A stretch of 62,725 nt of DNA, filler included, from Nanobdellota archaeon (GTDB taxonomy: Archaea; Nanobdellota; Nanobdellia; B33-G15): the NCBI GenBank assembly GCA_003660925.1. It is 3 parts of 3 records of this genome, joined end to end, with 100 filler letters (N's around TTAATTAATTAA, not from the genome) between each part and the next. Parts side by side here need not be neighbours in the genome. Positions count along the whole stretch, not along the records: positions 44,113 to 62,725 come from QMVD01000008.1; 2 more parts are not named here. One strand, given 5' to 3'. Position 1 is the first letter of the stretch. Every line of letters begins with the position of its first letter. Of this stretch, positions 1 through 62,725 are shown piece after piece. The notes beneath the pieces are model-generated. The model ran no database searches. It saw only the letters and a list, made by a program, of their open reading frames with translations, and was not told where the DNA came from. The translations under genes and the position numbers were made by a program.

Positions 1-1
1 A

Positions 2-421
2 AACCCTCAGGTCTTCAAGTGGGTCTTGTTTCAAACGCTTTATTTTCCCATTGCCATGTTGTTGTATCTCCTTCACGCCTATGCCTTGAAGGAAATTCAC
101 ATAAAACTTTGTGGGGCGAAGGTGGGGAAGGGTGTGACCATTGGAGGACTAATAACAGACCCATGTCTTTTTGAAGTAGGGGATTACACCATCATAGGCG
201 GGTTGTGTACCATCTTGTCCCATTCTGGGGAAAGAGGGAAGGTCATCTTCAAGAAGGTTAAGATAGGTAAGAGGTGTCTAGTTGGTGAAAACTCCACCAT
301 CCTCTGTGGAGCCAGGATGGAGGACGGAAGCATTTTGGGAGCCTCTTCCTTACTGCCTAAGAACAAGGTTTTAAAGGCGGGGAAGGTCTACGGTGGGGTC
401 CCTGCCAGAAAGATAAAGTAA
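2..421 (+). CDS. Membrane-associated left-handed beta-helix (hexapeptide) acyltransferase-like protein, 5'-truncated
   Basis: Frame is open from base 2 (NPQVFKWVLFQTLYFP...). Hexapeptide repeats GAKVGKGVTI / VKIGKRCLVG / YGGVPARKI. Clear paralog of the next gene. Confidence 0.8.
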   Translation, partial: NPQVFKWVLFQTLYFPIAMLLYLLHAYALKEIHIKLCGAKVGKGVTIGGLITDPCLFEVGDYTIIGGLCTILSHSGERGKVIFKKVKIGKRCLVGENSTILCGARMEDGSILGASSLLPKNKVLKAGKVYGGVPARKIK

Positions 422-463
422 TTTCGGTAAGCTTATAAAAGAAGGGGAGGTCAAAAAATACCA

Positions 464-1147
464 ATGAGGTATTCCCTTTGGAAGCTGTTGGCCTTGCTCC
501 TTCTCTTCATTTTCACTTATGGTCTCGGGCTGATTCCCTTGGTGTTCTATATAAAATTCATTCTTTCCTTCCTGGATCTCAACGACCTCATTCATCTCCT
601 CTCCCTCCCATTTCTGATGGTTCTAGGATTCGTCGTCTTCGTGCTCGGCGAGATCTTCTCTACTGGGGGAATGATAAGGCTCTTGAGGTTAAAGTATGAG
701 GAGGGGGTTTATGAGTTGAGCCTAGACGACCCAAGGATGTTCAAGTGGTTGGCCTATCAAGTCATTTACTATCCCTTTGGTTACTTCCTTTATTCTCTAA
801 CGGTTGATCCTTTAAAGGAGATTCATTTGAAGCTCTGTGGGGCAAAGATAGGGAAGAATGTGGCTTTAGGGGGATTCGTAGCAGATCCCTGTTTGTTTGA
901 AGTGGGAGACAATACCATCATCGGAGGATTTTGTGAGATCCTCTCCCACTCAGCTGAGAAGGGAAAGTTGATTGTTAAGAAGGTGAGGATCGGGAGGAAT
1001 TGTCTGGTGGGTGAATACTCCCTGGTCATGCCAGGCGTTAGGATGGAGGATGGGAGCATCCTGGGAGCTCATAGCCTGGCAACAAAGGATCAGATCTTGA
1101 AGAAGGGAAAGGTTTACGGGGGGACCCCAGCGAGGTTGATCAGATGA
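464..1147 (+). CDS. Membrane-anchored hexapeptide-repeat acyltransferase-like protein
   Basis: Two N-terminal hydrophobic helices, then LbH repeats (GAKIGKNV, VRIGRNCLVG, YGGTPAR). GGGGAGG RBS-like motif upstream. ATGA overlap with the next gene. Confidence 0.85.
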   Translation: MRYSLWKLLALLLLFIFTYGLGLIPLVFYIKFILSFLDLNDLIHLLSLPFLMVLGFVVFVLGEIFSTGGMIRLLRLKYEEGVYELSLDDPRMFKWLAYQVIYYPFGYFLYSLTVDPLKEIHLKLCGAKIGKNVALGGFVADPCLFEVGDNTIIGGFCEILSHSAEKGKLIVKKVRIGRNCLVGEYSLVMPGVRMEDGSILGAHSLATKDQILKKGKVYGGTPARLIR

Positions 1148-2541
1148 TAAAGGCGATAAGGAGGATGCAGGAGAGGAAACTCAGGGGATTCGTTAAGTTA
1201 CTTTATCATCACCACCCTTATTACAGGAGATTGATGAAGAAGCTGAAGCTCACGCCGAGGGATATAAGGAAAGTAGACGACCTCAGGAAGCTCCCTCTAA
1301 CGACGAAGATGGAGCTCAGGGAGAATCCAAAAGCCTTCGTCCTCCAGCCCCAAAGGAAGCGCCTGAAGAAAACGCTCTCCTTGAAGCAGAAACTGAGCGC
1401 GCTCCTGAACATGGAGAAGTTCAAGGAGAAAATGAAGTGGGAATATGCCCCGGTCACCTTCTTCGCCAGCTCCGGGAGGACAGGGATGCCCACTCCTGCT
1501 TTCATGACAAGGTACGACTTGGAGCTCTTAAAAGTGAACACTATGGCAGCCATAAAAAGGATAACTAAAGGGATCAAGAGACCTGTGGGGCAAAACATGT
1601 TCCCCTTCGCCCCCCACTTGGCGTTTTGGCACGTCACTCTGGGCCTCCTAGATTACCAAGACATGTTCTGGATAGCCTTCGGAGCTGGAAGGACGGAGTT
1701 ACAGGTAGATGTCATGGAAAAGTTCAAGGTAAACGTGATCGCTGGGATGCCAACCTTCGTGAAGCGAATATCAGACGTGATGGTGGAAAAGGAGAAGAGG
1801 TCTTATGTGAGGAGAGTGGTGCTAGGAGGGGAAAGTGCCCCGAAAGGTTTAGTCAAGGCGATTAAGGACAACTTCTCCGAGAATGGTCCAGAGCCCCAAG
1901 TGATCCAGGGATATGGCCTCACGGAGTCCAAGATGGCCATCTTAGAATGTAGGGAGGGTTCTGGATATCACATCTTCCCCCATATCCACATATGGGAGTT
2001 AGTGGATAAGAATACCTTCGAACCCGTGGAGGAGGACGGGCTCATAGTCTTCAGCCACATAGACATGAGAGGAACGGTGTTCCTGAGGTACTTAACCGGG
2101 GATTTCCTGAAGGGAAGGATAGTTGAAGAAAGATGTCCTTATTGCGGGTCAACGGTCCCAAGGATAGAAGGGAAGATAAAGAGGATAGTGGACATGGAGA
2201 AGAACTTAAAGTCCACCAAGGTGAAAGGCACCCTGATAGATCTGGACGTCTTCGACGAGATCCTCTCCGAGATAGAGGACATCGAGCAATATCAGGTGAT
2301 CATAAAGAAGGAGAACAAGTATGACCCCTATTCTAGGGATGTAGTTGAGATCTATGTGGGGCCGAAAAAGCACGTGATAAACATAGATGAATTGGTAAGG
2401 ACGGTGAAGGAGAAGGTGAAGAGTTACACCGAAATCACCCCGAGGATCAAGATAAAGTCTCCCTCTCAAATCTTCGAGGAGGTCATGGGTCCCTTGAAAG
2501 GTGTTAGGGTGATAGATAAAAGAGAAAAAACTAAAGGCTAA
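1144..2541 (+). CDS. Phenylacetate-CoA ligase (PaaK)-like adenylate-forming enzyme
   Basis: N-terminal PYYR...DLRKLPLTTK, P-loop SSGRTGMP, YGLTE, RYLTGD and C-terminal RVID motifs of the PaaK/F390 synthetase family. Confidence 0.85.
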   Translation: MIKAIRRMQERKLRGFVKLLYHHHPYYRRLMKKLKLTPRDIRKVDDLRKLPLTTKMELRENPKAFVLQPQRKRLKKTLSLKQKLSALLNMEKFKEKMKWEYAPVTFFASSGRTGMPTPAFMTRYDLELLKVNTMAAIKRITKGIKRPVGQNMFPFAPHLAFWHVTLGLLDYQDMFWIAFGAGRTELQVDVMEKFKVNVIAGMPTFVKRISDVMVEKEKRSYVRRVVLGGESAPKGLVKAIKDNFSENGPEPQVIQGYGLTESKMAILECREGSGYHIFPHIHIWELVDKNTFEPVEEDGLIVFSHIDMRGTVFLRYLTGDFLKGRIVEERCPYCGSTVPRIEGKIKRIVDMEKNLKSTKVKGTLIDLDVFDEILSEIEDIEQYQVIIKKENKYDPYSRDVVEIYVGPKKHVINIDELVRTVKEKVKSYTEITPRIKIKSPSQIFEEVMGPLKGVRVIDKREKTKG

Positions 2542-2957
2542 CTCACATCGATCATGTATACCTTATTTACCCCTTTTTTCTTTAGGCTCCTTGCCAAGAA
2601 GTCACCACCATAGTATTTTCTCAACTCTCCAAGGTCCATCTCTTTCACTTCATACTTTTTTATCAATAAGCCTAGTCCTATCATCGCTCTCTGCTGGGGT
2701 TTGTCTATGACTTTTTTCCTGTCCATCCCTTGTTCCGTAAAGAGTCTGTCCAAAGTCTCTCCGATTTTGAGTGCCCCAAGATCCTCTCCTCCATAAACCA
2801 CAAAGACGGACTCTTGTTTACCTACTTTCACATTGTAAACCTGCCAACCAAAGCTCACCTCCCCGTTTATTTCCTTTACTTTTCCCTTAAATCCCAGTTC
2901 TTTCAGCTTATTTTCTACAAGCCCCTTCATCTCCTTAGCTTTCCTTTTGTACGTCAT
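2538..2957 (-). CDS. Hypothetical protein, paralog of 3123..3566
   Basis: 139 aa ORF sharing the motifs LKELGFK, VFVVY, IGLGLLIKKY and KVYMI with its neighbour. Confidence 0.75.
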   Translation of the reverse strand: MTYKRKAKEMKGLVENKLKELGFKGKVKEINGEVSFGWQVYNVKVGKQESVFVVYGGEDLGALKIGETLDRLFTEQGMDRKKVIDKPQQRAMIGLGLLIKKYEVKEMDLGELRKYYGGDFLARSLKKKGVNKVYMIDVS

Positions 2958-3000
2958 AAAAAACTCACTTGGTGTTACTTTATAAATAATTAATGTTAAT

Positions 3001-3109
3001 ATGGTGCACTATTAGTCTGAAGGCAAAAGGAAAAACAAAGCTGAAATCTCCTTCCCAGATATTTAAAGAGGTCATGGGACCACTAAAGGGAACAAGAGTG
3101 ATAAAAAAG
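3001..3109 (+). pseudogene. Chimeric duplication scar: dead copy of the methyltransferase 5' end fused to a copy of the PaaK-like gene 3' end
   Basis: 3001 ATGGTGCACTATTAGTCTGAA (MVHY*SE) resembles 3686 (MVHYYSE). 3044-3109 encodes KSPSQIFKEVMGPLKGTRVIKK versus KSPSQIFEEVMGPLKGVRVIDK at 2455-2520. Confidence 0.8.
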
Positions 3110-3122
3110 AAAGAGTTCTTGA

Positions 3123-3566
3123 TCACTCGCAGTATATGATGTAAACTTTCTTTTTTCCTATCGAGCCCGTCCTTTTTAGGTACTCCATGGTCTCCTTGAT
3201 CTCAGGTGCATTGGCATATGGGCTTTTTTCCAATTCCTGGACCCCAAATTTCCTGATCAAGTGGGCGAGACCGATCACCCCCCCAGTTTTCCCTTGCTCT
3301 TCTAAAGACATATTCACATCCTCTGGGACGCCTATCTCATCTAAAGGCTTCTTTAATTCCTTCAACAGCTTAAGGGTCATGCCGGCGAACTGACTCTTAT
3401 CGAAGTGCTTGGTGTAAGCCAAGAAGACTCCCTTATTCGTGTCGAGCACAAGAGGGCCACGACCACTCAGTCCTACGTGCACTCCTTTTACTTTGAATCC
3501 CTCTTTCTTAAGATAAGCCTTTGCCTCTTTGACCGCCTCCTTTAGTTTCTTCTTCCAGTCCTCCAT
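3123..3566 (-). CDS. Hypothetical protein, paralog of 2538..2957
   Basis: 147 aa ORF with LKKEGFK, VFLAY, IGLAHLIRKF and KVYII. AT-rich TATA-like element upstream. Confidence 0.75.
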   Translation of the reverse strand: MEDWKKKLKEAVKEAKAYLKKEGFKVKGVHVGLSGRGPLVLDTNKGVFLAYTKHFDKSQFAGMTLKLLKELKKPLDEIGVPEDVNMSLEEQGKTGGVIGLAHLIRKFGVQELEKSPYANAPEIKETMEYLKRTGSIGKKKVYIIYCE

Positions 3567-3685
3567 GTTTAGTAAAGGAGAATTCTTTTTTTATATGGTT
3601 TGTTATAGTCGTTGAACTCGTCGTTCACTACCTGGCCGAGTTAAATAAGTGTTAACTTTATTAAAATTGTTGGGAAAGGATAACC

Positions 3686-4273
3686 ATGGTACATTACTAC
3701 TCTGAAGAGCAGGAAGGAGAAAAAAGAGAGGGGAAACTACTCGTCTGGATTAAAGGTCGATATTATGAGCTTTACACGCTCTCGGGAATCTTCTCTTGGA
3801 GAAAGCTAGACAAGGGGACCAAATTGTTGGCAGAGAACATGATAATAAAGAAAGGGTGGAGGGTCCTGGATATGGGTTGCGGTTACGGAATCCTCGGGAT
3901 AGTCGCGTGGGACAGGGGAGCAAAAGAAGTAGTGTTCGTAGATAGAAATCCGAGGGCGGTTGAGGCGGCGAGCGTAAATAAGGATAAATATGGGGTGAAG
4001 GGGGACGTCATACAGAGCAACTTGTACGAAAACGTGAAGGGGAAATTTAACACCATCATCTCCAACCCCCCCATAACCGCCGGCATGGAAACTTGTCTGA
4101 AATTGATAGAGGGGGCGAAGAAGCACCTGAAGAAAGGAGGCCTACTTCAGATAGTCGCGAGGCATAAGAAAGGAGGGAAAAGGCTCATGGAGAAGATAAT
4201 GGAAGTATTCGGAAATTGTGAAGTTCTAGCCAAGAGAGGAGGATATTGGCTTTACCTCTCCAAGAATTTTTGA
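3686..4273 (+). CDS. Class I SAM-dependent methyltransferase (RsmC/MTS-like)
   Basis: HYYS start, GIFS...LDKGT, VLDMGCGYG motif I, SNPP motif IV. Confidence 0.9.
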   Translation: MVHYYSEEQEGEKREGKLLVWIKGRYYELYTLSGIFSWRKLDKGTKLLAENMIIKKGWRVLDMGCGYGILGIVAWDRGAKEVVFVDRNPRAVEAASVNKDKYGVKGDVIQSNLYENVKGKFNTIISNPPITAGMETCLKLIEGAKKHLKKGGLLQIVARHKKGGKRLMEKIMEVFGNCEVLAKRGGYWLYLSKNF

Positions 4274-5025
4274 ACTACAGCTTCCAACTTGCCCCAACCT
4301 ATCTCAATGTACGCTCCCACCTCTTCTTTCTCCAGGGATTTCGGGAGGAACATTCTGAGCCTGACCCTCCCATCGACTTCTGGCTCGAAGAACCCTGTCT
4401 CCAAGATTTCCTCTAACATGGAGAAAGAGGCTTGCTTTTTGGGGTCGAGGCTCATCGTGATATGAGGTCCCCAAGGAGGGACTTCCTCCTCGTGGTCTTC
4501 CGGTAGTCCAGAACAGGATGAACCACTTGTGTACGCGAAGGGTAAAGAATTCACTTTCTTCACGACTTCTTCGATCCCTTTATCTATTGGTGCCTCCCTC
4601 CATGGGAGCTTCCTGTCAAACCCATGAGTCCCCCAAAATTCTTTTTTCATCTCAAAGGGTAACTTCTGAGCTGGCAAGTCCCCAATCACATCCACTTGCT
4701 TGAGGTAGATCTCCCCTTCGATCACGGCCCGAGGCACCTTTAAAAGCCCTAACTCATCGAAATAGGGGCTCTCCTTCAGGCCCTCCACATCCTTTATTCC
4801 TTTCCAGAGTTCTTTTTCTTTCAACAAGTACATCTCCCTTCCCACCAACTTCTCTTCTGAAACCCCTACTTCCCCCTCCCCTAACCTCACGATTCTCTTG
4901 TAAGGGACCTTTCTCCCGAGGATGTTCTCCTCCCCCCTCAGTTCTAACAACACACTGCCCCACTCCTTCTTAGCATCCACTATCGTGAACCTCTCGTAGT
5001 TCTTGTCGTTCTTCACGTTTATCAT
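4252..5025 (-). CDS. Hypothetical protein with a C-terminal Tyw3/Taw3-like motif
   Basis: IDKGIEEVVKKVNSLPFAYTSGSSCSG resembles the D..I.....IN......TTSSCSGR motif of Tyw3. The N-terminal half is unrecognised. Confidence 0.55.
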   Translation of the reverse strand: MINVKNDKNYERFTIVDAKKEWGSVLLELRGEENILGRKVPYKRIVRLGEGEVGVSEEKLVGREMYLLKEKELWKGIKDVEGLKESPYFDELGLLKVPRAVIEGEIYLKQVDVIGDLPAQKLPFEMKKEFWGTHGFDRKLPWREAPIDKGIEEVVKKVNSLPFAYTSGSSCSGLPEDHEEEVPPWGPHITMSLDPKKQASFSMLEEILETGFFEPEVDGRVRLRMFLPKSLEKEEVGAYIEIGWGKLEAVVQKFLER

Positions 5026-5104
5026 ATTTGTTACTTAAAAGAAGTCAATTTATAAATCTGTCGTTAAAAATCTTTTTAAGCCCCTTTTTCCATTTCAACC
5101 ACGA

Positions 5105-5221
5105 GCCGGGGTGGCCGAGCGGTAAGGCGCAGGCCTTGAGAGGTCAGAACCCGGGTGGTTCCAACACTTCCGGAAAGCCTGTGGGCATTTGCCCGCGCAG
5201 GTTCGAATCCTGCCCCCGGCG
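5105..5221 (+). tRNA. tRNA-Ser (TGA) with ~35-nt anticodon-loop intron (5141-5175)
   Basis: Acceptor GCCGGGG/CCCCGGC, anticodon stem CAGGC/GCCTG, long variable arm, GGTTCGAATCC T-loop, G discriminator. Confidence 0.88.
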
Positions 5222-5339
5222 TCTTCTCCGCCAAGGAATTTGAAGTTTCAAGCAAAACCTTTATAAGTTTTGGACCCAAAAGCTACCGTATGGGTGATGT
5301 CTTTTCCTGACGTTCTGAAGTTCGACTTAGTTCTGGGAG

Positions 5340-6674
5340 GTGGTTTCCGTGGTGAGCTTGAAGGAAATTAGGACGAACTACGAGGAGTACGCAAAAGTTC
5401 TGGAGAAGAGATATCTTCCGGGGTACCTTTCGACCCTGAGGAGGTTGAAGAAGCTAGACGCTTCTTGGAGGGAGAATTTGAAGAAGTTAAACGAGTTGAG
5501 GAGGAAAAAGAATGAGCTGTCTAGGAGGATCGCTAAAGGGGAAAGAGGGCTCCTCACGAAAAGCAAGAAGGTGAGCTCCGGAATCGAAAGGTTGAATGAG
5601 AAGGTAAGGAAGATGGAAAAGGAAATGTGGGAGTATCTAAAACTCTTACCAAATTGGTTAGATGAGAGGGTCCCAATAGGGCCAGACGAGAGCTACAGCG
5701 AGCCCGTGAGGTACTGGGGAAGGCCAAAAGTCTGGAAAGAACACCTGAAGGAGTTCGAGAGGCAAACGAAAGGGAAGGTGAAATACGAGTTGATCGACTG
5801 GGAGCCACTCCACCACTATGATCTCGTGAGGGAGTTCAACTTGGTGGAGATGGAAAAAGCGAGCGAGATAGCTGGTTCCAGGTTCTACTTCGAAAAAGGA
5901 GAACTCGTGTTCCTAGACTTAACCCTCTCTCTATACGCCATGGACTTCTTCCGTAAAAAAGGGTTCAACAACGTCTTAATCACTCCCTACATGATGAGGA
6001 GGAAAGTGGAGGAAAGGATAGCTCACATGGACACATTCATCGATGCGTTGTACTCAACCAAGGAGGATGACCTCATCCTCATACCTTCGTCTGAACATCC
6101 CATCTGTGCCCTCTATAAGGACTGCACTTTTAGGGAAAGAGAACTACCTCTGAGGATAGTGGCGTGGAGCCCCGCCTTCAGGAGGGAAGCAGGGGCCCAT
6201 GGGAAAGACACAAAGGGGATCTTCAGAACTCATCAATTTCACAAAGTAGAACTCCATTCTATCACCACGCTAGACGAGGACAGAGAAGAGTTGGAGTTCA
6301 TGGTGGGGGTGGTAGAAGAGTTCATGCAGGGTCTCAGGATCCCATATCGCGTCGTGATCCTTCCTTCTGGAGACATGGATAAAAGGGCATTGATTCAGTA
6401 CGACATAGAAGGATGGTTTCCAAGACAGGGAAAATATAGAGAGTTGGGGAGTTATGCCACCATGGGATGTTGGGTCTCGGAAAAGATAAACACCAAGGTG
6501 AATAGAAAGGGGAGGAGGGAGTTCGTGGCCAACTTATACGGGACGGGGTGTGCCACCCAGAGGACCCTACTAGCCATGTTGGTGAATAACTACAATCCAA
6601 AGAGACAGGCGATCAAATTACCTGAAGCCCTCACTAAGTACGTGGGCTTCAGAGAGATCAGGAAGGAGGAGTGA
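5340..6674 (+). CDS. serS: Seryl-tRNA synthetase (true start probably GTG at 5349)
   Basis: N-terminal coiled coil, LPNW, GSRFYF, motif 2 FRREAGAHGKDTKGIFRTHQFHKVE, YDIEGWFP. Lies next to tRNA-Ser. Confidence 0.92.
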   Translation: MVSVVSLKEIRTNYEEYAKVLEKRYLPGYLSTLRRLKKLDASWRENLKKLNELRRKKNELSRRIAKGERGLLTKSKKVSSGIERLNEKVRKMEKEMWEYLKLLPNWLDERVPIGPDESYSEPVRYWGRPKVWKEHLKEFERQTKGKVKYELIDWEPLHHYDLVREFNLVEMEKASEIAGSRFYFEKGELVFLDLTLSLYAMDFFRKKGFNNVLITPYMMRRKVEERIAHMDTFIDALYSTKEDDLILIPSSEHPICALYKDCTFRERELPLRIVAWSPAFRREAGAHGKDTKGIFRTHQFHKVELHSITTLDEDREELEFMVGVVEEFMQGLRIPYRVVILPSGDMDKRALIQYDIEGWFPRQGKYRELGSYATMGCWVSEKINTKVNRKGRREFVANLYGTGCATQRTLLAMLVNNYNPKRQAIKLPEALTKYVGFREIRKEE

Positions 6675-6739
6675 ACGCTACTCAGAAATATAAGAAGCAG
6701 AACATTAAACTTTAAAATTAGGGAGAAGACTACTACTTC

Positions 6740-8026
6740 ATGGTAGTTGTGAAGTTCTATAACGATAAGGTAGCCTTAGTGAAAGGGAAAGGGAAAGTTC
6801 TGGGTGCCGCTTTCGCTATAGCCACCTCCAACAGGTGGGACCCGAATCCCTTGAATTGGGTAGCTGTCTTCGAAGGGGAGAGGGTGGATGTCCCTTCCCT
6901 CATCCCGGAGGAGCAGGGTAAGTTGAACAAGATGAGGGAGAGATATAGAGGGAGACCTGAGAAGTTCCTCGAGTCCTTGAGGAGGCAGGGACACTACATA
7001 CCTTTCGAGTTCACCGATGCGATCGTGTACTTTCCGAACGCCTCGAGGTGGGAGACCTTCTTCCTGTGGACCCACGTGAACGCCCACCAAAAGGTCATGT
7101 TGGGGGGATTAGAACAGTCCTTGAGGAGGACCATGCCAGGAGGGTTCGTGGATGTCGGAGTAGGAGGTTTGAAGAGGCTCTACGAGAGGGCATCGGAGTT
7201 CTATGGGAGAGCCATTTCTCAGGGGGTCCCCTACCAGGAAGCCAGGAGGGGGCTCCCCATGAACGCCAAGGTTTACATGGCTCTAGAGTACAACCCTAGG
7301 TACATAAACAAGCTGAAGAACGCCCTTGAGCATCATCAGGAAGAGGGAGAACAGGGGTTCAGGAGGAACCCGGAATTCAATGAAGTGATCTCTGGGCTAG
7401 AGGCCCTCTTAGAAGAGGAATGGGGGGCTCCCTTAACGGATGAACTCCCGGCTAGGCCACTAAGCCTCTTCAAAGAACCCTTTGAAGGGGGAGATGGGGT
7501 TTATTACAATCACTTCTTAGAGACGCTGAAGGGTTATGGTTCTGCTAGCATCCTCACCCTCCACCAATTGATAAGGAATAGACAAGCGAGATGGGGCTTC
7601 AACTTCCCGAAGGCCTTGAGGGAACCCTCCTTCGTAGAAGCTCCAGAGTTCCCCCCTGATATCCTGGAAGAGTACGAAGAATTAGGTAATTCTGCAGCGA
7701 TGCTTCAATGGGAGTTGTACGAGAAGGATAGGTTGTTGGCCCCCTACGCCATGCTCTTGGGCCAAAGGGTCCCCTTTGAGATATACATCGCAGGAGAAGA
7801 TGCTTTAAAGGATTTCGCCAAGGCCAGGAGGTGTAAAGGGGCGGTCCAACCAGAGACATTCACCATAGTGGATGACATCTTCAGGAGAGTTGGGCTCTCC
7901 TACGGTCCCTCTTGTTGGACCGGAAAATGCAGGGAAAGGAGGTCTGTAAGGGAGAGGTGTGAGAAGATAACTCAAGAAGACATCGAGAGGTGGAAGGAGG
8001 TCTACCTGAGGCGAAAACCTTTATAA
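6740..8026 (+). CDS. Divergent tandem-domain FAD-dependent thymidylate synthase (ThyX)-like protein
   Basis: EQSLRR, GVPYQEARRGLPMN and TLHQLIRNRQ resemble the ThyX Q.S.RY, EDAR..LP and HQL.RHR motifs. About twice the length of a single ThyX domain. Confidence 0.65.
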   Translation: MVVVKFYNDKVALVKGKGKVLGAAFAIATSNRWDPNPLNWVAVFEGERVDVPSLIPEEQGKLNKMRERYRGRPEKFLESLRRQGHYIPFEFTDAIVYFPNASRWETFFLWTHVNAHQKVMLGGLEQSLRRTMPGGFVDVGVGGLKRLYERASEFYGRAISQGVPYQEARRGLPMNAKVYMALEYNPRYINKLKNALEHHQEEGEQGFRRNPEFNEVISGLEALLEEEWGAPLTDELPARPLSLFKEPFEGGDGVYYNHFLETLKGYGSASILTLHQLIRNRQARWGFNFPKALREPSFVEAPEFPPDILEEYEELGNSAAMLQWELYEKDRLLAPYAMLLGQRVPFEIYIAGEDALKDFAKARRCKGAVQPETFTIVDDIFRRVGLSYGPSCWTGKCRERRSVRERCEKITQEDIERWKEVYLRRKPL

Positions 8027-8050
8027 ACCCCTCCATTTTTCTTCACGTTG

Positions 8051-8524
8051 ATGACAGAGTTCAGGCACATAGTTAGGATAGCTGGGACGGACCTAGATGG
8101 GAGTAAGCCCGTCTACATAGCCTTGAAAGGGATTAAGGGAGTGAGCTTCATGTTCTCCAATGCGGTGGCTAAGGCCTTGAACATAGATAGGAGGAAGAGA
8201 CTGGGGGAGTTAAGCGAGAAGGAGATTCAAAAGATAGAGGAAGCTCTTTCCAACCCTATTAAATATGGGATCCCTCCCTTCTTGCTAAACAGGAGGAAGG
8301 ATTACGCCACCGGGGAAGATAAGCACTTGGTTTCCTCTGACTTGGAATTAACCCAGGACATGGACATCAAGAGGTTGCAGAAGATAAAGAGTTATAGAGG
8401 GATAAGGCACGCCCTTCATCTTCCGGTGAGGGGGCAGAGGACGAAATCGGGTTATACTAGGCCTCCTTTCAGGAAGCAGAGGAGGCAAATGGTGGTAGGA
8501 GTTAAGAGGAGGAAAGTGAAGTAA
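8051..8524 (+). CDS. rps13: 30S ribosomal protein S13 (uS13)
   Basis: FRHIVRIAGTDLDG, SYRGIRH..LPVRGQRTKS. Confidence 0.97.
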   Translation: MTEFRHIVRIAGTDLDGSKPVYIALKGIKGVSFMFSNAVAKALNIDRRKRLGELSEKEIQKIEEALSNPIKYGIPPFLLNRRKDYATGEDKHLVSSDLELTQDMDIKRLQKIKSYRGIRHALHLPVRGQRTKSGYTRPPFRKQRRQMVVGVKRRKVK

Positions 8525-8525
8525 A

Positions 8526-9005
8526 ATGGGGGACCCAAAGAAGCCCAAGAAGAAGTACAAGGGGCCGAGACACCCATGGCAGAAACAGAGATTGGAGGAA
8601 GAAAGGGAGCTGAGACAATTATACGGGTACAAAAACAAGAAGGAGCTCTGGAAGATGGAATCCATCTTGAGGAGGTATAGGGCACAGGCGAGGAGGCTCA
8701 TAGGGGCCAGAACAAAAGAGGCGGAGAAGGAGAAAAAACAGCTACTGGATTCCCTCTACAGGCTTGGATTCTTGGAGAAGGATGCGAAGCTTGATGATGT
8801 CTTGAGCCTCACCATAAAGGACATCATGGAGCGAAGGCTTCAGACCATGCTGTTCAGGAAGAAGCTGGCGAATTCCATAAAGCATGCCAGGCAGTTGATA
8901 ACTCATGGTCACGTGATAGTCGGGGAAAAAGTTATAACCTCCCCGAGCTTCTTGGTCCCGAGAGCGATGGAGAATAAGATAAGGGTGAGGAAGGTTGGAG
9001 GCTAA
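8526..9005 (+). CDS. rps4: 30S ribosomal protein S4 (uS4)
   Basis: [32 protein letters not shown]. Confidence 0.97.
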
Positions 9006-9396
9006 AAAGAAGGAGAGATGGGGGATAGCACACATCTACTCTAGTTATAACAATACGATCGTGCACATAACCGATATAACTGGTGCTGAGACCATTGCAA
9101 TAGCGAGTGGTGGACATGTGGTCAAGGCGGATAGGTTGGAATCAAGCCCTGCTGCTGCCATGGCGGTAGCGAAGAAGGTGGCGGAGATCGCCAAGCAAAA
9201 GGGGATAACTGGGGTGCACATAAGGGTGAGGGCACCTGGAGGTCATAACGGGCCGAAGAATCCGGGTCCGGGAGCACAAGCTGCGATAAGGGCACTTGCT
9301 AGGAGCGGTCTCAGGATAGGTTATATAGAAGATGTCACTCCCATCCCTCACGACGGATGCAGGAAGAAAGGGGGGAGGAGGGGGAGGAGGGTATGA
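8995..9396 (+). CDS. rps11: 30S ribosomal protein S11 (uS11), TTG start
   Basis: [42 protein letters not shown]. Confidence 0.97.
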
Positions 9397-10118
9397 AGCT
9401 GGAGATCCTGAGGAAGGATGGGAATGAGTTGTGGTTCCTCTTTGAGGGCTCAACACCCCAGGCCAATGCCCTGAGGAGAACTGCGATGAGTGAGGTTCCG
9501 GTCCTAGCCATAGACGAGGTAGGGGTAGTGAAGAATAGTTCGGTGATGTACGATGAGATCTTGGCTCACAGGTTGGGATTGATACCTCTGAAGACAGACC
9601 TGAAGCTGCACACCAAGAAACCTCCGGTGATAAAAGCTTCCCTGAAGAAGAAGGGTCCTGGATACGTTTACTCTGGGGACATAAAGGGAGTGGAAGTGGT
9701 CTATGAGAACATGCCAATCGTGTATTTAGAAGAAGGACAAGAAGTGATCTTAGAGCTGAAGATCAGGTTTGGGATAGGGAAGGAACACGCTAAGTTCAGC
9801 CCCTGCCTGATAACATACAAGAGATATCCAAAGATAACCATCTTGAAGCAGCCGACCAAGCCAGAAAAGGTGGCGATGGTTTGTCCTAAGGAGGTGTTCT
9901 CCGTTAAGGACAAAAAACTAACGGTGAAAGACGTGGAAAAGTGTGATCTTTGTAAGGCGTGTGAGGAGACCTTCCCAGATGTCGTGAAGGTGGATGGAAA
10001 AAAAGACAAGTTCCTGTTCTACATGGAAAGTTGGGGACAATTAGAACCAGAAGAGATCTTGAAAGAGGCGAGGAACATCCTCATCAGGAAGCTCAAGGAG
10101 TTCTCATCCTCTCTTTGA
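9393..10118 (+). CDS. rpoD: DNA-directed RNA polymerase subunit D (Rpo3) with ferredoxin-like Cys cluster
   Basis: [34 protein letters not shown]...CDLCKAC. ATGA overlap with rps11. Confidence 0.95.
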
Positions 10119-10515
10119 TCCTATCCAAGTGGAACTTTTCCTTCTTCTTGAAGTATTCGTAATACCTGTCCTCCCTGAGGAGCCTCTCTATGATCTCCTC
10201 GCTCGAGAACTTCTTGATCAGCTCAACGATCTCCTCTATCTCTTCCATGTAGAACTTCAAGTTTTTCATCTTTCTCTCCACCCATTCGCGGAACCTCTCA
10301 TCCCTTTCCCTCTTCTTCGCTGATTGGAGCTTCCCGAGGAGCCTCTTCCAGAAGTAGTAAGCCTTTTCCGCCTTCTTCCTCCTTTCCCTCAGTAATTTAA
10401 TGGTTTCTTTCACGAACTTCCCGTGCAACTTCTCGAACTCCTTCTCTAGAAACTCGAGGACTTTCCCCTCCTCTTCTTCTACCTTCTTCGTGAATTTCTC
10501 GAGTTCCTTCTCCAT
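10093..10515 (-). CDS. Hypothetical charged alpha-helical protein
   Basis: 140 aa E/K/R-rich ORF directly downstream of guaB on the same strand. Confidence 0.6.
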   Translation of the reverse strand: MEKELEKFTKKVEEEEGKVLEFLEKEFEKLHGKFVKETIKLLRERRKKAEKAYYFWKRLLGKLQSAKKRERDERFREWVERKMKNLKFYMEEIEEIVELIKKFSSEEIIERLLREDRYYEYFKKKEKFHLDRIKERMRTP

Positions 10516-10521
10516 TAGTTC

Positions 10522-11601
10522 TTACTTGAAGCTCTCATTTAAGTAAGTTATCCCCGCCCGTCCCTTTATCAGCAAGTTCCTAGGCCTGTTTTCGTTCCCT
10601 CCCAGTGCAGTGACTCTCACGAATTTCCCCTTTTCCTTGAGCTCCTTGAGGTTCCTCGCTCCCACATATCCCATTCCTGATTTCACACCACCTATAAGGT
10701 CCCTTATCACCCTTTCCACGCTTCCCTTGTAAGGGACCCACCCTGAGACCCCTTCCGGAACGAGCTTCGAGTACCTATCAAGTTCTCTAATGACCTCCTC
10801 GCTTCCCATCCCCCTGTACTTCTTGAACTTTTCCCCTCTTATCTCAACCACTTCCCCAGGTGCCTCATCCGTCCCAGCGAACAGGTTTCCTATCATGACG
10901 CAGTCCGCCCCAGCCACTACCGCCTTCACTATGTCCCCAGAGCACTTTATCCCTCCATCAGCGATCACTGGGACCTCATATTCGCTCGCCACGTCCGCCA
11001 CGGAGGCGATGGCGTAAAGTTGAGGGACACCAACCCCACTCACCTTCCTCGTGAGGCAGGCAGAACCTGGGCCTATCCCAACTCTCAATCCATCCGCCCC
11101 CTTTTCTATCAGGGCCTCTGCTGCCTCAGGGGTTGCTATGTTACCTGCCACGATATCAACATCACACATCCGCTTGTACCTCACCAAGCTCTCCAACACG
11201 TCTTTTGAGTGGGCATGTGCTGTATCGATAACGATGACGTCCACTCCTGCGTCCACCAATGCTTCTATTCTCTTGTAATCGAAAACACCGACTGCTCCCC
11301 CCACTTTCAAGCCCTTCTCCTTCACCCTCCTCACCTCCTCTACTTGTCCCTCCACGTCTTTTTTCCTGTGAATAATTCCAATCCCCCCATATTTCCCTAA
11401 GGCGATTGCCATTTCGGACTCCGTCACGGTGTCCATAGGAGAACTCACCAACAAGACCTCTAGGCCCACGCGTCGACTCACTTTGGTGGAGAGGTCTGCT
11501 TCAGGAGGATGGACCTCGGAGTAACACGGTACAACTAAGACATCATCGAAGGTGAGGCCAAGTTCAGCTTCTTCCAGTTTTTTGGAGAATCTCCCTCCCA
11601 T
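10522..11601 (-). CDS. guaB: IMP dehydrogenase / GuaB family, lacking the CBS subdomain
   Basis: [35 protein letters not shown] (catalytic Cys), IADGG, YRGMGS, PEGV. Only 359 aa. Confidence 0.9.
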
Positions 11602-11623
11602 AGAAACATAAGGGCTTTGTCTT

Positions 11624-12211
11624 TTAATTTTTTCGCCTAGAGGATAATGCTTTCTTATACAGCTGCTTATATTCTGACCTCAGCATGCTGAACCTCAACT
11701 CATTATGCCATTTACCATACTTGAACCTGCATTCCCTCATGACCCCTTCCAATTTGAACCCGGCTTTTTCCAACACCCTCCTCGAGGCAATGTTCTCCTC
11801 AAATAACGTAGCATAAACCATGTGGAGTTTTAACCGCTCGAACGCGAATTTCAACATCAGCTTAACCGCCTCCGTGGTTAAGCCTCTGCCCCAATATTTC
11901 TTCCCTAACCAGTAACCGAGCTCTGCGTTCTTGTTCTTCCAATCGACGCGGATCAGGTCAACTACACCTATGACCCTGCCCGTTTCCTTCAAGACGATCC
12001 CAAAGGCGTAACCGGATCTCTTCTTCATCTTATAACGGGCCTTCCTCACAAACTTCATCGCGTCCCGTTTTCTATAGGGCCAGGGGATGTTCAGGGTCCA
12101 CTTAACCATGTCCTTATCTCGCAAATTCTCATAGATATCACTCGCATCAGAGGGCATTAGCTTCCTTAAGACGATCCTTTCCCCCTCCATCTCAAGTTTG
12201 GACCTCACCAC
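11624..12211 (-). CDS. GNAT N-acetyltransferase, RimJ/RimL family
   Basis: ERIVLR, AELGYWLGKKYWGRG, NIASRRVLEKAGFKLEG. Confidence 0.92.
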   Translation of the reverse strand: MVRSKLEMEGERIVLRKLMPSDASDIYENLRDKDMVKWTLNIPWPYRKRDAMKFVRKARYKMKKRSGYAFGIVLKETGRVIGVVDLIRVDWKNKNAELGYWLGKKYWGRGLTTEAVKLMLKFAFERLKLHMVYATLFEENIASRRVLEKAGFKLEGVMRECRFKYGKWHNELRFSMLRSEYKQLYKKALSSRRKN

Positions 12212-12291
12212 GACGAGAACAAATCAACTCCCACATTTATTTCTTACGACAAACCTAAGTTTTATATACTAATAATAAAGTAGTAAACTCT

Positions 12292-13224
12292 ATGAGAGAT
12301 GTCAAGAAATTGTTCGTTTTAACTGCCATGTTCGTTGTCTTGGGTTGTGTACAGAAACCACCGACTCCAATGGGATTTGGATTAGTGATTCAGAATTTCA
12401 CAACCGACTTCACCCAAGTCTACCCCGGAGATAGGTTCACCCTCACTTTGACCGTGGTGAACCAAGGGGAGAAAACAGCGGAAAAGATATTCGCAAAACT
12501 TCAATACCCTAGCACTTTGACAGGAGACCTAGGACAGAAAACCTTGGCAAACTTGGAGCCCGGCGACGAGGATTACATAGAATGGAGTGCGAACGTCCCT
12601 GAGACCGCAACTCCAGGAGAGATCTACAGGCCCCTAGCCACGCTCTGTTATAAATATGAAACAGAAGGGTACAACGACATGTTTTTGGCGGATAGAAGGT
12701 GGAGTGGCACTCTGCCGACTTTGGAGACGAGGTCAACGAGCGGTCCGATAAGGATATCCTTTGACGTGAGCTCTCCCATAAGGGGAGACAGGATAGCCTC
12801 GCTTAAGGTGACCCTGGCCTTCTTAGCAGATGGTTTCATAGCAAATGAGACCACGAACTTGCAAGTGGGGACAAAGGACTACGTGAAATCCTTGAAGCTA
12901 ACCATACCTAGGGTTTATCAGGACCCAACATCCAAGAAGTGGTTGATAACCATAGACGATGAGGATGACACTAAATCAGGCATTCAATCCGTGGACTTCA
13001 CGTGCACCGAGAGTTCTGACTACAGCACGTATGAATGCACGGCAGAGCCTAATTCCTTGAGGTTGATAAATAACGAGCTCACAGCGAGGCTCTACTTAAA
13101 CGTGAGCAGCACCAGGGTGGGGCTAACGGGGAGCTATGAGTACATAGCTAGGGTTTATGCAACCGCAGAATATCAGCATTGTCTACAGGCGGAGAGCGCT
13201 CCGATTCTAGTGCTCAGGGAGTAA
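12292..13224 (+). CDS. Predicted lipoprotein with CARDB/Ig-like domain
   Basis: Signal peptide with lipobox VLGC. VYPGDRFTLTLTVVNQGE Ig-like pattern. Thr/Ser-rich, with Cys pairs. Confidence 0.7.
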   Translation: MRDVKKLFVLTAMFVVLGCVQKPPTPMGFGLVIQNFTTDFTQVYPGDRFTLTLTVVNQGEKTAEKIFAKLQYPSTLTGDLGQKTLANLEPGDEDYIEWSANVPETATPGEIYRPLATLCYKYETEGYNDMFLADRRWSGTLPTLETRSTSGPIRISFDVSSPIRGDRIASLKVTLAFLADGFIANETTNLQVGTKDYVKSLKLTIPRVYQDPTSKKWLITIDDEDDTKSGIQSVDFTCTESSDYSTYECTAEPNSLRLINNELTARLYLNVSSTRVGLTGSYEYIARVYATAEYQHCLQAESAPILVLRE

Positions 13225-13256
13225 AGGTTTAATTCTTTCCCTTTCTATTCTTCACT

Positions 13257-13396
13257 GCGGGGGTGCCCGAGCCAGGTCAAAGTGGGAACGGTCGCGGGAG
13301 AGGGTGAGAACCCGCTGGCGGTTCTCACGGTCAAAGGGGCAGGGCTTAGGACCCTGTGCCTTAGTGGCTGCGTGGGTTCAAATCCCACCCCCCGCA
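13257..13396 (+). tRNA. tRNA-Leu (TAG) with 54-nt D-loop intron (13281-13334)
   Basis: Acceptor GCGGGGG/CCCCCGC, anticodon CAGGG-CT-TAG-GA-CCCTG, variable arm, TTCAAAT T-loop. Intron bounded by a BHB motif. Confidence 0.92.
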
Positions 13397-13439
13397 TCAA
13401 GAAGAAAGTTTAAAAATAGTCCCCTGTTTTAGCCATCCC

Positions 13440-13802
13440 ATGAAAAAAGTAAGGAAGACCAATCCAGAGCTCCTGAGGCTCATAGAGAAGGCAAAGGAGC
13501 TAGCCATAAAGAATGAATCTAAGTTTTGGAAGAGGGTGGCCAAAGAGCTCATGAAGCCCAATCGAAGGAGGAGAGTTGTGAACTTGGGGAAGGTGAATAG
13601 GTATACGAAGAAAGGAGAAGTGGTCTTAGTGTTGGGGAAACTCCTCTCCATGGGAGAGCTCAAACACCCTTTGACCATTTCCGCCTTTTCCTGCAGCGAA
13701 GCGGCGAGAGAAAAGTTAAAGAAAGCCAAGGCGAAGTATGTGGAGTTGGAGAAATTCATGAAACTTTATCCTGAGGGGAAGGGGGTGAAGTTGCTTGGTT
13801 GA
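13440..13802 (+). CDS. rpl18e: 50S ribosomal protein L18e (eL18)
   Basis: KTNPEL, FWKRVAKEL.KP.RRRRVVNL, GKLLSMG. Confidence 0.95.
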   Translation: MKKVRKTNPELLRLIEKAKELAIKNESKFWKRVAKELMKPNRRRRVVNLGKVNRYTKKGEVVLVLGKLLSMGELKHPLTISAFSCSEAAREKLKKAKAKYVELEKFMKLYPEGKGVKLLG

Positions 13803-14214
13803 GATCATAGATGCCACCAACACCGTAGCTGGGAGGTTGGCGTCTTGGGTGGCAAAGCGTGCTTTGGAAGGGAAGCAGGTCGTGATAGTGAATGCTGAGA
13901 AGGCGATCGTCACGGGGAACAAGGAATATATCCTAGAGTTCTTCAGACAGAGGAGAGAGAGGGGAGAACCCTTCCATGGTCCCTTTTACCCGAAAAGAGC
14001 GGACAGGATCCTGAGGAGGATGATAAGAGGCATGCTTCCCTATAAGAAAGAAAGGGGTAGAAAAGCCTTGGGGAGGGTGAAAGTCTATATAGGGGAGCCC
14101 GAACAATTCAAGGGGAAGGGAAGGAGGTTAGAGGGGTTCGGGATCGAGAAACTCAAGGTTAATAAATACATGACGCTTGGAGAGATATCGAAGCACTTGG
14201 GTGGTAAGATATGA
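13795..14214 (+). CDS. rpl13: 50S ribosomal protein L13 (uL13)
   Basis: IIDA...[28 protein letters not shown]. Confidence 0.96.
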
Positions 14215-14597
14215 TACACGTGGTTGGGAAGAGGAAAACCGCGATCGCTAGAGCTACCTTGAGAGAAGGGAAGGGAAGGATAAGGATCAACAAGAAATCA
14301 TTAGATGTCATAGAACCCGAATACGCGAGGTTGAGGATCATGGAGCCCCTCATGCTCGCAGGAGATGCTTGGAAAAATGTGGACATAGATGTGAACGTAA
14401 AGGGAGGAGGGGTGTTTGCTCAGGCAGAAGCTGTAAGGCTCGCCATCGCCAAAGCCTTGGCCTCTTGGAAGAAGGAGTTAAAGAAGGTCTTCCTAGAGTA
14501 CGATAGGGGCCTCTTGGTGGCGGATGTCAGGAGGACTGAACCCCAAAAACCCTACAGGAGCGCTGCCAGGAGGTCAAGACAAACTAGTAAGAGGTGA
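14211..14597 (+). CDS. rps9: 30S ribosomal protein S9 (uS9)
   Basis: [34 protein letters not shown]-terminus. Confidence 0.96.
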
Positions 14598-14601
14598 TGA
14601 A

Positions 14602-14799
14602 ATGATAATCCCCATAAGGTGTTTCTCGTGTGGAAAACCCATAGCCCACTTGTGGGAGGAATACAAGGAAAGGGTAAAGAAGGGAGAAGAACCAAAGAAA
14701 GTCCTGGACGAATTAGGACTTAAGAGGTATTGTTGCAGGGCCATGTTCTTAGGTCAGGTGGACCTCATAGAGGAGGTCTCTAAGTACAAGAAGTTCTAG
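14602..14799 (+). CDS. rpoN: DNA-directed RNA polymerase subunit N (Rpo10)
   Basis: MIIPIRCFSCGK...RYCCR. GAGGTGA RBS upstream. Confidence 0.96.
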   Translation: MIIPIRCFSCGKPIAHLWEEYKERVKKGEEPKKVLDELGLKRYCCRAMFLGQVDLIEEVSKYKKF

Positions 14800-14802
14800 C
14801 CC

Positions 14803-15450
14803 ATGAGGATTTACTTCCTCGGAGGAGGAGACGTGAAGAAGAGGAAGTGTAAAGGAATATATGAGAGGGCTTTCCGGGAAGTCTGTAAAAGGCCGAAGGT
14901 CCTCATGCTTCCCTGGACCACTACATCCGAGGAAAAGAGGGAGAGGTACAAGAAGATCATCAAGGAATATTTTGAGGACTTGGGGGCAGAAGTGAAATTC
15001 GCTGAAGCGTCCGAGCCGATTGAGGAGATTAGGAGGAAGGTAAGTGCGTCTGATGTCATTTATCTTCCGGGGGGTGAGCCCGACGTATTTATGAACTATG
15101 CCCGAGGCAAGAGACTAGGCAAACTCTTGAAGAGGTTTCAAGGAGTAATCATAGGAAATTCGGCGGGAGCCCTCGTCCTCTGTAAGGAATGTCTGATCAC
15201 GAGGGACGAGGAATACTCGGAGACTATGGTGATCCCAGGATTAGGTGTCGTAGACTTCTGCGTGGAGGTGCATTACGACCCCTCCAAGGACGAGGAGCTG
15301 AAGGAGCTCTCAAGAGACAGGAAGATCTACGCGATTCCCGAGAGATGCGCCCTCATCTTTGACGGTCAGGAGTTCGAGACCATAGGCACCATATACCTGT
15401 TCTACAAGGGGAAGAAGCACACATCTTCGGGCCAGCGAAATGATTTTTAA
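14803..15450 (+). CDS. Peptidase E / S51 family (class I glutamine amidotransferase-like)
   Basis: FLGGG, DVIYLPGG, nucleophile elbow GNSAGA, VEVHY. Confidence 0.85.
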   Translation: MRIYFLGGGDVKKRKCKGIYERAFREVCKRPKVLMLPWTTTSEEKRERYKKIIKEYFEDLGAEVKFAEASEPIEEIRRKVSASDVIYLPGGEPDVFMNYARGKRLGKLLKRFQGVIIGNSAGALVLCKECLITRDEEYSETMVIPGLGVVDFCVEVHYDPSKDEELKELSRDRKIYAIPERCALIFDGQEFETIGTIYLFYKGKKHTSSGQRNDF

Positions 15451-15475
15451 ACCCGAAAAGAAATCCTACTCCATC

Positions 15476-15549
15476 GGGGCCGTAGTCTAGCTTGGTCAGG
15501 ACCCGAGGTTTGGGACCTCGTGACCCCGGTTCAAATCCGGGCGGCCCCA
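15476..15549 (+). tRNA. tRNA-Pro (TGG)
   Basis: GGGGCCG/CGGCCCC acceptor, CGAGG-TT-TGG-GA-CCTCG anticodon arm, GGTTCAAATCC T-loop. Confidence 0.96.
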
Positions 15550-17481
15550 TCACAGATTGAACTTCATCTCGAGAAGTGGGAGGAAAAGGAGAGAGTGATT
15601 AAAGAGAAGGGCGGAGACCAACTCGTTCATGAAGAAGGCTGGCGGGAAGACCACTATTGAGCTGAAGACCACGCTCTCCAAGAGAGATAACCCCTTCCTC
15701 CTAGCCGCATTGGACACCGTCAGGAAGGAAAGGAAGAAGCCCCCATACCAGAAGATGGAGAAGGTGGGAGAAACTAACTGATAGGGTATAGGAAGGAGTA
15801 ACAACAGCCAGATGTAAATCATCGTGCTCACCGAGATGGGAAAGAGCACTTGGGATGGGGACAAGTCACCTCTCATCCCAAGGTGCTTTGCACCTAATCT
15901 TATCAATCTCCTCACGAGGCCGCCCCTTCCCTTTAATCCTAAGAGGCTGAAAGAGAGTAGGAAAGGAAAGAGGAAAAAGAGGAGGAAGGGGAAGGTGAAG
16001 TTCCAGAACAAAAAGCGATTTTGGGGCATGGTGGGCGAGTCTAAATAAAGTTTGGCTACTTGGGAAAGTAAGAGAGAGCAGATGAGCAGGCCCAAACCTA
16101 GGCTCGAGAGGGAAACCTTCCTCTTTCTCGGCCTAAAGGCGAGACCAAGTATGAGGACGGAAAGGGAAGAGAGGCCAAGGGGAAGGGAAGTTTTCCTCTT
16201 CCTCCACTCTGCAAGATATGGCTTTACGGAAGGGACCTCCTCACTCTCATCATAGATGGAGAGGACCTTTCCATCGAGATCAAGAGGGGCAGGATACCCC
16301 GTCAGGTTAGAAATGGTAGGTACAACGTCCAGAAGAGAGGCATTTAGGTGGAAGACTCCTTCCTTCACATGAGGGCCAAAGAAGACCAAGGGGATGAAGG
16401 TCTCTGCCAGCCCTCCATGGGTTCCTGGCTTCCCATAACTGAAAACAAGGGGGCCGACGTAAACGGGAGCCCTGTAAGGAGGCCTCAAGGAGACGAAGAT
16501 GTCCCCAGAATACGGTGTATTCAAGCCTATCTCCTTAAGCTCATCCCCAACCCATATGCCATCAAACATCCCGGACTCTTCAAGGGCCTCCACAGCCTCC
16601 TCAAGTTGACCTCTATCGCGGAGGTATATGTGGGCCATGCTCCCATCTGTGTAAAAGGTTGCTTTTATCCCTCTCTCTTCCAAGACCCTCCTCAAGGGAG
16701 CATCCTTCCACCGGTTGGTTTGACCGTGATCGGCAATTAGGACTATAAGAGTAGTGTTGAGCTTACTTGATTCCACTAGATATTCGAGCAAGCGTCCGAT
16801 TTGTTGGTCCGCCCAGGAGAGTTGAGAGAGGGCCTCTGTAGAGGAAAAGCCATGATAATGTTGGATCTGGTCGAGGAACCCGAAGTGGATCAGCATGGCA
16901 TCTGGATCCACTTCTTTCAAGATCTTGAGCGCGTTGTCCGCGACCCACGAATCTGGGGCATCATGTATCCCAAATTCCGGGAACTCGCTTATCCCCAACC
17001 TCCTCGCCCCCTCATTAACGCAAGATGGACCCACTTGTATGTCCGCCCAGATGGTACAACCTACGAAGTCCTTCCCTGCCACGACCGCAGTCGTGTAATT
17101 GGGATCCTCTTTCTCCATGGCCTTGAAGAGCGTATCTGATTTTATCAGTTCGGGATGCCTCCAAGGCCTCAAGTACGTCCCGTTTTCCTTGAAGAAGATG
17201 TGATTTCCCGGGAAGCCGAACTTATTCGGGAGGTAGCCAGAGATCATGCTGAGATGATTGACTTGAGTGAGCGAAGGAAGGACACCTCTAGCATTCGGGA
17301 AAGAGGCGCCATTTCTCACCAACTGCCCCATGTTGGGTGTGTATGTGAAGTTGGGGTTCAGCTGAGGATTGAAGAGGTAGTCACTGTTCATCGAGTCCAC
17401 GGAGATTATGATCACTCTCTCTATCCTCCCAAAGGAGGGCGTGAGGCAGAACAACAGGAGGAAAATCCATATAGCTCTCAT
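15550..17481 (-). CDS. Alkaline phosphatase superfamily (nucleotide pyrophosphatase/phosphodiesterase) with C-terminal membrane domain
   Basis: Signal peptide, ISVDS, PSLTQVNH (Thr nucleophile), DQIQH, ADHG, THGG, followed by several TM helices. Confidence 0.85.
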   Translation of the reverse strand: MRAIWIFLLLFCLTPSFGRIERVIIISVDSMNSDYLFNPQLNPNFTYTPNMGQLVRNGASFPNARGVLPSLTQVNHLSMISGYLPNKFGFPGNHIFFKENGTYLRPWRHPELIKSDTLFKAMEKEDPNYTTAVVAGKDFVGCTIWADIQVGPSCVNEGARRLGISEFPEFGIHDAPDSWVADNALKILKEVDPDAMLIHFGFLDQIQHYHGFSSTEALSQLSWADQQIGRLLEYLVESSKLNTTLIVLIADHGQTNRWKDAPLRRVLEERGIKATFYTDGSMAHIYLRDRGQLEEAVEALEESGMFDGIWVGDELKEIGLNTPYSGDIFVSLRPPYRAPVYVGPLVFSYGKPGTHGGLAETFIPLVFFGPHVKEGVFHLNASLLDVVPTISNLTGYPAPLDLDGKVLSIYDESEEVPSVKPYLAEWRKRKTSLPLGLSSLSVLILGLAFRPRKRKVSLSSLGLGLLICSLLLSQVAKLYLDSPTMPQNRFLFWNFTFPFLLFFLFPFLLSFSLLGLKGRGGLVRRLIRLGAKHLGMRGDLSPSQVLFPISVSTMIYIWLLLLLPIPYQLVSPTFSIFWYGGFFLSFLTVSNAARRKGLSLLESVVFSSIVVFPPAFFMNELVSALLFNHSLLFLPLLEMKFNL

Positions 17482-17520
17482 CTTCTTCTCCTTCGGTGGA
17501 GGGAAGTTATAAATTTATCC

Positions 17521-17973
17521 CTAATTCGTCAAGCGTTCCTCTAACCTTTCTATAATCCAAAGAGAGATGTCGCGGATGGAGTTGTAGTCTCCCTTGTACA
17601 CCCCTTTCTTCTTCACGATCCACACGTTCTTGCCCCTTGTTATGTACCCCCAATCCCCGGTCCCTTCCAGACCTCTCGAGACGACTTCATGAACCAATCC
17701 CAGTGGAAGGTGCAGTTTATCGCTCAAGTAATCAGATACATAAAGCCATACCATCTTGAAGTTGCCCATCTCCCTGAAACCCATTTGGAGCACTTGAGAG
17801 AGAGCTCCTCTCCGTAGAGGAGAATTCAGGACCTTCATGACATATGCATAAAATCTCCTTATCGCCCTCTCTTTCTCGTTGCTCATCATCTCGAACTCTC
17901 TTGAGATCTTTTCCTCTAGCTCTGAAGAGATCTCCCTCAAGTTCTCCCCTATCCTCTTCAACAAAGAGTCCAT
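17521..17973 (-). CDS. Hypothetical protein
   Basis: 150 aa ATG-started ORF, divergent from rpl37ae. Confidence 0.6.
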   Translation of the reverse strand: MDSLLKRIGENLREISSELEEKISREFEMMSNEKERAIRRFYAYVMKVLNSPLRRGALSQVLQMGFREMGNFKMVWLYVSDYLSDKLHLPLGLVHEVVSRGLEGTGDWGYITRGKNVWIVKKKGVYKGDYNSIRDISLWIIERLEERLTN

Positions 17974-18021
17974 GTTTTACACGAGCAAATCTTTTTAAAT
18001 AAACTTCCCCTTGAGAATGGC

Positions 18022-18237
18022 ATGGGTAGGACTAAGAAAGTGAAGAGCGCTGGAAGATATGGGGTGAGGTATGGGTTAAAGTTAAGAAAGAAGTTGTTAG
18101 AGGTGGAGAAGGAACAAAAGAAGAAGCACATATGCCCAAATTGTAAGAAGCCCGGCCTGAAGAGGTTGGCCGCTGGCATATGGTATTGCAAAAAGTGTGG
18201 GGCCAAGTTCGCCGGGAAGGCGTATGTTCCTGGGTGA
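18022..18237 (+). CDS. rpl37ae: 50S ribosomal protein L37Ae (eL43)
   Basis: RTKKV.SAGRYGVRYG, CPNC...GIWYCKKC...FAG.AY.P. Confidence 0.96.
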   Translation: MGRTKKVKSAGRYGVRYGLKLRKKLLEVEKEQKKKHICPNCKKPGLKRLAAGIWYCKKCGAKFAGKAYVPG

Positions 18238-18383
18238 TGAAAGTGGTTGAGTTCATATGCATGACTTGCGGGAAGACCATAAAGAAGGATGAAATGGGAA
18301 GGAGGACTAGGTGTCCCTATTGCGGGGGAAAGATCATCCTCAAGAAGAGACCAAAAATAGTAAAAACTGTAAAAGCGATTTAA
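18237..18383 (+). CDS. rpoP: DNA-directed RNA polymerase subunit P (Rpo12)
   Basis: CMTCGK...RCPYCGGKIILKKRP. Conserved position after L37Ae. Confidence 0.93.
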   Translation: MKVVEFICMTCGKTIKKDEMGRRTRCPYCGGKIILKKRPKIVKTVKAI

Positions 18384-18389
18384 GAAGAC

Positions 18390-18608
18390 ATGGAAGTAGT
18401 CATCGATTACCCGAGCAAGAAGGCGAAGGAACTGAGGAAAATTTTGGAATTGGAAAGGATGAAGAGGGAGAGGAGCGAAGTGAGGCTCAGGAGTTCGAGA
18501 GGAAAGTTGAGGATAAGGATAACTGCCAAGGACCCGAGCGCTGCTAGGGCGGTGGCGAACACCTACCTAAAACTGCTGAACGTCTTGGAAAAGGTGGACT
18601 CCATATGA
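18390..18608 (+). CDS. pcc1: KEOPS complex subunit Pcc1
   Basis: RS.V......LRIRITAKDPSAARAVANTYLKL. Syntenic with rpoP and prefoldin. Confidence 0.85.
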   Translation: MEVVIDYPSKKAKELRKILELERMKRERSEVRLRSSRGKLRIRITAKDPSAARAVANTYLKLLNVLEKVDSI

Positions 18609-18994
18609 AGATGAAGATCCCCAAGAAGGCAGAACCGTTGGTGAGGAGGCTCCAGCAGCTCCAGCAACAGCTTGACGTCCTCACCGTGCAAAAACAAACG
18701 ATTCAAATACAACTGGCTGATGTGGAGAATGCCCTCAGGGAGATAGAGCTCTCTCCTGAATCAGATGTGTACGAAATCATAGGGAATATCATGATAAAGA
18801 AGGAAAGGGCGAGGGCGATAGATTCCTTGACGGAGAGGAGGAAGACATTGAAACTCAGGGAGGAGATGTTGGAGAAACAGATAAGAAAGATAACTGAGGA
18901 GAGTAAGACCATTCAAAAAGAGATATTGAAGTACGCAGGTGAGGAAAGTGGTGGAAAAGGTGGTAAAGCTCCTGGAAGAGGTGATAAACGATAG
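18605..18994 (+). CDS. pfdB: Prefoldin beta subunit
   Basis: LQQLQQQL...QKQ coiled coil, VYEIIGNIMIK hairpin. Confidence 0.9.
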   Translation: MKMKIPKKAEPLVRRLQQLQQQLDVLTVQKQTIQIQLADVENALREIELSPESDVYEIIGNIMIKKERARAIDSLTERRKTLKLREEMLEKQIRKITEESKTIQKEILKYAGEESGGKGGKAPGRGDKR

Positions 18995-19193
18995 GACCGT
19001 CCCGAGGAACATAAGGGAGGCCGTCCGCAGGGCTAAGGAGTGCTTGATGGAAGAGGGGAAGGATCTAGCGGTCAGGGCAGATGAAGCCATTCAAATCTTG
19101 GAAGAAGTGTCCAGTGACCTGAATCTCCCCATTTACACCAGGACCCAGATATGGAACGCCATAAGCATGCTGGAGGAAGCACAAAATATATAA
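18939..19193 (+). CDS. UPF0147 family protein
   Basis: DRTVPRNIR...LEEVSSD.NLP.YTRTQIWN..S.LE. Confidence 0.88.
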   Translation: MRKVVEKVVKLLEEVINDRTVPRNIREAVRRAKECLMEEGKDLAVRADEAIQILEEVSSDLNLPIYTRTQIWNAISMLEEAQNI

Positions 19194-19203
19194 AAATCGG
19201 CTG

Positions 19204-19590
19204 ATGTTTGGGATACAAATGAGGAAGAAAATAATCGAGCTCAAGAACACTCTCTTCGGGAGGAGAAAGGAGGAGAACGAACCCGAGGAGTTCATAGAGA
19301 TCCCGCCTAGGAAGGAGGAAAAGACTGCCAAGATCTTGTTGAAGTACTTCGTCATGACGGACTTCGCGGACGTGAAGCCCATAGTGGACTCCTTGAGGGA
19401 GGGATACACCATTGCCCTGGTAAAGATAAAGCCCCTGAGGGATAAGGATATCACTGAGTTGAAGCGCGCCATAGAGAAGATAAAGAAGACCGTGAGCGCG
19501 ATAGGTGGAGATGTGGTGGGCATCGAAGAGGATTACATCATCGCCACCCCTGGCTTCGTCGGAGTTTACAGGGGAGAGAGTGAGATGTAA
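19204..19590 (+). CDS. sepF: Cell division protein SepF (archaeal type)
   Basis: EEFIEI, LREGYTIALVKI.PL, LKRAIEKIKK...GGDVVG...IIATP. Confidence 0.88.
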   Translation: MFGIQMRKKIIELKNTLFGRRKEENEPEEFIEIPPRKEEKTAKILLKYFVMTDFADVKPIVDSLREGYTIALVKIKPLRDKDITELKRAIEKIKKTVSAIGGDVVGIEEDYIIATPGFVGVYRGESEM

Positions 19591-19632
19591 ACTTTTTATT
19601 TGAGGAATTCCTTTTCCTAAAGAGGTGGTTTC

Positions 19633-19785
19633 ATGGACTACGCGTTGTACATGCTCACGGGGGCTGTCTTCGGGGCAGTGGTCGCTATAGTCTATCAGGT
19701 CAAGAGGCTGACAGAGTTGGAGAAGAGAATGATCTCGTTAGAGCGGAGGATATTGGAACAATTGAAGAAGAAGAAATCCAAGTAA
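19633..19785 (+). CDS. 50-aa single-TM plus coiled-coil protein (below the ORF-track cutoff)
   Basis: MDYALYMLTGAVFGAVVAIVYQVKRLTELEKRMISLERRILEQLKKKKSK*, with GAGGTGG RBS upstream. Confidence 0.75.
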   Translation: MDYALYMLTGAVFGAVVAIVYQVKRLTELEKRMISLERRILEQLKKKKSK

Positions 19786-20514
19786 CAGACCAAGGGTCAA
19801 GAAGGGCATGGCAGGGTAAGCTTTTTTCTCTTTTCCTAGTCTGATGAGAAGGAATAAGGAGAGCGTTGAGAGGGCTAAGGGAAAGGCCACCCCATAACCG
19901 TACTCTCTCATCACCACAGAGAGGAACAAGAGGGGAAAGGCGAGGTCTCCCCCTCCCAAAATGGCGAATCCCTTGCTCCTTGGGACGAATATGCCAGCAA
20001 ACGTCTTGGTCTTGAGTTGTATCTTGGCTAACCTCATCATGTGTTTGGTGAAGAAAACCGAGATAATGTCATAAGCGGAGATCACCAGTAATAAGATGAT
20101 GACGTGGAGCATACTAAAGGAAGGATATAACAGGCTCACTAACCCTCCATAAAGTAAGACCTCAGTGAGGTCGTGGAGGAAGAGATCCCCTTCTTTCATC
20201 CTCATCACTGCCAACCAAAAAGCGACGAAGGCGGAGGAGAACTCGTCCACGAAGGCCCTTAAACTCACGGACATCACGCTGAAGATAGCTATGAAGAACC
20301 AGAACCTCAACAGAACCTTAAAGTGTCTCAATGAAAGGAAGAGCAAAGTGAACAAAATGATGCCTGAAATGAGGAAGCCTAGGGCGTTCTCCTCTGGAAC
20401 GGGCTCCAGGCCATAGGGCAGTTCAACATCTTGATAGAAATTGGCCACGTAAAGGCCGAAAACTTGAACGGAGAGGAATACAAAACACGTCAGGAGAGCT
20501 ACTTTTCCCCTCAT
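19738..20514 (-). CDS. Presenilin/SPP-like intramembrane aspartyl protease
   Basis: Multi-TM protein with YD (ISAYDI), GxGD (LGGGDL) and PAMP motifs. ATGA-coupled to the upstream ATPase. Confidence 0.9.
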   Translation of the reverse strand: MRGKVALLTCFVFLSVQVFGLYVANFYQDVELPYGLEPVPEENALGFLISGIILFTLLFLSLRHFKVLLRFWFFIAIFSVMSVSLRAFVDEFSSAFVAFWLAVMRMKEGDLFLHDLTEVLLYGGLVSLLYPSFSMLHVIILLLVISAYDIISVFFTKHMMRLAKIQLKTKTFAGIFVPRSKGFAILGGGDLAFPLLFLSVVMREYGYGVAFPLALSTLSLFLLIRLGKEKKAYPAMPFLTLGLLLGFLLLQLFQYPPL

Positions 20515-21164
20515 CTCATCTTCCTGTCGTAAAGTGAGGAGCACAGCAATAGGAGTAGTCGCGGGTTGCCCTTTGACTTCTCGTAGAGCTCCCTCACCTC
20601 TTCCTCAGTGAACGGCGCTAAGGAATCGGATTCCTTTTCCCTTACTTCATTCAATCTGGTTATGATTAACTTCTTGGCATCTTCGTAGGAGAGAGGAGGT
20701 ATTTCGAACTTCCTGAGCATGTTGTAGAATCCTTTGTCTAACTTTGAGATGTACTTCAGAGTGGACGGGGTCAAAGCGATGACGAAGGTCATCCCCTCTA
20801 TGGTCTTTCCTCTCAACGCCTCTAAGATGTTCTTGAAGTGTTCTTCATCTGCTCCTGCCAACAAATCAAATTGGTCTATGAAAATGATCACGTCCTTCTT
20901 CTCCTCCCTCAAGGAGAAGACCTTATCCAGGATGTCGTGAGCCACATTGAATTCTATCACCTCACAGTTCTTCCTGCGCTTCGCGTATCTCTTCACTTCC
21001 CTCAACAAGAGGGTCTTCCCGCTCCCGTAATCTCCCACCAAAGAGATAACTACTCCCCCTTTAATGCACTTATCCAGCTCCTCCCTCAAATTTTCCCTGA
21101 ACTTCTTCATGTTTATGATCTTCTCGTCCTTCCTCGGAACGATGAACAGGAATGGGTTGTCCAT
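20511..21164 (-). CDS. AAA+/P-loop ATPase
   Basis: NPF start, Walker A GDYGSGKT, Walker B IIFIDQFD, sensor SKGNPR. Confidence 0.85.
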   Translation of the reverse strand: MDNPFLFIVPRKDEKIINMKKFRENLREELDKCIKGGVVISLVGDYGSGKTLLLREVKRYAKRRKNCEVIEFNVAHDILDKVFSLREEKKDVIIFIDQFDLLAGADEEHFKNILEALRGKTIEGMTFVIALTPSTLKYISKLDKGFYNMLRKFEIPPLSYEDAKKLIITRLNEVREKESDSLAPFTEEEVRELYEKSKGNPRLLLLLCSSLYDRKMR

Positions 21165-21185
21165 ACGTAAAACTCGAGCTCTCTA

Positions 21186-22352
21186 TTAATAAGCTTTTTC
21201 ACGGGCATCTACTCTAAGGGCGAAGGAAAGGAACAAAGTGATGAAGCCTAAGATTAAATAAGCATACTTGACGGAAACATCCATGAGCATCCCGATCAGG
21301 AGATTGGTGAAAGCTAGGATTAATCTGGAGAGCATGCTTATTGTTGATAATACTGTTGCCCTTTGTTTACTTGGTATGAACTCGTTCAAATAACTCTGCA
21401 TTAGTGGATCCCTGGACTTCCCAAAACCAGCCGACAGTATGACCAAAAGCAGGAGAGGGATCAACCCGTTCGATATGCCACAGAACACGAAGGAAAGTCC
21501 TAACACTATTGGGTTTAACATTATCAGCTTTTTTCTTCCCAGAAGGTCCTCTAAGAACGCATAGCTATTCGCCAAGATCATCTGAGCAATTATCAGAGCC
21601 GAGTGAACAAAACCCAAGAGAGAAATGTTCATTCCTGCTTCCAAGAGAAGAGGCTGATACATCCAAATAGTGTAGTAAGCGATGACATAAAATGCCACGT
21701 AGTTGCATATCAGTGCTAACAACTCCTTGTCGGATCTTATCACATTCATCCCCTCCTTAAAAACTTGGAAGTAACTCTTAGCTCTCTCGCCTCTCTCTGG
21801 TTCCTTTAAGCTGAGGCCTATCAAAAAAGAGGTGAAAAGAGGGAAGAACATGAACATCATGGCATACCTGACCCCCAAGTATCCCGCTATCAAACTACCG
21901 AGAGGTGCCCCAATTAACATGCCAATCATCTTAAACGTGAAGGCCTTACCAAAGATCTTCTTCGACTCCTTTTCTTTCCCATGCATCTTTAACGTATCGT
22001 AGATCATCGCCTTGTCTGCTCCAGAAAACAATGAGTAGGACAAGGCATATAAGAGCTCGCCCAGCATGAACAGAGAAAAGTTTGGATATGAAGAGTAAAC
22101 TAGCGCAGCGATCGACCCGACAAGGGCACCAATACTCAATGATATTTTCCTGCCGAGCACATCTGCAATAGAACCTGTAGGTATTTCGAGCAGGAATATC
22201 CATGCTATGAACCACGATTGAAGCCACATTGTTTGGGTTAGATTTAGGCCTCCCCAGTCGGTGAAGAAAGGTATGAGGACGGCGGAAACTAGGTGGAGAT
22301 TTCTGAATAATTCAAACAAGTATATTTTCCTTAGGTCCCTTCTCAGTGACAT
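21186..22352 (-). CDS. MFS transporter
   Basis: LEIPTGSIADVLGRK motif A, about 12 TM helices, RATVLS. Confidence 0.9.
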   Translation of the reverse strand: MSLRRDLRKIYLFELFRNLHLVSAVLIPFFTDWGGLNLTQTMWLQSWFIAWIFLLEIPTGSIADVLGRKISLSIGALVGSIAALVYSSYPNFSLFMLGELLYALSYSLFSGADKAMIYDTLKMHGKEKESKKIFGKAFTFKMIGMLIGAPLGSLIAGYLGVRYAMMFMFFPLFTSFLIGLSLKEPERGERAKSYFQVFKEGMNVIRSDKELLALICNYVAFYVIAYYTIWMYQPLLLEAGMNISLLGFVHSALIIAQMILANSYAFLEDLLGRKKLIMLNPIVLGLSFVFCGISNGLIPLLLLVILSAGFGKSRDPLMQSYLNEFIPSKQRATVLSTISMLSRLILAFTNLLIGMLMDVSVKYAYLILGFITLFLSFALRVDAREKAY

Positions 22353-22442
22353 ATCTGAAACATCAGGAAAGATGGATACATAAAATTTTGTCTCAAGGAA
22401 ATTTCACAAAAGTTAAAAATTCGGACGGAAATTTCTCAAGGG

Positions 22443-22498
22443 ATGAGGGAAGCATTAATGCTCATGATCATACTTTTCACGCTCTTCGCTCTCCAGCT
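22443..22498 (+). CDS. Start of a secreted/membrane protein truncated by contig end
   Basis: ATG MREALMLMIILFTLFALQ, signal-peptide-like, running into the N gap. Confidence 0.4.
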
Positions 22499-22598
22499 NN
22501 NNNNNNNNNNNNNNNNNNNNNNNNNNNNNNNNNNNNNNNNNNTTAATTAATTAANNNNNNNNNNNNNNNNNNNNNNNNNNNNNNNNNNNNNNNNNNNN
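22499..22598. other. Artificial contig linker (N44-TTAATTAATTAA-N44)
   Basis: Six-frame stop spacer flanked by Ns, identical to 44013-44112. Confidence 0.97.
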
Positions 22599-23393
22599 GC
22601 CTTCATCCTGATAAACAGGGGGAAGATATCCCAATTCGAACACAACATCATCATCGCCGAGGAAGGGAGCAAGGTCCACTTCATAGAGGGGTGCTCCGCC
22701 CCTGTCTTCAGCAAGGTCTCCATCCACTCAGGGATGGAGGAGGTATATGTGGGGAAGAACGCCAACGTCCAGATAACCACCTTGCAGAATTGGACGAGGA
22801 ACGTGAAGAACTACCCCACCAAGAGATATCTAGTAGAGGAGAGAGGTAGATTGAGGTTACTATTAGCCATGCTGGGGAGCAAGCACACGGTTTTATATCC
22901 CACCACCATCTTAAAAGGGAAGAATGCGAGCGTGGAGTGTTTAGGGATAAGCTTCGTGGATGGTAAGAGGGCAGTAGAAACTGGAGCGAGCGTAGTCCAT
23001 CTAGGAAAAGGGACGCGCTCCAAGCTGGTCAGTAGGAGCGTGGTGAAGGATGAAGGGATTAGTAAGTTCAAGGGGAAGATAAAGGTGGTGAAAGGGGCGA
23101 AGGATTCTGTAGGGTTCATGAAGTGCGACTCTTTGTTGCTGTCAAAAAAAGCCAAATCGGAGACCATTCCTCAACTTTACACCGAGGAGGAATCGGTGGA
23201 GTTGAACCACGAGGCAAGGACAGGGAGGATCGGGGAAGAGGAGTTGTTCTACCTGAGGAGTAGAGGGTTCGAGGAGGACGAGGCGATTTCTCTGCTAGTG
23301 AACGGCTTCTTCGAGCCCATCATGAGAAACATCCCCTTCGAGTACGCGATAGAGATAAGGAAGTTGATAGAACTAAGCATCAAGGGACTTTAA
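22599..23393 (+). CDS. sufB: Fe-S cluster assembly protein SufB (5'-truncated)
   Basis: QFEHNIIIAEEGSKVHFIEGCSAP, TLQNW, CDSLLL, HEA..GRI.EEELFYLRSRG. Confidence 0.88.
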   Translation, partial: AFILINRGKISQFEHNIIIAEEGSKVHFIEGCSAPVFSKVSIHSGMEEVYVGKNANVQITTLQNWTRNVKNYPTKRYLVEERGRLRLLLAMLGSKHTVLYPTTILKGKNASVECLGISFVDGKRAVETGASVVHLGKGTRSKLVSRSVVKDEGISKFKGKIKVVKGAKDSVGFMKCDSLLLSKKAKSETIPQLYTEEESVELNHEARTGRIGEEELFYLRSRGFEEDEAISLLVNGFFEPIMRNIPFEYAIEIRKLIELSIKGL

Positions 23394-23729
23394 GGCGTTC
23401 TTCATGGCCCTGAAGCCGACCAGGGCACAGGAGACCCTGGTCCTCACCACCTTCACCTCGTCCAAGAAGTCCTTCTCCTTCATCTTTTTCAAGAAGTCCA
23501 AGCTCTTTCCCTTTATCAACTCGGTCAAGATGGAAGCGGATGCCATGGATATGGCGCAGCCCTCCCCCTCGAACTTAACGTCTTTCACCCTGTTACCCTC
23601 CACCTTCAAGTAAATGGTCACCACATCCCCACAGAGGAGATCTCCAGCTGTCCCAGAGATCCCTCCCTTTATCTTCCCATAGTTCCTGGGGTTTTTGTAG
23701 TGATCCAGGATCCTATCTTCGTAGTCCAT
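23373..23729 (-). CDS. IscU/SufU-type Fe-S scaffold or sulfur-transfer protein
   Basis: ILDHYKNPRNYG, CGD, GCAISMASAS, R.SCAL. Confidence 0.92.
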   Translation of the reverse strand: MDYEDRILDHYKNPRNYGKIKGGISGTAGDLLCGDVVTIYLKVEGNRVKDVKFEGEGCAISMASASILTELIKGKSLDFLKKMKEKDFLDEVKVVRTRVSCALVGFRAMKNALKSLDA

Positions 23730-24891
23730 ATTGGATCTCCTTCAAGGCGTCTAAGAACTTATCTATCTCCCACTTAGTGTTGTAGATGTAGAAGCTTGCC
23801 CTCACTGTCCCCTTTATTCCTAAGCACCTCATTAAGGGTTGAGCACAATGATGCCCACTCCTCACTGCGATCCCCTTCTTGTCCAAGAAGTAGGCCACGT
23901 CGTGAGGGTGGACCCCCTCCAGGTTGAAGGATATCAGACCCCCCCTCTCCTCTGGCCCATAAATTTCCACACCCAAGGAGGATAAACCATCCAAAGCATA
24001 TCTCACCAACTCCTCCTCGTGTCTCCTGACGTTCTCCATCCCAACAGCCTTCAGGTAATCCACTGCGGCCCCCAACCCCACACCTCCCGCAATGTTTGGG
24101 GTCCCTGCCTCGTACTTCCAAGGGAGTTCGTTCCAAGTCGCCCTGTCCACCCAGACATGGCTTATCATGTCCCCTCCCTTCAGGAAAGGGGGAAGCTCTT
24201 CCAACAAGTCCTTCTTGCCATACAGGACCCCAATCCCAGTAGGGCCCAGCATCTTGTGACCGGAGAACGCCAAGAAGTCGCAATCCATCTTCCTCACGTC
24301 TATGGGCATGTGAGGAACGCTTTGAGCACCGTCCACGAGGAACAAGGCCCCGACCTCGTGGGCCATCTTCCCTATCTCTTCCACGGGATTTATGGTCCCC
24401 AACACGTTGCTCACGTGGGTGATGGCCACCAACTTGGTCTTCTTGGTTATCTTCTCCTTCAAGTCCTCCATATCCAAGGTCCCATCCTCCTTAATGTTGA
24501 CCACTTTGAGGTTCTTGTCTTGCCATGGAACTAGGTTGGAATGGTGTTCCATCATGCTAACGACGACCTCCCCATCTTCCAGGTCTAAGATGTTCGCCAC
24601 CAGGTTTATGGCCTCCGTCGTATTCCTCACGAATATGACCTCTCTCCAGTCCGCATTTATGAAGTCCGCCACCTTCTCGTGAGCCTTCTCATAAAGTTCG
24701 CTCGCCTCTTGACTCAGGGTGTGGACCCCCCTATGGATGTTAGCGTTGTACTTCTCGTAGAACTCCTTTATCGCGTTTATCACTTGAACTGGTTTTTGAG
24801 TCGTGGCTGTGTTGTCGAAATAAATGAGGGGATGGCCATTGATCTTCCTCTTCAAGATGGGAAAGTCTTCCCTTATGCGCTCCACGTCCAT
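23713..24891 (-). CDS. sufS: Cysteine desulfurase, SufS family
   Basis: IREDFPIL, YFDNTAT, FSGHKMLGPTG, RSGHHCA (group II). Confidence 0.95.
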   Translation of the reverse strand: MDVERIREDFPILKRKINGHPLIYFDNTATTQKPVQVINAIKEFYEKYNANIHRGVHTLSQEASELYEKAHEKVADFINADWREVIFVRNTTEAINLVANILDLEDGEVVVSMMEHHSNLVPWQDKNLKVVNIKEDGTLDMEDLKEKITKKTKLVAITHVSNVLGTINPVEEIGKMAHEVGALFLVDGAQSVPHMPIDVRKMDCDFLAFSGHKMLGPTGIGVLYGKKDLLEELPPFLKGGDMISHVWVDRATWNELPWKYEAGTPNIAGGVGLGAAVDYLKAVGMENVRRHEEELVRYALDGLSSLGVEIYGPEERGGLISFNLEGVHPHDVAYFLDKKGIAVRSGHHCAQPLMRCLGIKGTVRASFYIYNTKWEIDKFLDALKEIQYGLRR

Positions 24892-24924
24892 AGGGTAGGG
24901 AATGGAGGAGGGCATTAAAAAAGG

Positions 24925-25245
24925 TTACTTAACCCTCAAGACGCAGGTGTTGTTGATGCATTCACAAGAAGAAGGAACGCAATTGTAAAGGGTTATGCAC
25001 GCCACGCCCTTGCACCTGCTGTTCAAGGAGTTCTCCCACGCCTCCACGTAGTTCTTATTGATGCATGTATTTTCCCCTCCAGCCTCACACCCACAACACC
25101 CTGCCCTCACTTGGACGCAATCTTCGTCCACCTCACAGCCTTTTATGTCATTCATGGTCACCGGCTTGTACGTGAGTAAGAGATAAATGCCGAAGAGGAA
25201 GTACACGAAAACGAAAAAGGAGATAACGAGAAAGGGGCTCCTCAT
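24925..25245 (-). CDS. Small membrane-anchored Cys-rich protein
   Basis: N-terminal TM, then C..D.DC...GCCGC..GG..C...C..C..C..C.C...C. Confidence 0.75.
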   Translation of the reverse strand: MRSPFLVISFFVFVYFLFGIYLLLTYKPVTMNDIKGCEVDEDCVQVRAGCCGCEAGGENTCINKNYVEAWENSLNSRCKGVACITLYNCVPSSCECINNTCVLRVK

Positions 25246-25270
25246 CTTTTAAGGTTATACCTGAGAGTTT

Positions 25271-26068
25271 TTATCTTTTCCCAAATTTGTGAAAGAGCAT
25301 GGCATTAATGACTTTCCCGTTGGTCTTCCTCAGCATGTATTCTACCGCCTCTTTTATCCGTTCTCCAGAGGGGTTAAAATATGTATCCTCGATGAGCTTC
25401 TCGAGCCCCTCCTCACTTATCCTACTCGTCACGAGCTTCACCTTCCATCCCCACTTCCCCATCTCTCTCATCAAGGCCTTCTGACCCTCCATCTCTTCCA
25501 GGAGGGCATAAAGTCTCACCCTGCACCCATTCTCCCTGAACGCCTGACAATACCTAGGAGAGATGAAGAGGATGAAAACTGAACCTAGCTCGTCTAGCTT
25601 CTGGGCCAAGTCTGAGGTGTCTACCCCTTTGACTCTTCCTTTATCGTTGATTATATCCCAGTTATCCAAGACTGTGGAGAGCCCGGGCCACCGTCCGAAA
25701 GTCCCGATGGAAAAGGTCACGGCAGGGGAGCCAAAGGTCTTACTTAAGTAGGAGGGATCCAATCTCTTAAAATCCCCGTGGAAGAAGAAAACATCAGAGT
25801 AATAAGGGTTAAAAGCCAAGGTCGGGGCTTCGTAAGAGATCTTTCCTCCAGGAAGGGCTTTATCAATAACAGCCACCTCATAACCACCTTCTAAGAGGCG
25901 TTCGATGAAGAAGTAATTGTTTCCTGGTCCTATCTCTAAGACCTTCTTCTCGGCCCCTCTCCTCCCCTCAGCGATGCTCACCAATTTTTCTACGTCTTTC
26001 ACTGTCTCCTCGTAGTCTATTTCACACAGCCCTTTAATGCCAAAGAGCATACTCCTCAGTAGTAACAA
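25271..26068 (-). CDS. Hypothetical protein with SAM-methyltransferase-like motif I
   Basis: KVLEIGPG followed by VAVID and HGDF. The rest is unrecognised. Confidence 0.55.
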   Translation of the reverse strand: MLLLRSMLFGIKGLCEIDYEETVKDVEKLVSIAEGRRGAEKKVLEIGPGNNYFFIERLLEGGYEVAVIDKALPGGKISYEAPTLAFNPYYSDVFFFHGDFKRLDPSYLSKTFGSPAVTFSIGTFGRWPGLSTVLDNWDIINDKGRVKGVDTSDLAQKLDELGSVFILFISPRYCQAFRENGCRVRLYALLEEMEGQKALMREMGKWGWKVKLVTSRISEEGLEKLIEDTYFNPSGERIKEAVEYMLRKTNGKVINAMLFHKFGKR

Positions 26069-26083
26069 ACTCGTTTATAAAGT

Positions 26084-26377
26084 TTACAGTAGAGATGGGT
26101 TTATCACTACTCCACCCAAATCTATCACGCAGGTGTTCAGGTCGAATTTAGCATCGAACTCCCTCAAGAACTCGAGGAACTTCTCTTTGTTCAGCTTCCC
26201 GTAGGAATGGGTATAACCCCTACTTATCTTGTATTTCAGGCCATACTTCTCGTGGAGCTCCCTGAACCTCTCCTCATCCTCCAACAACTCAGTCCTCCTG
26301 AGGGCGAAGTTCACCTCACCCCCGAAGACATCGACGATTCTCGAGATGAGCTCAAACGCGTCTCGCCTCAGACTCAT
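26084..26377 (-). CDS. Hypothetical protein
   Basis: 97 aa ORF overlapping the ligase 3' end on the same strand. Confidence 0.55.
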   Translation of the reverse strand: MSLRRDAFELISRIVDVFGGEVNFALRRTELLEDEERFRELHEKYGLKYKISRGYTHSYGKLNKEKFLEFLREFDAKFDLNTCVIDLGGVVINPSLL

Positions 26378-28028
26378 ATAATTTCCTCACCCTCTCTAAA
26401 GTATCGGCTTCCTCCACGGACTTGTCGTCCCTGAACCTTATGAGCCTTGGAAACCTCAAGGCAAACCCTGACTCGTACTTCGGGCTCTTCTGAATCTCCT
26501 GATAGCCCACTTCCACCACCACCTTTGGCTTCACCTCCACCTTCCTCCCCTTTTCAGACGTGATTAATGGCTTCAATCTCTGGGTCATCTCTTCGAACTG
26601 GGCCTCAGTTAAACCAGTGGCCATCTTCCCGACCGTGAGGAGCTTCCCGCTCTCCGGGTCCCTGCAAGCAAGGAGGAAGGAGCTGAGCCACTTCGCCCTC
26701 TTCCCCTCTCCCCACTCCGCCCCGACGATCACCAAGTCCAGGGTCTCCATGATGGGTTTCAACTTCAGCATGTAACCGACCCTGGTCCCGGGTTGGTACT
26801 TCGCCTTCAAGTTCTTGAGCATCACGCCCTCCTGTTTCGCCTTCAGGGCCTCCTGATAGAACTCTTCCGCCTCCTTCTCATCAGAGGTTATTACCTGCTT
26901 CGCCAAGCCTATGAGCTTCTCCTTTGGGGTCACGATCTTTGACAACAACTTCCTCCTCTCCTCAAAGGGGAGGCTCATAGTCTCCTTCCCCTCTAAGTAA
27001 ACTATGTCGAAGAAGAAGGTCTCGGTTGGTATCTGCTTGGCCATCTCCTCGATCTCATACTTTCGCTTTATCCTCCTGGATATCATCTGAAAGGGGAGGG
27101 GCTCTCCTGTCTTCGGGTTGTAGCCCACTGCTTCCCCCTCTATCACGCATTCCTTAGCCTTGACGCACTCTTTCACCCCATGAACGATCTCAGGGAATTG
27201 TTTAGTAACGTTCTCCAGCCTCCTCGTGAAGACTATGACCTCATCCCCTTTCTTGTGAACCTGAACCCTCATGCCATCGTATTTGAACTCGATGGCACAG
27301 GGCCTCCCAACTTTTTCGAAGCCATCTTTTATGTCCTTGGCCTTCTGGGCCAGCATCACCTTTATGGGCCTCCCGAGCTCTATCTTCACCTTCTTCAACC
27401 CTTCTTCTCCCTCCTCTTTCACGAGCTTAGCCACTATCCCATAATCGCACGTGAGATAGTAAGCTCTCTCCACTAAGTTCGCGTCCACCCCGAAGGCCTT
27501 CGAGATGGCGTCCCTCACTATCCCTTCTCCAACCCCCACCCTTAATTCCCCCAGGATAGTCCTCACTATGTACCTCGCCTCTTCTGGTTTCGAGGAAGCT
27601 AGTAGTTCTGCCACTAGGGACACCTTTTTTTCTATGGTCCCAGGCCCCTCCAACTCCGCTGCCTTCCTAAGGTTGCTGACTAACATCTCCACAGTCAAGG
27701 GCTTCTTAAAGAGAACCGCCTGTCTCCTGGACTTTATGGCGGAAGAGGCTGCATCCCCCAGATCTCCTGTTTCCTTCCACCACTTGATGATATCATCCTC
27801 CGATACCCCGGTCGCCTTCTTTATCGCCTGAACCATGAGGTTCGCTGCCACCCCAACTTCTTTCTGTTCCCACTCAGGGAAAATCCTCCCCATGGTCAGG
27901 AGGATGACCTCAGGGAGGACCTCTGGCTCCACCCCCTTCAAGAATTCCGCCAAGATATCGGTCATCTCCAGTTTCTTGGTGGTGGCCTCCAACTTCTGAT
28001 ATAACTCCACCAACTTCCCGTATTCCAT
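26352..28028 (-). CDS. lig: ATP-dependent DNA ligase
   Basis: Motif I EFKYDG.R, EGEAV, EGVMLK, TLDLVIVG, LRFPR..R.DK. Confidence 0.97.
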   Translation of the reverse strand: MEYGKLVELYQKLEATTKKLEMTDILAEFLKGVEPEVLPEVILLTMGRIFPEWEQKEVGVAANLMVQAIKKATGVSEDDIIKWWKETGDLGDAASSAIKSRRQAVLFKKPLTVEMLVSNLRKAAELEGPGTIEKKVSLVAELLASSKPEEARYIVRTILGELRVGVGEGIVRDAISKAFGVDANLVERAYYLTCDYGIVAKLVKEEGEEGLKKVKIELGRPIKVMLAQKAKDIKDGFEKVGRPCAIEFKYDGMRVQVHKKGDEVIVFTRRLENVTKQFPEIVHGVKECVKAKECVIEGEAVGYNPKTGEPLPFQMISRRIKRKYEIEEMAKQIPTETFFFDIVYLEGKETMSLPFEERRKLLSKIVTPKEKLIGLAKQVITSDEKEAEEFYQEALKAKQEGVMLKNLKAKYQPGTRVGYMLKLKPIMETLDLVIVGAEWGEGKRAKWLSSFLLACRDPESGKLLTVGKMATGLTEAQFEEMTQRLKPLITSEKGRKVEVKPKVVVEVGYQEIQKSPKYESGFALRFPRLIRFRDDKSVEEADTLERVRKLYESEARRV

Positions 28029-28096
28029 GAGATTCCTTCTCAGAAGGAGTTAATTAAGGTTGCGATGGAAAGTTTTTAATCTGTTACCATTCATGG

Positions 28097-28444
28097 ATGA
28101 ATATGAACCTCGTGTACTTGTTGGTGAAGAGGAGATACTTCAGGAAAGACCTTCAATTCCTAGAAGATCGAAGCAAGGACCTGGCGAGGGCGTTAAAGCC
28201 TCTCCCGTGGACGGGTAAGATAAGGGGTTTCTGGATGGAAGGGGAGAAAGCTCCTGGAGACATAGGGATGGAGATAGAACTGTTGGTTCCTGAAGGGGAA
28301 AAGGATATTTTCATGAGAAAGATAGATTCGCTGGCCAAGCGAGTCTATGGGCCGGGAGTTGAGATCAGAGTGACGGACAACCCGAAACCCTATCGTTCTT
28401 ATTTCACGATCCAGAAGAAGATGACAAATTATTTTAAAAAGTAA
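28097..28444 (+). CDS. Hypothetical protein
   Basis: 115 aa ORF with TATA-like TTTTTAAT upstream. Confidence 0.55.
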   Translation: MNMNLVYLLVKRRYFRKDLQFLEDRSKDLARALKPLPWTGKIRGFWMEGEKAPGDIGMEIELLVPEGEKDIFMRKIDSLAKRVYGPGVEIRVTDNPKPYRSYFTIQKKMTNYFKK

Positions 28445-28458
28445 GGAGAAGTTAGGAC

Positions 28459-28992
28459 ATGGACATCTTCAAGGTCATAAAGGGGAGGAGGAGCATAAGG
28501 AGATATGTGGACAGGAAGGTGAGTAGGTTAGACATAGTTAAGATTTTAGATGCCGCCAGGTGGGCTCCTAGTGCAGGTAACTTGCAGAACTGGTATTTCA
28601 TAGTGGTCCGGGATAAAGGGAAGAAGCTCCAATTAAGCGAGGCCTGTTTGGGCCAGGAGTTCGTGGCCCTTGCGCCAGTGGTGATAGTGGCTTGTGCGGA
28701 CAATCGGAGCATAGGGATGTTCTACGGGGAGAGGGGGGAACGATTATATTCCATCCAGAACGTGGCCGCAGCGGTCCAGAACATGTTGCTCATGGCTCAC
28801 TCCTTGGGATTAGGATCTTGTTGGGTCGGGGCCTTCGACACCGAGATGGTCAAGAACATACTCAGGATCCCTGACAACGTGGAGCCCCAAGCAGTAGTTA
28901 CCATAGGTTACCCTGGAGAAAAGCCTCCTGCCCCGAAGAGGAAGGACCTGGACAGGATGGTATTCTTGGAAGAGTGGGGAAAGAGGTTCTAA
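28459..28992 (+). CDS. Nitroreductase family protein
   Basis: RRSIRRY, APSAGNLQ, QNMLLMAHSLGLGSCWVG, IGYP. Confidence 0.95.
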   Translation: MDIFKVIKGRRSIRRYVDRKVSRLDIVKILDAARWAPSAGNLQNWYFIVVRDKGKKLQLSEACLGQEFVALAPVVIVACADNRSIGMFYGERGERLYSIQNVAAAVQNMLLMAHSLGLGSCWVGAFDTEMVKNILRIPDNVEPQAVVTIGYPGEKPPAPKRKDLDRMVFLEEWGKRF

Positions 28993-29005
28993 AAAAAAGA
29001 AAAAG
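28991..29005 (-). terminator. Oligo-U terminator of ftsZ
   Basis: A-run on + (U-tract on -) about 25 nt after the ftsZ stop, preceded by a C-rich stretch. Confidence 0.5.
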
Positions 29006-29029
29006 AGGGGGGTGGGTGGTTGGGGGTGC

Positions 29030-30091
29030 TCAAAGAAGTTCTATGCCCAACTCCTCACTCACTTGCTTCGCGACTTCTCCCTCCTTCACGGGCCCCAATA
29101 TATAAGGGGATTTGACGCCAGAGATTATCACCATCACCCTGAGCTTCCCGGCCATATCTTCTTGGATCCTCGCTCCCCATATCACTTGAGCGTCTGGGTC
29201 CAATGACTGGGTCACTAGCTCCCCTATCTGGTTCACTTCCTCCAGGGTCATGTCCGGCCCTCCGGTTATGTGGATCAACGCCCCAGTGGCTCCCGCGTAG
29301 TCCACATCCAGTAGCGGGTTCTGCAAGGCCTTCCTCACCGCCTCTTCCACCTTGTTCTCCGTGTCGCTCTCCCCTACCCCTATAACGCTCACGCCCCCGT
29401 GCTTCATGATGGCCTTCACATCAGCGAAGTCAAGGTTCACCAATGAAGGAATCGCTATGGTCTCCACGATCCCCTTGATCATGGTAGCTATGAGCTCGTT
29501 CGCCACCGCGAACGCCTGTTGAATGGGGAGGGACCCAGCGATCTCGACCAGCCTGTTGTTGTCTATGACTATCACGGTGTCGCAACTGTTTCTCAACTTC
29601 TGAAGGCCTATCTCAGCCTTCTCCACCCTCGCCTTCTCTATGTTAAAGGGCATGGTGACGACCCCGATCACTATGGCGCCCGCCTCCTTGGCGATCTGGG
29701 CGATCACGGGAGAGGCACCGGTCCCGGTCCCACCGCCCATGCCCGCACATATGAAAGCGAGGTCTGTGTCCTTCAAGGCATCCTTGAGCTCGTGCACGCT
29801 CTCCTTGGCAGCTTGTTCACCTATCTCGGGGAAGCCGCCTGCCCCGAGCCCCTTGGTTAATTCTTTCCCTATGAGGACCTTCAGGTCCGCGGACCTAGCG
29901 TCCAGGTGTTGCTTGTCCGTGTTGACCGCGATGACTTCTGCCCCAATGACTCCCTTCTGGTAAAGCCAGTCCACGATGTTGTTCCCTGCTCCTCCCACGC
30001 CCACGACTTTTATTTTGGCCTGGGAAGCCAGGCCAGATTCTACATCCCAGTTTTGCACGCTTTTAAGCGCGTTTTTGATTATGAAGTCCAT
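29030..30091 (-). CDS. ftsZ: Cell division protein FtsZ
   Basis: GVGGAGNN, NTD, tubulin signature GMGGGTGTG, VNLDFADV. Confidence 0.98.
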   Translation of the reverse strand: MDFIIKNALKSVQNWDVESGLASQAKIKVVGVGGAGNNIVDWLYQKGVIGAEVIAVNTDKQHLDARSADLKVLIGKELTKGLGAGGFPEIGEQAAKESVHELKDALKDTDLAFICAGMGGGTGTGASPVIAQIAKEAGAIVIGVVTMPFNIEKARVEKAEIGLQKLRNSCDTVIVIDNNRLVEIAGSLPIQQAFAVANELIATMIKGIVETIAIPSLVNLDFADVKAIMKHGGVSVIGVGESDTENKVEEAVRKALQNPLLDVDYAGATGALIHITGGPDMTLEEVNQIGELVTQSLDPDAQVIWGARIQEDMAGKLRVMVIISGVKSPYILGPVKEGEVAKQVSEELGIELL

Positions 30092-30111
30092 TTTTGCACC
30101 CCCGGTTTTTC

Positions 30112-30263
30112 ACTTCCGAAAACTTTTTATTTTCGGAAGTTCCTTTCCTTCCCGAAGAAGATGAGTAATGCTACCTAAAGCATTACGATGCAGAAATCCA
30201 AGCCCAACTAATCAAGCCCAAATACCCAAGCCCGATTCTAAATTGTTTGGCTAGATTTAAATA
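30112..30263. promoter_or_regulatory. Structured ftsZ upstream region: two perfect inverted repeats, three CAAGCCC direct repeats, TATA-like box
   Basis: ACTTCCGAAAA-N7-TTTTCGGAAGT (30112-30140). GTAATGCT-N6-AGCATTAC (30165-30186). CAAGCCC at 30199/30213/30227. TTTAAATA at 30256-30263. Confidence 0.65.
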
Positions 30264-30394
30264 CTTCATTATAATCCAGAATATATTTTGAGCTCGATGG
30301 AAAGATACTTAAAAGATTAACTCCCTCCCAGTGATTAATGAGAGAAGAAAAAGTATTTAAGCATTCATTTAAAAGTAAAGAACTAGGTGATAAG

Positions 30395-31177
30395 ATGGTC
30401 CTAGACAGTGATACTCTCTCACAATTGAGGCGTTATTTTGGGCTCAACCTCTACGAGGTGAAGATATGGACCGCACTCCTCTCAAGGGGGATAAGCACCG
30501 CCGGAGAGCTCAGCGAGATAAGTGGGGTCCCCAGGAGTAGGGCCTATGACATCTTGGAAAGCCTGGAGAGGAAGGGCTTCGCCGTGATGAAAGTGGGAAA
30601 GCCCATAAAGTACATCGCGATCCCACCAGAGGAAGTGATTGAGAGGGCGAAGAAGTACATGGAAACTGAACACAGGGAGAGGGTGAAGAGGTTAGAGTCC
30701 GTCAAGGATTCTGAGCTCATGAGCACTCTCAAGCAGTTATATGAGCAGGGGGTGAAGGTCCTCAAGCCAACCGAGTATTCTGGGATGATAAGGGGAAGAA
30801 ATAACCTCCTGAATCATCTAGGTTTCATGATAAGGAACGCTAAGCAAGAGGTAGTCTTGGTCACCAACGAAAAGGCCTTGTTCGAGAAAGTAGAAGCACT
30901 GGAGAAGGTGCTCGAAGGGGCCAAGAAGAGGGGAGTGAAGATAAGGATCGCTGCTCCAGTGGGGAAGGAGGCGAGGGAGCTCGTGGAGAGACTCAAGAAG
31001 TTCGCGGAGTTCAAGCCCCTGAAGGAGGACATCGGGAGATTCTGTGTGGTGGATGGGAGCAATGTCCTAGTAATGCTCGAAAGCTACGAGAAGATCCATC
31101 CCAACTTCGACACCGGCATCTGGATGAGTTCTGAACCGGTAGGGAAGAGTCTCAGAAAGGCTTTTGAGAAGCTTTGA
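30395..31177 (+). CDS. TrmB family transcriptional regulator
   Basis: FGLNLYE.KIW.ALL...SGVPRSRAYDILESLERKG wHTH plus PLD-like effector domain. AGGTGA RBS before ATG at 30395. Confidence 0.92.
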   Translation: MVLDSDTLSQLRRYFGLNLYEVKIWTALLSRGISTAGELSEISGVPRSRAYDILESLERKGFAVMKVGKPIKYIAIPPEEVIERAKKYMETEHRERVKRLESVKDSELMSTLKQLYEQGVKVLKPTEYSGMIRGRNNLLNHLGFMIRNAKQEVVLVTNEKALFEKVEALEKVLEGAKKRGVKIRIAAPVGKEARELVERLKKFAEFKPLKEDIGRFCVVDGSNVLVMLESYEKIHPNFDTGIWMSSEPVGKSLRKAFEKL

Positions 31178-32009
31178 GCTCAAACCGGGAGAGGCCGAAG
31201 AGGAGATCTGAGAGGAGCTCACTTATGTCCTTCTTGCTCTCGTAGACGCTCACTTCTACTCTCGTTAGATTTCCAAACTCCCTCGCTACTTCCAAGACCT
31301 TCTCCTTTCCCCCTAAGTAATCCACGAATCCCCTTTCGTATGCCTGTTTCCCCAACATTATAGCTCCCTCATCCGAGAGGTTCGTGACCTCTTCTACGCT
31401 CATGTTCCTGTTGTGAGCAACATCCTCCAAGAAGCCCCAGTAGCTCTCGTTCAGGATCTCCATGATGTCTTTCTTCTCTTCCTCCGTAAGTCCCCTGTAG
31501 GGGGAGAGCATGTCCTTCTTCTCGGGGATGGAGAGGTTCACGTACCTTATCCCGTATTTCTCGAAGAGCCCGGAAAACTCCAAGTAACTAGCAACTACTC
31601 CTATGGAGCCAGTTATTGAAAAGGGGCTCGCCACGATGGCGTCGCAGGCTGAGGCTATCCAATATGCCCCGCTGGTCCCTACATCCCTTATCCACGCGAT
31701 CTTCGGCTTTTCCATGACTTTTATCCTTTCCACGATCTCCTGGACGGACACTATAGCCCCTCCGGGGGAGTTTATGGAGAAAACCACTACTTTCACATTT
31801 GGATTCCTCTCCGCCTCGTCTATGAGGGATATGATATCGTCCACACTCACCCCGCCAAAGATGCTTTGACTACCTATTTCCCCCTCTATTCTTATCAGCG
31901 CCACATTTCCAGGGAGGACGGAGAAGAAGCTGCCCAACAAGGCAGCGAAGAAGACCGCGAGGAGGGAGAGAGAAATTAAGTAGTAGAACATCCTGAGTTC
32001 CTTGCTCAT
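31152..32009 (-). CDS. sppA: Signal peptide peptidase SppA (S49)
   Basis: INSPGG, TSGAYWIAS, ITGSIGV, N-terminal TM. Confidence 0.92.
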   Translation of the reverse strand: MSKELRMFYYLISLSLLAVFFAALLGSFFSVLPGNVALIRIEGEIGSQSIFGGVSVDDIISLIDEAERNPNVKVVVFSINSPGGAIVSVQEIVERIKVMEKPKIAWIRDVGTSGAYWIASACDAIVASPFSITGSIGVVASYLEFSGLFEKYGIRYVNLSIPEKKDMLSPYRGLTEEEKKDIMEILNESYWGFLEDVAHNRNMSVEEVTNLSDEGAIMLGKQAYERGFVDYLGGKEKVLEVAREFGNLTRVEVSVYESKKDISELLSDLLFGLSRFELKASQKPF

Positions 32010-32419
32010 GCTTCAATCACCAATTTTGGCACATATAAAACTTGTGTGTGAGATATCCTCTCGAAGAGCCTTTGGTCAGAGGTCACCAAGGGAAACAGGT
32101 CAAAGAGGAAGAAGGGAGGGAAAAGGAAAGGGAGGTTTCTCAACAAGGCGTCTCCGAACTTCTCTATCCCCCTCACTTCTAGGGAGAGAAAGTACTTACC
32201 CGGGGTCTGGGAGAAGGAGAACTCGAAGGAGGACTTGTAGAGGAGGAAGAGGAAGGATGAGAGAAAGAGGAAGGAGACGGAGGGCCCTTCCAATCCTTCT
32301 AAGGAGGTGAAGTCCCTTAAACCCGCGGAATAGAAGAAGACGAAGGAAGAGGGGACGAAGATCAGAAAGTAGAAGATGAGGAGATCAATGAGGAAGGCAG
32401 CGAACCTCTTGTCCAACAT
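32006..32419 (-). CDS. RDD family membrane protein
   Basis: KRFAAFLID, QTPGK...LEV, LLRN, QRLFE..S.T.V. Start placed at MLDKR. Confidence 0.85.
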   Translation of the reverse strand: MLDKRFAAFLIDLLIFYFLIFVPSSFVFFYSAGLRDFTSLEGLEGPSVSFLFLSSFLFLLYKSSFEFSFSQTPGKYFLSLEVRGIEKFGDALLRNLPFLFPPFFLFDLFPLVTSDQRLFERISHTQVLYVPKLVIEA

Positions 32420-32513
32420 GGGAGAGTTAGGTGAGGGTGTTTTATATTTCTTTCTCGGATGTGTGTGGTGGAGCGCATAAAAATTATAAAAGGAGACGAA
32501 AAAGGTTTCTCCC

Positions 32514-33527
32514 ATGAAGGTTTCTGAGATCATGTCTAAAAAAGTCCTCTGCTTGGACGCGAAGGAGCCCATTTGGGGAGCCATCTCCAAGCTGGAGAAG
32601 TATGATTACAAGGAAGCGCCCGTGTTGGAAAATGGAAAGTACAAGGGGATGTTCGTCCTCTACAACTTATCAAGGCCCGTGAGGGTGATGGAAGAGGAAA
32701 GGGTGGAAAAATACGTCGTTCAAGTCCCGAAATTGAGCCCGGATGATGACCTCGAAGAGGTCATGAGGATCATGGCGGAATCCGGAGTGTTGGGGCTCCC
32801 TGTCTTGGAAAGAGAGAAAGTGGTGGGTATAGTCTCCGACTTCGACGTCCTCAAACACGTGAGGCTAGAAGGGAAAGTGCATGAGTATATGAGAAAGGGT
32901 GTCCCGACCATCTCCCCAGAGGAGAACGTAGGGAGGGCCAGGAGATTGATGGCAGAACACAACCTCAACAGGTTGCCGGTGGTGAAGGAAGGGAAATATT
33001 TGGGCCAAGTAACTTTGGTGGATACTTTAAGGGTCCTGGCGGGCTTCAAGCGAATAGACTTGATGAGCGAAGGCGAATCTGTCACCTCCTTTCCCATAAA
33101 GGGACTGGTAAGGCCAGGTGAGAGCTTGCTCCCAGAGGAGGATATAAACTCCGCTATAAAGAAGATGTTAAATGCTCACGTAGGAGGCATGCCAGTGGTG
33201 AACATGGAAGGGGAAGTTGTTGGAGTCCTCATAAGGAGTGATTTGCTAAGGGCAAAAATCAGGGAAGAAAAAAAGGTGGACGTTCAGCTCTCCGGGGTAA
33301 AGGACATAGAACCAAATTTGAAGGAGCTCATCCAGAGGAGCTTGGGAAGGCTCACCAACCAGATAAGCATCCACGTGAAGCCCATAAAGGGGGAGAGGTA
33401 TGAGGTCTACGTGAGGACTGTAAAGAAGGGGGAGACCTTGAGCGTGAAGAAGGAGGGAAAGCTTCCCTTCGTGGTTAAGGATGCCATTAAGGAGATGGAG
33501 AGCTTGTTGAGGAGGAGGGAGGAATGA
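32514..33527 (+). CDS. Four-CBS-domain protein with C-terminal HPF/RaiA-like domain (candidate ribosome hibernation factor)
   Basis: Four CBS repeats (APV, LPV..VVGIVS..D, RLPVV, MPVV..VVGVL..SDL) and a C-terminal beta-alpha-beta-beta-beta-alpha segment. Confidence 0.8.
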   Translation: MKVSEIMSKKVLCLDAKEPIWGAISKLEKYDYKEAPVLENGKYKGMFVLYNLSRPVRVMEEERVEKYVVQVPKLSPDDDLEEVMRIMAESGVLGLPVLEREKVVGIVSDFDVLKHVRLEGKVHEYMRKGVPTISPEENVGRARRLMAEHNLNRLPVVKEGKYLGQVTLVDTLRVLAGFKRIDLMSEGESVTSFPIKGLVRPGESLLPEEDINSAIKKMLNAHVGGMPVVNMEGEVVGVLIRSDLLRAKIREEKKVDVQLSGVKDIEPNLKELIQRSLGRLTNQISIHVKPIKGERYEVYVRTVKKGETLSVKKEGKLPFVVKDAIKEMESLLRRREE

Positions 33528-34003
33528 GGATATCTGAGGAAATATGGCCCAGGCCGGTGGCCATCCTGACCACCATCTCAAAGGAGGGGAGACCTAATGG
33601 CATGACCGTGAGCTTCCTGATGCCCATAAGCTTCGAACCGAAGTACGTCGCTGTCTCCGTGTCCCCGAGGAGATTTTCCTTCCAGAACTTGAATGAGGTG
33701 AGGGAGTTCGGGCTGAACATCCTGGAGAAAAGCCAGAGGAAGTTGGCGGAGATCTTCGGCACCTTAAGTGGAAGGGAAGAGGACAAGTTTAAGATTGCTG
33801 GGGTCAAACCCATCAAATCAGAGGCCATAAGGCCTCCCTTGATCGAGTGTCCCATAAGCTTGGAGTGCGAAGTGGTGTTCATGGAAGAGTTTGGGGATCA
33901 TTACTTAGTGATCGGAAAGGTACTAAAGGAACATGTGAGGAAGGAAGAGTTCGAGCCCTTACTTCACAAGTCCGGAGACTTCTTCCCTGAAATAAAAGTT
34001 TAA
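33524..34003 (+). CDS. Flavin reductase family protein
   Basis: PRPVAILTT, NGMTVS, SGREEDKF, LECEV..GDH.LVIG.V. Confidence 0.92.
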   Translation: MRISEEIWPRPVAILTTISKEGRPNGMTVSFLMPISFEPKYVAVSVSPRRFSFQNLNEVREFGLNILEKSQRKLAEIFGTLSGREEDKFKIAGVKPIKSEAIRPPLIECPISLECEVVFMEEFGDHYLVIGKVLKEHVRKEEFEPLLHKSGDFFPEIKV

Positions 34004-34029
34004 AAGAAAAGGGATGAGAGGGAAATCAT

Positions 34030-34102
34030 AGCCCCGTCGTCTAGCGGTCAAGGATGCTGGGCTTTGGACCCAGTGACGGCGGTTCGAATCCGCCCGGGGC
34101 TA
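34030..34102 (+). tRNA. tRNA-Gln (TTG)
   Basis: AGCCCCG/CGGGGCT acceptor (archaeal A1-U72), CTGGG-CT-TTG-GA-CCCAG anticodon arm, GGTTCGAATCC. Confidence 0.96.
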
Positions 34103-34723
34103 TCTCCTCCCAGAATGCCTCCTGGGATTGAAGACCTTGTTGAGGGCAGTGTCCACCTCTGATCCTAAAATGATGGCGATCTCAAGCGCCCCTTCCATCC
34201 CAGAGGGGAAGATGGCCCCCTTCTTCTCCAAGCGCTCCCTTATCTTTTCGACGATTTTCCTCTCCTTCTCCTTCAGGAGTATCTCCTCAAGTCCGCTGAA
34301 AGGAACGAGTCCTGTGCCGAATCCCAGGAGACAAGGACCTTCTGTTTCTCCGCATGGAAAGTCTCCTAGGGAACCAAATGGTTCGACCTTGTAATCGATC
34401 GCCATCCCATAGGTACGCAAGGAGGGGTAGCTCCGACTTATCCTAGTTAAGAAGGGAGCTGACCCTTTCTTCTTATACACATAACAGAATGTGCGTTCTT
34501 CCTGACAGGAGTTGCACTTGGAAGAAGGGGAGTAGCCGACACGTTTGAGTACAGGACCGAGAGAGAAAGGGAGGATTGGGAAGGCAACACCGAGGAGCTT
34601 CACGCGTTCATCGAAATAGAGTTTATTTCTATTCAAGTGCCCTAAATCTTTCCTCCTAATGATACCCACCTCTTCTAAGAAGCGCGACGCCACTTCCTTG
34701 TAAACCCTGGTCTGAAGGCGCAT
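34100..34723 (-). CDS. Hypothetical protein
   Basis: 207 aa ORF with CNSC. Its stop overlaps the tRNA-Gln 3' end. Confidence 0.55.
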   Translation of the reverse strand: MRLQTRVYKEVASRFLEEVGIIRRKDLGHLNRNKLYFDERVKLLGVAFPILPFSLGPVLKRVGYSPSSKCNSCQEERTFCYVYKKKGSAPFLTRISRSYPSLRTYGMAIDYKVEPFGSLGDFPCGETEGPCLLGFGTGLVPFSGLEEILLKEKERKIVEKIRERLEKKGAIFPSGMEGALEIAIILGSEVDTALNKVFNPRRHSGRR

Positions 34724-34754
34724 TCTTTCAAAGGTTAAAAAGAGTTTAAAAATG

Positions 34755-35264
34755 TTACTCTTTAGAAGTTGTGACTTTTTTGATCTCCTCTTTAAGGGCC
34801 TTTATCTTCTCATCTATCTCATTGATTATGAAGGAAGGGTCCACAGCATCCAGGAAGGACTCGCAGACTGGACAGGAGAAGTTGTGTTTAGCTGCTGCCT
34901 CAAAGGTGAAGACCCTCTTACAGTCCTTACACTCGAAGAGTTGATTGGCCGACAACATCTTCTTCTTCTCCTCCAATCTCTTGATCTCCTCCTCGTGCTT
35001 CTTCACCCACAACTCTTTTATTCGATCCTCGTTCACCCACCAAAAATATACCCACCACGCCCTCTTCTCATCCCTCTCCCTGTCGTATTCCACCACCTTC
35101 TTCTCGTACAAACTGTACAAGATACTCCTCACCTTATTCACGTCCTTCTTCAATTTCTCGGCCAGGGAAAACTCATCTATCCTCCCCGTCTTCATCAGAG
35201 TCTTGACTACTTGGAGGGCCTCTTCCCCGAACATCTCTAAGATGAGCTCTTTTACATAGGACAT
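34755..35264 (-). CDS. tfe: Transcription factor E (TFE alpha)
   Basis: wHTH DEFSLAEKL...VRSILYSL, W.VYFW, Zn ribbon CKDC...FTFE.A...FSCPVC. Confidence 0.9.
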   Translation of the reverse strand: MSYVKELILEMFGEEALQVVKTLMKTGRIDEFSLAEKLKKDVNKVRSILYSLYEKKVVEYDRERDEKRAWWVYFWWVNEDRIKELWVKKHEEEIKRLEEKKKMLSANQLFECKDCKRVFTFEAAAKHNFSCPVCESFLDAVDPSFIINEIDEKIKALKEEIKKVTTSKE

Positions 35265-35298
35265 CGTGTTGAATGTAACAACTCCAGAATTAAATACT

Positions 35299-36462
35299 TT
35301 ACAGGAGATACGGGCCGATTATGTTAAATATGAGCAAGATGAGGAAGAAGTAGAAGATGGAGGAACATACGAGGTTGAGGTGTTTCTCGTCCCTTATGAG
35401 ATAGGAAAGGAGATTATAAACTATGATGCTCCCATCAAGGGCGAAGATGGGGAGGAGGTTCATGATGCCCACCAAAAAGCTCAGGAAGGCCAGCCAACCC
35501 AAGAGGCCTTTGTCATAAGTACCCAGCCTGAAGTAGGGGAGGCCGAGAAGGATGTAGGAGAGCCTCCCGAGGAATTGCTCCTTAAAAGACCAAGCTTGGG
35601 AGAGGTATATGCCCATGTAAGGGATGCTCTCATTCTGGGGACTACCGGTCAGGGTGAGGTTGAACTCTCCCTCATTCGTCAGGACCTTAATGGTCTGATT
35701 GGGCTTGAAGCTGGAAAGGGCCTCTGAAAAGGAGGTGATGTTCTGGGTAGTGAAGTTCTCCAAACCCAGGATCACCATGCCATCCTTCAAACCGGCTTCT
35801 TGAGCAGGGTATCCCTCCATCACCTTCACGATCTTGACGCCCTCGTAGGAGAAGAAGTTGGATAAGAGAGGATCAAGGGAGAAGATCAACGCCCCTATCA
35901 ACAAGGCGGTCAATATGTTGGAAACAGGACCTGCTGAGGCAACCCTTATCCTGGATAATCTCGATCTCTTCTTCATGTCCCCCTCGTGAGGTTCCACGAA
36001 AGCTAGGAAGAAGACGAGGAATAAACCAAATCCTGCATCTTTCACCCTTATGCGTTCACTCAGGGCCACTATCCCATGGGAGAACTCGTGGATGATGGCC
36101 AGGATGGCTATGGAGATGACGGTGTACCAGAAGGGGAAGAAGATGGGAGAACCTGGGATCCTCACTCCAGGGATCACGAAGGCGACGGTGGGTCCTATCT
36201 TCTTCGTGAGGATGAAATAAGTGTTCAGGATTAGTTGGGAGGAGATCACGAAGGTGAAGTAGAGGGCGATGGGGATGTAGATGGTGGAGACGAGCTTGCA
36301 GAGGGCCCTGTGCTTGGCTATTTTCTTCATGAAGGAGATGCCCCTTTTAGTCTTGTAACCCAGAACTACCTTGGAGATGACCCTGACCTTCTTCCTGTTC
36401 TTGTAGAAGAAGAGGAAGAGGAGGAGATAAAACAAGATGGCGGATAGGAGTTCCAAGTCCAT
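35299..36462 (-). CDS. Site-2 protease (M50) with PDZ domain
   Basis: HEFSH, AFVEP, AGPVSN, PDZ (YPAQEAGLK), NLLPIFALDG. Confidence 0.93.
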   Translation of the reverse strand: MDLELLSAILFYLLLFLFFYKNRKKVRVISKVVLGYKTKRGISFMKKIAKHRALCKLVSTIYIPIALYFTFVISSQLILNTYFILTKKIGPTVAFVIPGVRIPGSPIFFPFWYTVISIAILAIIHEFSHGIVALSERIRVKDAGFGLFLVFFLAFVEPHEGDMKKRSRLSRIRVASAGPVSNILTALLIGALIFSLDPLLSNFFSYEGVKIVKVMEGYPAQEAGLKDGMVILGLENFTTQNITSFSEALSSFKPNQTIKVLTNEGEFNLTLTGSPQNESIPYMGIYLSQAWSFKEQFLGRLSYILLGLPYFRLGTYDKGLLGWLAFLSFLVGIMNLLPIFALDGSIIVYNLLSYLIRDEKHLNLVCSSIFYFFLILLIFNIIGPYLL

Positions 36463-36464
36463 TT

Positions 36465-36638
36465 TTACACGCCCTTGAAGACCTTATGTTTGGGCCTCAA
36501 GCTCCTGGACCCGCACTTCCTGCACTTCACCTTCCCCAGCCTCACCTTCTGGGGATCTGCTCTGATCTTGGTCTTACACTTCCGGCAGACGAAGACGTTC
36601 TTGAAGATCCTAGCGTCCGCCTCCTTGAACCTGGGCAT
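36465..36638 (-). CDS. rpl40e: 50S ribosomal protein L40e (not in the ORF track)
   Basis: MPRFKEADARIFKNVFVCRKCKTKIRADPQKVRLGKVKCRKCGSRSLRPKHK, 57 aa. Confidence 0.9.
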   Translation of the reverse strand: MPRFKEADARIFKNVFVCRKCKTKIRADPQKVRLGKVKCRKCGSRSLRPKHKVFKGV

Positions 36639-36650
36639 GGGGATTGGAAG

Positions 36651-38483
36651 TTAAGGGCCCTTTATAAGCGTTTTTATGGAACTCAAGGCGGATTTCAGGA
36701 AGGCATTCAAATACATCAAGATCTTCTCCAAGAGGTTAATGGATGGTCTGACGTTTAAGTACTTGATCTCGGAGAATGGGGTGTCATACCTGTCGTAGCA
36801 GTAGAAAACGATCCTCAGGGTGTTGTTCCCGGGAAGGAGGGAGAAGAGGGGGACGCTCACGTTTCCTGGGAGGACCTTTAAGGTCTCTAGGGGGGTTTCA
36901 ACCAAGAATTCCTGACGGGAGCACTCTCCGCTCGCGTTCAGGTAGAAACTCGCCCCTTTCCCGACCCGAATATTAGTTACCTCCAATCTCATCTCAGGAG
37001 GCTTCGCGAATATGAGGGGGAAGGATAAGTGAGTGGTGGCGTTCTCAAAGGTGATGGTCAACCTCGCCTCGAACTCGCCGTAATCGAACCTGGGGATGGT
37101 GATGCTCATGAATTTCTCTTGGCTTATCAGCAACTCGCCCAAGTGCTTGCTCACCTTGTGCCCTCCGTACTCCACTTCTGCCAAGGGCTTCAAGATTTGA
37201 TTCCCGGAGTTCTTCAGGGAGAAGGAGAGGACGTTTTCCTCCCCATAACATGGGTTCTCCTTAAGGGACCAGTTCAGGATGGTCATGGAGGGATTCATCG
37301 TCCCCTCCATCAGTAGGGGAAGGTAATAGGAAAGAGGTCTCCTCTCCCTTCTGTGGTCGACTGATATCTCTTCCTCAAAACTCCCTAGGGGGTCCACGTA
37401 GATCTGGAGGGTGAATTTGTAAGTGTATTCGTCGTCTAAATCCTTGACGTGGAAGAGGAATCTCTTGGTGCTGTTGCTCTTTGGCTCCAAGATGATGTAG
37501 TCCTCATAGCCGCCCCTGACCATCTCCAGGGCATCCTGCACCCTAGTGATGAAGATGGGGAGGATGGTGTAATCGTCAGTCGGATTGAAAACCGTGATGG
37601 TGGCGAGGAAGTAATCATCATCAGAGAGCTCCTTCCTATCCACTTCCGCCCAGAAGGGGAAATCCAAGTAAAGAGGTTCGCAAGAAGAATTCACTCGGAA
37701 GTTTACTGGTTCTCCTACTGAGCTCACATTCCCCCAGCCGTGCCATTCCATCCTTATGATGCCCTCTCCTCCATCCACCGCGTCGTAGAGCCTCACGTGG
37801 GTCGCGTCCAGGAGCCCGAACTCCCCGAAGGTGAGGTCCACTGGGATCCATTCCCCTGCAAAGAACTCGGCCCAAGCGTGAGGACCATATCTTTGGTCCT
37901 CATCGGAGTAAGCGAGCCCTGAGACATACCTGGCAGGGATTCCCACGCTCCTAGCCATGGCCAAGTAAAGGTTCGTGAACTCGCTACACACTCCTTTTCG
38001 ACTGTAGAAGGTCCAACTAGCATTCTTCGAGAGATGGGCATAACTCTTGTCGTACTCTATGTTCTCCCTCACCCATCTCGCTAGGCGTAACCCTGCCTCC
38101 AAAGTGCTCCCGCTCCCCTCCACGATCTCAGACGCCTTCTTCCGGATGTCCTCGTTTATGTCCGCGTACTTCGTGAAGTTCAGGTAGAAGGAGTAGTTGG
38201 GAGGGAATGGGACTAATTCTGAAAGGAGAACCAATCTCTTCTCCTGAAAGAGCTCACAACTCGTGCTCCAACTCTCGAAGTCCGAAGGAGGCTCGAAGTA
38301 GAGGTCTAAGGTCCCGTTGTCACAGGGGTTTGCCTTAATGGTCACTTTTAAGTCTTCTATCCTCCCCATCACCCTCAGAGTGCCATTAGCGAAGTAGTTT
38401 ATGTTGCAGATCCCTAACTCTATGGGGTGAGCAAAGGAAAGGGAAAGTAGGAACAAGAGTGCGAGGGCCAGGTATCTCCTCAT
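36651..38483 (-). CDS. Secreted/membrane-anchored transglutaminase-like protein with Ig-like domains
   Basis: Signal peptide, GVCSEF, GIPARYVSG, HAWAEF, WIPVD (Cys-His-Asp triad). Confidence 0.88.
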   Translation of the reverse strand: MRRYLALALLFLLSLSFAHPIELGICNINYFANGTLRVMGRIEDLKVTIKANPCDNGTLDLYFEPPSDFESWSTSCELFQEKRLVLLSELVPFPPNYSFYLNFTKYADINEDIRKKASEIVEGSGSTLEAGLRLARWVRENIEYDKSYAHLSKNASWTFYSRKGVCSEFTNLYLAMARSVGIPARYVSGLAYSDEDQRYGPHAWAEFFAGEWIPVDLTFGEFGLLDATHVRLYDAVDGGEGIIRMEWHGWGNVSSVGEPVNFRVNSSCEPLYLDFPFWAEVDRKELSDDDYFLATITVFNPTDDYTILPIFITRVQDALEMVRGGYEDYIILEPKSNSTKRFLFHVKDLDDEYTYKFTLQIYVDPLGSFEEEISVDHRRERRPLSYYLPLLMEGTMNPSMTILNWSLKENPCYGEENVLSFSLKNSGNQILKPLAEVEYGGHKVSKHLGELLISQEKFMSITIPRFDYGEFEARLTITFENATTHLSFPLIFAKPPEMRLEVTNIRVGKGASFYLNASGECSRQEFLVETPLETLKVLPGNVSVPLFSLLPGNNTLRIVFYCYDRYDTPFSEIKYLNVRPSINLLEKILMYLNAFLKSALSSIKTLIKGP

Positions 38484-38521
38484 GGATAAACTTAAAATGG
38501 GCTCCTTTTAAAACATCTACT

Positions 38522-39097
38522 ATGTATGACTTCGGCATATTCGGCGACTTCGATTTCGACCTGACGAAGTTGGGATTCAAGGGGGGAGTGTTCTTCAAGG
38601 ACGAGAGGAAAAGCATCGTCCCAGGACACCTCATAAAGGTGAGGGACAAGTTCGAGCTCAAGAAGTCCGTGAAGGGGAAGAAAGGGTTCATCCTCCTAGA
38701 AGGTGGGGATTATGATCTGAGGAGGTACGCCGTGGAGAAATGCCTCGTGGACGGCATCATCGGGATGGAAAAGTTAAAGGAAGGGATGGATGACGTCTTG
38801 GCCAAGAGGATGGCGGAGAGGAAGGTATCTTTGGTGATTAACTTGAGGGACTATACCAAGGCGAGGAGGAGGGAGGTCATCTTGGGGAGGATGATGCGCC
38901 ACGTGTTCCTCGCCAAGAAATTTAAGACGCCCATCATGTTGGTCAGCGGGGCGAGGAGGAAAGGGGAGTTGAAACATCCTTATGTCATGATATCTTTTGG
39001 AGTGATGCTGGGCCTGAACGTGAAGGAGGCGAGGGAAGCCTTAAGGATGGCCCAAGAGGGGATCATAAAAAGGTTTAAAAATGAGGCCAACGCTTAA
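38522..39097 (+). CDS. rnp3: RNase P protein subunit Rpp30
   Basis: RYAVE...VD, DDVLAK, LVSGA....LKHP. Directly upstream of Pop5. Confidence 0.85.
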   Translation: MYDFGIFGDFDFDLTKLGFKGGVFFKDERKSIVPGHLIKVRDKFELKKSVKGKKGFILLEGGDYDLRRYAVEKCLVDGIIGMEKLKEGMDDVLAKRMAERKVSLVINLRDYTKARRREVILGRMMRHVFLAKKFKTPIMLVSGARRKGELKHPYVMISFGVMLGLNVKEAREALRMAQEGIIKRFKNEANA

Positions 39098-39374
39098 GGA
39101 GAAAAAGAGGTACATCCTGATAAGGAGCATAGAGGGAGATGTGAAGTGGGAAGACATCAAAAAGGCCATCAGGGAGTTCTTGGGAGATGTGGGGTTGGCG
39201 GAAGCCAACCCAAAGGTGATGGAAAAGGGGAAGGGTTACATCATCTTGAGGGTGAGGCATGACATGGTGGATGAAGTGAGGGCTTCATTGGTGCTCTTGG
39301 ACGCCTTACTTTCAGTCCCAAGGGTGAGCGGAACAATTAAAAAGATAAGGGACTTCATTAAAGAGGGGAGATAG
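39081..39374 (+). CDS. rnp2: RNase P protein subunit Pop5
   Basis: PTLKEKKRYI, FLGDVG, VRASL, VSGTIKK. Confidence 0.92.
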   Translation: MRPTLKEKKRYILIRSIEGDVKWEDIKKAIREFLGDVGLAEANPKVMEKGKGYIILRVRHDMVDEVRASLVLLDALLSVPRVSGTIKKIRDFIKEGR

Positions 39375-39376
39375 AG

Positions 39377-40090
39377 ATGCCCGCATTGCCGAGCGATTTC
39401 ATGGGATACGACAGGGCGATAACAGTCTTCAGCCCTGATGGGAGGTTGCTTCAGGTAGAGTACGCTAGGAAGACCGTACAGCAAGGGACCCCTGCCTTAG
39501 GGATAACTTGTGTGGAAGGGGTGGTCTTGGTCGCGGATAAGAGGATCCTAGACAAGCTCATAGTCCCTGCTTCCGTGGAGAAGATCATGCAGATAGACGA
39601 GCACATAGGGGTTACCATGTCGGGATTGATCTCCGACGGGAGGATCCTGATAGAGAGGGCTCAGGAAGAGGCCCAGAGGCACAGGATTCTCTACGGGGAG
39701 CCCATAGACGTGCTCTCCATAGTGAGGAGCATAGGGGACTTCAAGCAGATGTACACTCAATACGCGGGGACGAGGCCCTTCGGGGTGAGCTTGTTGATAG
39801 GAGGGGTGGATAAGAGCCCCAGGCTGTTCGTGACCGAGCCGAGCGGCATATTCTTCGAATATAAGGCAACTGCCATAGGGAAAGGTGCGGAGGTGATAAA
39901 TAAGTTCTTAGAGTCTAAGTATAAGGAGGACATGCGAATGGAAGACGCGATAAAACTGGGGATAAAGGCCCTGAAGAAGGCATTGGGGGCCAAGTTCGAC
40001 GTGAATCGACTCGATGTGGCTGTCATCGCCATGAAGGATAAGAAGTTCAAGCGCATGAAGAGGGAAGATATAATCAAGTTCTCGAGGTAG
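39377..40090 (+). CDS. psmA: Proteasome alpha subunit
   Basis: [29 protein letters not shown]. Confidence 0.98.
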
Positions 40091-40094
40091 AGGT

Positions 40095-40784
40095 ATGGTA
40101 AGCGTAGAGGACGCTGTAATCGCCAAACTCAGGAAAGATGGGAAGGAGTTCCAGGTACTCGTGGATTGCGATTTGGCGATGAGGTTCAGGAAGGGGGAAC
40201 AAGTGGATATAAGTGACGTCCTCGCCGTGGAGAGGGTGTTCAAGGACGCAAGGAAGGGAGAGGCTGCCCCGGACCTGGAGAAGTATTTCGGGACGGATGA
40301 CGTCCTGAAGATAGCTGAGGAGATCATCAAGAAGGGGGAGATCCAGCTCACCGCCGAATACAGGAGGAGATTACTCGAGGAGAAGAGGAAGCAAATCATT
40401 TTCAAGATAAGCAGGTATGCGGTGGACCCAAAGACCAACACCCCCATCCCAGAGAAGAGGATAGAGTTGGCGATGGAACAAGCGAAGGTCCACATAGATC
40501 CGTTCAAGGGGGTGGAGGAGCAGACAAAGAACGTCTTAGAGGCCTTGAGGCCCATCATTCCCATAAAACTCTCCACGAAGAAGTTGAGGGTGATCATCCC
40601 CGCGAGATATGCCCCGAAGATATACGGGAAGGTCAAGGGATTCGGAGAAGTCTCTAAGGAAACGTGGCTGAATAATGGTGACTGGATGTGTGAGCTCGAG
40701 ATCCCTGCTGGGATCCTGGACGGCGTGCTCTCCGAATTGAATCAATTAACGAAAGGAGAGGTGGACGTGAGGGTGTTAGAATGA
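40095..40784 (+). CDS. Ribosome maturation factor SBDS/Sdo1
   Basis: AVIAKL...[27 protein letters not shown]. Confidence 0.95.
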
Positions 40785-41467
40785 TATACGTGAAACCCAA
40801 GCAAATAGTGATACCTGGCGAGGTCTTGGGGGAAGGCATGGACATCATACCCGGAGAGGGGACCATAAGGGAAGGGAGGAAGATAATAGCGACGGTGGTC
40901 GGCCTAGCGGACATAAGCGGGAGGGTGTTGAAGATAATCCCGCTGGAGGGGCCCTACAATCCAAAACCAGGGCACGTGGTGATAGGTGAGGTGGTGGACA
41001 TAGGGTTCTCTGGATGGATAGTGAACATAGGCGGGCCCTACATGGCCAACTTGCCAGTGGGGGAGGCGGTTAAGGAGTACGTCGACCTCTTGAAGACCGA
41101 TTTGAGCAGATATTATGATCTGGGGGACAAGATCGTGGCCAAGGTGATAAGCGTGACCAGGTCGAAGAACGTCCAACTATCCATGAAAGGGCCTGGCTTG
41201 AGGAAATTAGAAGGCGGACACATAATTAAGATAACTAGCTACAAGGTTCCCAGGGTTATAGGGAAAGGTGGGAGCATGATCAAGCTCATAAAGGAGATGA
41301 CGAACACCGCCATCATAGTGGGGCAGAACGGTTGGATATGGATAAAAGGGAGCAGGAGGAAGGACGAGCTGAAGGCCATAAGGGCCATCTACACCATAGA
41401 GAAGGAGTCTCACACTTCAGGTCTTACTGACAAAATAAAACGCATGTTGGGTGATAAGAGTGTATGA
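40781..41467 (+). CDS. rrp4: Exosome RNA-binding subunit Rrp4
   Basis: VIPGE, S1 domain, KH domain [20 protein letters not shown]. Confidence 0.95.
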
Positions 41468-42155
41468 AAAGAGATTCGATGGGAGGAAATTCGATGAACT
41501 GAGGCCAGTGAAGATGAAGGTGGATGTGGTCCCATCCGCGGATGGTTCCGCGGTGGTGGAGATAGGTAACACCAAGGTGATCGCCTCTGTCTTCGGGCCT
41601 AAGCCCCTCCACCCGAAGCACCTACAAAATCCGGAGAAGGGGATCTTAAGGTGTTATTACGACATGATGAGCTTCTCCGTCCCTGAAAGGAAGAGGCCTG
41701 GACCGACGAGGAGGAGCATCGAGATAAGCATGGTGATGAAGAACGCTCTAGCGAGCACCTTGTTGTTGGAGGAGTTCCCGAAGGCAGTGGTGGACGTGTT
41801 CGTGGAGGTTTACGAGGCCAATGCCGGGACGAGGTGTGCCTCCATAACCGCTGCCTCTTTAGCTCTAGCGGATGCAGGGGTTCCCATGAGGGACCTAGTC
41901 TCAGCGGTGGCTGTCGGGAAGGTGGGTGGCATGATCGTGCTGGACTTGACCAAAGAGGAAGAAGATCATCCAGAGGGGGCGACGGACATCCCCATCGCGA
42001 TGGTGGGGAGGAGCGGAAAGATAACTGCCCTGCAATTGGATGGAGCCATAACTAAGGAGGAGTTGAAGAAGGCCTTGGAGCTCGGGAAGAAGGGATGTTC
42101 CATCCTTTACGAAATGCAAAGGAAGGCTCTCAAGGCGAAGTATGGGGTGAGGTGA
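41451..42155 (+). CDS. rrp41: Exosome catalytic subunit Rrp41
   Basis: RFDGRKFDELRP, ADGSA, RRSIEIS, AGTRCA, DLTKEEED. Confidence 0.95.
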   Translation: MIRVYEKRFDGRKFDELRPVKMKVDVVPSADGSAVVEIGNTKVIASVFGPKPLHPKHLQNPEKGILRCYYDMMSFSVPERKRPGPTRRSIEISMVMKNALASTLLLEEFPKAVVDVFVEVYEANAGTRCASITAASLALADAGVPMRDLVSAVAVGKVGGMIVLDLTKEEEDHPEGATDIPIAMVGRSGKITALQLDGAITKEELKKALELGKKGCSILYEMQRKALKAKYGVR

Positions 42156-42156
42156 G

Positions 42157-43473
42157 ATGGGGGTTAAGATAAGGGGGATATATTCCACCGCTATAAGCAA
42201 GATACTCCACGACAACGGGATCGAGGTGGTGAATCCCTCGGATTTGGTCAGGGAAAGGATGAAGATAGAGAACAGGGGAAAGGTGGACACCCTTATATAC
42301 GACAAAGAGGACCTGGATGGGATCATCATACACGGGAGGGAGAGCGAAAAGGTGTTAGAAGTCCTGAAGAAGGAGTTGGGAACCCTCTTCGTGAAGAAGC
42401 TGGAGACAGGGGATATCTACAGAGGGATCATAAAGAGAGTGGACATGAAGGACAAGGAGATCATCGTGGACCTGGGAGGAAGGGAAGGTCTGTTGTCCTT
42501 AAGGGATTATTGGGGATATTTGAAGGAGGGACAACCCGTTTTGGTCCAAGTTAAGGGGAGGAACAAGGACTTCTTCCTGCTCTCCTCTCACTTGAGGTTA
42601 TTTGGGGAGAACATGGTGCTGATCAAGGACGGCTTCACCAAGCCCAGCAAGCACATAAAGGACAGGGAGGAGATGGAGAGGTTGTTAGAGTTAAGTAAGG
42701 AAGCAAAGCTCAAGGGATGGGGGATCCTGTGGAAGGCCTTAGCGGAGGGGAAGAGCGATGAGGAGCTCCTCAAGGAGATGAGAGAGCTCATGGAAGAGGA
42801 AAAGAAGATAAAAGAGGAGTTCGAGAAGGGGAAGGAACCAGAGCTCCTAAAGAAGGGGTTCTGCATATACTTCGTGGACTTCCCCCTGGAGGTCAAGGAA
42901 AGGTTAGATGAGATCAGGGCCAAGGTCTCCCCCACCATAAAAGGGCATCACTTATTGAAGTCTGGGGGCTACATGATGCTGGCGGACTTCGCGGACAAGT
43001 TGGTGGGAGAGGTGAAGCCAGAGAAACTCGTGGAGGGGATAAAACAAGTGTTTGACCAGAACGTGAAGGAGGGCAACTTCTTCAAGATAATCAGGAAGAA
43101 GGTGGGAGGAGAGATGACGGTCTGGAAAGGTAAGATAGCTGAGAAGGGGAAGAGCCTAAAGGTCGTGAGGAGGCTCAGGCCAGGGAAGTACAATGACGTG
43201 GACATAGATCAAGGGGATTACGAGATCATCACCTTGAAGGAGAGGGAGGAGCACGTGGTCCATGAGTATTTCAATCAGAAGGGAGAGTTGAAGGCAAGGT
43301 TCTATTCGGTGAACACCCCAGTGGAGTTATTCCCGAGGTTCGCGAGGTACATCTACTTGGGGGTGGATGTTGTAGAAAAGGAAGGGAAGAAGGAAGTAAT
43401 CCAGCGCGTCCAGGAAATTCCAGAGGAGGTGAGGGGAAGGGCCATGAAGATAGCTGAGGGGTTGGTGAGGTAA
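42157..43473 (+). CDS. FAU-1/AubA-like RNase (RNase E/G-related, with S1 and DUF402-like domains)
   Basis: VKIRGIYSTAISK, S1 domain, SKHI, WGILW, LDEIR.KV.PTI.GHH.LKS, YSVNTPVE...YI.L.VDVV. Confidence 0.8.
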   Translation: MGVKIRGIYSTAISKILHDNGIEVVNPSDLVRERMKIENRGKVDTLIYDKEDLDGIIIHGRESEKVLEVLKKELGTLFVKKLETGDIYRGIIKRVDMKDKEIIVDLGGREGLLSLRDYWGYLKEGQPVLVQVKGRNKDFFLLSSHLRLFGENMVLIKDGFTKPSKHIKDREEMERLLELSKEAKLKGWGILWKALAEGKSDEELLKEMRELMEEEKKIKEEFEKGKEPELLKKGFCIYFVDFPLEVKERLDEIRAKVSPTIKGHHLLKSGGYMMLADFADKLVGEVKPEKLVEGIKQVFDQNVKEGNFFKIIRKKVGGEMTVWKGKIAEKGKSLKVVRRLRPGKYNDVDIDQGDYEIITLKEREEHVVHEYFNQKGELKARFYSVNTPVELFPRFARYIYLGVDVVEKEGKKEVIQRVQEIPEEVRGRAMKIAEGLVR

Positions 43474-44012
43474 ATGAACACGTCTCTGAAGAATTTCATC
43501 CTCGACTTGGCGAAGAAAGGCATGAGGATAGATGAAAGGGGCTTGAACGAGTTGAGGGAAGTGAAGGTGAGTTGCGGCGTCTCGAAAAACGCTGAGGGCT
43601 CGGCCAGGGTGAAATTGGGAAAGACAGAGGTCATGGTGGGGGTTAAAATGGACGTGGGAGAGCCCTTCGCGGACAGACCAGATGAGGGCATCCTCATAGT
43701 GAACGCCGAGCTATCCGCCCTAGCGAGCCCCGAGTTCGAGCCTGGTCCCCCAGGAGAGGAGGCCATCGAGCTCGCCAGGGTGGTGGACAGGGGGATAAGG
43801 GGAGCGAACATGATAGATTTAAAGAAACTTTTCATAGAGGAGGGGAAGGTTTGGTGCGTCTTCGTCGACATATACGTCATCAACCACGATGGCAACCTCA
43901 TAGATGCTGCTGCCTTGGGGGCTGTCGCCGCCCTGAAGGACGCCCGCTTCCCGAAGCTGGAGGAAGGGAAGGTGGTGTATGGAGAGAAGACCAAGAAGAA
44001 GCTCCCCATAAC
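43474..44012 (+). CDS. rrp42: Exosome subunit Rrp42 (3'-truncated)
   Basis: RIDER, AEGSARVKLG.T, FEPGPP...IELARVVDRGIR, HDGNLIDA. Confidence 0.95.
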
Positions 44013-44112
44013 NNNNNNNNNNNNNNNNNNNNNNNNNNNNNNNNNNNNNNNNNNNNTTAATTAATTAANNNNNNNNNNNNNNNNNNNNNNNNNNNNNNNN
44101 NNNNNNNNNNNN
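44013..44112. other. Artificial contig linker (N44-TTAATTAATTAA-N44)
   Basis: Same six-frame stop spacer as 22499-22598. Confidence 0.97.
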
Positions 44113-44355
44113 CCCAGTCCCGTTGCTCGCGTTGTACCAATAACCTGGGACGATGCCCGTGTACGTGAAATTGACCGGCGTGTTGTTTATGCCCGTGTTT
44201 ATGTACCTGCTTATTGTCAACTCAGCAGTTGTTTGCTCCGTCTTAGGTGCTGCAGCGAAGAAGACGAATGGATAGGGTTGTAAGAGGCCATATATGGCCA
44301 AGAAGGAAAATAGGAATACCACCACACCCACGATGTATTCGAAGCCTATCTTCAC
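44113..44355 (-). CDS. Putative surface-fibre subunit (truncated), paralogous to 45047..45598
   Basis: N-terminal TM, then TTAELTISRYINTGINNTPVNF..IVPG..Y.AS, aligning with SVTVKEFISVTL..YPINFPELNPG..QPAS. Confidence 0.6.
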
Positions 44356-45050
44356 CGCTTACGCCTCCTTTTAGGCTTGAATTTTAACATTCCTTTCGCA
44401 TATATAAGGATTGCGAGTGCTGCTAACACGACGACTAACACTATCCACGGCAGGTAAACGACGTACCAAGGGGCGGTGGATATCACCAACTCCTCATAGT
44501 ATTCCTGGGAAACCACTTGGAGGTTTACGTCAAGGGAGGTCGAGACCGCTGGGATCACGGTCCCGGGAGGGATAGTGAAGCAGTTCCCCTGAGCCGTCAG
44601 GGTGAACTTGTGAGTCTCCCAGAGGGTTGCATTTTCAGGGACTTCAATGTACATCTTCACCGTGGAAACAGGGATGTAGCCCTCCTTGCTAGGGTGTTTC
44701 ACGTAGTCCTCTCCAGCGGCTATGGTGGAAGGCTTGTAGGTAACCACGGGTCTCGGAGGGATCGCCAAGTTCTCGCTCGTAGTTATCAATACCCCAGAAA
44801 CGTTGTAGGTGGCCTCGTGGAGCTCCGGCTCTATCCAGTAATTCCAATCGACATCAGAAGTGACGCTTAACACAACGTGGGTCGGCCTGTCTCCGTACAA
44901 GTTATAAAGGTTCCAAGTTATTTCCACAGTCTGCCCTGGCATCGCCTGAGCGCTCGCTGAGAGGGGAGTGGCCCCCAAACTACAGCTCGCCTTAGTCACT
45001 GACAGGACTAATAAGAAAAGTCCAACCAGTGAAAAAATCTTTTTAATCAT
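44352..45050 (-). CDS. Secreted Ig-like protein with C-terminal TM anchor and basic tail
   Basis: Signal peptide MIKKIFSLVGLFLL, AMPGQTVEITWNLYN, C-terminal TM plus KPKRRRKR. Coupled by ATGA/GTGA overlaps on both sides. Confidence 0.75.
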   Translation of the reverse strand: MIKKIFSLVGLFLLVLSVTKASCSLGATPLSASAQAMPGQTVEITWNLYNLYGDRPTHVVLSVTSDVDWNYWIEPELHEATYNVSGVLITTSENLAIPPRPVVTYKPSTIAAGEDYVKHPSKEGYIPVSTVKMYIEVPENATLWETHKFTLTAQGNCFTIPPGTVIPAVSTSLDVNLQVVSQEYYEELVISTAPWYVVYLPWIVLVVVLAALAILIYAKGMLKFKPKRRRKR

Positions 45051-45598
45051 CCCGTGCTCTTCACCACTTTTATCGTTATGTTGGCTTGGTATGGGCCCGC
45101 TATCTGGCCAGCTGGGACGGATATGTAATACCATATGCTCCTATTGTGCTCGGTCCCGCAGGGGCAATCCTGCCACTCGTATGCCTTCTTATCCACGTTC
45201 AACTGAAGGGGGGTCAATGTCGTTATGTTGGTGGAATTAAAGGACATATTCCCGATGAGGAAGGAATGTCCCGCAGCTGTCCCGCTCCCCACGAAGTTAG
45301 AAGTCGCGTTTATGGTTATGTTATAGCCCACATTCGTCTCAGCACCGATGGTGAGATTGGAAGGGTTGGTGGAGGCTGGCTGATTGCTCGTGCCCGGGTT
45401 TAACTCTGGGAAGTTAATGGGATAACCCTCTTGTAGTGTGACTGAGATGAACTCCTTAACAGTTACGGAAGCGTTCGTGGAGGCCGTCTGAACGAGCATG
45501 CCAGTTATGATGCTTTCCCTCACTTGACTTGAGATGAACCAAGCACCGGCGAGGACGAGGAATATAAGAGCATAAGTTATGAGACTTTCAGCATCCAT
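45047..45598 (-). CDS. Putative major surface-fibre/pilin-like subunit
   Basis: N-terminal TM followed by ITG, an all-beta Asn/Thr-rich domain, and C-terminal WYYISVPAGQIAGPYQANITIKV. Has its own TATA-like element. Confidence 0.7.
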   Translation of the reverse strand: MDAESLITYALIFLVLAGAWFISSQVRESIITGMLVQTASTNASVTVKEFISVTLQEGYPINFPELNPGTSNQPASTNPSNLTIGAETNVGYNITINATSNFVGSGTAAGHSFLIGNMSFNSTNITTLTPLQLNVDKKAYEWQDCPCGTEHNRSIWYYISVPAGQIAGPYQANITIKVVKSTG

Positions 45599-45635
45599 GT
45601 TTACTTCCTATGATTTTTACTATTTAAAAGTTTTC

Positions 45636-47258
45636 CTAAGAAGTCTTGTTCACGAGGACGGTCACGTTAGTCGCATAGGGTCCTCCCGCGGCCTGGCCGA
45701 CAGGCACCTCCAACCACCAATAAATTGAGTGATTGCTCAGCCCAGATGGTATGTTCGACTTGAATATCTGGTACGATGTGGAGAGGCCTGTCTTGTAAGA
45801 GGGGGAAGAGGATTCATTGTATTTCAAGTTCGAGAGGGGGATGGTGTTCACACCATCCGTGAGGTCCCCGGAGCCCACTAACCATATGTCCGTATTCACG
45901 TTGGAATCTATCTCCACCATTAAGGGGAACCCTTTTATCCCAGAACCGCACTCCGCGATGCTCCCATCGCTGGCTGGGTACTCTCCTCCTGCATCCACAC
46001 TTCCGAAGCAGATGGGACCGTTATAGAGGGTTATGGAGATGTACTCCGCTTGAACGTCTATGACGTTCACTTCCGTGGCATTAGAATTGCCTGAGGTGTC
46101 GTTGGCGTAGAACATCCAACCCACTGCCTTCCCACTGCAGGCGGATGGAATGACCTGAGTAACGTTGGACCAAGAGTTGTTGGGTTGAAGGAAGTCGGAG
46201 ATGGTCACGTTCTCCCAAGTATCGCAGTTTCCGGAGGCGTTCCAGGAGAATGTCCAGTAATCCAAGCCCGCGTTGTCGAACCACAAGGCAGAAAATTTCA
46301 CCGCATCCCCTGGGAAGGGGGTCGTATCGTTGGCTTGGACAGAAGTGTAATAAGGAGGGGTGTTCTCCTTGACCTGATAGCTCTGAATTGGGGTGGCGTT
46401 CCACATGTTAGAGGTATCGTTCGCGTATATCCTCCACCCTATAACCTTCCCCTCACAGGCAGAAGGGATGACCCAAGAAAGGTTGGACCAAGCGTCGTTC
46501 CCGGAGAGTGTGGTTGAGGAGACATTATCCAAGGTGTCGCAGTTCGCCCCTGTTCCGTTCACCTCCAAGACCGCGTAACTCATGCCTGCCTCGTCCGTCC
46601 ACCTCACTTGATGTTCCACCACATCCCCTGGGCGGATATCACTATCGTTCACGTAGATCTCATGCCATTTAGGCGGATAATAAAGGTAGACTTGGACATC
46701 ATCCCAATAGCCTTCATTCGTGGGTTTATCCGCGTTCTCGGGAGCAGGCCCTGTCTGGACATAGAGCTTCACGGTGTAGGTCCCGGTCACATCGACGATG
46801 TCCGTGATGTCTTCGCTCACTTCAATCCACCCGGTATCCCCTGCGGTCGTCACGGTGGAGGAGACGTAGAGGACGAATTCTGTCCCATTGGAATGTATTA
46901 ACCTCACCTCTGCGTGGTAGTCCGTGTCGTCGTCCGTGACCAACCTGTACCAAGCGACCAATTTGGTCTGGTTGGGGACGGAAGTCAGGGAGAAGGAATA
47001 GTTTATCCACTGCTCCGAGGTCGGATTGCTTCCCGTGTCGGAGTCGTTGTGGAGCATGTAGTAACATCCAGGGTCGTAGTGGCCTCCTGTTGAGTTCCAC
47101 GCCCCAGAAGCCACTCCGGAGGCGTCCACCTCCCCGTAGGTCCATCCAGAGGCGTCAGATGTGAAATTTGGGTTCGCTATGGTCTCTGTCTGAGCATAGG
47201 ACAGTAAGAGAAATAGGAATAAAATGATCAAGAAAAAAACGAATGCTTGTCTCTTCAT
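45636..47258 (-). CDS. Large secreted surface protein/adhesin (jelly-roll domain + two Ig-like repeats + fibre-subunit domain)
   Basis: Reads on the minus strand (CAT at 47256-47258, CTA at 45636-45638) despite the + label in the track. Signal peptide, NPNF..DASGW...WDDV domain, two YANDTS(G)N repeats, C-terminal WWLEVPVGQAAGGPYATNVTV. Confidence 0.8.
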   Translation of the reverse strand: MKRQAFVFFLIILFLFLLLSYAQTETIANPNFTSDASGWTYGEVDASGVASGAWNSTGGHYDPGCYYMLHNDSDTGSNPTSEQWINYSFSLTSVPNQTKLVAWYRLVTDDDTDYHAEVRLIHSNGTEFVLYVSSTVTTAGDTGWIEVSEDITDIVDVTGTYTVKLYVQTGPAPENADKPTNEGYWDDVQVYLYYPPKWHEIYVNDSDIRPGDVVEHQVRWTDEAGMSYAVLEVNGTGANCDTLDNVSSTTLSGNDAWSNLSWVIPSACEGKVIGWRIYANDTSNMWNATPIQSYQVKENTPPYYTSVQANDTTPFPGDAVKFSALWFDNAGLDYWTFSWNASGNCDTWENVTISDFLQPNNSWSNVTQVIPSACSGKAVGWMFYANDTSGNSNATEVNVIDVQAEYISITLYNGPICFGSVDAGGEYPASDGSIAECGSGIKGFPLMVEIDSNVNTDIWLVGSGDLTDGVNTIPLSNLKYNESSSPSYKTGLSTSYQIFKSNIPSGLSNHSIYWWLEVPVGQAAGGPYATNVTVLVNKTS

Positions 47259-47355
47259 TGATTGTCTTGGGGTCTGTTTTGATAAAAACCTTTCGAAACG
47301 AATTTATTTTTTTAAAGTAGTAAAATTTATAAAAGGAGACGTCTCGGGATGAAAC

Positions 47356-48267
47356 ATGAAAAAGTGCAAAGTTTGTGGACGTAAGGGTCCACTAGACGTC
47401 TTCAGGTGGAAAGAGGAGGCTATATGGGAAGACTGCAAAATGGGTGAGAATATGGTAGATAGCTTCCTTTACCACGCGTGGGATTACTTAGCGGCCGTTA
47501 CTGTCCTAGAGAAAGGGTTGGTCCCTCCGAAGGAGTTTGAGCTCGAAAAACTCCTCGAGGTGTATGAGAAGCTCCCCGCGGAAGTGAAGGAGAGTTTTGA
47601 AGGATTCGGGAATTGCCTGAAGGAGAGACTTAAAGTGGACGCCCTCTCTGCCCTGGAGAGTTACATACTTCAGCCCATTAGAGCAGAAGATCTCGAAGTG
47701 GATGCTATCAGGAAGTTGCCCGTTCACGCGAACCCATACGTAGGGAGGCTATCCTCTGCCCTCTTATATGCCAAGATCTTGGGGAGGGGGGAGGAAGGAG
47801 CCATTGGAGTTTTTAGGAGAGAGTGGTCCAAAGTGAAGGATTTCATGAGGGGTTTGGCCGAAGAGACCTTACAGTACGCGAAGAAACTAGGAAGGGTAGA
47901 TGAAGGGATAACTCTCAATGAGTTGTTGAAAAGAGATGAGGATTTCGTGGAGAAAGTCGTCTATTGGTGGGCTTGCTCATCCACCACCTTGACGTTCAGG
48001 TTAACCAGGAAAGGAGTAGAATTCGAGGGAAAAACGCTGAAGGGTCTGGGGGACTCCCCCTTGGTGGAAAGTTGGAGGAGAAAGAAACTCGCAGAGCTCC
48101 CGGTTGAGTACATAGAGGATTTCGTCAGGGGAGAGGACTGGGGCTCCTGGGAGGGGAGGCACAAGTTCTTCAAGGAAGATGAAATCATTAAACAGGCGAG
48201 AAATAAGGCGAAAGAAAACATTAAGTTCTTAGAGACAGTCTATGGGCTGAAGTTCCCTCTGAAGTGA
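47356..48267 (+). CDS. Hypothetical protein
   Basis: 303 aa ORF with N-terminal CKVC and TATA-like TTTATAAA upstream. No family recognised. Confidence 0.6.
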   Translation: MKKCKVCGRKGPLDVFRWKEEAIWEDCKMGENMVDSFLYHAWDYLAAVTVLEKGLVPPKEFELEKLLEVYEKLPAEVKESFEGFGNCLKERLKVDALSALESYILQPIRAEDLEVDAIRKLPVHANPYVGRLSSALLYAKILGRGEEGAIGVFRREWSKVKDFMRGLAEETLQYAKKLGRVDEGITLNELLKRDEDFVEKVVYWWACSSTTLTFRLTRKGVEFEGKTLKGLGDSPLVESWRRKKLAELPVEYIEDFVRGEDWGSWEGRHKFFKEDEIIKQARNKAKENIKFLETVYGLKFPLK

Positions 48268-48877
48268 TCTTAGAACCCCTTGGGTGGAAACCCCTAACGA
48301 CCGCCAGGGGATAGATCCAGCTCTCGGGTCCTACCAAGGTGCCAGGGAGGGTTATGGCGTTCACTCCTGTTTTAATATCGTCCCCTAAGATGGCTCCGAA
48401 CTTCCTCAGGCCCGTCTCGTGCCCCTCCACCTTCACCTCCCTCCCATCAAACCTCAGGTTGGCTGTTATGAAACCTGCGGCCACATTCACCCTTTCCCCT
48501 AGGATGGAATCCCCTACATAGGAGTGGTGATGGGCCTTCACGCCCTTCATCAAAATGGAGCCCTTAATCTCTGCCCTACCTATCTGAACTTCATCCAAGA
48601 TTATACAGCCTTTCCTGATATAGGCATGAGGGCCGATGACACAATTCTCCCCGATGTAGGAATCCTCTATCACGGAATAGGGCCTCACGACGGTTTCCTT
48701 CCCTATGTAGGAGTTCCTTATCTTCGAGTGTTCCACCTTCCCGAGCACCTTGGGCTCATATTCGAACTCTTCCTTCCTCTTCAAGGCCTCCCAGACCTTC
48801 CCCTTGAACAGCCTCTTTATCCTATCATCGAGGGTCTCGAAGTAATATTTGGGTTCAAGCCTAGCCTCCAAGCTCAC
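48221..48877 (-). CDS. Hexapeptide acetyltransferase, equivalent to the C-terminal half of archaeal GlmU
   Basis: IGPHAYIR, HHSYVGDSILG, TANLRFD, TGLRKFGAILGD..KTGVN. Confidence 0.88.
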   Translation of the reverse strand: MSLEARLEPKYYFETLDDRIKRLFKGKVWEALKRKEEFEYEPKVLGKVEHSKIRNSYIGKETVVRPYSVIEDSYIGENCVIGPHAYIRKGCIILDEVQIGRAEIKGSILMKGVKAHHHSYVGDSILGERVNVAAGFITANLRFDGREVKVEGHETGLRKFGAILGDDIKTGVNAITLPGTLVGPESWIYPLAVVRGFHPRGSKITSEGTSAHRLSLRT

Positions 48878-50565
48878 TTCACCGTCACGCTTTTCGCGAG
48901 GTTCCTGGGCTTGTCGGGGTTGTACCCCCTTAGCACGCCCAAGTGATAAGAAAGGAGTTGGAGGGGAACGATGGAAGTGATGGGGAAGAAACCCTTAACC
49001 GCTATGAACTCGTCAAAGAGCTCATTATGTCTCCCAGCTATCCCTATGATGTATCCTCCCCTCGCCTTGACCTCGTTCACGTTGTTCAGGATCTCCTCGT
49101 CGTCCACGAAGGCTATGCATGGGGTTCCTTTCTCTATCAAGGCAAGGGTCCCGTGTTTTAACTCCCCTCCAGCGAATCCCTCTGCGTGTATGTAACTTAT
49201 CTCCTTTATCTTCAAAGCTCCCTCCAAGGAGGAAGGGTAACTATAACCCCTACCTATGAGGAAGATGTGTTCTTTATCCCTCAACTTCTCCGCCAACATC
49301 CTTATCTTCTCCTCTTGGGAGAAGATGAACTCTATTTCCTTCGGGAGGTCTTGAAGTAACTTTCTCCCTTCACCTAACTTACCCGCTAAGCCGTAGGCTA
49401 GGAGGGTGAAGATCACCAATTGGTTGACATAACTCTTGGTGGCCGCCACCCCGACCTCTGGCCCAGCGTTCAGGTGAATCACGTAATCGGAGATGCGGGC
49501 CAGGGTAGAGGTGGGCACATTCACCAAGGAGATCACCTTTCGCTTCGCGAGTTTTATGGCCTCCAGCACGTCCGCTGTCTCCCCTGACTGGGAGACAGCG
49601 AATATCATCGCATCCTTTGGGATGGAATCGAGGAAGTGAGAGAACTCCGAGGCCAGGTAAACTTCCACCTTCTTCCCGGCGATCTTGGAGAACAAGAGCT
49701 TCGCCATCAGACAGGCATGGTAGCTAGTTCCTGAAGCTATGAGACACACCTCGTTCTCCCTCAGTATCCTTATCGCCTCTGAGAGGTCCTGGTTCATGGC
49801 CCTAGAAACGGATTTGGGCTCCTCCTTGATCTCCTTGTACATGTAGTGTCCCTCAATCTCTTCAAAATCCTCAAAAAAAGAGACGCTCCTCGCCTGCTTT
49901 TTCACCCTCTTCCCGTCCCTGTAGATGGCGACGCTTTCCTTGGAAACGAGGGCGACTTCGTAGTCTTCCAAGGGGATGACCTTGGTCCCTTTCGGGAAGG
50001 CTAGCACATCGCTCGCCACGAAGTTTTCCCCCTCCCCGATTCCCACGTAAAGAGGGGTGTCTTTCCTACCAGCTATCAGGAATGGGAACCCCTCTATCAT
50101 GACGATGAAGGAGAAGGAACCCCTCATGAGCTTCATCGCCTCGAAGACTGCTTTTAGAGGGCCTCGAGATAGGTTCTCCTCCACCAAGTGAGCTATCACT
50201 TCAGAATCCGTTTCAGACCTGAATTCGTGCCCCTTCAACCTTTCCTTCAACTCCTCGTGATTCTCTATGATGCCGTTATGGACTATGGCTATTTTACCGG
50301 AGCAATCCAGATGGGGGTGGGCGTTCCTCTCGCTCACCTTCCCGTGGGTAGCCCACCTTGTGTGAGCTATGCCTATTGTCCCGGGAAGGGAGGAAAGGAA
50401 AGGTTTAAGCTTCTTCACCTCCCCCACAACTTTCTTCAAGTGTATCCCAGAACCCGAGGTGGCCATCCCTGCGGAATCATATCCCCTGTACTCCAGTTTC
50501 TTTAGTCCCTTGAATAAGATGGGAGAAGCCCTCCTATCACCTACGTATCCTATTATCCCACACAT
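48874..50565 (-). CDS. glmS: Glutamine--fructose-6-phosphate transaminase
   Basis: MCGIIG, LEYRGYDSAG, HTRWATHG, SQSGETAD, PRNLAKSVTV. Confidence 0.97.
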   Translation of the reverse strand: MCGIIGYVGDRRASPILFKGLKKLEYRGYDSAGMATSGSGIHLKKVVGEVKKLKPFLSSLPGTIGIAHTRWATHGKVSERNAHPHLDCSGKIAIVHNGIIENHEELKERLKGHEFRSETDSEVIAHLVEENLSRGPLKAVFEAMKLMRGSFSFIVMIEGFPFLIAGRKDTPLYVGIGEGENFVASDVLAFPKGTKVIPLEDYEVALVSKESVAIYRDGKRVKKQARSVSFFEDFEEIEGHYMYKEIKEEPKSVSRAMNQDLSEAIRILRENEVCLIASGTSYHACLMAKLLFSKIAGKKVEVYLASEFSHFLDSIPKDAMIFAVSQSGETADVLEAIKLAKRKVISLVNVPTSTLARISDYVIHLNAGPEVGVAATKSYVNQLVIFTLLAYGLAGKLGEGRKLLQDLPKEIEFIFSQEEKIRMLAEKLRDKEHIFLIGRGYSYPSSLEGALKIKEISYIHAEGFAGGELKHGTLALIEKGTPCIAFVDDEEILNNVNEVKARGGYIIGIAGRHNELFDEFIAVKGFFPITSIVPLQLLSYHLGVLRGYNPDKPRNLAKSVTVK

Positions 50566-51251
50566 CTCAGCACCTCCTGGGCCATGTTCAACTTGTCCAA
50601 GGTCCCCACATCTATCCAATAACTCCTTATGGGGAGGACTTTAAACTCCATCCCGGAGTTCACCAGGATCTGGATGGAGTCGGTGAGCTCGTATTCCCCT
50701 CTCGGGGAAAGGGGAGTTTCATCGATGGCCCTGAAGATCTCCTTCGGGAGGTAATACACCCCAGCGTTCACCAAGTTGCTCTTTGGATTGGGCTCCTTCT
50801 CCCTTATCCTCACCAACTTATCTCCTTCCACTTCCAGGACGCCGTATTTCTCTGGATTGCTCACCTCCTTAGCACATACGGTGGGCCTCTTTTCCGAGAG
50901 GAGCTCCCCGAGAACTTGGGGATCGAAGAGCACATCCCCGTAAACCAACAGGAAGTCCTCATTTACGTGTTCCTCAGCGGCCTTCAAGGCATGGGCAGTC
51001 CCCTTCAATTTCTTCTGGGTCACATAAGTTATGTTCACCCCATATCTCTCCCCGCTCCCGAAATATTCCTTGATCATGTTCCTCAAATACCCCACCACGA
51101 TGATGAGGTCTCTTATTCCATACCTCTCAAGGGCCTCTATGGTCCAGGCCAGAAGAGGTTTCCCAGCCACCGGGGCCATGGCCTTCGGGACGACCTTCGT
51201 GAGCGGCCTCAATCTCTTCCCCTTACCCGCTGCGAGGATGACGGCTTTCAT
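50553..51251 (-). CDS. Sugar-phosphate nucleotidyltransferase, equivalent to the N-terminal half of GlmU
   Basis: AVILAAGKGKRLRPLT..PK, GTAHAL, YGD, SPRGEYELTD, WIDVG. Confidence 0.92.
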   Translation of the reverse strand: MKAVILAAGKGKRLRPLTKVVPKAMAPVAGKPLLAWTIEALERYGIRDLIIVVGYLRNMIKEYFGSGERYGVNITYVTQKKLKGTAHALKAAEEHVNEDFLLVYGDVLFDPQVLGELLSEKRPTVCAKEVSNPEKYGVLEVEGDKLVRIREKEPNPKSNLVNAGVYYLPKEIFRAIDETPLSPRGEYELTDSIQILVNSGMEFKVLPIRSYWIDVGTLDKLNMAQEVLRCVG

Positions 51252-51301
51252 AAAAATCCCATTGACTTCTTTTTTATAAATCCCGACAAACGTTGGAGCT
51301 T

Positions 51302-51327
51302 ACCATTACAAAAAATTTATTAATGGT
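51302..51327. promoter_or_regulatory. Palindromic operator candidate overlapping the TATA box of the HTH regulator
   Basis: ACCATTA-N12-TAATGGT spanning TTTATTAA. Confidence 0.45.
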
Positions 51328-51344
51328 GTGGAAGTTGAAGGAGC

Positions 51345-52292
51345 ATGGGGAGATGGTTGGTATCGGAAAGGGGTGGGAAGAGTTACGCTAAGGAGATCAT
51401 GATCTTGAGGCCCAGACAACTCAAGGCCATAGCCAACGAGAGGAGCATCCAGATCCTCAAGTTACTAGCTAAGAGAGCCATGTATCCCGCGGAAATCGCC
51501 AAGAAACTCAAGCTCTACCCCCAAAAGGTCTACTACCACGTGAGGCGCTTGGAGAGGGCCGGGTTCTTGAAGGTGGTGGGGGAGAAAAAGATAAAGGGAG
51601 GTACTGCCAAGCTGTATGCCCTGAAGTGCGGGGCTTTCGGAGTGGAGATGAACGGTGAGGAAGAGGAGATAGGGAAGGTGAAGGTCATGGATGAGAAACT
51701 CCTGAGGTTCTTCGGCCCTTTGATAGAGAGAAGGAGGTTAAATGGCCTCATCGTGGTGGGCTCCCCTCTCCCCCACGGACCTTTCAGGACAGGGGCGAGG
51801 GATGGGCATTACTCCGCTCAGCTCGCCCTCTTCTTGGGCCAGTTCTTGGATCACGATAACTTCTGCGTGAGGTTGGACGTGGACGTCAAGGCAGAAGGCC
51901 TGCTCAAGGAGAATCTCATCCTCATAGGCGGGCCTGGTGTGAATTCCGTGAGCTACGAGATCAACAGGAAACTCCCTTACTTTTTCAACATAAAGTCCTC
52001 GAAGTACGGATACTTGTTGGGAGGAATAGTTTCAAGGCGTACTGGAGAGACTTATAATGAGGATTTGATAGGGGTGGTGGAGAAGATAAAGAACCCTTGG
52101 GACAAGAGGAAGGTCATCGTCCTCATCGCGGGGAACAAGGCAGTGGGGACTAAGGCTGGGATCCTGGGACTGACCAAATTCTACAAGGAGCTCTTGAAAG
52201 GTTTCAAGGGAGAGGAGGAGTGGGGCGTCCTGATAAGGGGGTTGGACGTGGATGGGGATGGAAAAGTGGATCAAATAGAGGTAGTGGAATGA
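51345..52292 (+). CDS. ArsR-type wHTH regulator with C-terminal alpha/beta domain
   Basis: ILKLL...MYPAEIAKKL...QKVYYHVRRLERAG, then IVVGSP.PHGP and NLILIGGP.VN. Confidence 0.85.
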   Translation: MGRWLVSERGGKSYAKEIMILRPRQLKAIANERSIQILKLLAKRAMYPAEIAKKLKLYPQKVYYHVRRLERAGFLKVVGEKKIKGGTAKLYALKCGAFGVEMNGEEEEIGKVKVMDEKLLRFFGPLIERRRLNGLIVVGSPLPHGPFRTGARDGHYSAQLALFLGQFLDHDNFCVRLDVDVKAEGLLKENLILIGGPGVNSVSYEINRKLPYFFNIKSSKYGYLLGGIVSRRTGETYNEDLIGVVEKIKNPWDKRKVIVLIAGNKAVGTKAGILGLTKFYKELLKGFKGEEEWGVLIRGLDVDGDGKVDQIEVVE

Positions 52293-53290
52293 AGGTCCTC
52301 TTCAAGGATTTCAAGTCAGGAGAGGTCAAGGTAAGGGTAGAAGGAAGGGAGGACCTTTGGTACTTAAGTAGAGTGATCAAGAAGGGAGATTTGGTGTGGG
52401 GGAGGAGTTCTAGAAAAGTGAAGAAGGAGGAGGGACAAGAGGGCATGAGGAGACCCGTCTCGGTGGAAGTCAGGGTGGAGAAGGTGACCCTACATCCGAA
52501 CTTCCTCAAGCTATTAGGGAGGATAGAGGAAGCATCCCAGGAGATAGGGAAAGGGTACCACTCCTTAAATGTGTCCCCAGGGGACGTGATAAGGATAAAA
52601 AAGGAGAAGTGGGGAGAGCACGAGAGGAGATTGTTAAGGGATGCGGAGACGAGATATGAGAGGGTCCTGTTGGTGTCCGTGGATTACGGGGCGATGGACA
52701 TGGCTCTGCTCTCCAGGGGGATGGAATATTTGGGGGAATTCAGGGCGAGTTTTCCCCCAAAACATGACCCATCCTACGAACAAGTGAAGGAAAAGTTCTT
52801 GAGGGAAGCCTTGAAGAGGGTGGAGGAAGTAGCGAAGGAGAAAGGGGTGAAGCACGTCTTGATAGGTTGTGCTGGTTTCCTTTCAGATGAAGTTAGAGAA
52901 CTCACTGGTAGGAAGGTGGTGAAGATAAGCTATGGTGGCAAGAATGGTTTGAACGAAATCGTCAGGAGGGGATATGTGGAGAGATTGTTGAGGGAGGATA
53001 AGCTCTCAAAGGACACTAAGCTCGTGGACCAGTTGCTAGAAGAGATCGCTAAGGAGGGAAAGTACGCCTATGGCGTCGAGGAGGTGAGGAAGGCCCTGGG
53101 GTATGGGGCGGTGGAAGTCCTGCTCATAACAGATGGTTTCATGAGAAAGGACATGGGACTCTCGGACGAGCTCATGAGGGAGACCGAAGAAAAGAAGGGA
53201 AAAGTGGTCATCTTGGATTCAAGCAGCGAGCCAGGGAGGAAGGTGGATGGATTGGGAGGGGTGGCTGCCCTCCTGAGGTTCAAGGTGTGA
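52289..53290 (+). CDS. pelA: mRNA surveillance protein pelota (aDom34)
   Basis: EDLWYL..VI..GD.V, GYHSLNV, AYG..EV..A..YGAVE.LL, L..LGGVAALLRF. ATGA-coupled to the upstream gene. Confidence 0.92.
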   Translation: MKVLFKDFKSGEVKVRVEGREDLWYLSRVIKKGDLVWGRSSRKVKKEEGQEGMRRPVSVEVRVEKVTLHPNFLKLLGRIEEASQEIGKGYHSLNVSPGDVIRIKKEKWGEHERRLLRDAETRYERVLLVSVDYGAMDMALLSRGMEYLGEFRASFPPKHDPSYEQVKEKFLREALKRVEEVAKEKGVKHVLIGCAGFLSDEVRELTGRKVVKISYGGKNGLNEIVRRGYVERLLREDKLSKDTKLVDQLLEEIAKEGKYAYGVEEVRKALGYGAVEVLLITDGFMRKDMGLSDELMRETEEKKGKVVILDSSSEPGRKVDGLGGVAALLRFKV

Positions 53291-53293
53291 ACC

Positions 53294-54148
53294 GTGATCA
53301 TCCCTCTAGCCTTCGATTCCTTCGGCGTGAGGAGCGAGGCCACTTTCCTCCCAGAGGAAAGGATCTTGATAGATCCAGGGGTGGCCCTCGGGCCTAGGAG
53401 ATATGGTCTGCCTCCTTCAAAGCCAGAGTTATTGGCCTTAAAGCTGGCGAAGGAGAGGATCGCCGAGTTCGGGAAGAAGGCGAAGATAGTGGTGGTGACC
53501 CATTATCACTACGACCACCACCCCTACCCCAATGACGAGTTATATGAGGTCTTCAGGGACAAGATAGTGATCGCTAAGGACATTCACGAGAACATAAATC
53601 CTTCTGGGAAGAGGAGGGGGAAGCTGTTCGAGGAGCAGGTGAAGGAGAGGTGCAAGGAGCTCATCTATGGGGATGGGGGAGAATATTATGGGATTGAGAT
53701 ATCTCCTGCGGTGTGGCATGGGCCAGTCGGGAGCAAAGTGGGGATGGTAGTCATGGTCAGGGTAGGGAAGTTCATCCATGGGAGCGATGCCCAGGCATTG
53801 CTCGACCCCAAGGCGTTAGAATGGGTCATCGAGAGGAAGCCTGAGTTGTTGATAATGGACGGCTTCCCGACTTTGTTCTTGGGATGGAAGATGAGCTCAA
53901 AGCTCTTCGAACAAGCGAAGGAGAGCATGATGAAGGCTGTGGAGAATTCGAAGGAGGTCATCTTCGATCATCATGGGGTGAGGGAGGAAGATTTCAAGGA
54001 GAAGAACCCCATCTTCAAGACTGGAAAGGTAAAAACCGCTGCCGAATTCTTGGGGAAGGAGAATCTCTTGCTAGAGGCTTGGAGGAAGAAGTTGCATCAA
54101 GGGATGAAGGTGGATGTGAAGGGTTACTTCGCCTCCCTCAAGAGGTAA
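53294..54148 (+). CDS. UPF0282 family metallo-beta-lactamase-fold hydrolase
   Basis: FDSFGVRS, IDPGVALGP.RY, THYHYDHH, HGSD, DHH. Confidence 0.88.
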   Translation: MIIPLAFDSFGVRSEATFLPEERILIDPGVALGPRRYGLPPSKPELLALKLAKERIAEFGKKAKIVVVTHYHYDHHPYPNDELYEVFRDKIVIAKDIHENINPSGKRRGKLFEEQVKERCKELIYGDGGEYYGIEISPAVWHGPVGSKVGMVVMVRVGKFIHGSDAQALLDPKALEWVIERKPELLIMDGFPTLFLGWKMSSKLFEQAKESMMKAVENSKEVIFDHHGVREEDFKEKNPIFKTGKVKTAAEFLGKENLLLEAWRKKLHQGMKVDVKGYFASLKR

Positions 54149-55161
54149 GAGGAGAGGAACAGGGAGGAGAGGTAAAACAGAGCGGAGAGGGCAAACCAAA
54201 GGAAGACATCTGAGGGGAAGTAGAAGGGGTCTAGTGAAAGGCGGGTTATGATATAGGAAGGGGTGAACCGAACAGGAAGCCCAAGGAAGTAGGTGAGGGA
54301 GAGGAGCATGAACACGGTGTACGCCAACTGGGCGCTCTTGTTCCGCTTGAAGAAAGAGGAAAAAAGAGCTCCGACGCTGGAGTAAAGGAGGGAAAGAGAG
54401 AAGAGGAAAGGGAGGAGGAAGTGAACGTTCTGTATGTATATCTCTTGAAAGAGAAACAAGAAGATCCATATGGAGCTTTGGAAGGCTGTGAGTATGGAGG
54501 GCAACCATATCTTGGCGTTTAGGAAGTGATGAGGTTTGAGGGGGGAGGAAAGGAGGGAGGAGTAGGTCTTCCTTTCCAACTCTTCAGTTATCAGGTCGAT
54601 GGTCAGGGAGCCGGATATGAGGACTGAAAAGAGGAGCAAGAGGGGGAGGACGAAGGTGTATATAACTTCTAATTCCCTAGTGTTCATCTCCACGCTGTTC
54701 TCTAAGAACTGCAACAAGATGTCTTTCTCCTCCATCCTCTCCAACTGGATCTCCTCTTTCAGCTCCTTCAGTTCGCTCCTCACCAAAGAAACCGCTAACT
54801 CCCTCTTCGGGTCGTCCCTCCTGGCGTAGAGTTCGAACTCCTTCACACCGTTCTCTTCCCCGAGGAAGACGAGGAAGGCGTTTATCTCCCCTTCCTCTAG
54901 TGCCTTCATCCCCTCTCGTTTGTCATTGAAGTAGGAGAGGTTCTCTAAGGAGAGGTTGAAGTTCATCACCCCTATCCTCACCAACTTCTCGAGCTCGAAG
55001 ACCTCTTGAGCGCTCTCGGGACTTGAGAGGAGGATCATGCCAGCAGAGAAGGAACGAGCGGTGGCGAACAACACCAGTTGTAGGATCAGGATGGAGAGGT
55101 AGCTCCTTTCGAACCTAATGGAGTTGAAGTCCTTCTTCATGATGGAAAGAGTTTCACGCAA
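54124..55161 (-). CDS. ABC-2 type (NatB-like) permease
   Basis: N-terminal TM, extracellular domain, DLITEELERKT..LLSSPL, multiple TMs. Confidence 0.85.
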   Translation of the reverse strand: MRETLSIMKKDFNSIRFERSYLSILILQLVLFATARSFSAGMILLSSPESAQEVFELEKLVRIGVMNFNLSLENLSYFNDKREGMKALEEGEINAFLVFLGEENGVKEFELYARRDDPKRELAVSLVRSELKELKEEIQLERMEEKDILLQFLENSVEMNTRELEVIYTFVLPLLLLFSVLISGSLTIDLITEELERKTYSSLLSSPLKPHHFLNAKIWLPSILTAFQSSIWIFLFLFQEIYIQNVHFLLPFLFSLSLLYSSVGALFSSFFKRNKSAQLAYTVFMLLSLTYFLGLPVRFTPSYIITRLSLDPFYFPSDVFLWFALSALFYLSSLFLSSYLLREAK

Positions 55162-56590
55162 GGTGAAGCACCCCCAGGTTGAAGGCGAAGTGGATTAGGG
55201 TGGAGAGGGATAGGGCTAAAGACCTTCTCCTGAAGGAGAACAGGATAATAGTGCACACCACATGAGCTAACAAGGTCATCCAGAGCTCGGAGATCACCCT
55301 GACGTAAAGCACGTCCAGGAGGGAGAAGAGGAGCCAGAGGTTGATCAATTTCTCGAAGAAGAAGAAGGAGATCCCCACAAGGATCGCCCTTCTCAGGTCG
55401 AGCTTCTTGAAGGGTAAGAGCTTTGAGGTCTCCTCTATCAGGGCGACGACGAAGAGGAAAGGGTAAGGGGAGATGGGGACTATGGTTAAGATGATCGCGC
55501 ATATCACCTCAAAAAAGTAGACGAAGGGGATGACGAGACCCACTACCCACACGGGGTGGATCCTGAGAGCCTTTGGGAGGAGCTCCAACGCGCTCCGCTT
55601 CGACTTGATGAGCTCCGACTCCATGAAGGAAAAGGAGAGGTAAATGCAGGACAAGGAGAACCAGAGGAATGGGAAAAAAGCCATCAAGAGGTCAAGGGGA
55701 GAGATGCTCTTGCCCAATAACACGTCCCCCATCAAGGAGAAAGGGGACAAGCCGGCCAATTCCGAATAGCCGTACATCACGATGGGAAAGACGAATAGGA
55801 AGAAGAGGGAGAAGAAGGAAAAAGTGGACAACATGCTGAACTCCTTGAAGCTCCTGCTCACCAAAGGGAGCAAGAGGGAAAGGGAAAAGAGGGGGATGTC
55901 GCTGAGCAACACTATGGAGAAAAGTTGAAGGTCGAGTTTGGAAAAGAAAAGTTGGAGGAGGACAGCGGTCAGGAGATAGGGGAGGAGTTTTGAGGAGAGG
56001 AACTTCCACCTCTTCATCGGGACGAGCAAGATGTGCTCCATCACATGCTTGTCCTGCATGAGGGACATGCCGAACAGGCTCGCCGTCAAGATGCTTGGGA
56101 GTAGGAGGAGGACAGGGGTCAACAGGTTTTGGATGGGCCTAAAACTTGGAAGTTGCTCTGGGGAGAGGTTCTCCCTTGGACTCTCCCCTAATTCGATGTA
56201 CCTCACCCTTATGGGTTCTGACACGTTCTGAGGGAGGGAACTCAAAACCTCTTCCGCGTGTCTCCTCGCGACCTCCTTCACGTATTCATAGGCCAGGAGA
56301 GACTTAGCATACCCGGGGATGTAAACGTCAATCGTGCCTCCTTGTAAGGTGAAGTACACATCTGCGTCCTCGTTCACCAATTCGATCTCCGGAACCTCCC
56401 TCAAATACCCCTCCAATTCGGGGAGGCCCTGGACGCTCACCTTGTAAAAACCCAACAGGACCCTACTCTGGGAGAAGTTCGGGCTGTAAAATAAGTAGAG
56501 GAAGAGGAGGAGGAAGATCGAGGCGAGGAAAAGGGAGAGGAATTGGGGGGAAACGCTCCGTTTGATCTCCCACTTAACCAGTTTGAGCAT
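55154..56590 (-). CDS. ABC-2 permease fused to PrsW-like intramembrane glutamic protease
   Basis: Permease motif ME.ILLVP...FL.SK. C-terminal EETSK, FFFFEK, LAH and IHFAFN motifs. Confidence 0.8.
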   Translation of the reverse strand: MLKLVKWEIKRSVSPQFLSLFLASIFLLLFLYLFYSPNFSQSRVLLGFYKVSVQGLPELEGYLREVPEIELVNEDADVYFTLQGGTIDVYIPGYAKSLLAYEYVKEVARRHAEEVLSSLPQNVSEPIRVRYIELGESPRENLSPEQLPSFRPIQNLLTPVLLLLPSILTASLFGMSLMQDKHVMEHILLVPMKRWKFLSSKLLPYLLTAVLLQLFFSKLDLQLFSIVLLSDIPLFSLSLLLPLVSRSFKEFSMLSTFSFFSLFFLFVFPIVMYGYSELAGLSPFSLMGDVLLGKSISPLDLLMAFFPFLWFSLSCIYLSFSFMESELIKSKRSALELLPKALRIHPVWVVGLVIPFVYFFEVICAIILTIVPISPYPFLFVVALIEETSKLLPFKKLDLRRAILVGISFFFFEKLINLWLLFSLLDVLYVRVISELWMTLLAHVVCTIILFSFRRRSLALSLSTLIHFAFNLGVLHLA

Positions 56591-56642
56591 CACTTTAAGA
56601 TGAACAGCAGGATTTATATGTTTGTCCCGAGATTTCTTAAAC

Positions 56643-57356
56643 ATGATAGAGACTAGGGGCCTAACGAAGTTCTACGACGGGACGAGGGGAATAGAGGATT
56701 TGAACATAACTGTTAAGGAGGACGAGATCTTCGGCCTGTTGGGCCCCAATGGTGCTGGCAAGACCACCACCTTAAAGCTCCTCTCTTGTCTCCTCAAGCC
56801 GACGAGGGGGACTGCCTTGATAAATGGTTTTGACGTGAGGAAGGACGAAATCGAAGTCAAGAAGATGGTCGGGTACATGCCCGAGGAGAACGAGTTCTAC
56901 GAGGAAATGAGGGTTGAAGATTACCTCCAATTCTTCGGGGAGCTCTACGGAGTGAAGGACTTGAAGACGAGGGTGAGAGAACTCATGCAAAGGCTTGGAC
57001 TCTATGAGAGGAGGAGGTCGAGTATTTCCACGCTGAGCAAGGGGATGAAGAGGAAGCTCCTCTTCGCGAAGACCTTGATACACAACCCACAAGTGTTGTT
57101 ATTGGATGAGTTGACCGGGGGGATAGACCCCATAACGTCCAAGATGCTCATGGAGTGGGTAAAGGAATTAAGGAAAGGGAGAGTCATCATCTATTCCACC
57201 CATAACCTCCACCAGGCGGAGCTCATATGCGATAGAGTAGCCATTATAAACAAGGGTAAGCTCGTCGCCTACGGCCCCGTTAACGAGTTAAAGCTCAGAT
57301 TCGGGGTCCCTGACTTGGAGTCAGTGTTCTTCAAGGCGGTTGGAAAAACTTATTAG
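56643..57356 (+). CDS. ABC transporter ATP-binding protein
   Basis: GPNGAGKTT, LSKGM signature, LLLDE, STH. Divergent from the permeases. Confidence 0.95.
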   Translation: MIETRGLTKFYDGTRGIEDLNITVKEDEIFGLLGPNGAGKTTTLKLLSCLLKPTRGTALINGFDVRKDEIEVKKMVGYMPEENEFYEEMRVEDYLQFFGELYGVKDLKTRVRELMQRLGLYERRRSSISTLSKGMKRKLLFAKTLIHNPQVLLLDELTGGIDPITSKMLMEWVKELRKGRVIIYSTHNLHQAELICDRVAIINKGKLVAYGPVNELKLRFGVPDLESVFFKAVGKTY

Positions 57357-57618
57357 GGAGGATGAGGAGATTCAAAATATGTTGAAAGAAGTTCCCTCTC
57401 CAACTTTGGAGGAGATCATAAAACTGTGGGGGGAAGCGGAAGGAAGGGTAAAAAGCAAGCTTTCGATGCCGGTAGGGTATGAGAACTGGAGAAGGTTGAT
57501 GGAGAGGGAGTTAAGGGCGATGAGAGTGCCAGAGAACGAGATAAGGATGGTGCTTAACTTCAGGGGATACATAAGAGAGAGTACTAGGCTCGCTGAAATC
57601 AGGAAACTCCTTTACTGA
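57340..57618 (+). CDS. Hypothetical protein
   Basis: 92 aa helical ORF overlapping the ABC ATPase end. Start uncertain. Confidence 0.5.
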   Translation: MEKLIREDEEIQNMLKEVPSPTLEEIIKLWGEAEGRVKSKLSMPVGYENWRRLMERELRAMRVPENEIRMVLNFRGYIRESTRLAEIRKLLY

Positions 57619-57627
57619 GGGGATGGG

Positions 57628-57927
57628 ATGGACTTTTATAGGAGGAGGTCTCTCCTATTCAAGTTTCACAGGCCCCCTTCCAGGAGGAAAAGGGTCCTTG
57701 AGGAAGTCCTCGATGAGGAATCGAAGTATGATGGCCTCATCAAGAGGGTCTTGGCGCGTCACTATCTAGTGAAGAACTACGTTCAGAAGGTGATAAGGAA
57801 AGGATGCTCAAGGATAAGCCCTGTTGATCACCCTAGGGAAGGGGATGGTGTCCCTTATGTGGTCCAGCCTGCAGACCCACATCACGAATCGCTCCATCCC
57901 CAGTCCGAATCCAGAGTGGGGGACTGA
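57628..57927 (+). CDS. Possible small basic hypothetical protein
   Basis: ATG after a GAGGGG RBS-like motif, but the last 120 nt overlap asnS antisense. Confidence 0.35.
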   Translation: MDFYRRRSLLFKFHRPPSRRKRVLEEVLDEESKYDGLIKRVLARHYLVKNYVQKVIRKGCSRISPVDHPREGDGVPYVVQPADPHHESLHPQSESRVGD

Positions 57928-59070
57928 GCCATACCTCCTCAAGTCCAGGTACCACTCATAATCCTTTGGCCTGAGCTTGAACAGCTTCATGTTCTCCTTC
58001 AACTTCTCGAGATCATCTTCCCTCTGACTTCCCCCTATGAGCTCGCCATAGCCCTCTGGGGATAGGAGATCATCGTTCAGGACCTTATTTTCATCCCTGG
58101 GATCCACCTTCATGTAGAAGGCCTTTATCTTCCTGGGATAGTTGGTGAGGAAAATGGGTTTCCTCAAGTCCTTGGTCAACTCCCTCTCCTCGTCCGCCCC
58201 TAAATCCTCTCCCCACTCTATCTCCATTCCCCTCCTTTGAAGGATCTCAATGGCCTTGTCATAAGTCATTCGCTTGAAGGGAGGCTTGACCCTCTTCAGG
58301 ATCTTCACATCTCTTCCCAAGGACTCCAACTCTTCTTTCCTCTCCTTCACCACCTTCTTCACCATGTAACTCACCAATTGCTCCTGAATCCTCATGTTCT
58401 CCTCGTGGTCCACCCAGGCGGCCTCCCCCTCCAAGTGCCAATACTCCGCTAGGTGCCTCCTCGTCCTGGACTTCTCCGCCCTGAAGGATGGGGTTAAGGA
58501 GTATACCTTTTCTAAGGAGTAGATCAGGGCCTCTAAGTACAACTGGGCGGATTGGCTCAAGAAAGCGGTCCTGTCAAAATATTTGAACTTAAACAGAGTG
58601 GCCCCTCCCTCGCACGCGCCGCTCACTATGATGGGAGGGGTCACCTCCCAAAACCCATGTTTGTGGAACCACTCTCTCGCAGCCCTCAAGGCTGTGTCTT
58701 TCACCTTCATGATGGCTGTGAGCTTCCTCGACCTCAGCCACAGGTGCCTGACATCTAAGAGGAATTCCACGCTTTGATCCTTGGTTATGGGGAACACCTC
58801 TGCCTCCCCCACCACTTTTAACTTCTCCACGGCTATCTCATGACCTCCCGGCGCCCTCTCGTCCTTCTTCAAAGAACCTGACACGATGACGGAAGATTCT
58901 ATCCTCGCCTTCTCAACCCCCTTCAAACTGCTCGGGACGACGCATTGAACTATCCCCGTAGAATCCCTCAAGACGAGGAATACTTTATCCTTCAACTCCC
59001 TCCTCCTAAAGACCCAACCTCTCACCTTGACCCTTTCCCCCACGTGCTTGGGGAGGTCCTTAATCCTCAT
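57808..59070 (-). CDS. asnS: Asparaginyl-tRNA synthetase
   Basis: OB fold (VRGWV, LRDSTG), LSQSAQLYLE, FRAEKSRTRRHLAEYW, ELIGGSQRE, WYLDLRRYGSVPHSGFGLG. Confidence 0.93.
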   Translation of the reverse strand: MRIKDLPKHVGERVKVRGWVFRRRELKDKVFLVLRDSTGIVQCVVPSSLKGVEKARIESSVIVSGSLKKDERAPGGHEIAVEKLKVVGEAEVFPITKDQSVEFLLDVRHLWLRSRKLTAIMKVKDTALRAAREWFHKHGFWEVTPPIIVSGACEGGATLFKFKYFDRTAFLSQSAQLYLEALIYSLEKVYSLTPSFRAEKSRTRRHLAEYWHLEGEAAWVDHEENMRIQEQLVSYMVKKVVKERKEELESLGRDVKILKRVKPPFKRMTYDKAIEILQRRGMEIEWGEDLGADEERELTKDLRKPIFLTNYPRKIKAFYMKVDPRDENKVLNDDLLSPEGYGELIGGSQREDDLEKLKENMKLFKLRPKDYEWYLDLRRYGSVPHSGFGLGMERFVMWVCRLDHIRDTIPFPRVINRAYP

Positions 59071-59090
59071 ACCAAATCATCCCCTTCCTT

Positions 59091-60443
59091 TCATTTTAAA
59101 TCAATCGATTCCTCCAGCAACCTCCTCACTTTCTTCACATCCGCCCTCCCACCAATCCTCCTCAAGACCTGTCCTATCAGGAACTCAAGGGCTTTTTTCT
59201 TGCCCTTTTTATAATCCTCCACTGCCTTACGATGCTCCCGAAGGACCTCCTCAACCGCTCTCCTTAACTCTTCCTCACTCACCATCTCTTTTAAAAACTC
59301 CTCCACTTTTTTCCCGCTCGGCACCCACTCCTTTATCATCTCCTTGGCGTACCTTTCCGAGATCCTCTCCTCTTCCATGGCCCTCAAGAACTCCACGAAC
59401 TCCTTGGGGGTCAAGGAAGTATCCTCGAGCCTCATGTGATTAAAGTTCAGGCACTTCAACAAGTGAGTGAGCATCCAGCTAGCCACCACTTCTGGCTTCC
59501 CGAAGTCTTTCACGACCTCCTCGAAGAAGGAGGCGAAGTCCGGGCCCTCATAAGCTATGGCTTTAGCCTTCTCCTCCTTCAGTCCGTATTCCTCGACGAA
59601 CCTCTCCACCATTCGATCAGGGAGTTCAGGGATCTCCACCTCGATGCCCTCGATGATAGGGAGGTCTGGATCAAAAATGTAACCATAATCGTCCTCGAAC
59701 TCCTTCTCCCTCAGGCTCGTGGTGAGCCCCGTCTTCTCGTCGAAGTGCCTCGTCTCCCTCTTCACTTCCTTCCCTTCCTTGAGGAGCTTCTCCTGCCTCA
59801 AGATCTCATATCTTATCGCCCTTTCTATGTGCTTCAACCCCGTGACGTTCTTCACCTCCACCCTCGTGTCCCCCAAGGATATGTTCACATCGCACCTTAT
59901 GGAACACTTGAGGGGGTCAAAGGCCCTCAAGTGGAGCAGGATGGAGAGCAATTTCTTAAAGAACCTCTTCACCTCCTCCACGTCCTCGAAGTCGGGCTCC
60001 GTGACTATCTCTACCAAGGGGACTCCTGCCCTATTGTAATCTATGAGCACGTGATCGGATCCCCCTATCCCTCCTGGATGGACCAACCTCGCTGGGTCCT
60101 CTTCCAAGTGAACCCTTCTTATCCTTATCTTCTTCCCTATGTCCACCCAACCGTCCACCCCGATGGGGGCTTCATACTGGGTTATCTGATAGTTCTTGGG
60201 CATGTCTGGATAGAAATAGGACTTCCTTGAAAAGAAGCACCTCTCGAGGATCCTACAATTCAGGGCCTTAGCTATTTTGAACGCCAGCAGGATGGCTTCC
60301 TCGTTCGGGAAAGGTCTAATCCCCGGGAAGCCCAAGCATATGGGACAGATGTTCCTATTGGGCTCGGCTGGGTCAGTCGGACAATTACAGAACAACTTGC
60401 TTTTGGTCTTGAGCTGCACGTGTACTTCCAGTCCTATCCTCAT
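59091..60443 (-). CDS. gatB: Asp/Glu-tRNA amidotransferase subunit B
   Basis: IGLEVHVQL, CPICLG.PG, RKSYFYPD, HLEED, DYNRAG.PL.EIVTEPD, C-terminal YqeY-like tail. Confidence 0.96.
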   Translation of the reverse strand: MRIGLEVHVQLKTKSKLFCNCPTDPAEPNRNICPICLGFPGIRPFPNEEAILLAFKIAKALNCRILERCFFSRKSYFYPDMPKNYQITQYEAPIGVDGWVDIGKKIRIRRVHLEEDPARLVHPGGIGGSDHVLIDYNRAGVPLVEIVTEPDFEDVEEVKRFFKKLLSILLHLRAFDPLKCSIRCDVNISLGDTRVEVKNVTGLKHIERAIRYEILRQEKLLKEGKEVKRETRHFDEKTGLTTSLREKEFEDDYGYIFDPDLPIIEGIEVEIPELPDRMVERFVEEYGLKEEKAKAIAYEGPDFASFFEEVVKDFGKPEVVASWMLTHLLKCLNFNHMRLEDTSLTPKEFVEFLRAMEEERISERYAKEMIKEWVPSGKKVEEFLKEMVSEEELRRAVEEVLREHRKAVEDYKKGKKKALEFLIGQVLRRIGGRADVKKVRRLLEESIDLK

Positions 60444-61747
60444 AATTCTGGCACCTTTCTCCAGTAGTTAGTATGTTCCTGTATGGCTCTTCCCACCCTA
60501 AACAACAAGTCCTCTCTGAAGTGGTCAGCCATCAAGTGTAGCCCCACAGGCAAACCTCTTGAGAAACCTATGGGGACGGAGAGCATGGGGATCCCCGCTA
60601 AGTTGGGTCCCACCGTGAGCTGGTCCATGGCATATACCTGGATGGGCTCTAACTCCTCGATCTCCTCGAACTTAGGGGGTAAGATGGGCATGGTAGGAGC
60701 AGCTATCAAGTCACATCTGGAAAAAATCTCCTTGAACTCATTTATTATCAATCTCCTCACCTTCAACGCCTTCAAGTAATATCTCCCCCTATAACCGGCC
60801 ATGCGGGCAAAGGTTCCGAGGATTATCCTTCGTTTACTTTCTTGGTTGAACCCAGAGCCCCTCACCTTGGAGAAGTACTCGTTGAACTCCCCCTTCATCT
60901 CCGCGCTCAACCCATACTTTAACCCACAGAACCTCGCCAAGTTCGTGCTCGCCTCGCTTAAGGCGATGATGTAATAGGAAGCCAAGGCGTACTTCGTGAG
61001 CTTCAAGGAGACCTCTCTTATCTCTGCCCCCAGAGAATCCAAGAGGGATATGCCATCCATGACTTTTTCCTTCACCTCTTCCTCGACGTGCTCGAAGTAC
61101 TCCTTCGGAACCCCTACCTTTAACCCCCTGATCTCCCCGAAGCATCTGGTGTAATCCGGTACCCTCCCCTGATAAGAAGTTGGGTCCCTCTCGTCTCCTC
61201 CCACGATGTAGTTCATCACCAAGGCTATGTCCTTGAGGTCCCTGGCCATGAGCCCTATCTTATCCAAGGAGTCAGCGTAACTTATTAAGCCCCACCTGGA
61301 GACCAAGCCATAAGTTGGGGTAAGGCCAAAGACGTTGCAGAAGCTCGCTGGGCAGGAGATGCTTCCTCCTGTGGACTCCGCGAGGGCCACGTTCCTCTCC
61401 TTCAGGGCGCTCGCCACTATGGCCGCCCCGCTCGAGCTCCCGCCAGGCGAGCGTCCCAAGTCCCAAGGATTCCTCGGGGTTCCAAAATCGCAATTCGTCC
61501 CGAAGGTCCCGAACCCCCACGAGTCCATGGAGGTCTTCCCCAGGATCTCTCCCTTCCCCCTTATCCTCTCCACCACGGTAGCGTCGAAGGGGGGATGATA
61601 GTTATACAGCATCTTGGAGCCAGCGGTCGTCCTCATGTCTTTCGTGCAGATGTTGTCCTTTATCGAAAAATAAAGCTCTGCCTCCTCGACCTCCTCCTTC
61701 AAGGTTATGAAGGCGTTCGTCTTCTCGTTCAACCTTTTGAGTTTCAT
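60440..61747 (-). CDS. gatA: Asp/Glu-tRNA amidotransferase subunit A
   Basis: IKDNI, PGGSSSG, STGGSI, SEASTNLARF, KRRIILGTF. Confidence 0.95.
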   Translation of the reverse strand: MKLKRLNEKTNAFITLKEEVEEAELYFSIKDNICTKDMRTTAGSKMLYNYHPPFDATVVERIRGKGEILGKTSMDSWGFGTFGTNCDFGTPRNPWDLGRSPGGSSSGAAIVASALKERNVALAESTGGSISCPASFCNVFGLTPTYGLVSRWGLISYADSLDKIGLMARDLKDIALVMNYIVGGDERDPTSYQGRVPDYTRCFGEIRGLKVGVPKEYFEHVEEEVKEKVMDGISLLDSLGAEIREVSLKLTKYALASYYIIALSEASTNLARFCGLKYGLSAEMKGEFNEYFSKVRGSGFNQESKRRIILGTFARMAGYRGRYYLKALKVRRLIINEFKEIFSRCDLIAAPTMPILPPKFEEIEELEPIQVYAMDQLTVGPNLAGIPMLSVPIGFSRGLPVGLHLMADHFREDLLFRVGRAIQEHTNYWRKVPEL

Positions 61748-62001
61748 CACACCACCCTCGGTCCCCTATAAAACTCCCCCTCCTTATTGGGCATTTTTAT
61801 CTCCCTCCATCCCCTCGCCTTGTCCTTTCTGAACCTGTTCCTTATCTCGTAAGGGTGCATAGCAGGCTCCACGCCCTCCACGTTCAACTCGTCCAAGACC
61901 TCGAATGCCTTCAAGACCTCCTTCAGCTGTCTAGAAAAGAGTTCCTTCTCCTCCTCGCTCAGCTTAAGCCTGGCTATCCTCGCGACCTTTTCGACATCCA
62001 T
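61747..62001 (-). CDS. gatC: Asp/Glu-tRNA amidotransferase subunit C
   Basis: VEKVARIARLKLSEEE, L.E.NVEGVEP, FR.D, F..PRV. Confidence 0.92.
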   Translation of the reverse strand: MDVEKVARIARLKLSEEEKELFSRQLKEVLKAFEVLDELNVEGVEPAMHPYEIRNRFRKDKARGWREIKMPNKEGEFYRGPRVV

Positions 62002-62002
62002 A

Positions 62003-62075
62003 CGCCCGGGCCAGGACTCGAACCTGGGACCTTCCGGTTAACAGCCGGACGCTCTACCTTCTGAGCTACCCGGGC
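62003..62075 (-). tRNA. tRNA-Asn (GTT)
   Basis: GCCCGGG/CCCGGGC acceptor, TCCGG-CT-GTT-AA-CCGGA anticodon arm, GGTTCGAGTCC T-loop. Confidence 0.96.
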
Positions 62076-62161
62076 AATAGGACTAGATAAAAGTTTAGAA
62101 GATGTTTTTCCGGCCACCGCGCATTGCCGGAGCCATAGGAAGTAAAAAATCGATATGATTT

Positions 62162-62725
62162 TTAACTTTTTCTCCCGGAACTCTGAAACCTCAAGAACAC
62201 CGCTTTGAACCTTCCCACCCTCTTCCTGTGCCAAGGGAAGATCGCCTTGAGGGGGAAATCGAATTCCTTTAAGACTTCCCCAGAGAAGCTGTGCTTCCTC
62301 CCAAAATCCAGGAGGAACCGGGCCGAGCTCGCTGGGTGAATGGAATAAACGATGTCAGCTATCTCGAATGCCTTTTCCAGGAAAACCCTATCCAAATGAT
62401 GAGGCTTCCTCCCGAAAGGGGGATTCATGACGACGGTGTCCACCTCTTCCTCAAAATCCCTCATGTCCATGAGCAAGAACTTGACGTCGACCCCCAGTCT
62501 CCTCGCGTTCCTCCCGGCCACCTTTAGGGAGTCCTCGTCTATCTCCACGCAGTAAACCTCCCTCGCCCCCAACAGCTTCGCCCCTATCCCAAGAATCCCG
62601 TTCCCACACCCTAAGTCCGCCACTTTTCCCTTCAGATCCCCTCTGAGGAAGGCCATCCAAAGCAAGTCAGCAGCTATCTCACCGGGCGTTTGATACTGTT
62701 CCAACTTTTTCTTAGGCTTTATCTC
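62162..62725 (-). CDS. METTL5-like N6-adenine RNA methyltransferase (5'-truncated)
   Basis: LEQYQTP..IAA.LL, DLGCGNG, MNPPFG, YSIH, FPWH. Confidence 0.9.
   Translation of the reverse strand, partial: EIKPKKKLEQYQTPGEIAADLLWMAFLRGDLKGKVADLGCGNGILGIGAKLLGAREVYCVEIDEDSLKVAGRNARRLGVDVKFLLMDMRDFEEEVDTVVMNPPFGRKPHHLDRVFLEKAFEIADIVYSIHPASSARFLLDFGRKHSFSGEVLKEFDFPLKAIFPWHRKRVGRFKAVFLRFQSSGRKS

Follow-up and report, generated by a model that had tools for sequence, protein, structure and literature searches.

A candidate chaperone-assisted donor-strand-exchange pilus locus in a Nanobdellota archaeon

A cluster of four genes in a Nanobdellota archaeon probably encodes a surface pilus assembled through exchange of donor strands with the help of a chaperone, and without an usher or a sortase; it would work like the Elr/WxL and Pam pili of bacteria but fails the family tests of both. 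The proposal of an initial annotation, i.e. a non-type-IV filament with a tip adhesin, subunits and a chaperone, is supported by the structural model of the small pilin, by the profile homology of its domain and by the wide co-occurrence of the genes.

The gene cluster and its recurrent domain

The window, the whole 62,725-nucleotide stretch of DNA analysed, consists of three contigs separated by N spacers, and contig C8 has the cluster at its left end; the carrier is a small-genome, symbiont-type archaeon. The stretch at this place is covered in one piece and with no indels by contigs from two public DNA runs, which may be the source of the DNA. The four genes, P0001 to P0004 (Table 1), are co-oriented, and the ATGA and GTGA overlaps reported between the last three can be seen directly in the DNA. 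P0004 is indeed truncated, by the assembly edge: the gene stops at the contig end, and close relatives carry the remainder, which rules out a broken gene. None of the four proteins has a significant match in Pfam or NCBIfam, and the S-layer family PF05123 has no match anywhere in the genome.

The sequon-rich composition attributed to the cluster holds for P0001 and P0002, whose densities of N-glycosylation sequons (4.3 and 4.9 per 100 aa, against a median of 0.17) are the two highest among the 57 window ORFs longer than 150 aa, but P0003, with 2 sequons, is far less extreme. The proposed fibre is probably N-glycosylated. The TATA-like element claimed for the small subunit is present 23-38 nt upstream of P0002 as a BRE/TATA-like sequence, and similar ones recur in the orthologous loci L014, L015, L016 and L021; it is modest evidence, however, because the motif TTTAWA is common genome-wide (upstream of 112 of 503 ORFs). 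A sigma-70 promoter scan, a model inapplicable to archaea, stayed at chance level.

Table 1. Features of the cluster, in positions of the window
Feature	Position	Strand	Remark
P0001, likely tip adhesin with signal peptide and head, then two repeats and a C-terminal pilin (acceptor) domain	45636..47258	-	540 aa
Head domain of P0001, residues 23-195	46674..47192	-	mobile module
Two tandem ~103-aa repeats of P0001, presumed Ig-like stalk	46053..46676	-	
C-terminal pilin domain of P0001, residues 405-540	45639..46046	-	profile and alignment
BRE/TATA-like element before the small pilin gene	45621..45636	-	overlaps adhesin stop codon
P0002, likely major pilin A; after an N-terminal hydrophobic helix come the xTG motif, the donor strand and an incomplete Ig-like pilin body	45047..45598	-	183 aa
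ITG motif of P0002, residues 31-33, candidate signal-peptidase site	45500..45508	-	
Predicted donor strand of P0002, residues 40-48, T-x-A-x-V-x-V	45455..45481	-	unpaired in model; conserved
P0003, likely chaperone B, anchored in the membrane; a single PapD-like domain stands between the signal peptide and a C-terminal membrane helix with basic tail	44352..45050	-	232 aa
Putative donor segment of the chaperone: F-G loop and G-strand start of P0003, residues 157-172	44535..44582	-	
P0004, first 81 aa of pilin A' (~220 aa in relatives), open at contig end	44113..44355	-	donor strand 44209-44235
Artificial spacer between contigs C5 and C8	44013..44112	.	non-genomic

One domain had been said to occur in three copies in the cluster. 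The C-terminus of P0001 and P0002 are homologous by pairwise comparison (Smith-Waterman z 12.9, with none of 1000 shuffles scoring as high), but the copy in P0004 is not significant in this way (z 1.4 and 1.9); it is recognised by the family profile (E 4.2e-8), and its full-length orthologue in L021 (220 aa, 91% identical) contains the whole domain, so that the claim is borne out at the level of the family. The same profile finds residues 405-540 of P0001 with E 1.9e-38. Among 301 genomes sampled from the class, 83 encode the domain; another archaeal phylum has 4 carriers among 38 genomes, and the family comprises 4,004 unannotated clusters. Its place in the protein is strict: in 66 of 67 genes no more than 15 aa follow it before the C-terminus, and in 138 of 141 held-out proteins no more than 20. 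A tree of 65 pilin bodies requires 8 changes between the small and the large form, against a mean of 20 after shuffling; on this tree the copies at the tip and in the shaft have each arisen more than once, while the origin of the domain lies outside what it tells. Eleven natural proteins contain two pilin domains joined by a linker, which is donor-like in 6 of them.

The gene set also recurs widely beyond the window. A small pilin gene is followed by a gene with a signal peptide and a C-terminal transmembrane (TM) helix in 31 of 40 cases, compared with 3 of 225 other genes, and a gene of this chaperone-like shape, which is defined by topology, is found no more than 1.5 kb away in 28 of 30 loci.

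Predicted fold and donor strand of the small pilin

The AlphaFold2 monomer model of P0002 (pLDDT 90.9) leaves residues 1-19 unpaired. Its best Foldseek matches are mostly chaperone-usher pilins (FimA, CS20, CupE, Caf1, PapA), with a best E-value of 1.1e-3 and none at or below 0.001. In a VIA search against 48,161 chains the best folds were TLP-1b (Z 8.9, rmsd 3.1, 144 residues aligned) and CsuA/B (Z 8.8, rmsd 3.0, 119 aligned), values only slightly higher than the Z of 7-8 that unrelated models typically reach, and with the PapD-like domain of CEP192 (8.6) and GH123 N-domains (7.8) close behind. Archaeal filament proteins are weaker matches, including CanA (Z 6.3) and the bundling pilin AbpA (Z 6.0). 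Neighbours in the ESM Atlas include clusters with 19-20% WxL members. P0002 thus models as a chaperone-usher-type pilin with an incomplete Ig fold and an unpaired N-terminal extension, instead of the complete monomeric Ig fold that would have spoken against strand exchange.

The unpaired extension contains a conserved strand motif. The putative donor strand of P0002 scores 15.9 bits on a donor matrix whose training set included this sequence. With a threshold of at least 6 bits, such a strand is found by leave-one-out in 33 of 40 small pilins, and in 14 of 26 terminator-like proteins, 1 of 34 chaperone-like proteins, none of 18 adhesin N-termini and none of 90 secreted controls; in a held-out test it is found in 91 of 116 domains that adjoin a signal helix, against 2 of 16 other domains. 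The pattern [GAS]x[VILA]x[VIF], in the register of the Elr donor consensus [S/T]x[G/A]x[V/I]xF, is matched by 36 of 40 small pilins, and the longer [ST]x[GAS]x[VILA]x[VIF] by 23; the last position is Val, Ile or Leu in all 40 and Phe in none. An xTG motif, represented by ITG in P0002, occurs in 21 of 34 small pilins and in 37 of 116 held-out ones, and some pilins have an ordinary AxA-type signal peptide in its position. Judging from the sequence, cleavage at ITG would free the donor strand.

It could be argued that these are unrelated monomeric, glycosylated Ig-domain surface proteins, such as S-layer accessories or glycosidase-type Ig domains, which would form no polymer and remain held in the membrane by their N-terminal helices. 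The sole sequence-level hints, the GH123 N-terminal domain (E 0.002-0.003) and NEW3, point in this direction. When the pilin profile was compared with PDB sequences, GH123 was matched solely in a C-terminal motif and no PDB filament was matched; we treat this match as a shared strand pattern. Such a reading leaves unexplained the strict C-terminal position of the domain, the fixed gene order, the restriction of the donor strand to small subunits and terminators, and the unpaired extension of the model, and it agrees poorly with the ordinary AxA-type signal peptides that some pilins have at the same place. We regard it as highly improbable.

Candidate chaperone, terminator and tip adhesin

The model of P0003 (pLDDT 92.3) resembles the N-terminal domain of FimC (VIA Z 10.7, rmsd 2.2, 110 aligned), followed by those of SfaE, Caf1M and WxLIP (Z 10.3-10.4; WxLIP 9i1y, Z 10.3); the highest Z, however, belongs to a domain of the peptidase Vpr (11.2), and the true chaperones are on a par with Ig domains of the ASH/MSP/NEW3 kind. 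Within one and the same PDB complex (3bwu, 3sqb, 4dwh and 6fjy), the models of P0002 and P0003 each match the chain expected for them. The F-G segment of P0003 is mostly unpaired and forms the block of lowest confidence in the model (pLDDT 71); it includes Gly163, present in 124 of 125 alignment rows, followed by a conserved hydrophobic run located where the G1 strand of FimC lies. P0003 is likely a membrane-anchored PapD/WxLIP-like chaperone that would bind the pilin. Of the two roles first given to this 232-aa protein, that of a chaperone agrees with its PapD-like fold on a C-terminal TM helix, but that of the anchor better fits a gene beyond the contig end.

The PapD_N and WxLIP_PGBD profiles do not detect P0003, the profile of its own family has matches in only 8 of 301 genomes, and profile-profile comparison (hhalign) of 20 divergent chaperone-shaped proteins with this family gave a non-significant p of 0.32. 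Two longer chaperone-shaped proteins of one genome (G157) have sub-threshold WxLIP matches (E 0.017-0.019).

Relatives carry a second pilin-chaperone pair (A'/B') and, in addition, a membrane protein without a pilin domain whose N-terminus begins with a donor-like strand; the equivalent gene beyond the contig end is the candidate anchor and terminator. In the list of such proteins, which was chosen after inspecting N-termini, 12 of 26 have no strong donor score.

These observations bear on another reading, in which no chaperone takes part: the pilins would assemble by themselves into a donor-strand fibre of the kind seen in tafi, threads or cannulae, and P0003 would serve as a membrane anchor or adaptor, in a role comparable to that of TafF. 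In the available parts of their descriptions, the strand-donation pili known from archaea are said to need no chaperone, and tafi loci encode TM-anchored beta proteins proposed as anchors; moreover, P0003 is single-domain and its fold ties with generic Ig domains. On the other hand, P0003-type proteins cannot terminate a fibre of this polarity because they have no donor strand (1 of 34), and there is another TM protein, distinct from them, that does have a donor-like strand (14 of 26). P0003-type proteins also occur one per pilin in L014, L015, L016, L018 and L021, and have the conserved hydrophobic F-G segment at the FimC G1 position. We consider a chaperone-free fibre unlikely and retain P0003 as a chaperone candidate.

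P0001 has the architecture expected at the tip of such a fibre. Its head domain, for which the initial annotation had proposed a jelly-roll/CBM-like fold, has no Pfam match and no PDB sequence match. It turns up in 13 further proteins, 543-739 aa long, and all but one of these have a pilin-like domain at the end (7 strong and 5 weak, the latter with E ~1e-5 to 1e-6 in a 14-sequence set, and 1 with none). The two repeats noted before are real (46% identical, z 31), and their Ig-like fold is a presumption. The donor matrix gives -1.0 bits for the segment ahead of the pilin domain; with an acceptor domain and no donor strand of its own, P0001 is likely a tip adhesin.

The same chemistry might also build a short stalk, in which an adhesin, one or a few pilins and an anchor raise a large adhesin above the S-layer with no long filament. 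In relatives the tip protein in many cases already has a length of 1,000-2,500 aa or more, and two-pilin fusions exist. The separate promoter-like element before the small pilin in many loci argues weakly against such a stalk; a further point against it is that the homologous layouts of Elr and Pam yield long fibres, according to the accessible text on these systems. We think a short stalk quite unlikely.

Proposed assembly and comparison with known systems

In the pilus that we propose, the subunits would be exported by Sec and their N-terminal helix removed, probably at the xTG or AxA site. Chaperone B (P0003), or B' for pilin A', would hold the open groove of a pilin at the membrane through its F-G segment. 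The adhesin P0001, having a groove and no donor strand, would enter first and end at the tip; pilins A (P0002) and A' (P0004) would then join below it, and the N-terminal T-x-A/S-x-V-x-V/I strand of each would enter the subunit before it and drive out the chaperone. Growth would be stopped, and the fibre anchored, by the membrane protein beyond the contig end with its donor-like strand and no pilin domain. No usher, sortase or ATPase would be needed. In this scheme the gene anatomy, the homology, the conservation and the strand motifs are observed and the two monomer folds are predicted, whereas binding, polymerisation, order of assembly and function are inferred.

Such a fibre would probably serve in attachment, plausibly to the host cell. 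A cryo-ET study (PMC11420986) states, in the text available, that the proteins of the attachment organelle it saw are unknown; the cluster offers concrete candidate parts and an assembly order for host finding and holding by DPANN archaea. If our reading is true, the C-terminal domain of many giant surface proteins of archaea would also gain a function, as would about 4,000 clusters that lack annotation. It is possible, and we suggest it tentatively, that a donor-strand pilus assisted by a chaperone exists in DPANN archaea in a form of their own, which would be the third in monoderms next to WxL and Pam, with a dedicated tethered chaperone per pilin and xTG processing. It would be a general platform for displaying large or giant adhesins, whose heads (LamG, subtilase, H-type lectin or unassigned) sit on one C-terminal pilin domain, and would set host recognition in about a quarter of the class.

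With regard to type IV pili, the initial annotation had found none of their machinery. This holds for the four genes, none of which has a class III signal peptide by a simple pattern, and for the contigs of the window, which contain no type IV pilus ATPase, but not for the genome, where five PF00437 matches lie elsewhere. Tafi, threads, bundling pili and cannulae (PMC11821415, PMC12337348, PMC9715654, PMC12518558) are archaeal, glycosylated and built by strand donation, as we propose for the fibre of the cluster; in the accessible text they are chaperone-independent or have no chaperone named, and tafi are exported by Tat and have a peptidase dedicated to them. In the PDB sequence search the pilin profile gave no match to TafA/E, Saci_0406, AbpA or CanA. 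The TLP-1a/b fibrils from pond water (PMC11494351), presumed bacterial, show donor-strand exchange by cryo-EM. They provide the top fold match of P0002, over 144 residues including the extension, but as far as they are described in the text available they have a 237-aa protomer with 10-11% identity, n+4 donation and a tubular form.

Chaperone-usher pili (Csu, type 1, P, Caf1) share with the cluster, as modelled, the pilin fold, the fold of the chaperone N-domain and the logic of a tip adhesin. Their classical chaperones have two domains, whereas that of the cluster is one-domain and membrane-anchored, with no periplasm; the five carrier genomes (72-92% complete) have no match to the usher PF00577, and none to PapD_N (PF00345) at E<=1. 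The Pam pili of the Candidate Phyla Radiation (CPR; PMC13278184) are closer in setting: the accessible part of their description has a small-genome, one-membrane symbiont with TM-anchored PapD-like chaperones (PamC, PamD), a TM terminator with an N-terminal strand (PamR), and donor-strand exchange, which we infer here as well. Their pilins, called exclusive to CPR, are two-domain with an internal linker strand, and their tip is single-domain; the cluster, with its single-domain pilin, N-terminal strand and large adhesin tip, is set apart from them by that description.

The Elr/WxL pilus of Enterococcus faecalis (ElrA-E; bioRxiv 10.64898/2026.10.17.759780) shares with the cluster a chaperone anchored by a C-terminal TM helix with a PapD-like fold (predicted here, and tying with generic Ig domains), and a tip adhesin with a C-terminal acceptor domain and no donor strand. 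According to the available text, a RefSeq screen that applied Pfam cut-offs found this pilus in Bacillota alone. The WxL domain PF13731 has no match in P0001 or P0002 at the gathering score, is absent among the 25 families listed for 65 members, and is found in none of the five carrier genomes at E<=1; P0003, with one domain and no Pfam match, has neither WxLIP_PGBD nor WxLIP_HBD, and sortase PF04203, on which the LPxTG anchoring that is optional in this family depends, is missing from the five carrier genomes, at 72-92% completeness. The cluster further differs in being archaeal, in its single-domain chaperone (two domains in WxL chaperones), often one per pilin, in its TM anchor, and in a last donor pocket filled by Val/Ile and not by the Phe of Elr. 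The literature searched, which included few subscription journals, contained no account of such an archaeal system and described the route only in bacteria. If the reading is true, archaea would join the Bacillota and CPR bacteria, in which strand exchange guided by a chaperone has been reported recently.

The gene cluster and its distribution

The window combines contigs C4, C5 and C8 of a genome that comprises 672 kb in 77 contigs and is 88.5% complete, and the gene cluster begins at base 1 of contig C8, in a stretch spanned without indels by contigs of two runs (sediment and seawater metagenomes, possibly the source of the same DNA). Inspection of the sequence and its ORFs recovered the four genes described in the initial annotation, with the overlaps that couple the last three; we read them as those of a proposed adhesin (P0001), pilin A (P0002), chaperone B (P0003) and a pilin A' cut by the contig edge (P0004). 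The sequon-rich composition noted for them holds for the two upstream proteins, P0001 and P0002, and the domain that these were said to share is significant (pairwise z 12.9). The third copy, proposed in P0004, was not significant in pairwise comparison, but was supported by profile (E 4.2e-8) and by a full-length orthologue. The three contigs are distinct pieces connected by N spacers that contain a stop-codon linker, and ORFs reaching into these spacers were rejected as artefacts.

In L021, a locus of a close relative whose proteins are 85-96% identical, the adhesin is followed by pilin A with chaperone B, then by pilin A' (220 aa) with chaperone B' (234 aa), and finally by three proteins with TM anchors, which are 588, up to 566 and more than 348 aa long. 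The last two of these occur at 97-98% identity on contig C68 of the source genome, followed by a MinD-like ATPase, and the genes between the C8 and C68 parts are covered piecewise by contigs of the two runs. Three further genomes (G003, G015, G018) carry the same gene set, and shorter versions occur in G022, G037, L022, L023 and L055. With a profile built from 22 pilin domains, matches were obtained in 83/301 genomes of this class, including seven that had supplied its training rows. A 65-row profile had matches in 4/38 genomes from a second archaeal phylum and, among proteins clustered at 50% identity, in 4,004 clusters, of which 1,410 scored E<=1e-10. Close homologues carry the labels Parvarchaeota and Nanoarchaeia, and the class is taken to be Nanoarchaeia (DPANN). 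One chaperone homologue is labelled Chloroflexota. A MinD/ParA-like ATPase gene was seen in 7/30 loci, mostly adjoining the cluster; it could serve fibre positioning or be a chance neighbour. One pilin subfamily has ~90-100 charged cytoplasmic residues ahead of the membrane helix, and its genes overlap a small conserved cytoplasmic gene within the cluster, possibly a regulator.

Locations of the features discussed
Feature	Location	Remark
Four-gene cluster	window 44113-47258	minus strand
303-aa ORF	window 47356-48267	divergent from adhesin gene; no Pfam or NCBIfam family
Gene run	window 39081-44012	presumably ordinary proteasome/exosome genes
N spacers	window 22499-22598, 44013-44112	
xTG of P0002	window 45500-45508	
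Pilin A' with Cys pair and insertion	L021:1572-2234	
Pilin A' with Cys pair and insertion	L014:3495-4160	
Pilin A' with Cys pair and insertion	L015:13109-13762	
Pilin A' with Cys pair and insertion	L016:6874-7527	
MinD/ParA-like gene	G000:C68:1-345; L015, L016, L017, L018, L022, L055, L084	
Charged-N-terminus pilin and overlapping gene	L032, L034, L036, L039, L044-L048	
Secretion ATPase, class III pilin-like and exosortase-family genes	C2, C11, C16, C18, C36, C46, C72	none on window contigs
Giant Asn/Thr-rich ORFs	C13, C12, C27, C65	>=4,696, 4,077, 2,644, 1,081 aa; reach contig ends

The probable pilin and its predicted donor strand

AlphaFold2 modelled residues 34-183 of P0002 as a beta sandwich (pLDDT 90.9) whose first 19 residues lack strand pairing. 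Most of the Foldseek matches were chaperone-usher pilins, although no match reached E<=0.001; among 48,161 chains, VIA ranked TLP-1b first (Z 8.9, rmsd 3.1, 144 aligned) and CsuA/B second (Z 8.8, rmsd 3.0, 119 aligned), closely followed by a CEP192 domain (Z 8.6) and GH123 domains (7.8). These model-based fold scores are moderate.

The N-terminal extension is conserved as T-x-A/S-x-V/A-x-V/I, and [GAS]x[VILA]x[VIF] fits 36/40 small pilins. A donor-strand matrix reached at least 6 bits in 33 of the 40 (leave-one-out), compared with 0/18 large-protein N-termini and 0/90 secreted proteins of the source genome. A cluster search with the 65-row profile gave 147 new proteins, 141 outside the training set and 132 classable; among these, 91/116 domains adjoining the signal helix had the strand, against 2/16 others. 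The pilin domain is C-terminal in 66/67 locus genes and 138/141 held-out proteins. That the products are monomeric surface proteins is very improbable, and a short stalk, though somewhat more credible, is also unlikely. Two pilin domains stand in tandem in eleven related proteins of 317-365 aa, with identities between pairs of up to 52% (P0177, P0183, P0219, P0225, P0229, P0236, P0246, P0248, P0250, P0253, P0265), and in six of them the linker scores as a donor strand, the layout that, judged from sequence, a natural self-complemented di-pilin should have.

In pilin A', an additional Cys pair occurs together with ~30 inserted residues rich in His and Trp, which might act as a binding loop on a minor pilin. 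Many pilins show xTG soon after the N-terminal helix; it occurs in 6/92 secreted proteins of the source genome (C1, C27, C49, C51, C60; shuffled mean 1.3, maximum 6 in 500) and might represent a signal-peptidase site typical of the lineage. A single signal peptidase I of archaeal type was identified.

Chaperone, adhesin and terminator candidates

The model of P0003 residues 21-190 (pLDDT 92.3) aligns to the N-terminal domains of FimC (Z 10.7), SfaE, Caf1M, FaeE and WxLIP (Z 10.3-10.4). Residue 160 of the model is matched to residue 118 of FimC, which makes the last strand the counterpart of strand G1; the loop ahead of it, an unpaired block of lowest confidence, has an almost invariant Gly and then a hydrophobic run in the family alignment. 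The fold alone does not establish chaperone function, because a peptidase Ig domain scores best (Z 11.2) and ASH, MSP and NEW3 domains tie with the chaperones. P0003 might be an anchor of a chaperone-free fibre, which we consider improbable. Gene context adds weight to P0003 as a chaperone: over 30 loci (10 from first searches, 20 picked from the 22-domain match list), a gene for a protein of 150-430 aa with a signal peptide and a TM helix at its C-terminus directly follows 31/40 small pilin genes versus 3/225 other genes, in a class set by topology into which some terminator-like genes also fall. The P0003 profile matches only 8/301 genomes, and profile comparison gave no significant similarity between its family and the divergent chaperone-shaped proteins, of which two match PapD-like ASH/HYDIN and two WxLIP profiles below cut-off.

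P0001 has a pilin body with no donor strand ahead of the domain (-1.0 bits) or at the N-terminus (4.3 bits). Its head is a swappable module found in 13 other proteins of varied architecture, of which 12 end in a pilin-like domain (a weak match in 5). Adhesin equivalents elsewhere reach thousands of residues, with LamG, subtilase S8, DUF2341 or H-type-lectin-like domains. The source genome also has giant Asn/Thr-rich ORFs, in whose sequenced parts no pilin domain was found. In 14/26 candidates, the TM-anchored protein encoded after the final chaperone or pilin has a donor-like N-terminal strand, versus 1/34 chaperone-shaped proteins. These candidates were picked by position after the N-termini were seen and include non-independent kin; the L021 orthologue scores only 2.8 bits.

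Proposed assembly and known systems

Taking together the monomer models, the distribution of motifs, the gene order and analogy, we infer that the cluster probably encodes a fibre in which the chaperone would bind and prime pilin subunits for donor-strand exchange at the membrane, polymerisation would start from the tip, and a TM terminator would end growth. Given the fibre, host attachment has about even odds. Elsewhere in the source genome there are five matches to type II/IV secretion ATPases, together with genes resembling class III pilins and one of the exosortase family.

Searches of accessible papers and preprint main texts listed no description of such a system in archaea, and 'chaperone', 'usher' and 'pilin' do not appear in two papers on Nanobdellota surfaces. 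According to one preprint (bioRxiv 10.64898/2026.10.17.759780), the Elr system is confined to Bacillota and archaeal Tat pili form without a chaperone; the tafi study likewise describes chaperone-independent assembly of tafi, CanA and Hyper2. The Pfam WxL profile matched neither P0001 nor P0002, and no carrier genome (0/5) at E<=1; WxLIP_PGBD and PapD_N did not detect P0003, PapD_N matched 0/5 carrier genomes at E<=1, and usher and sortase profiles 0/5 (72-92% complete). The cluster lies outside the Elr/WxL, Pam and chaperone-usher families, although it would work like Elr/WxL and Pam pili. P0001 resembles ElrA as a pilin body without a donor strand, and the candidate terminator role matches ElrB and PamR. 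The pilin strand is in the register of the Elr donor consensus, which, however, ends in Phe.
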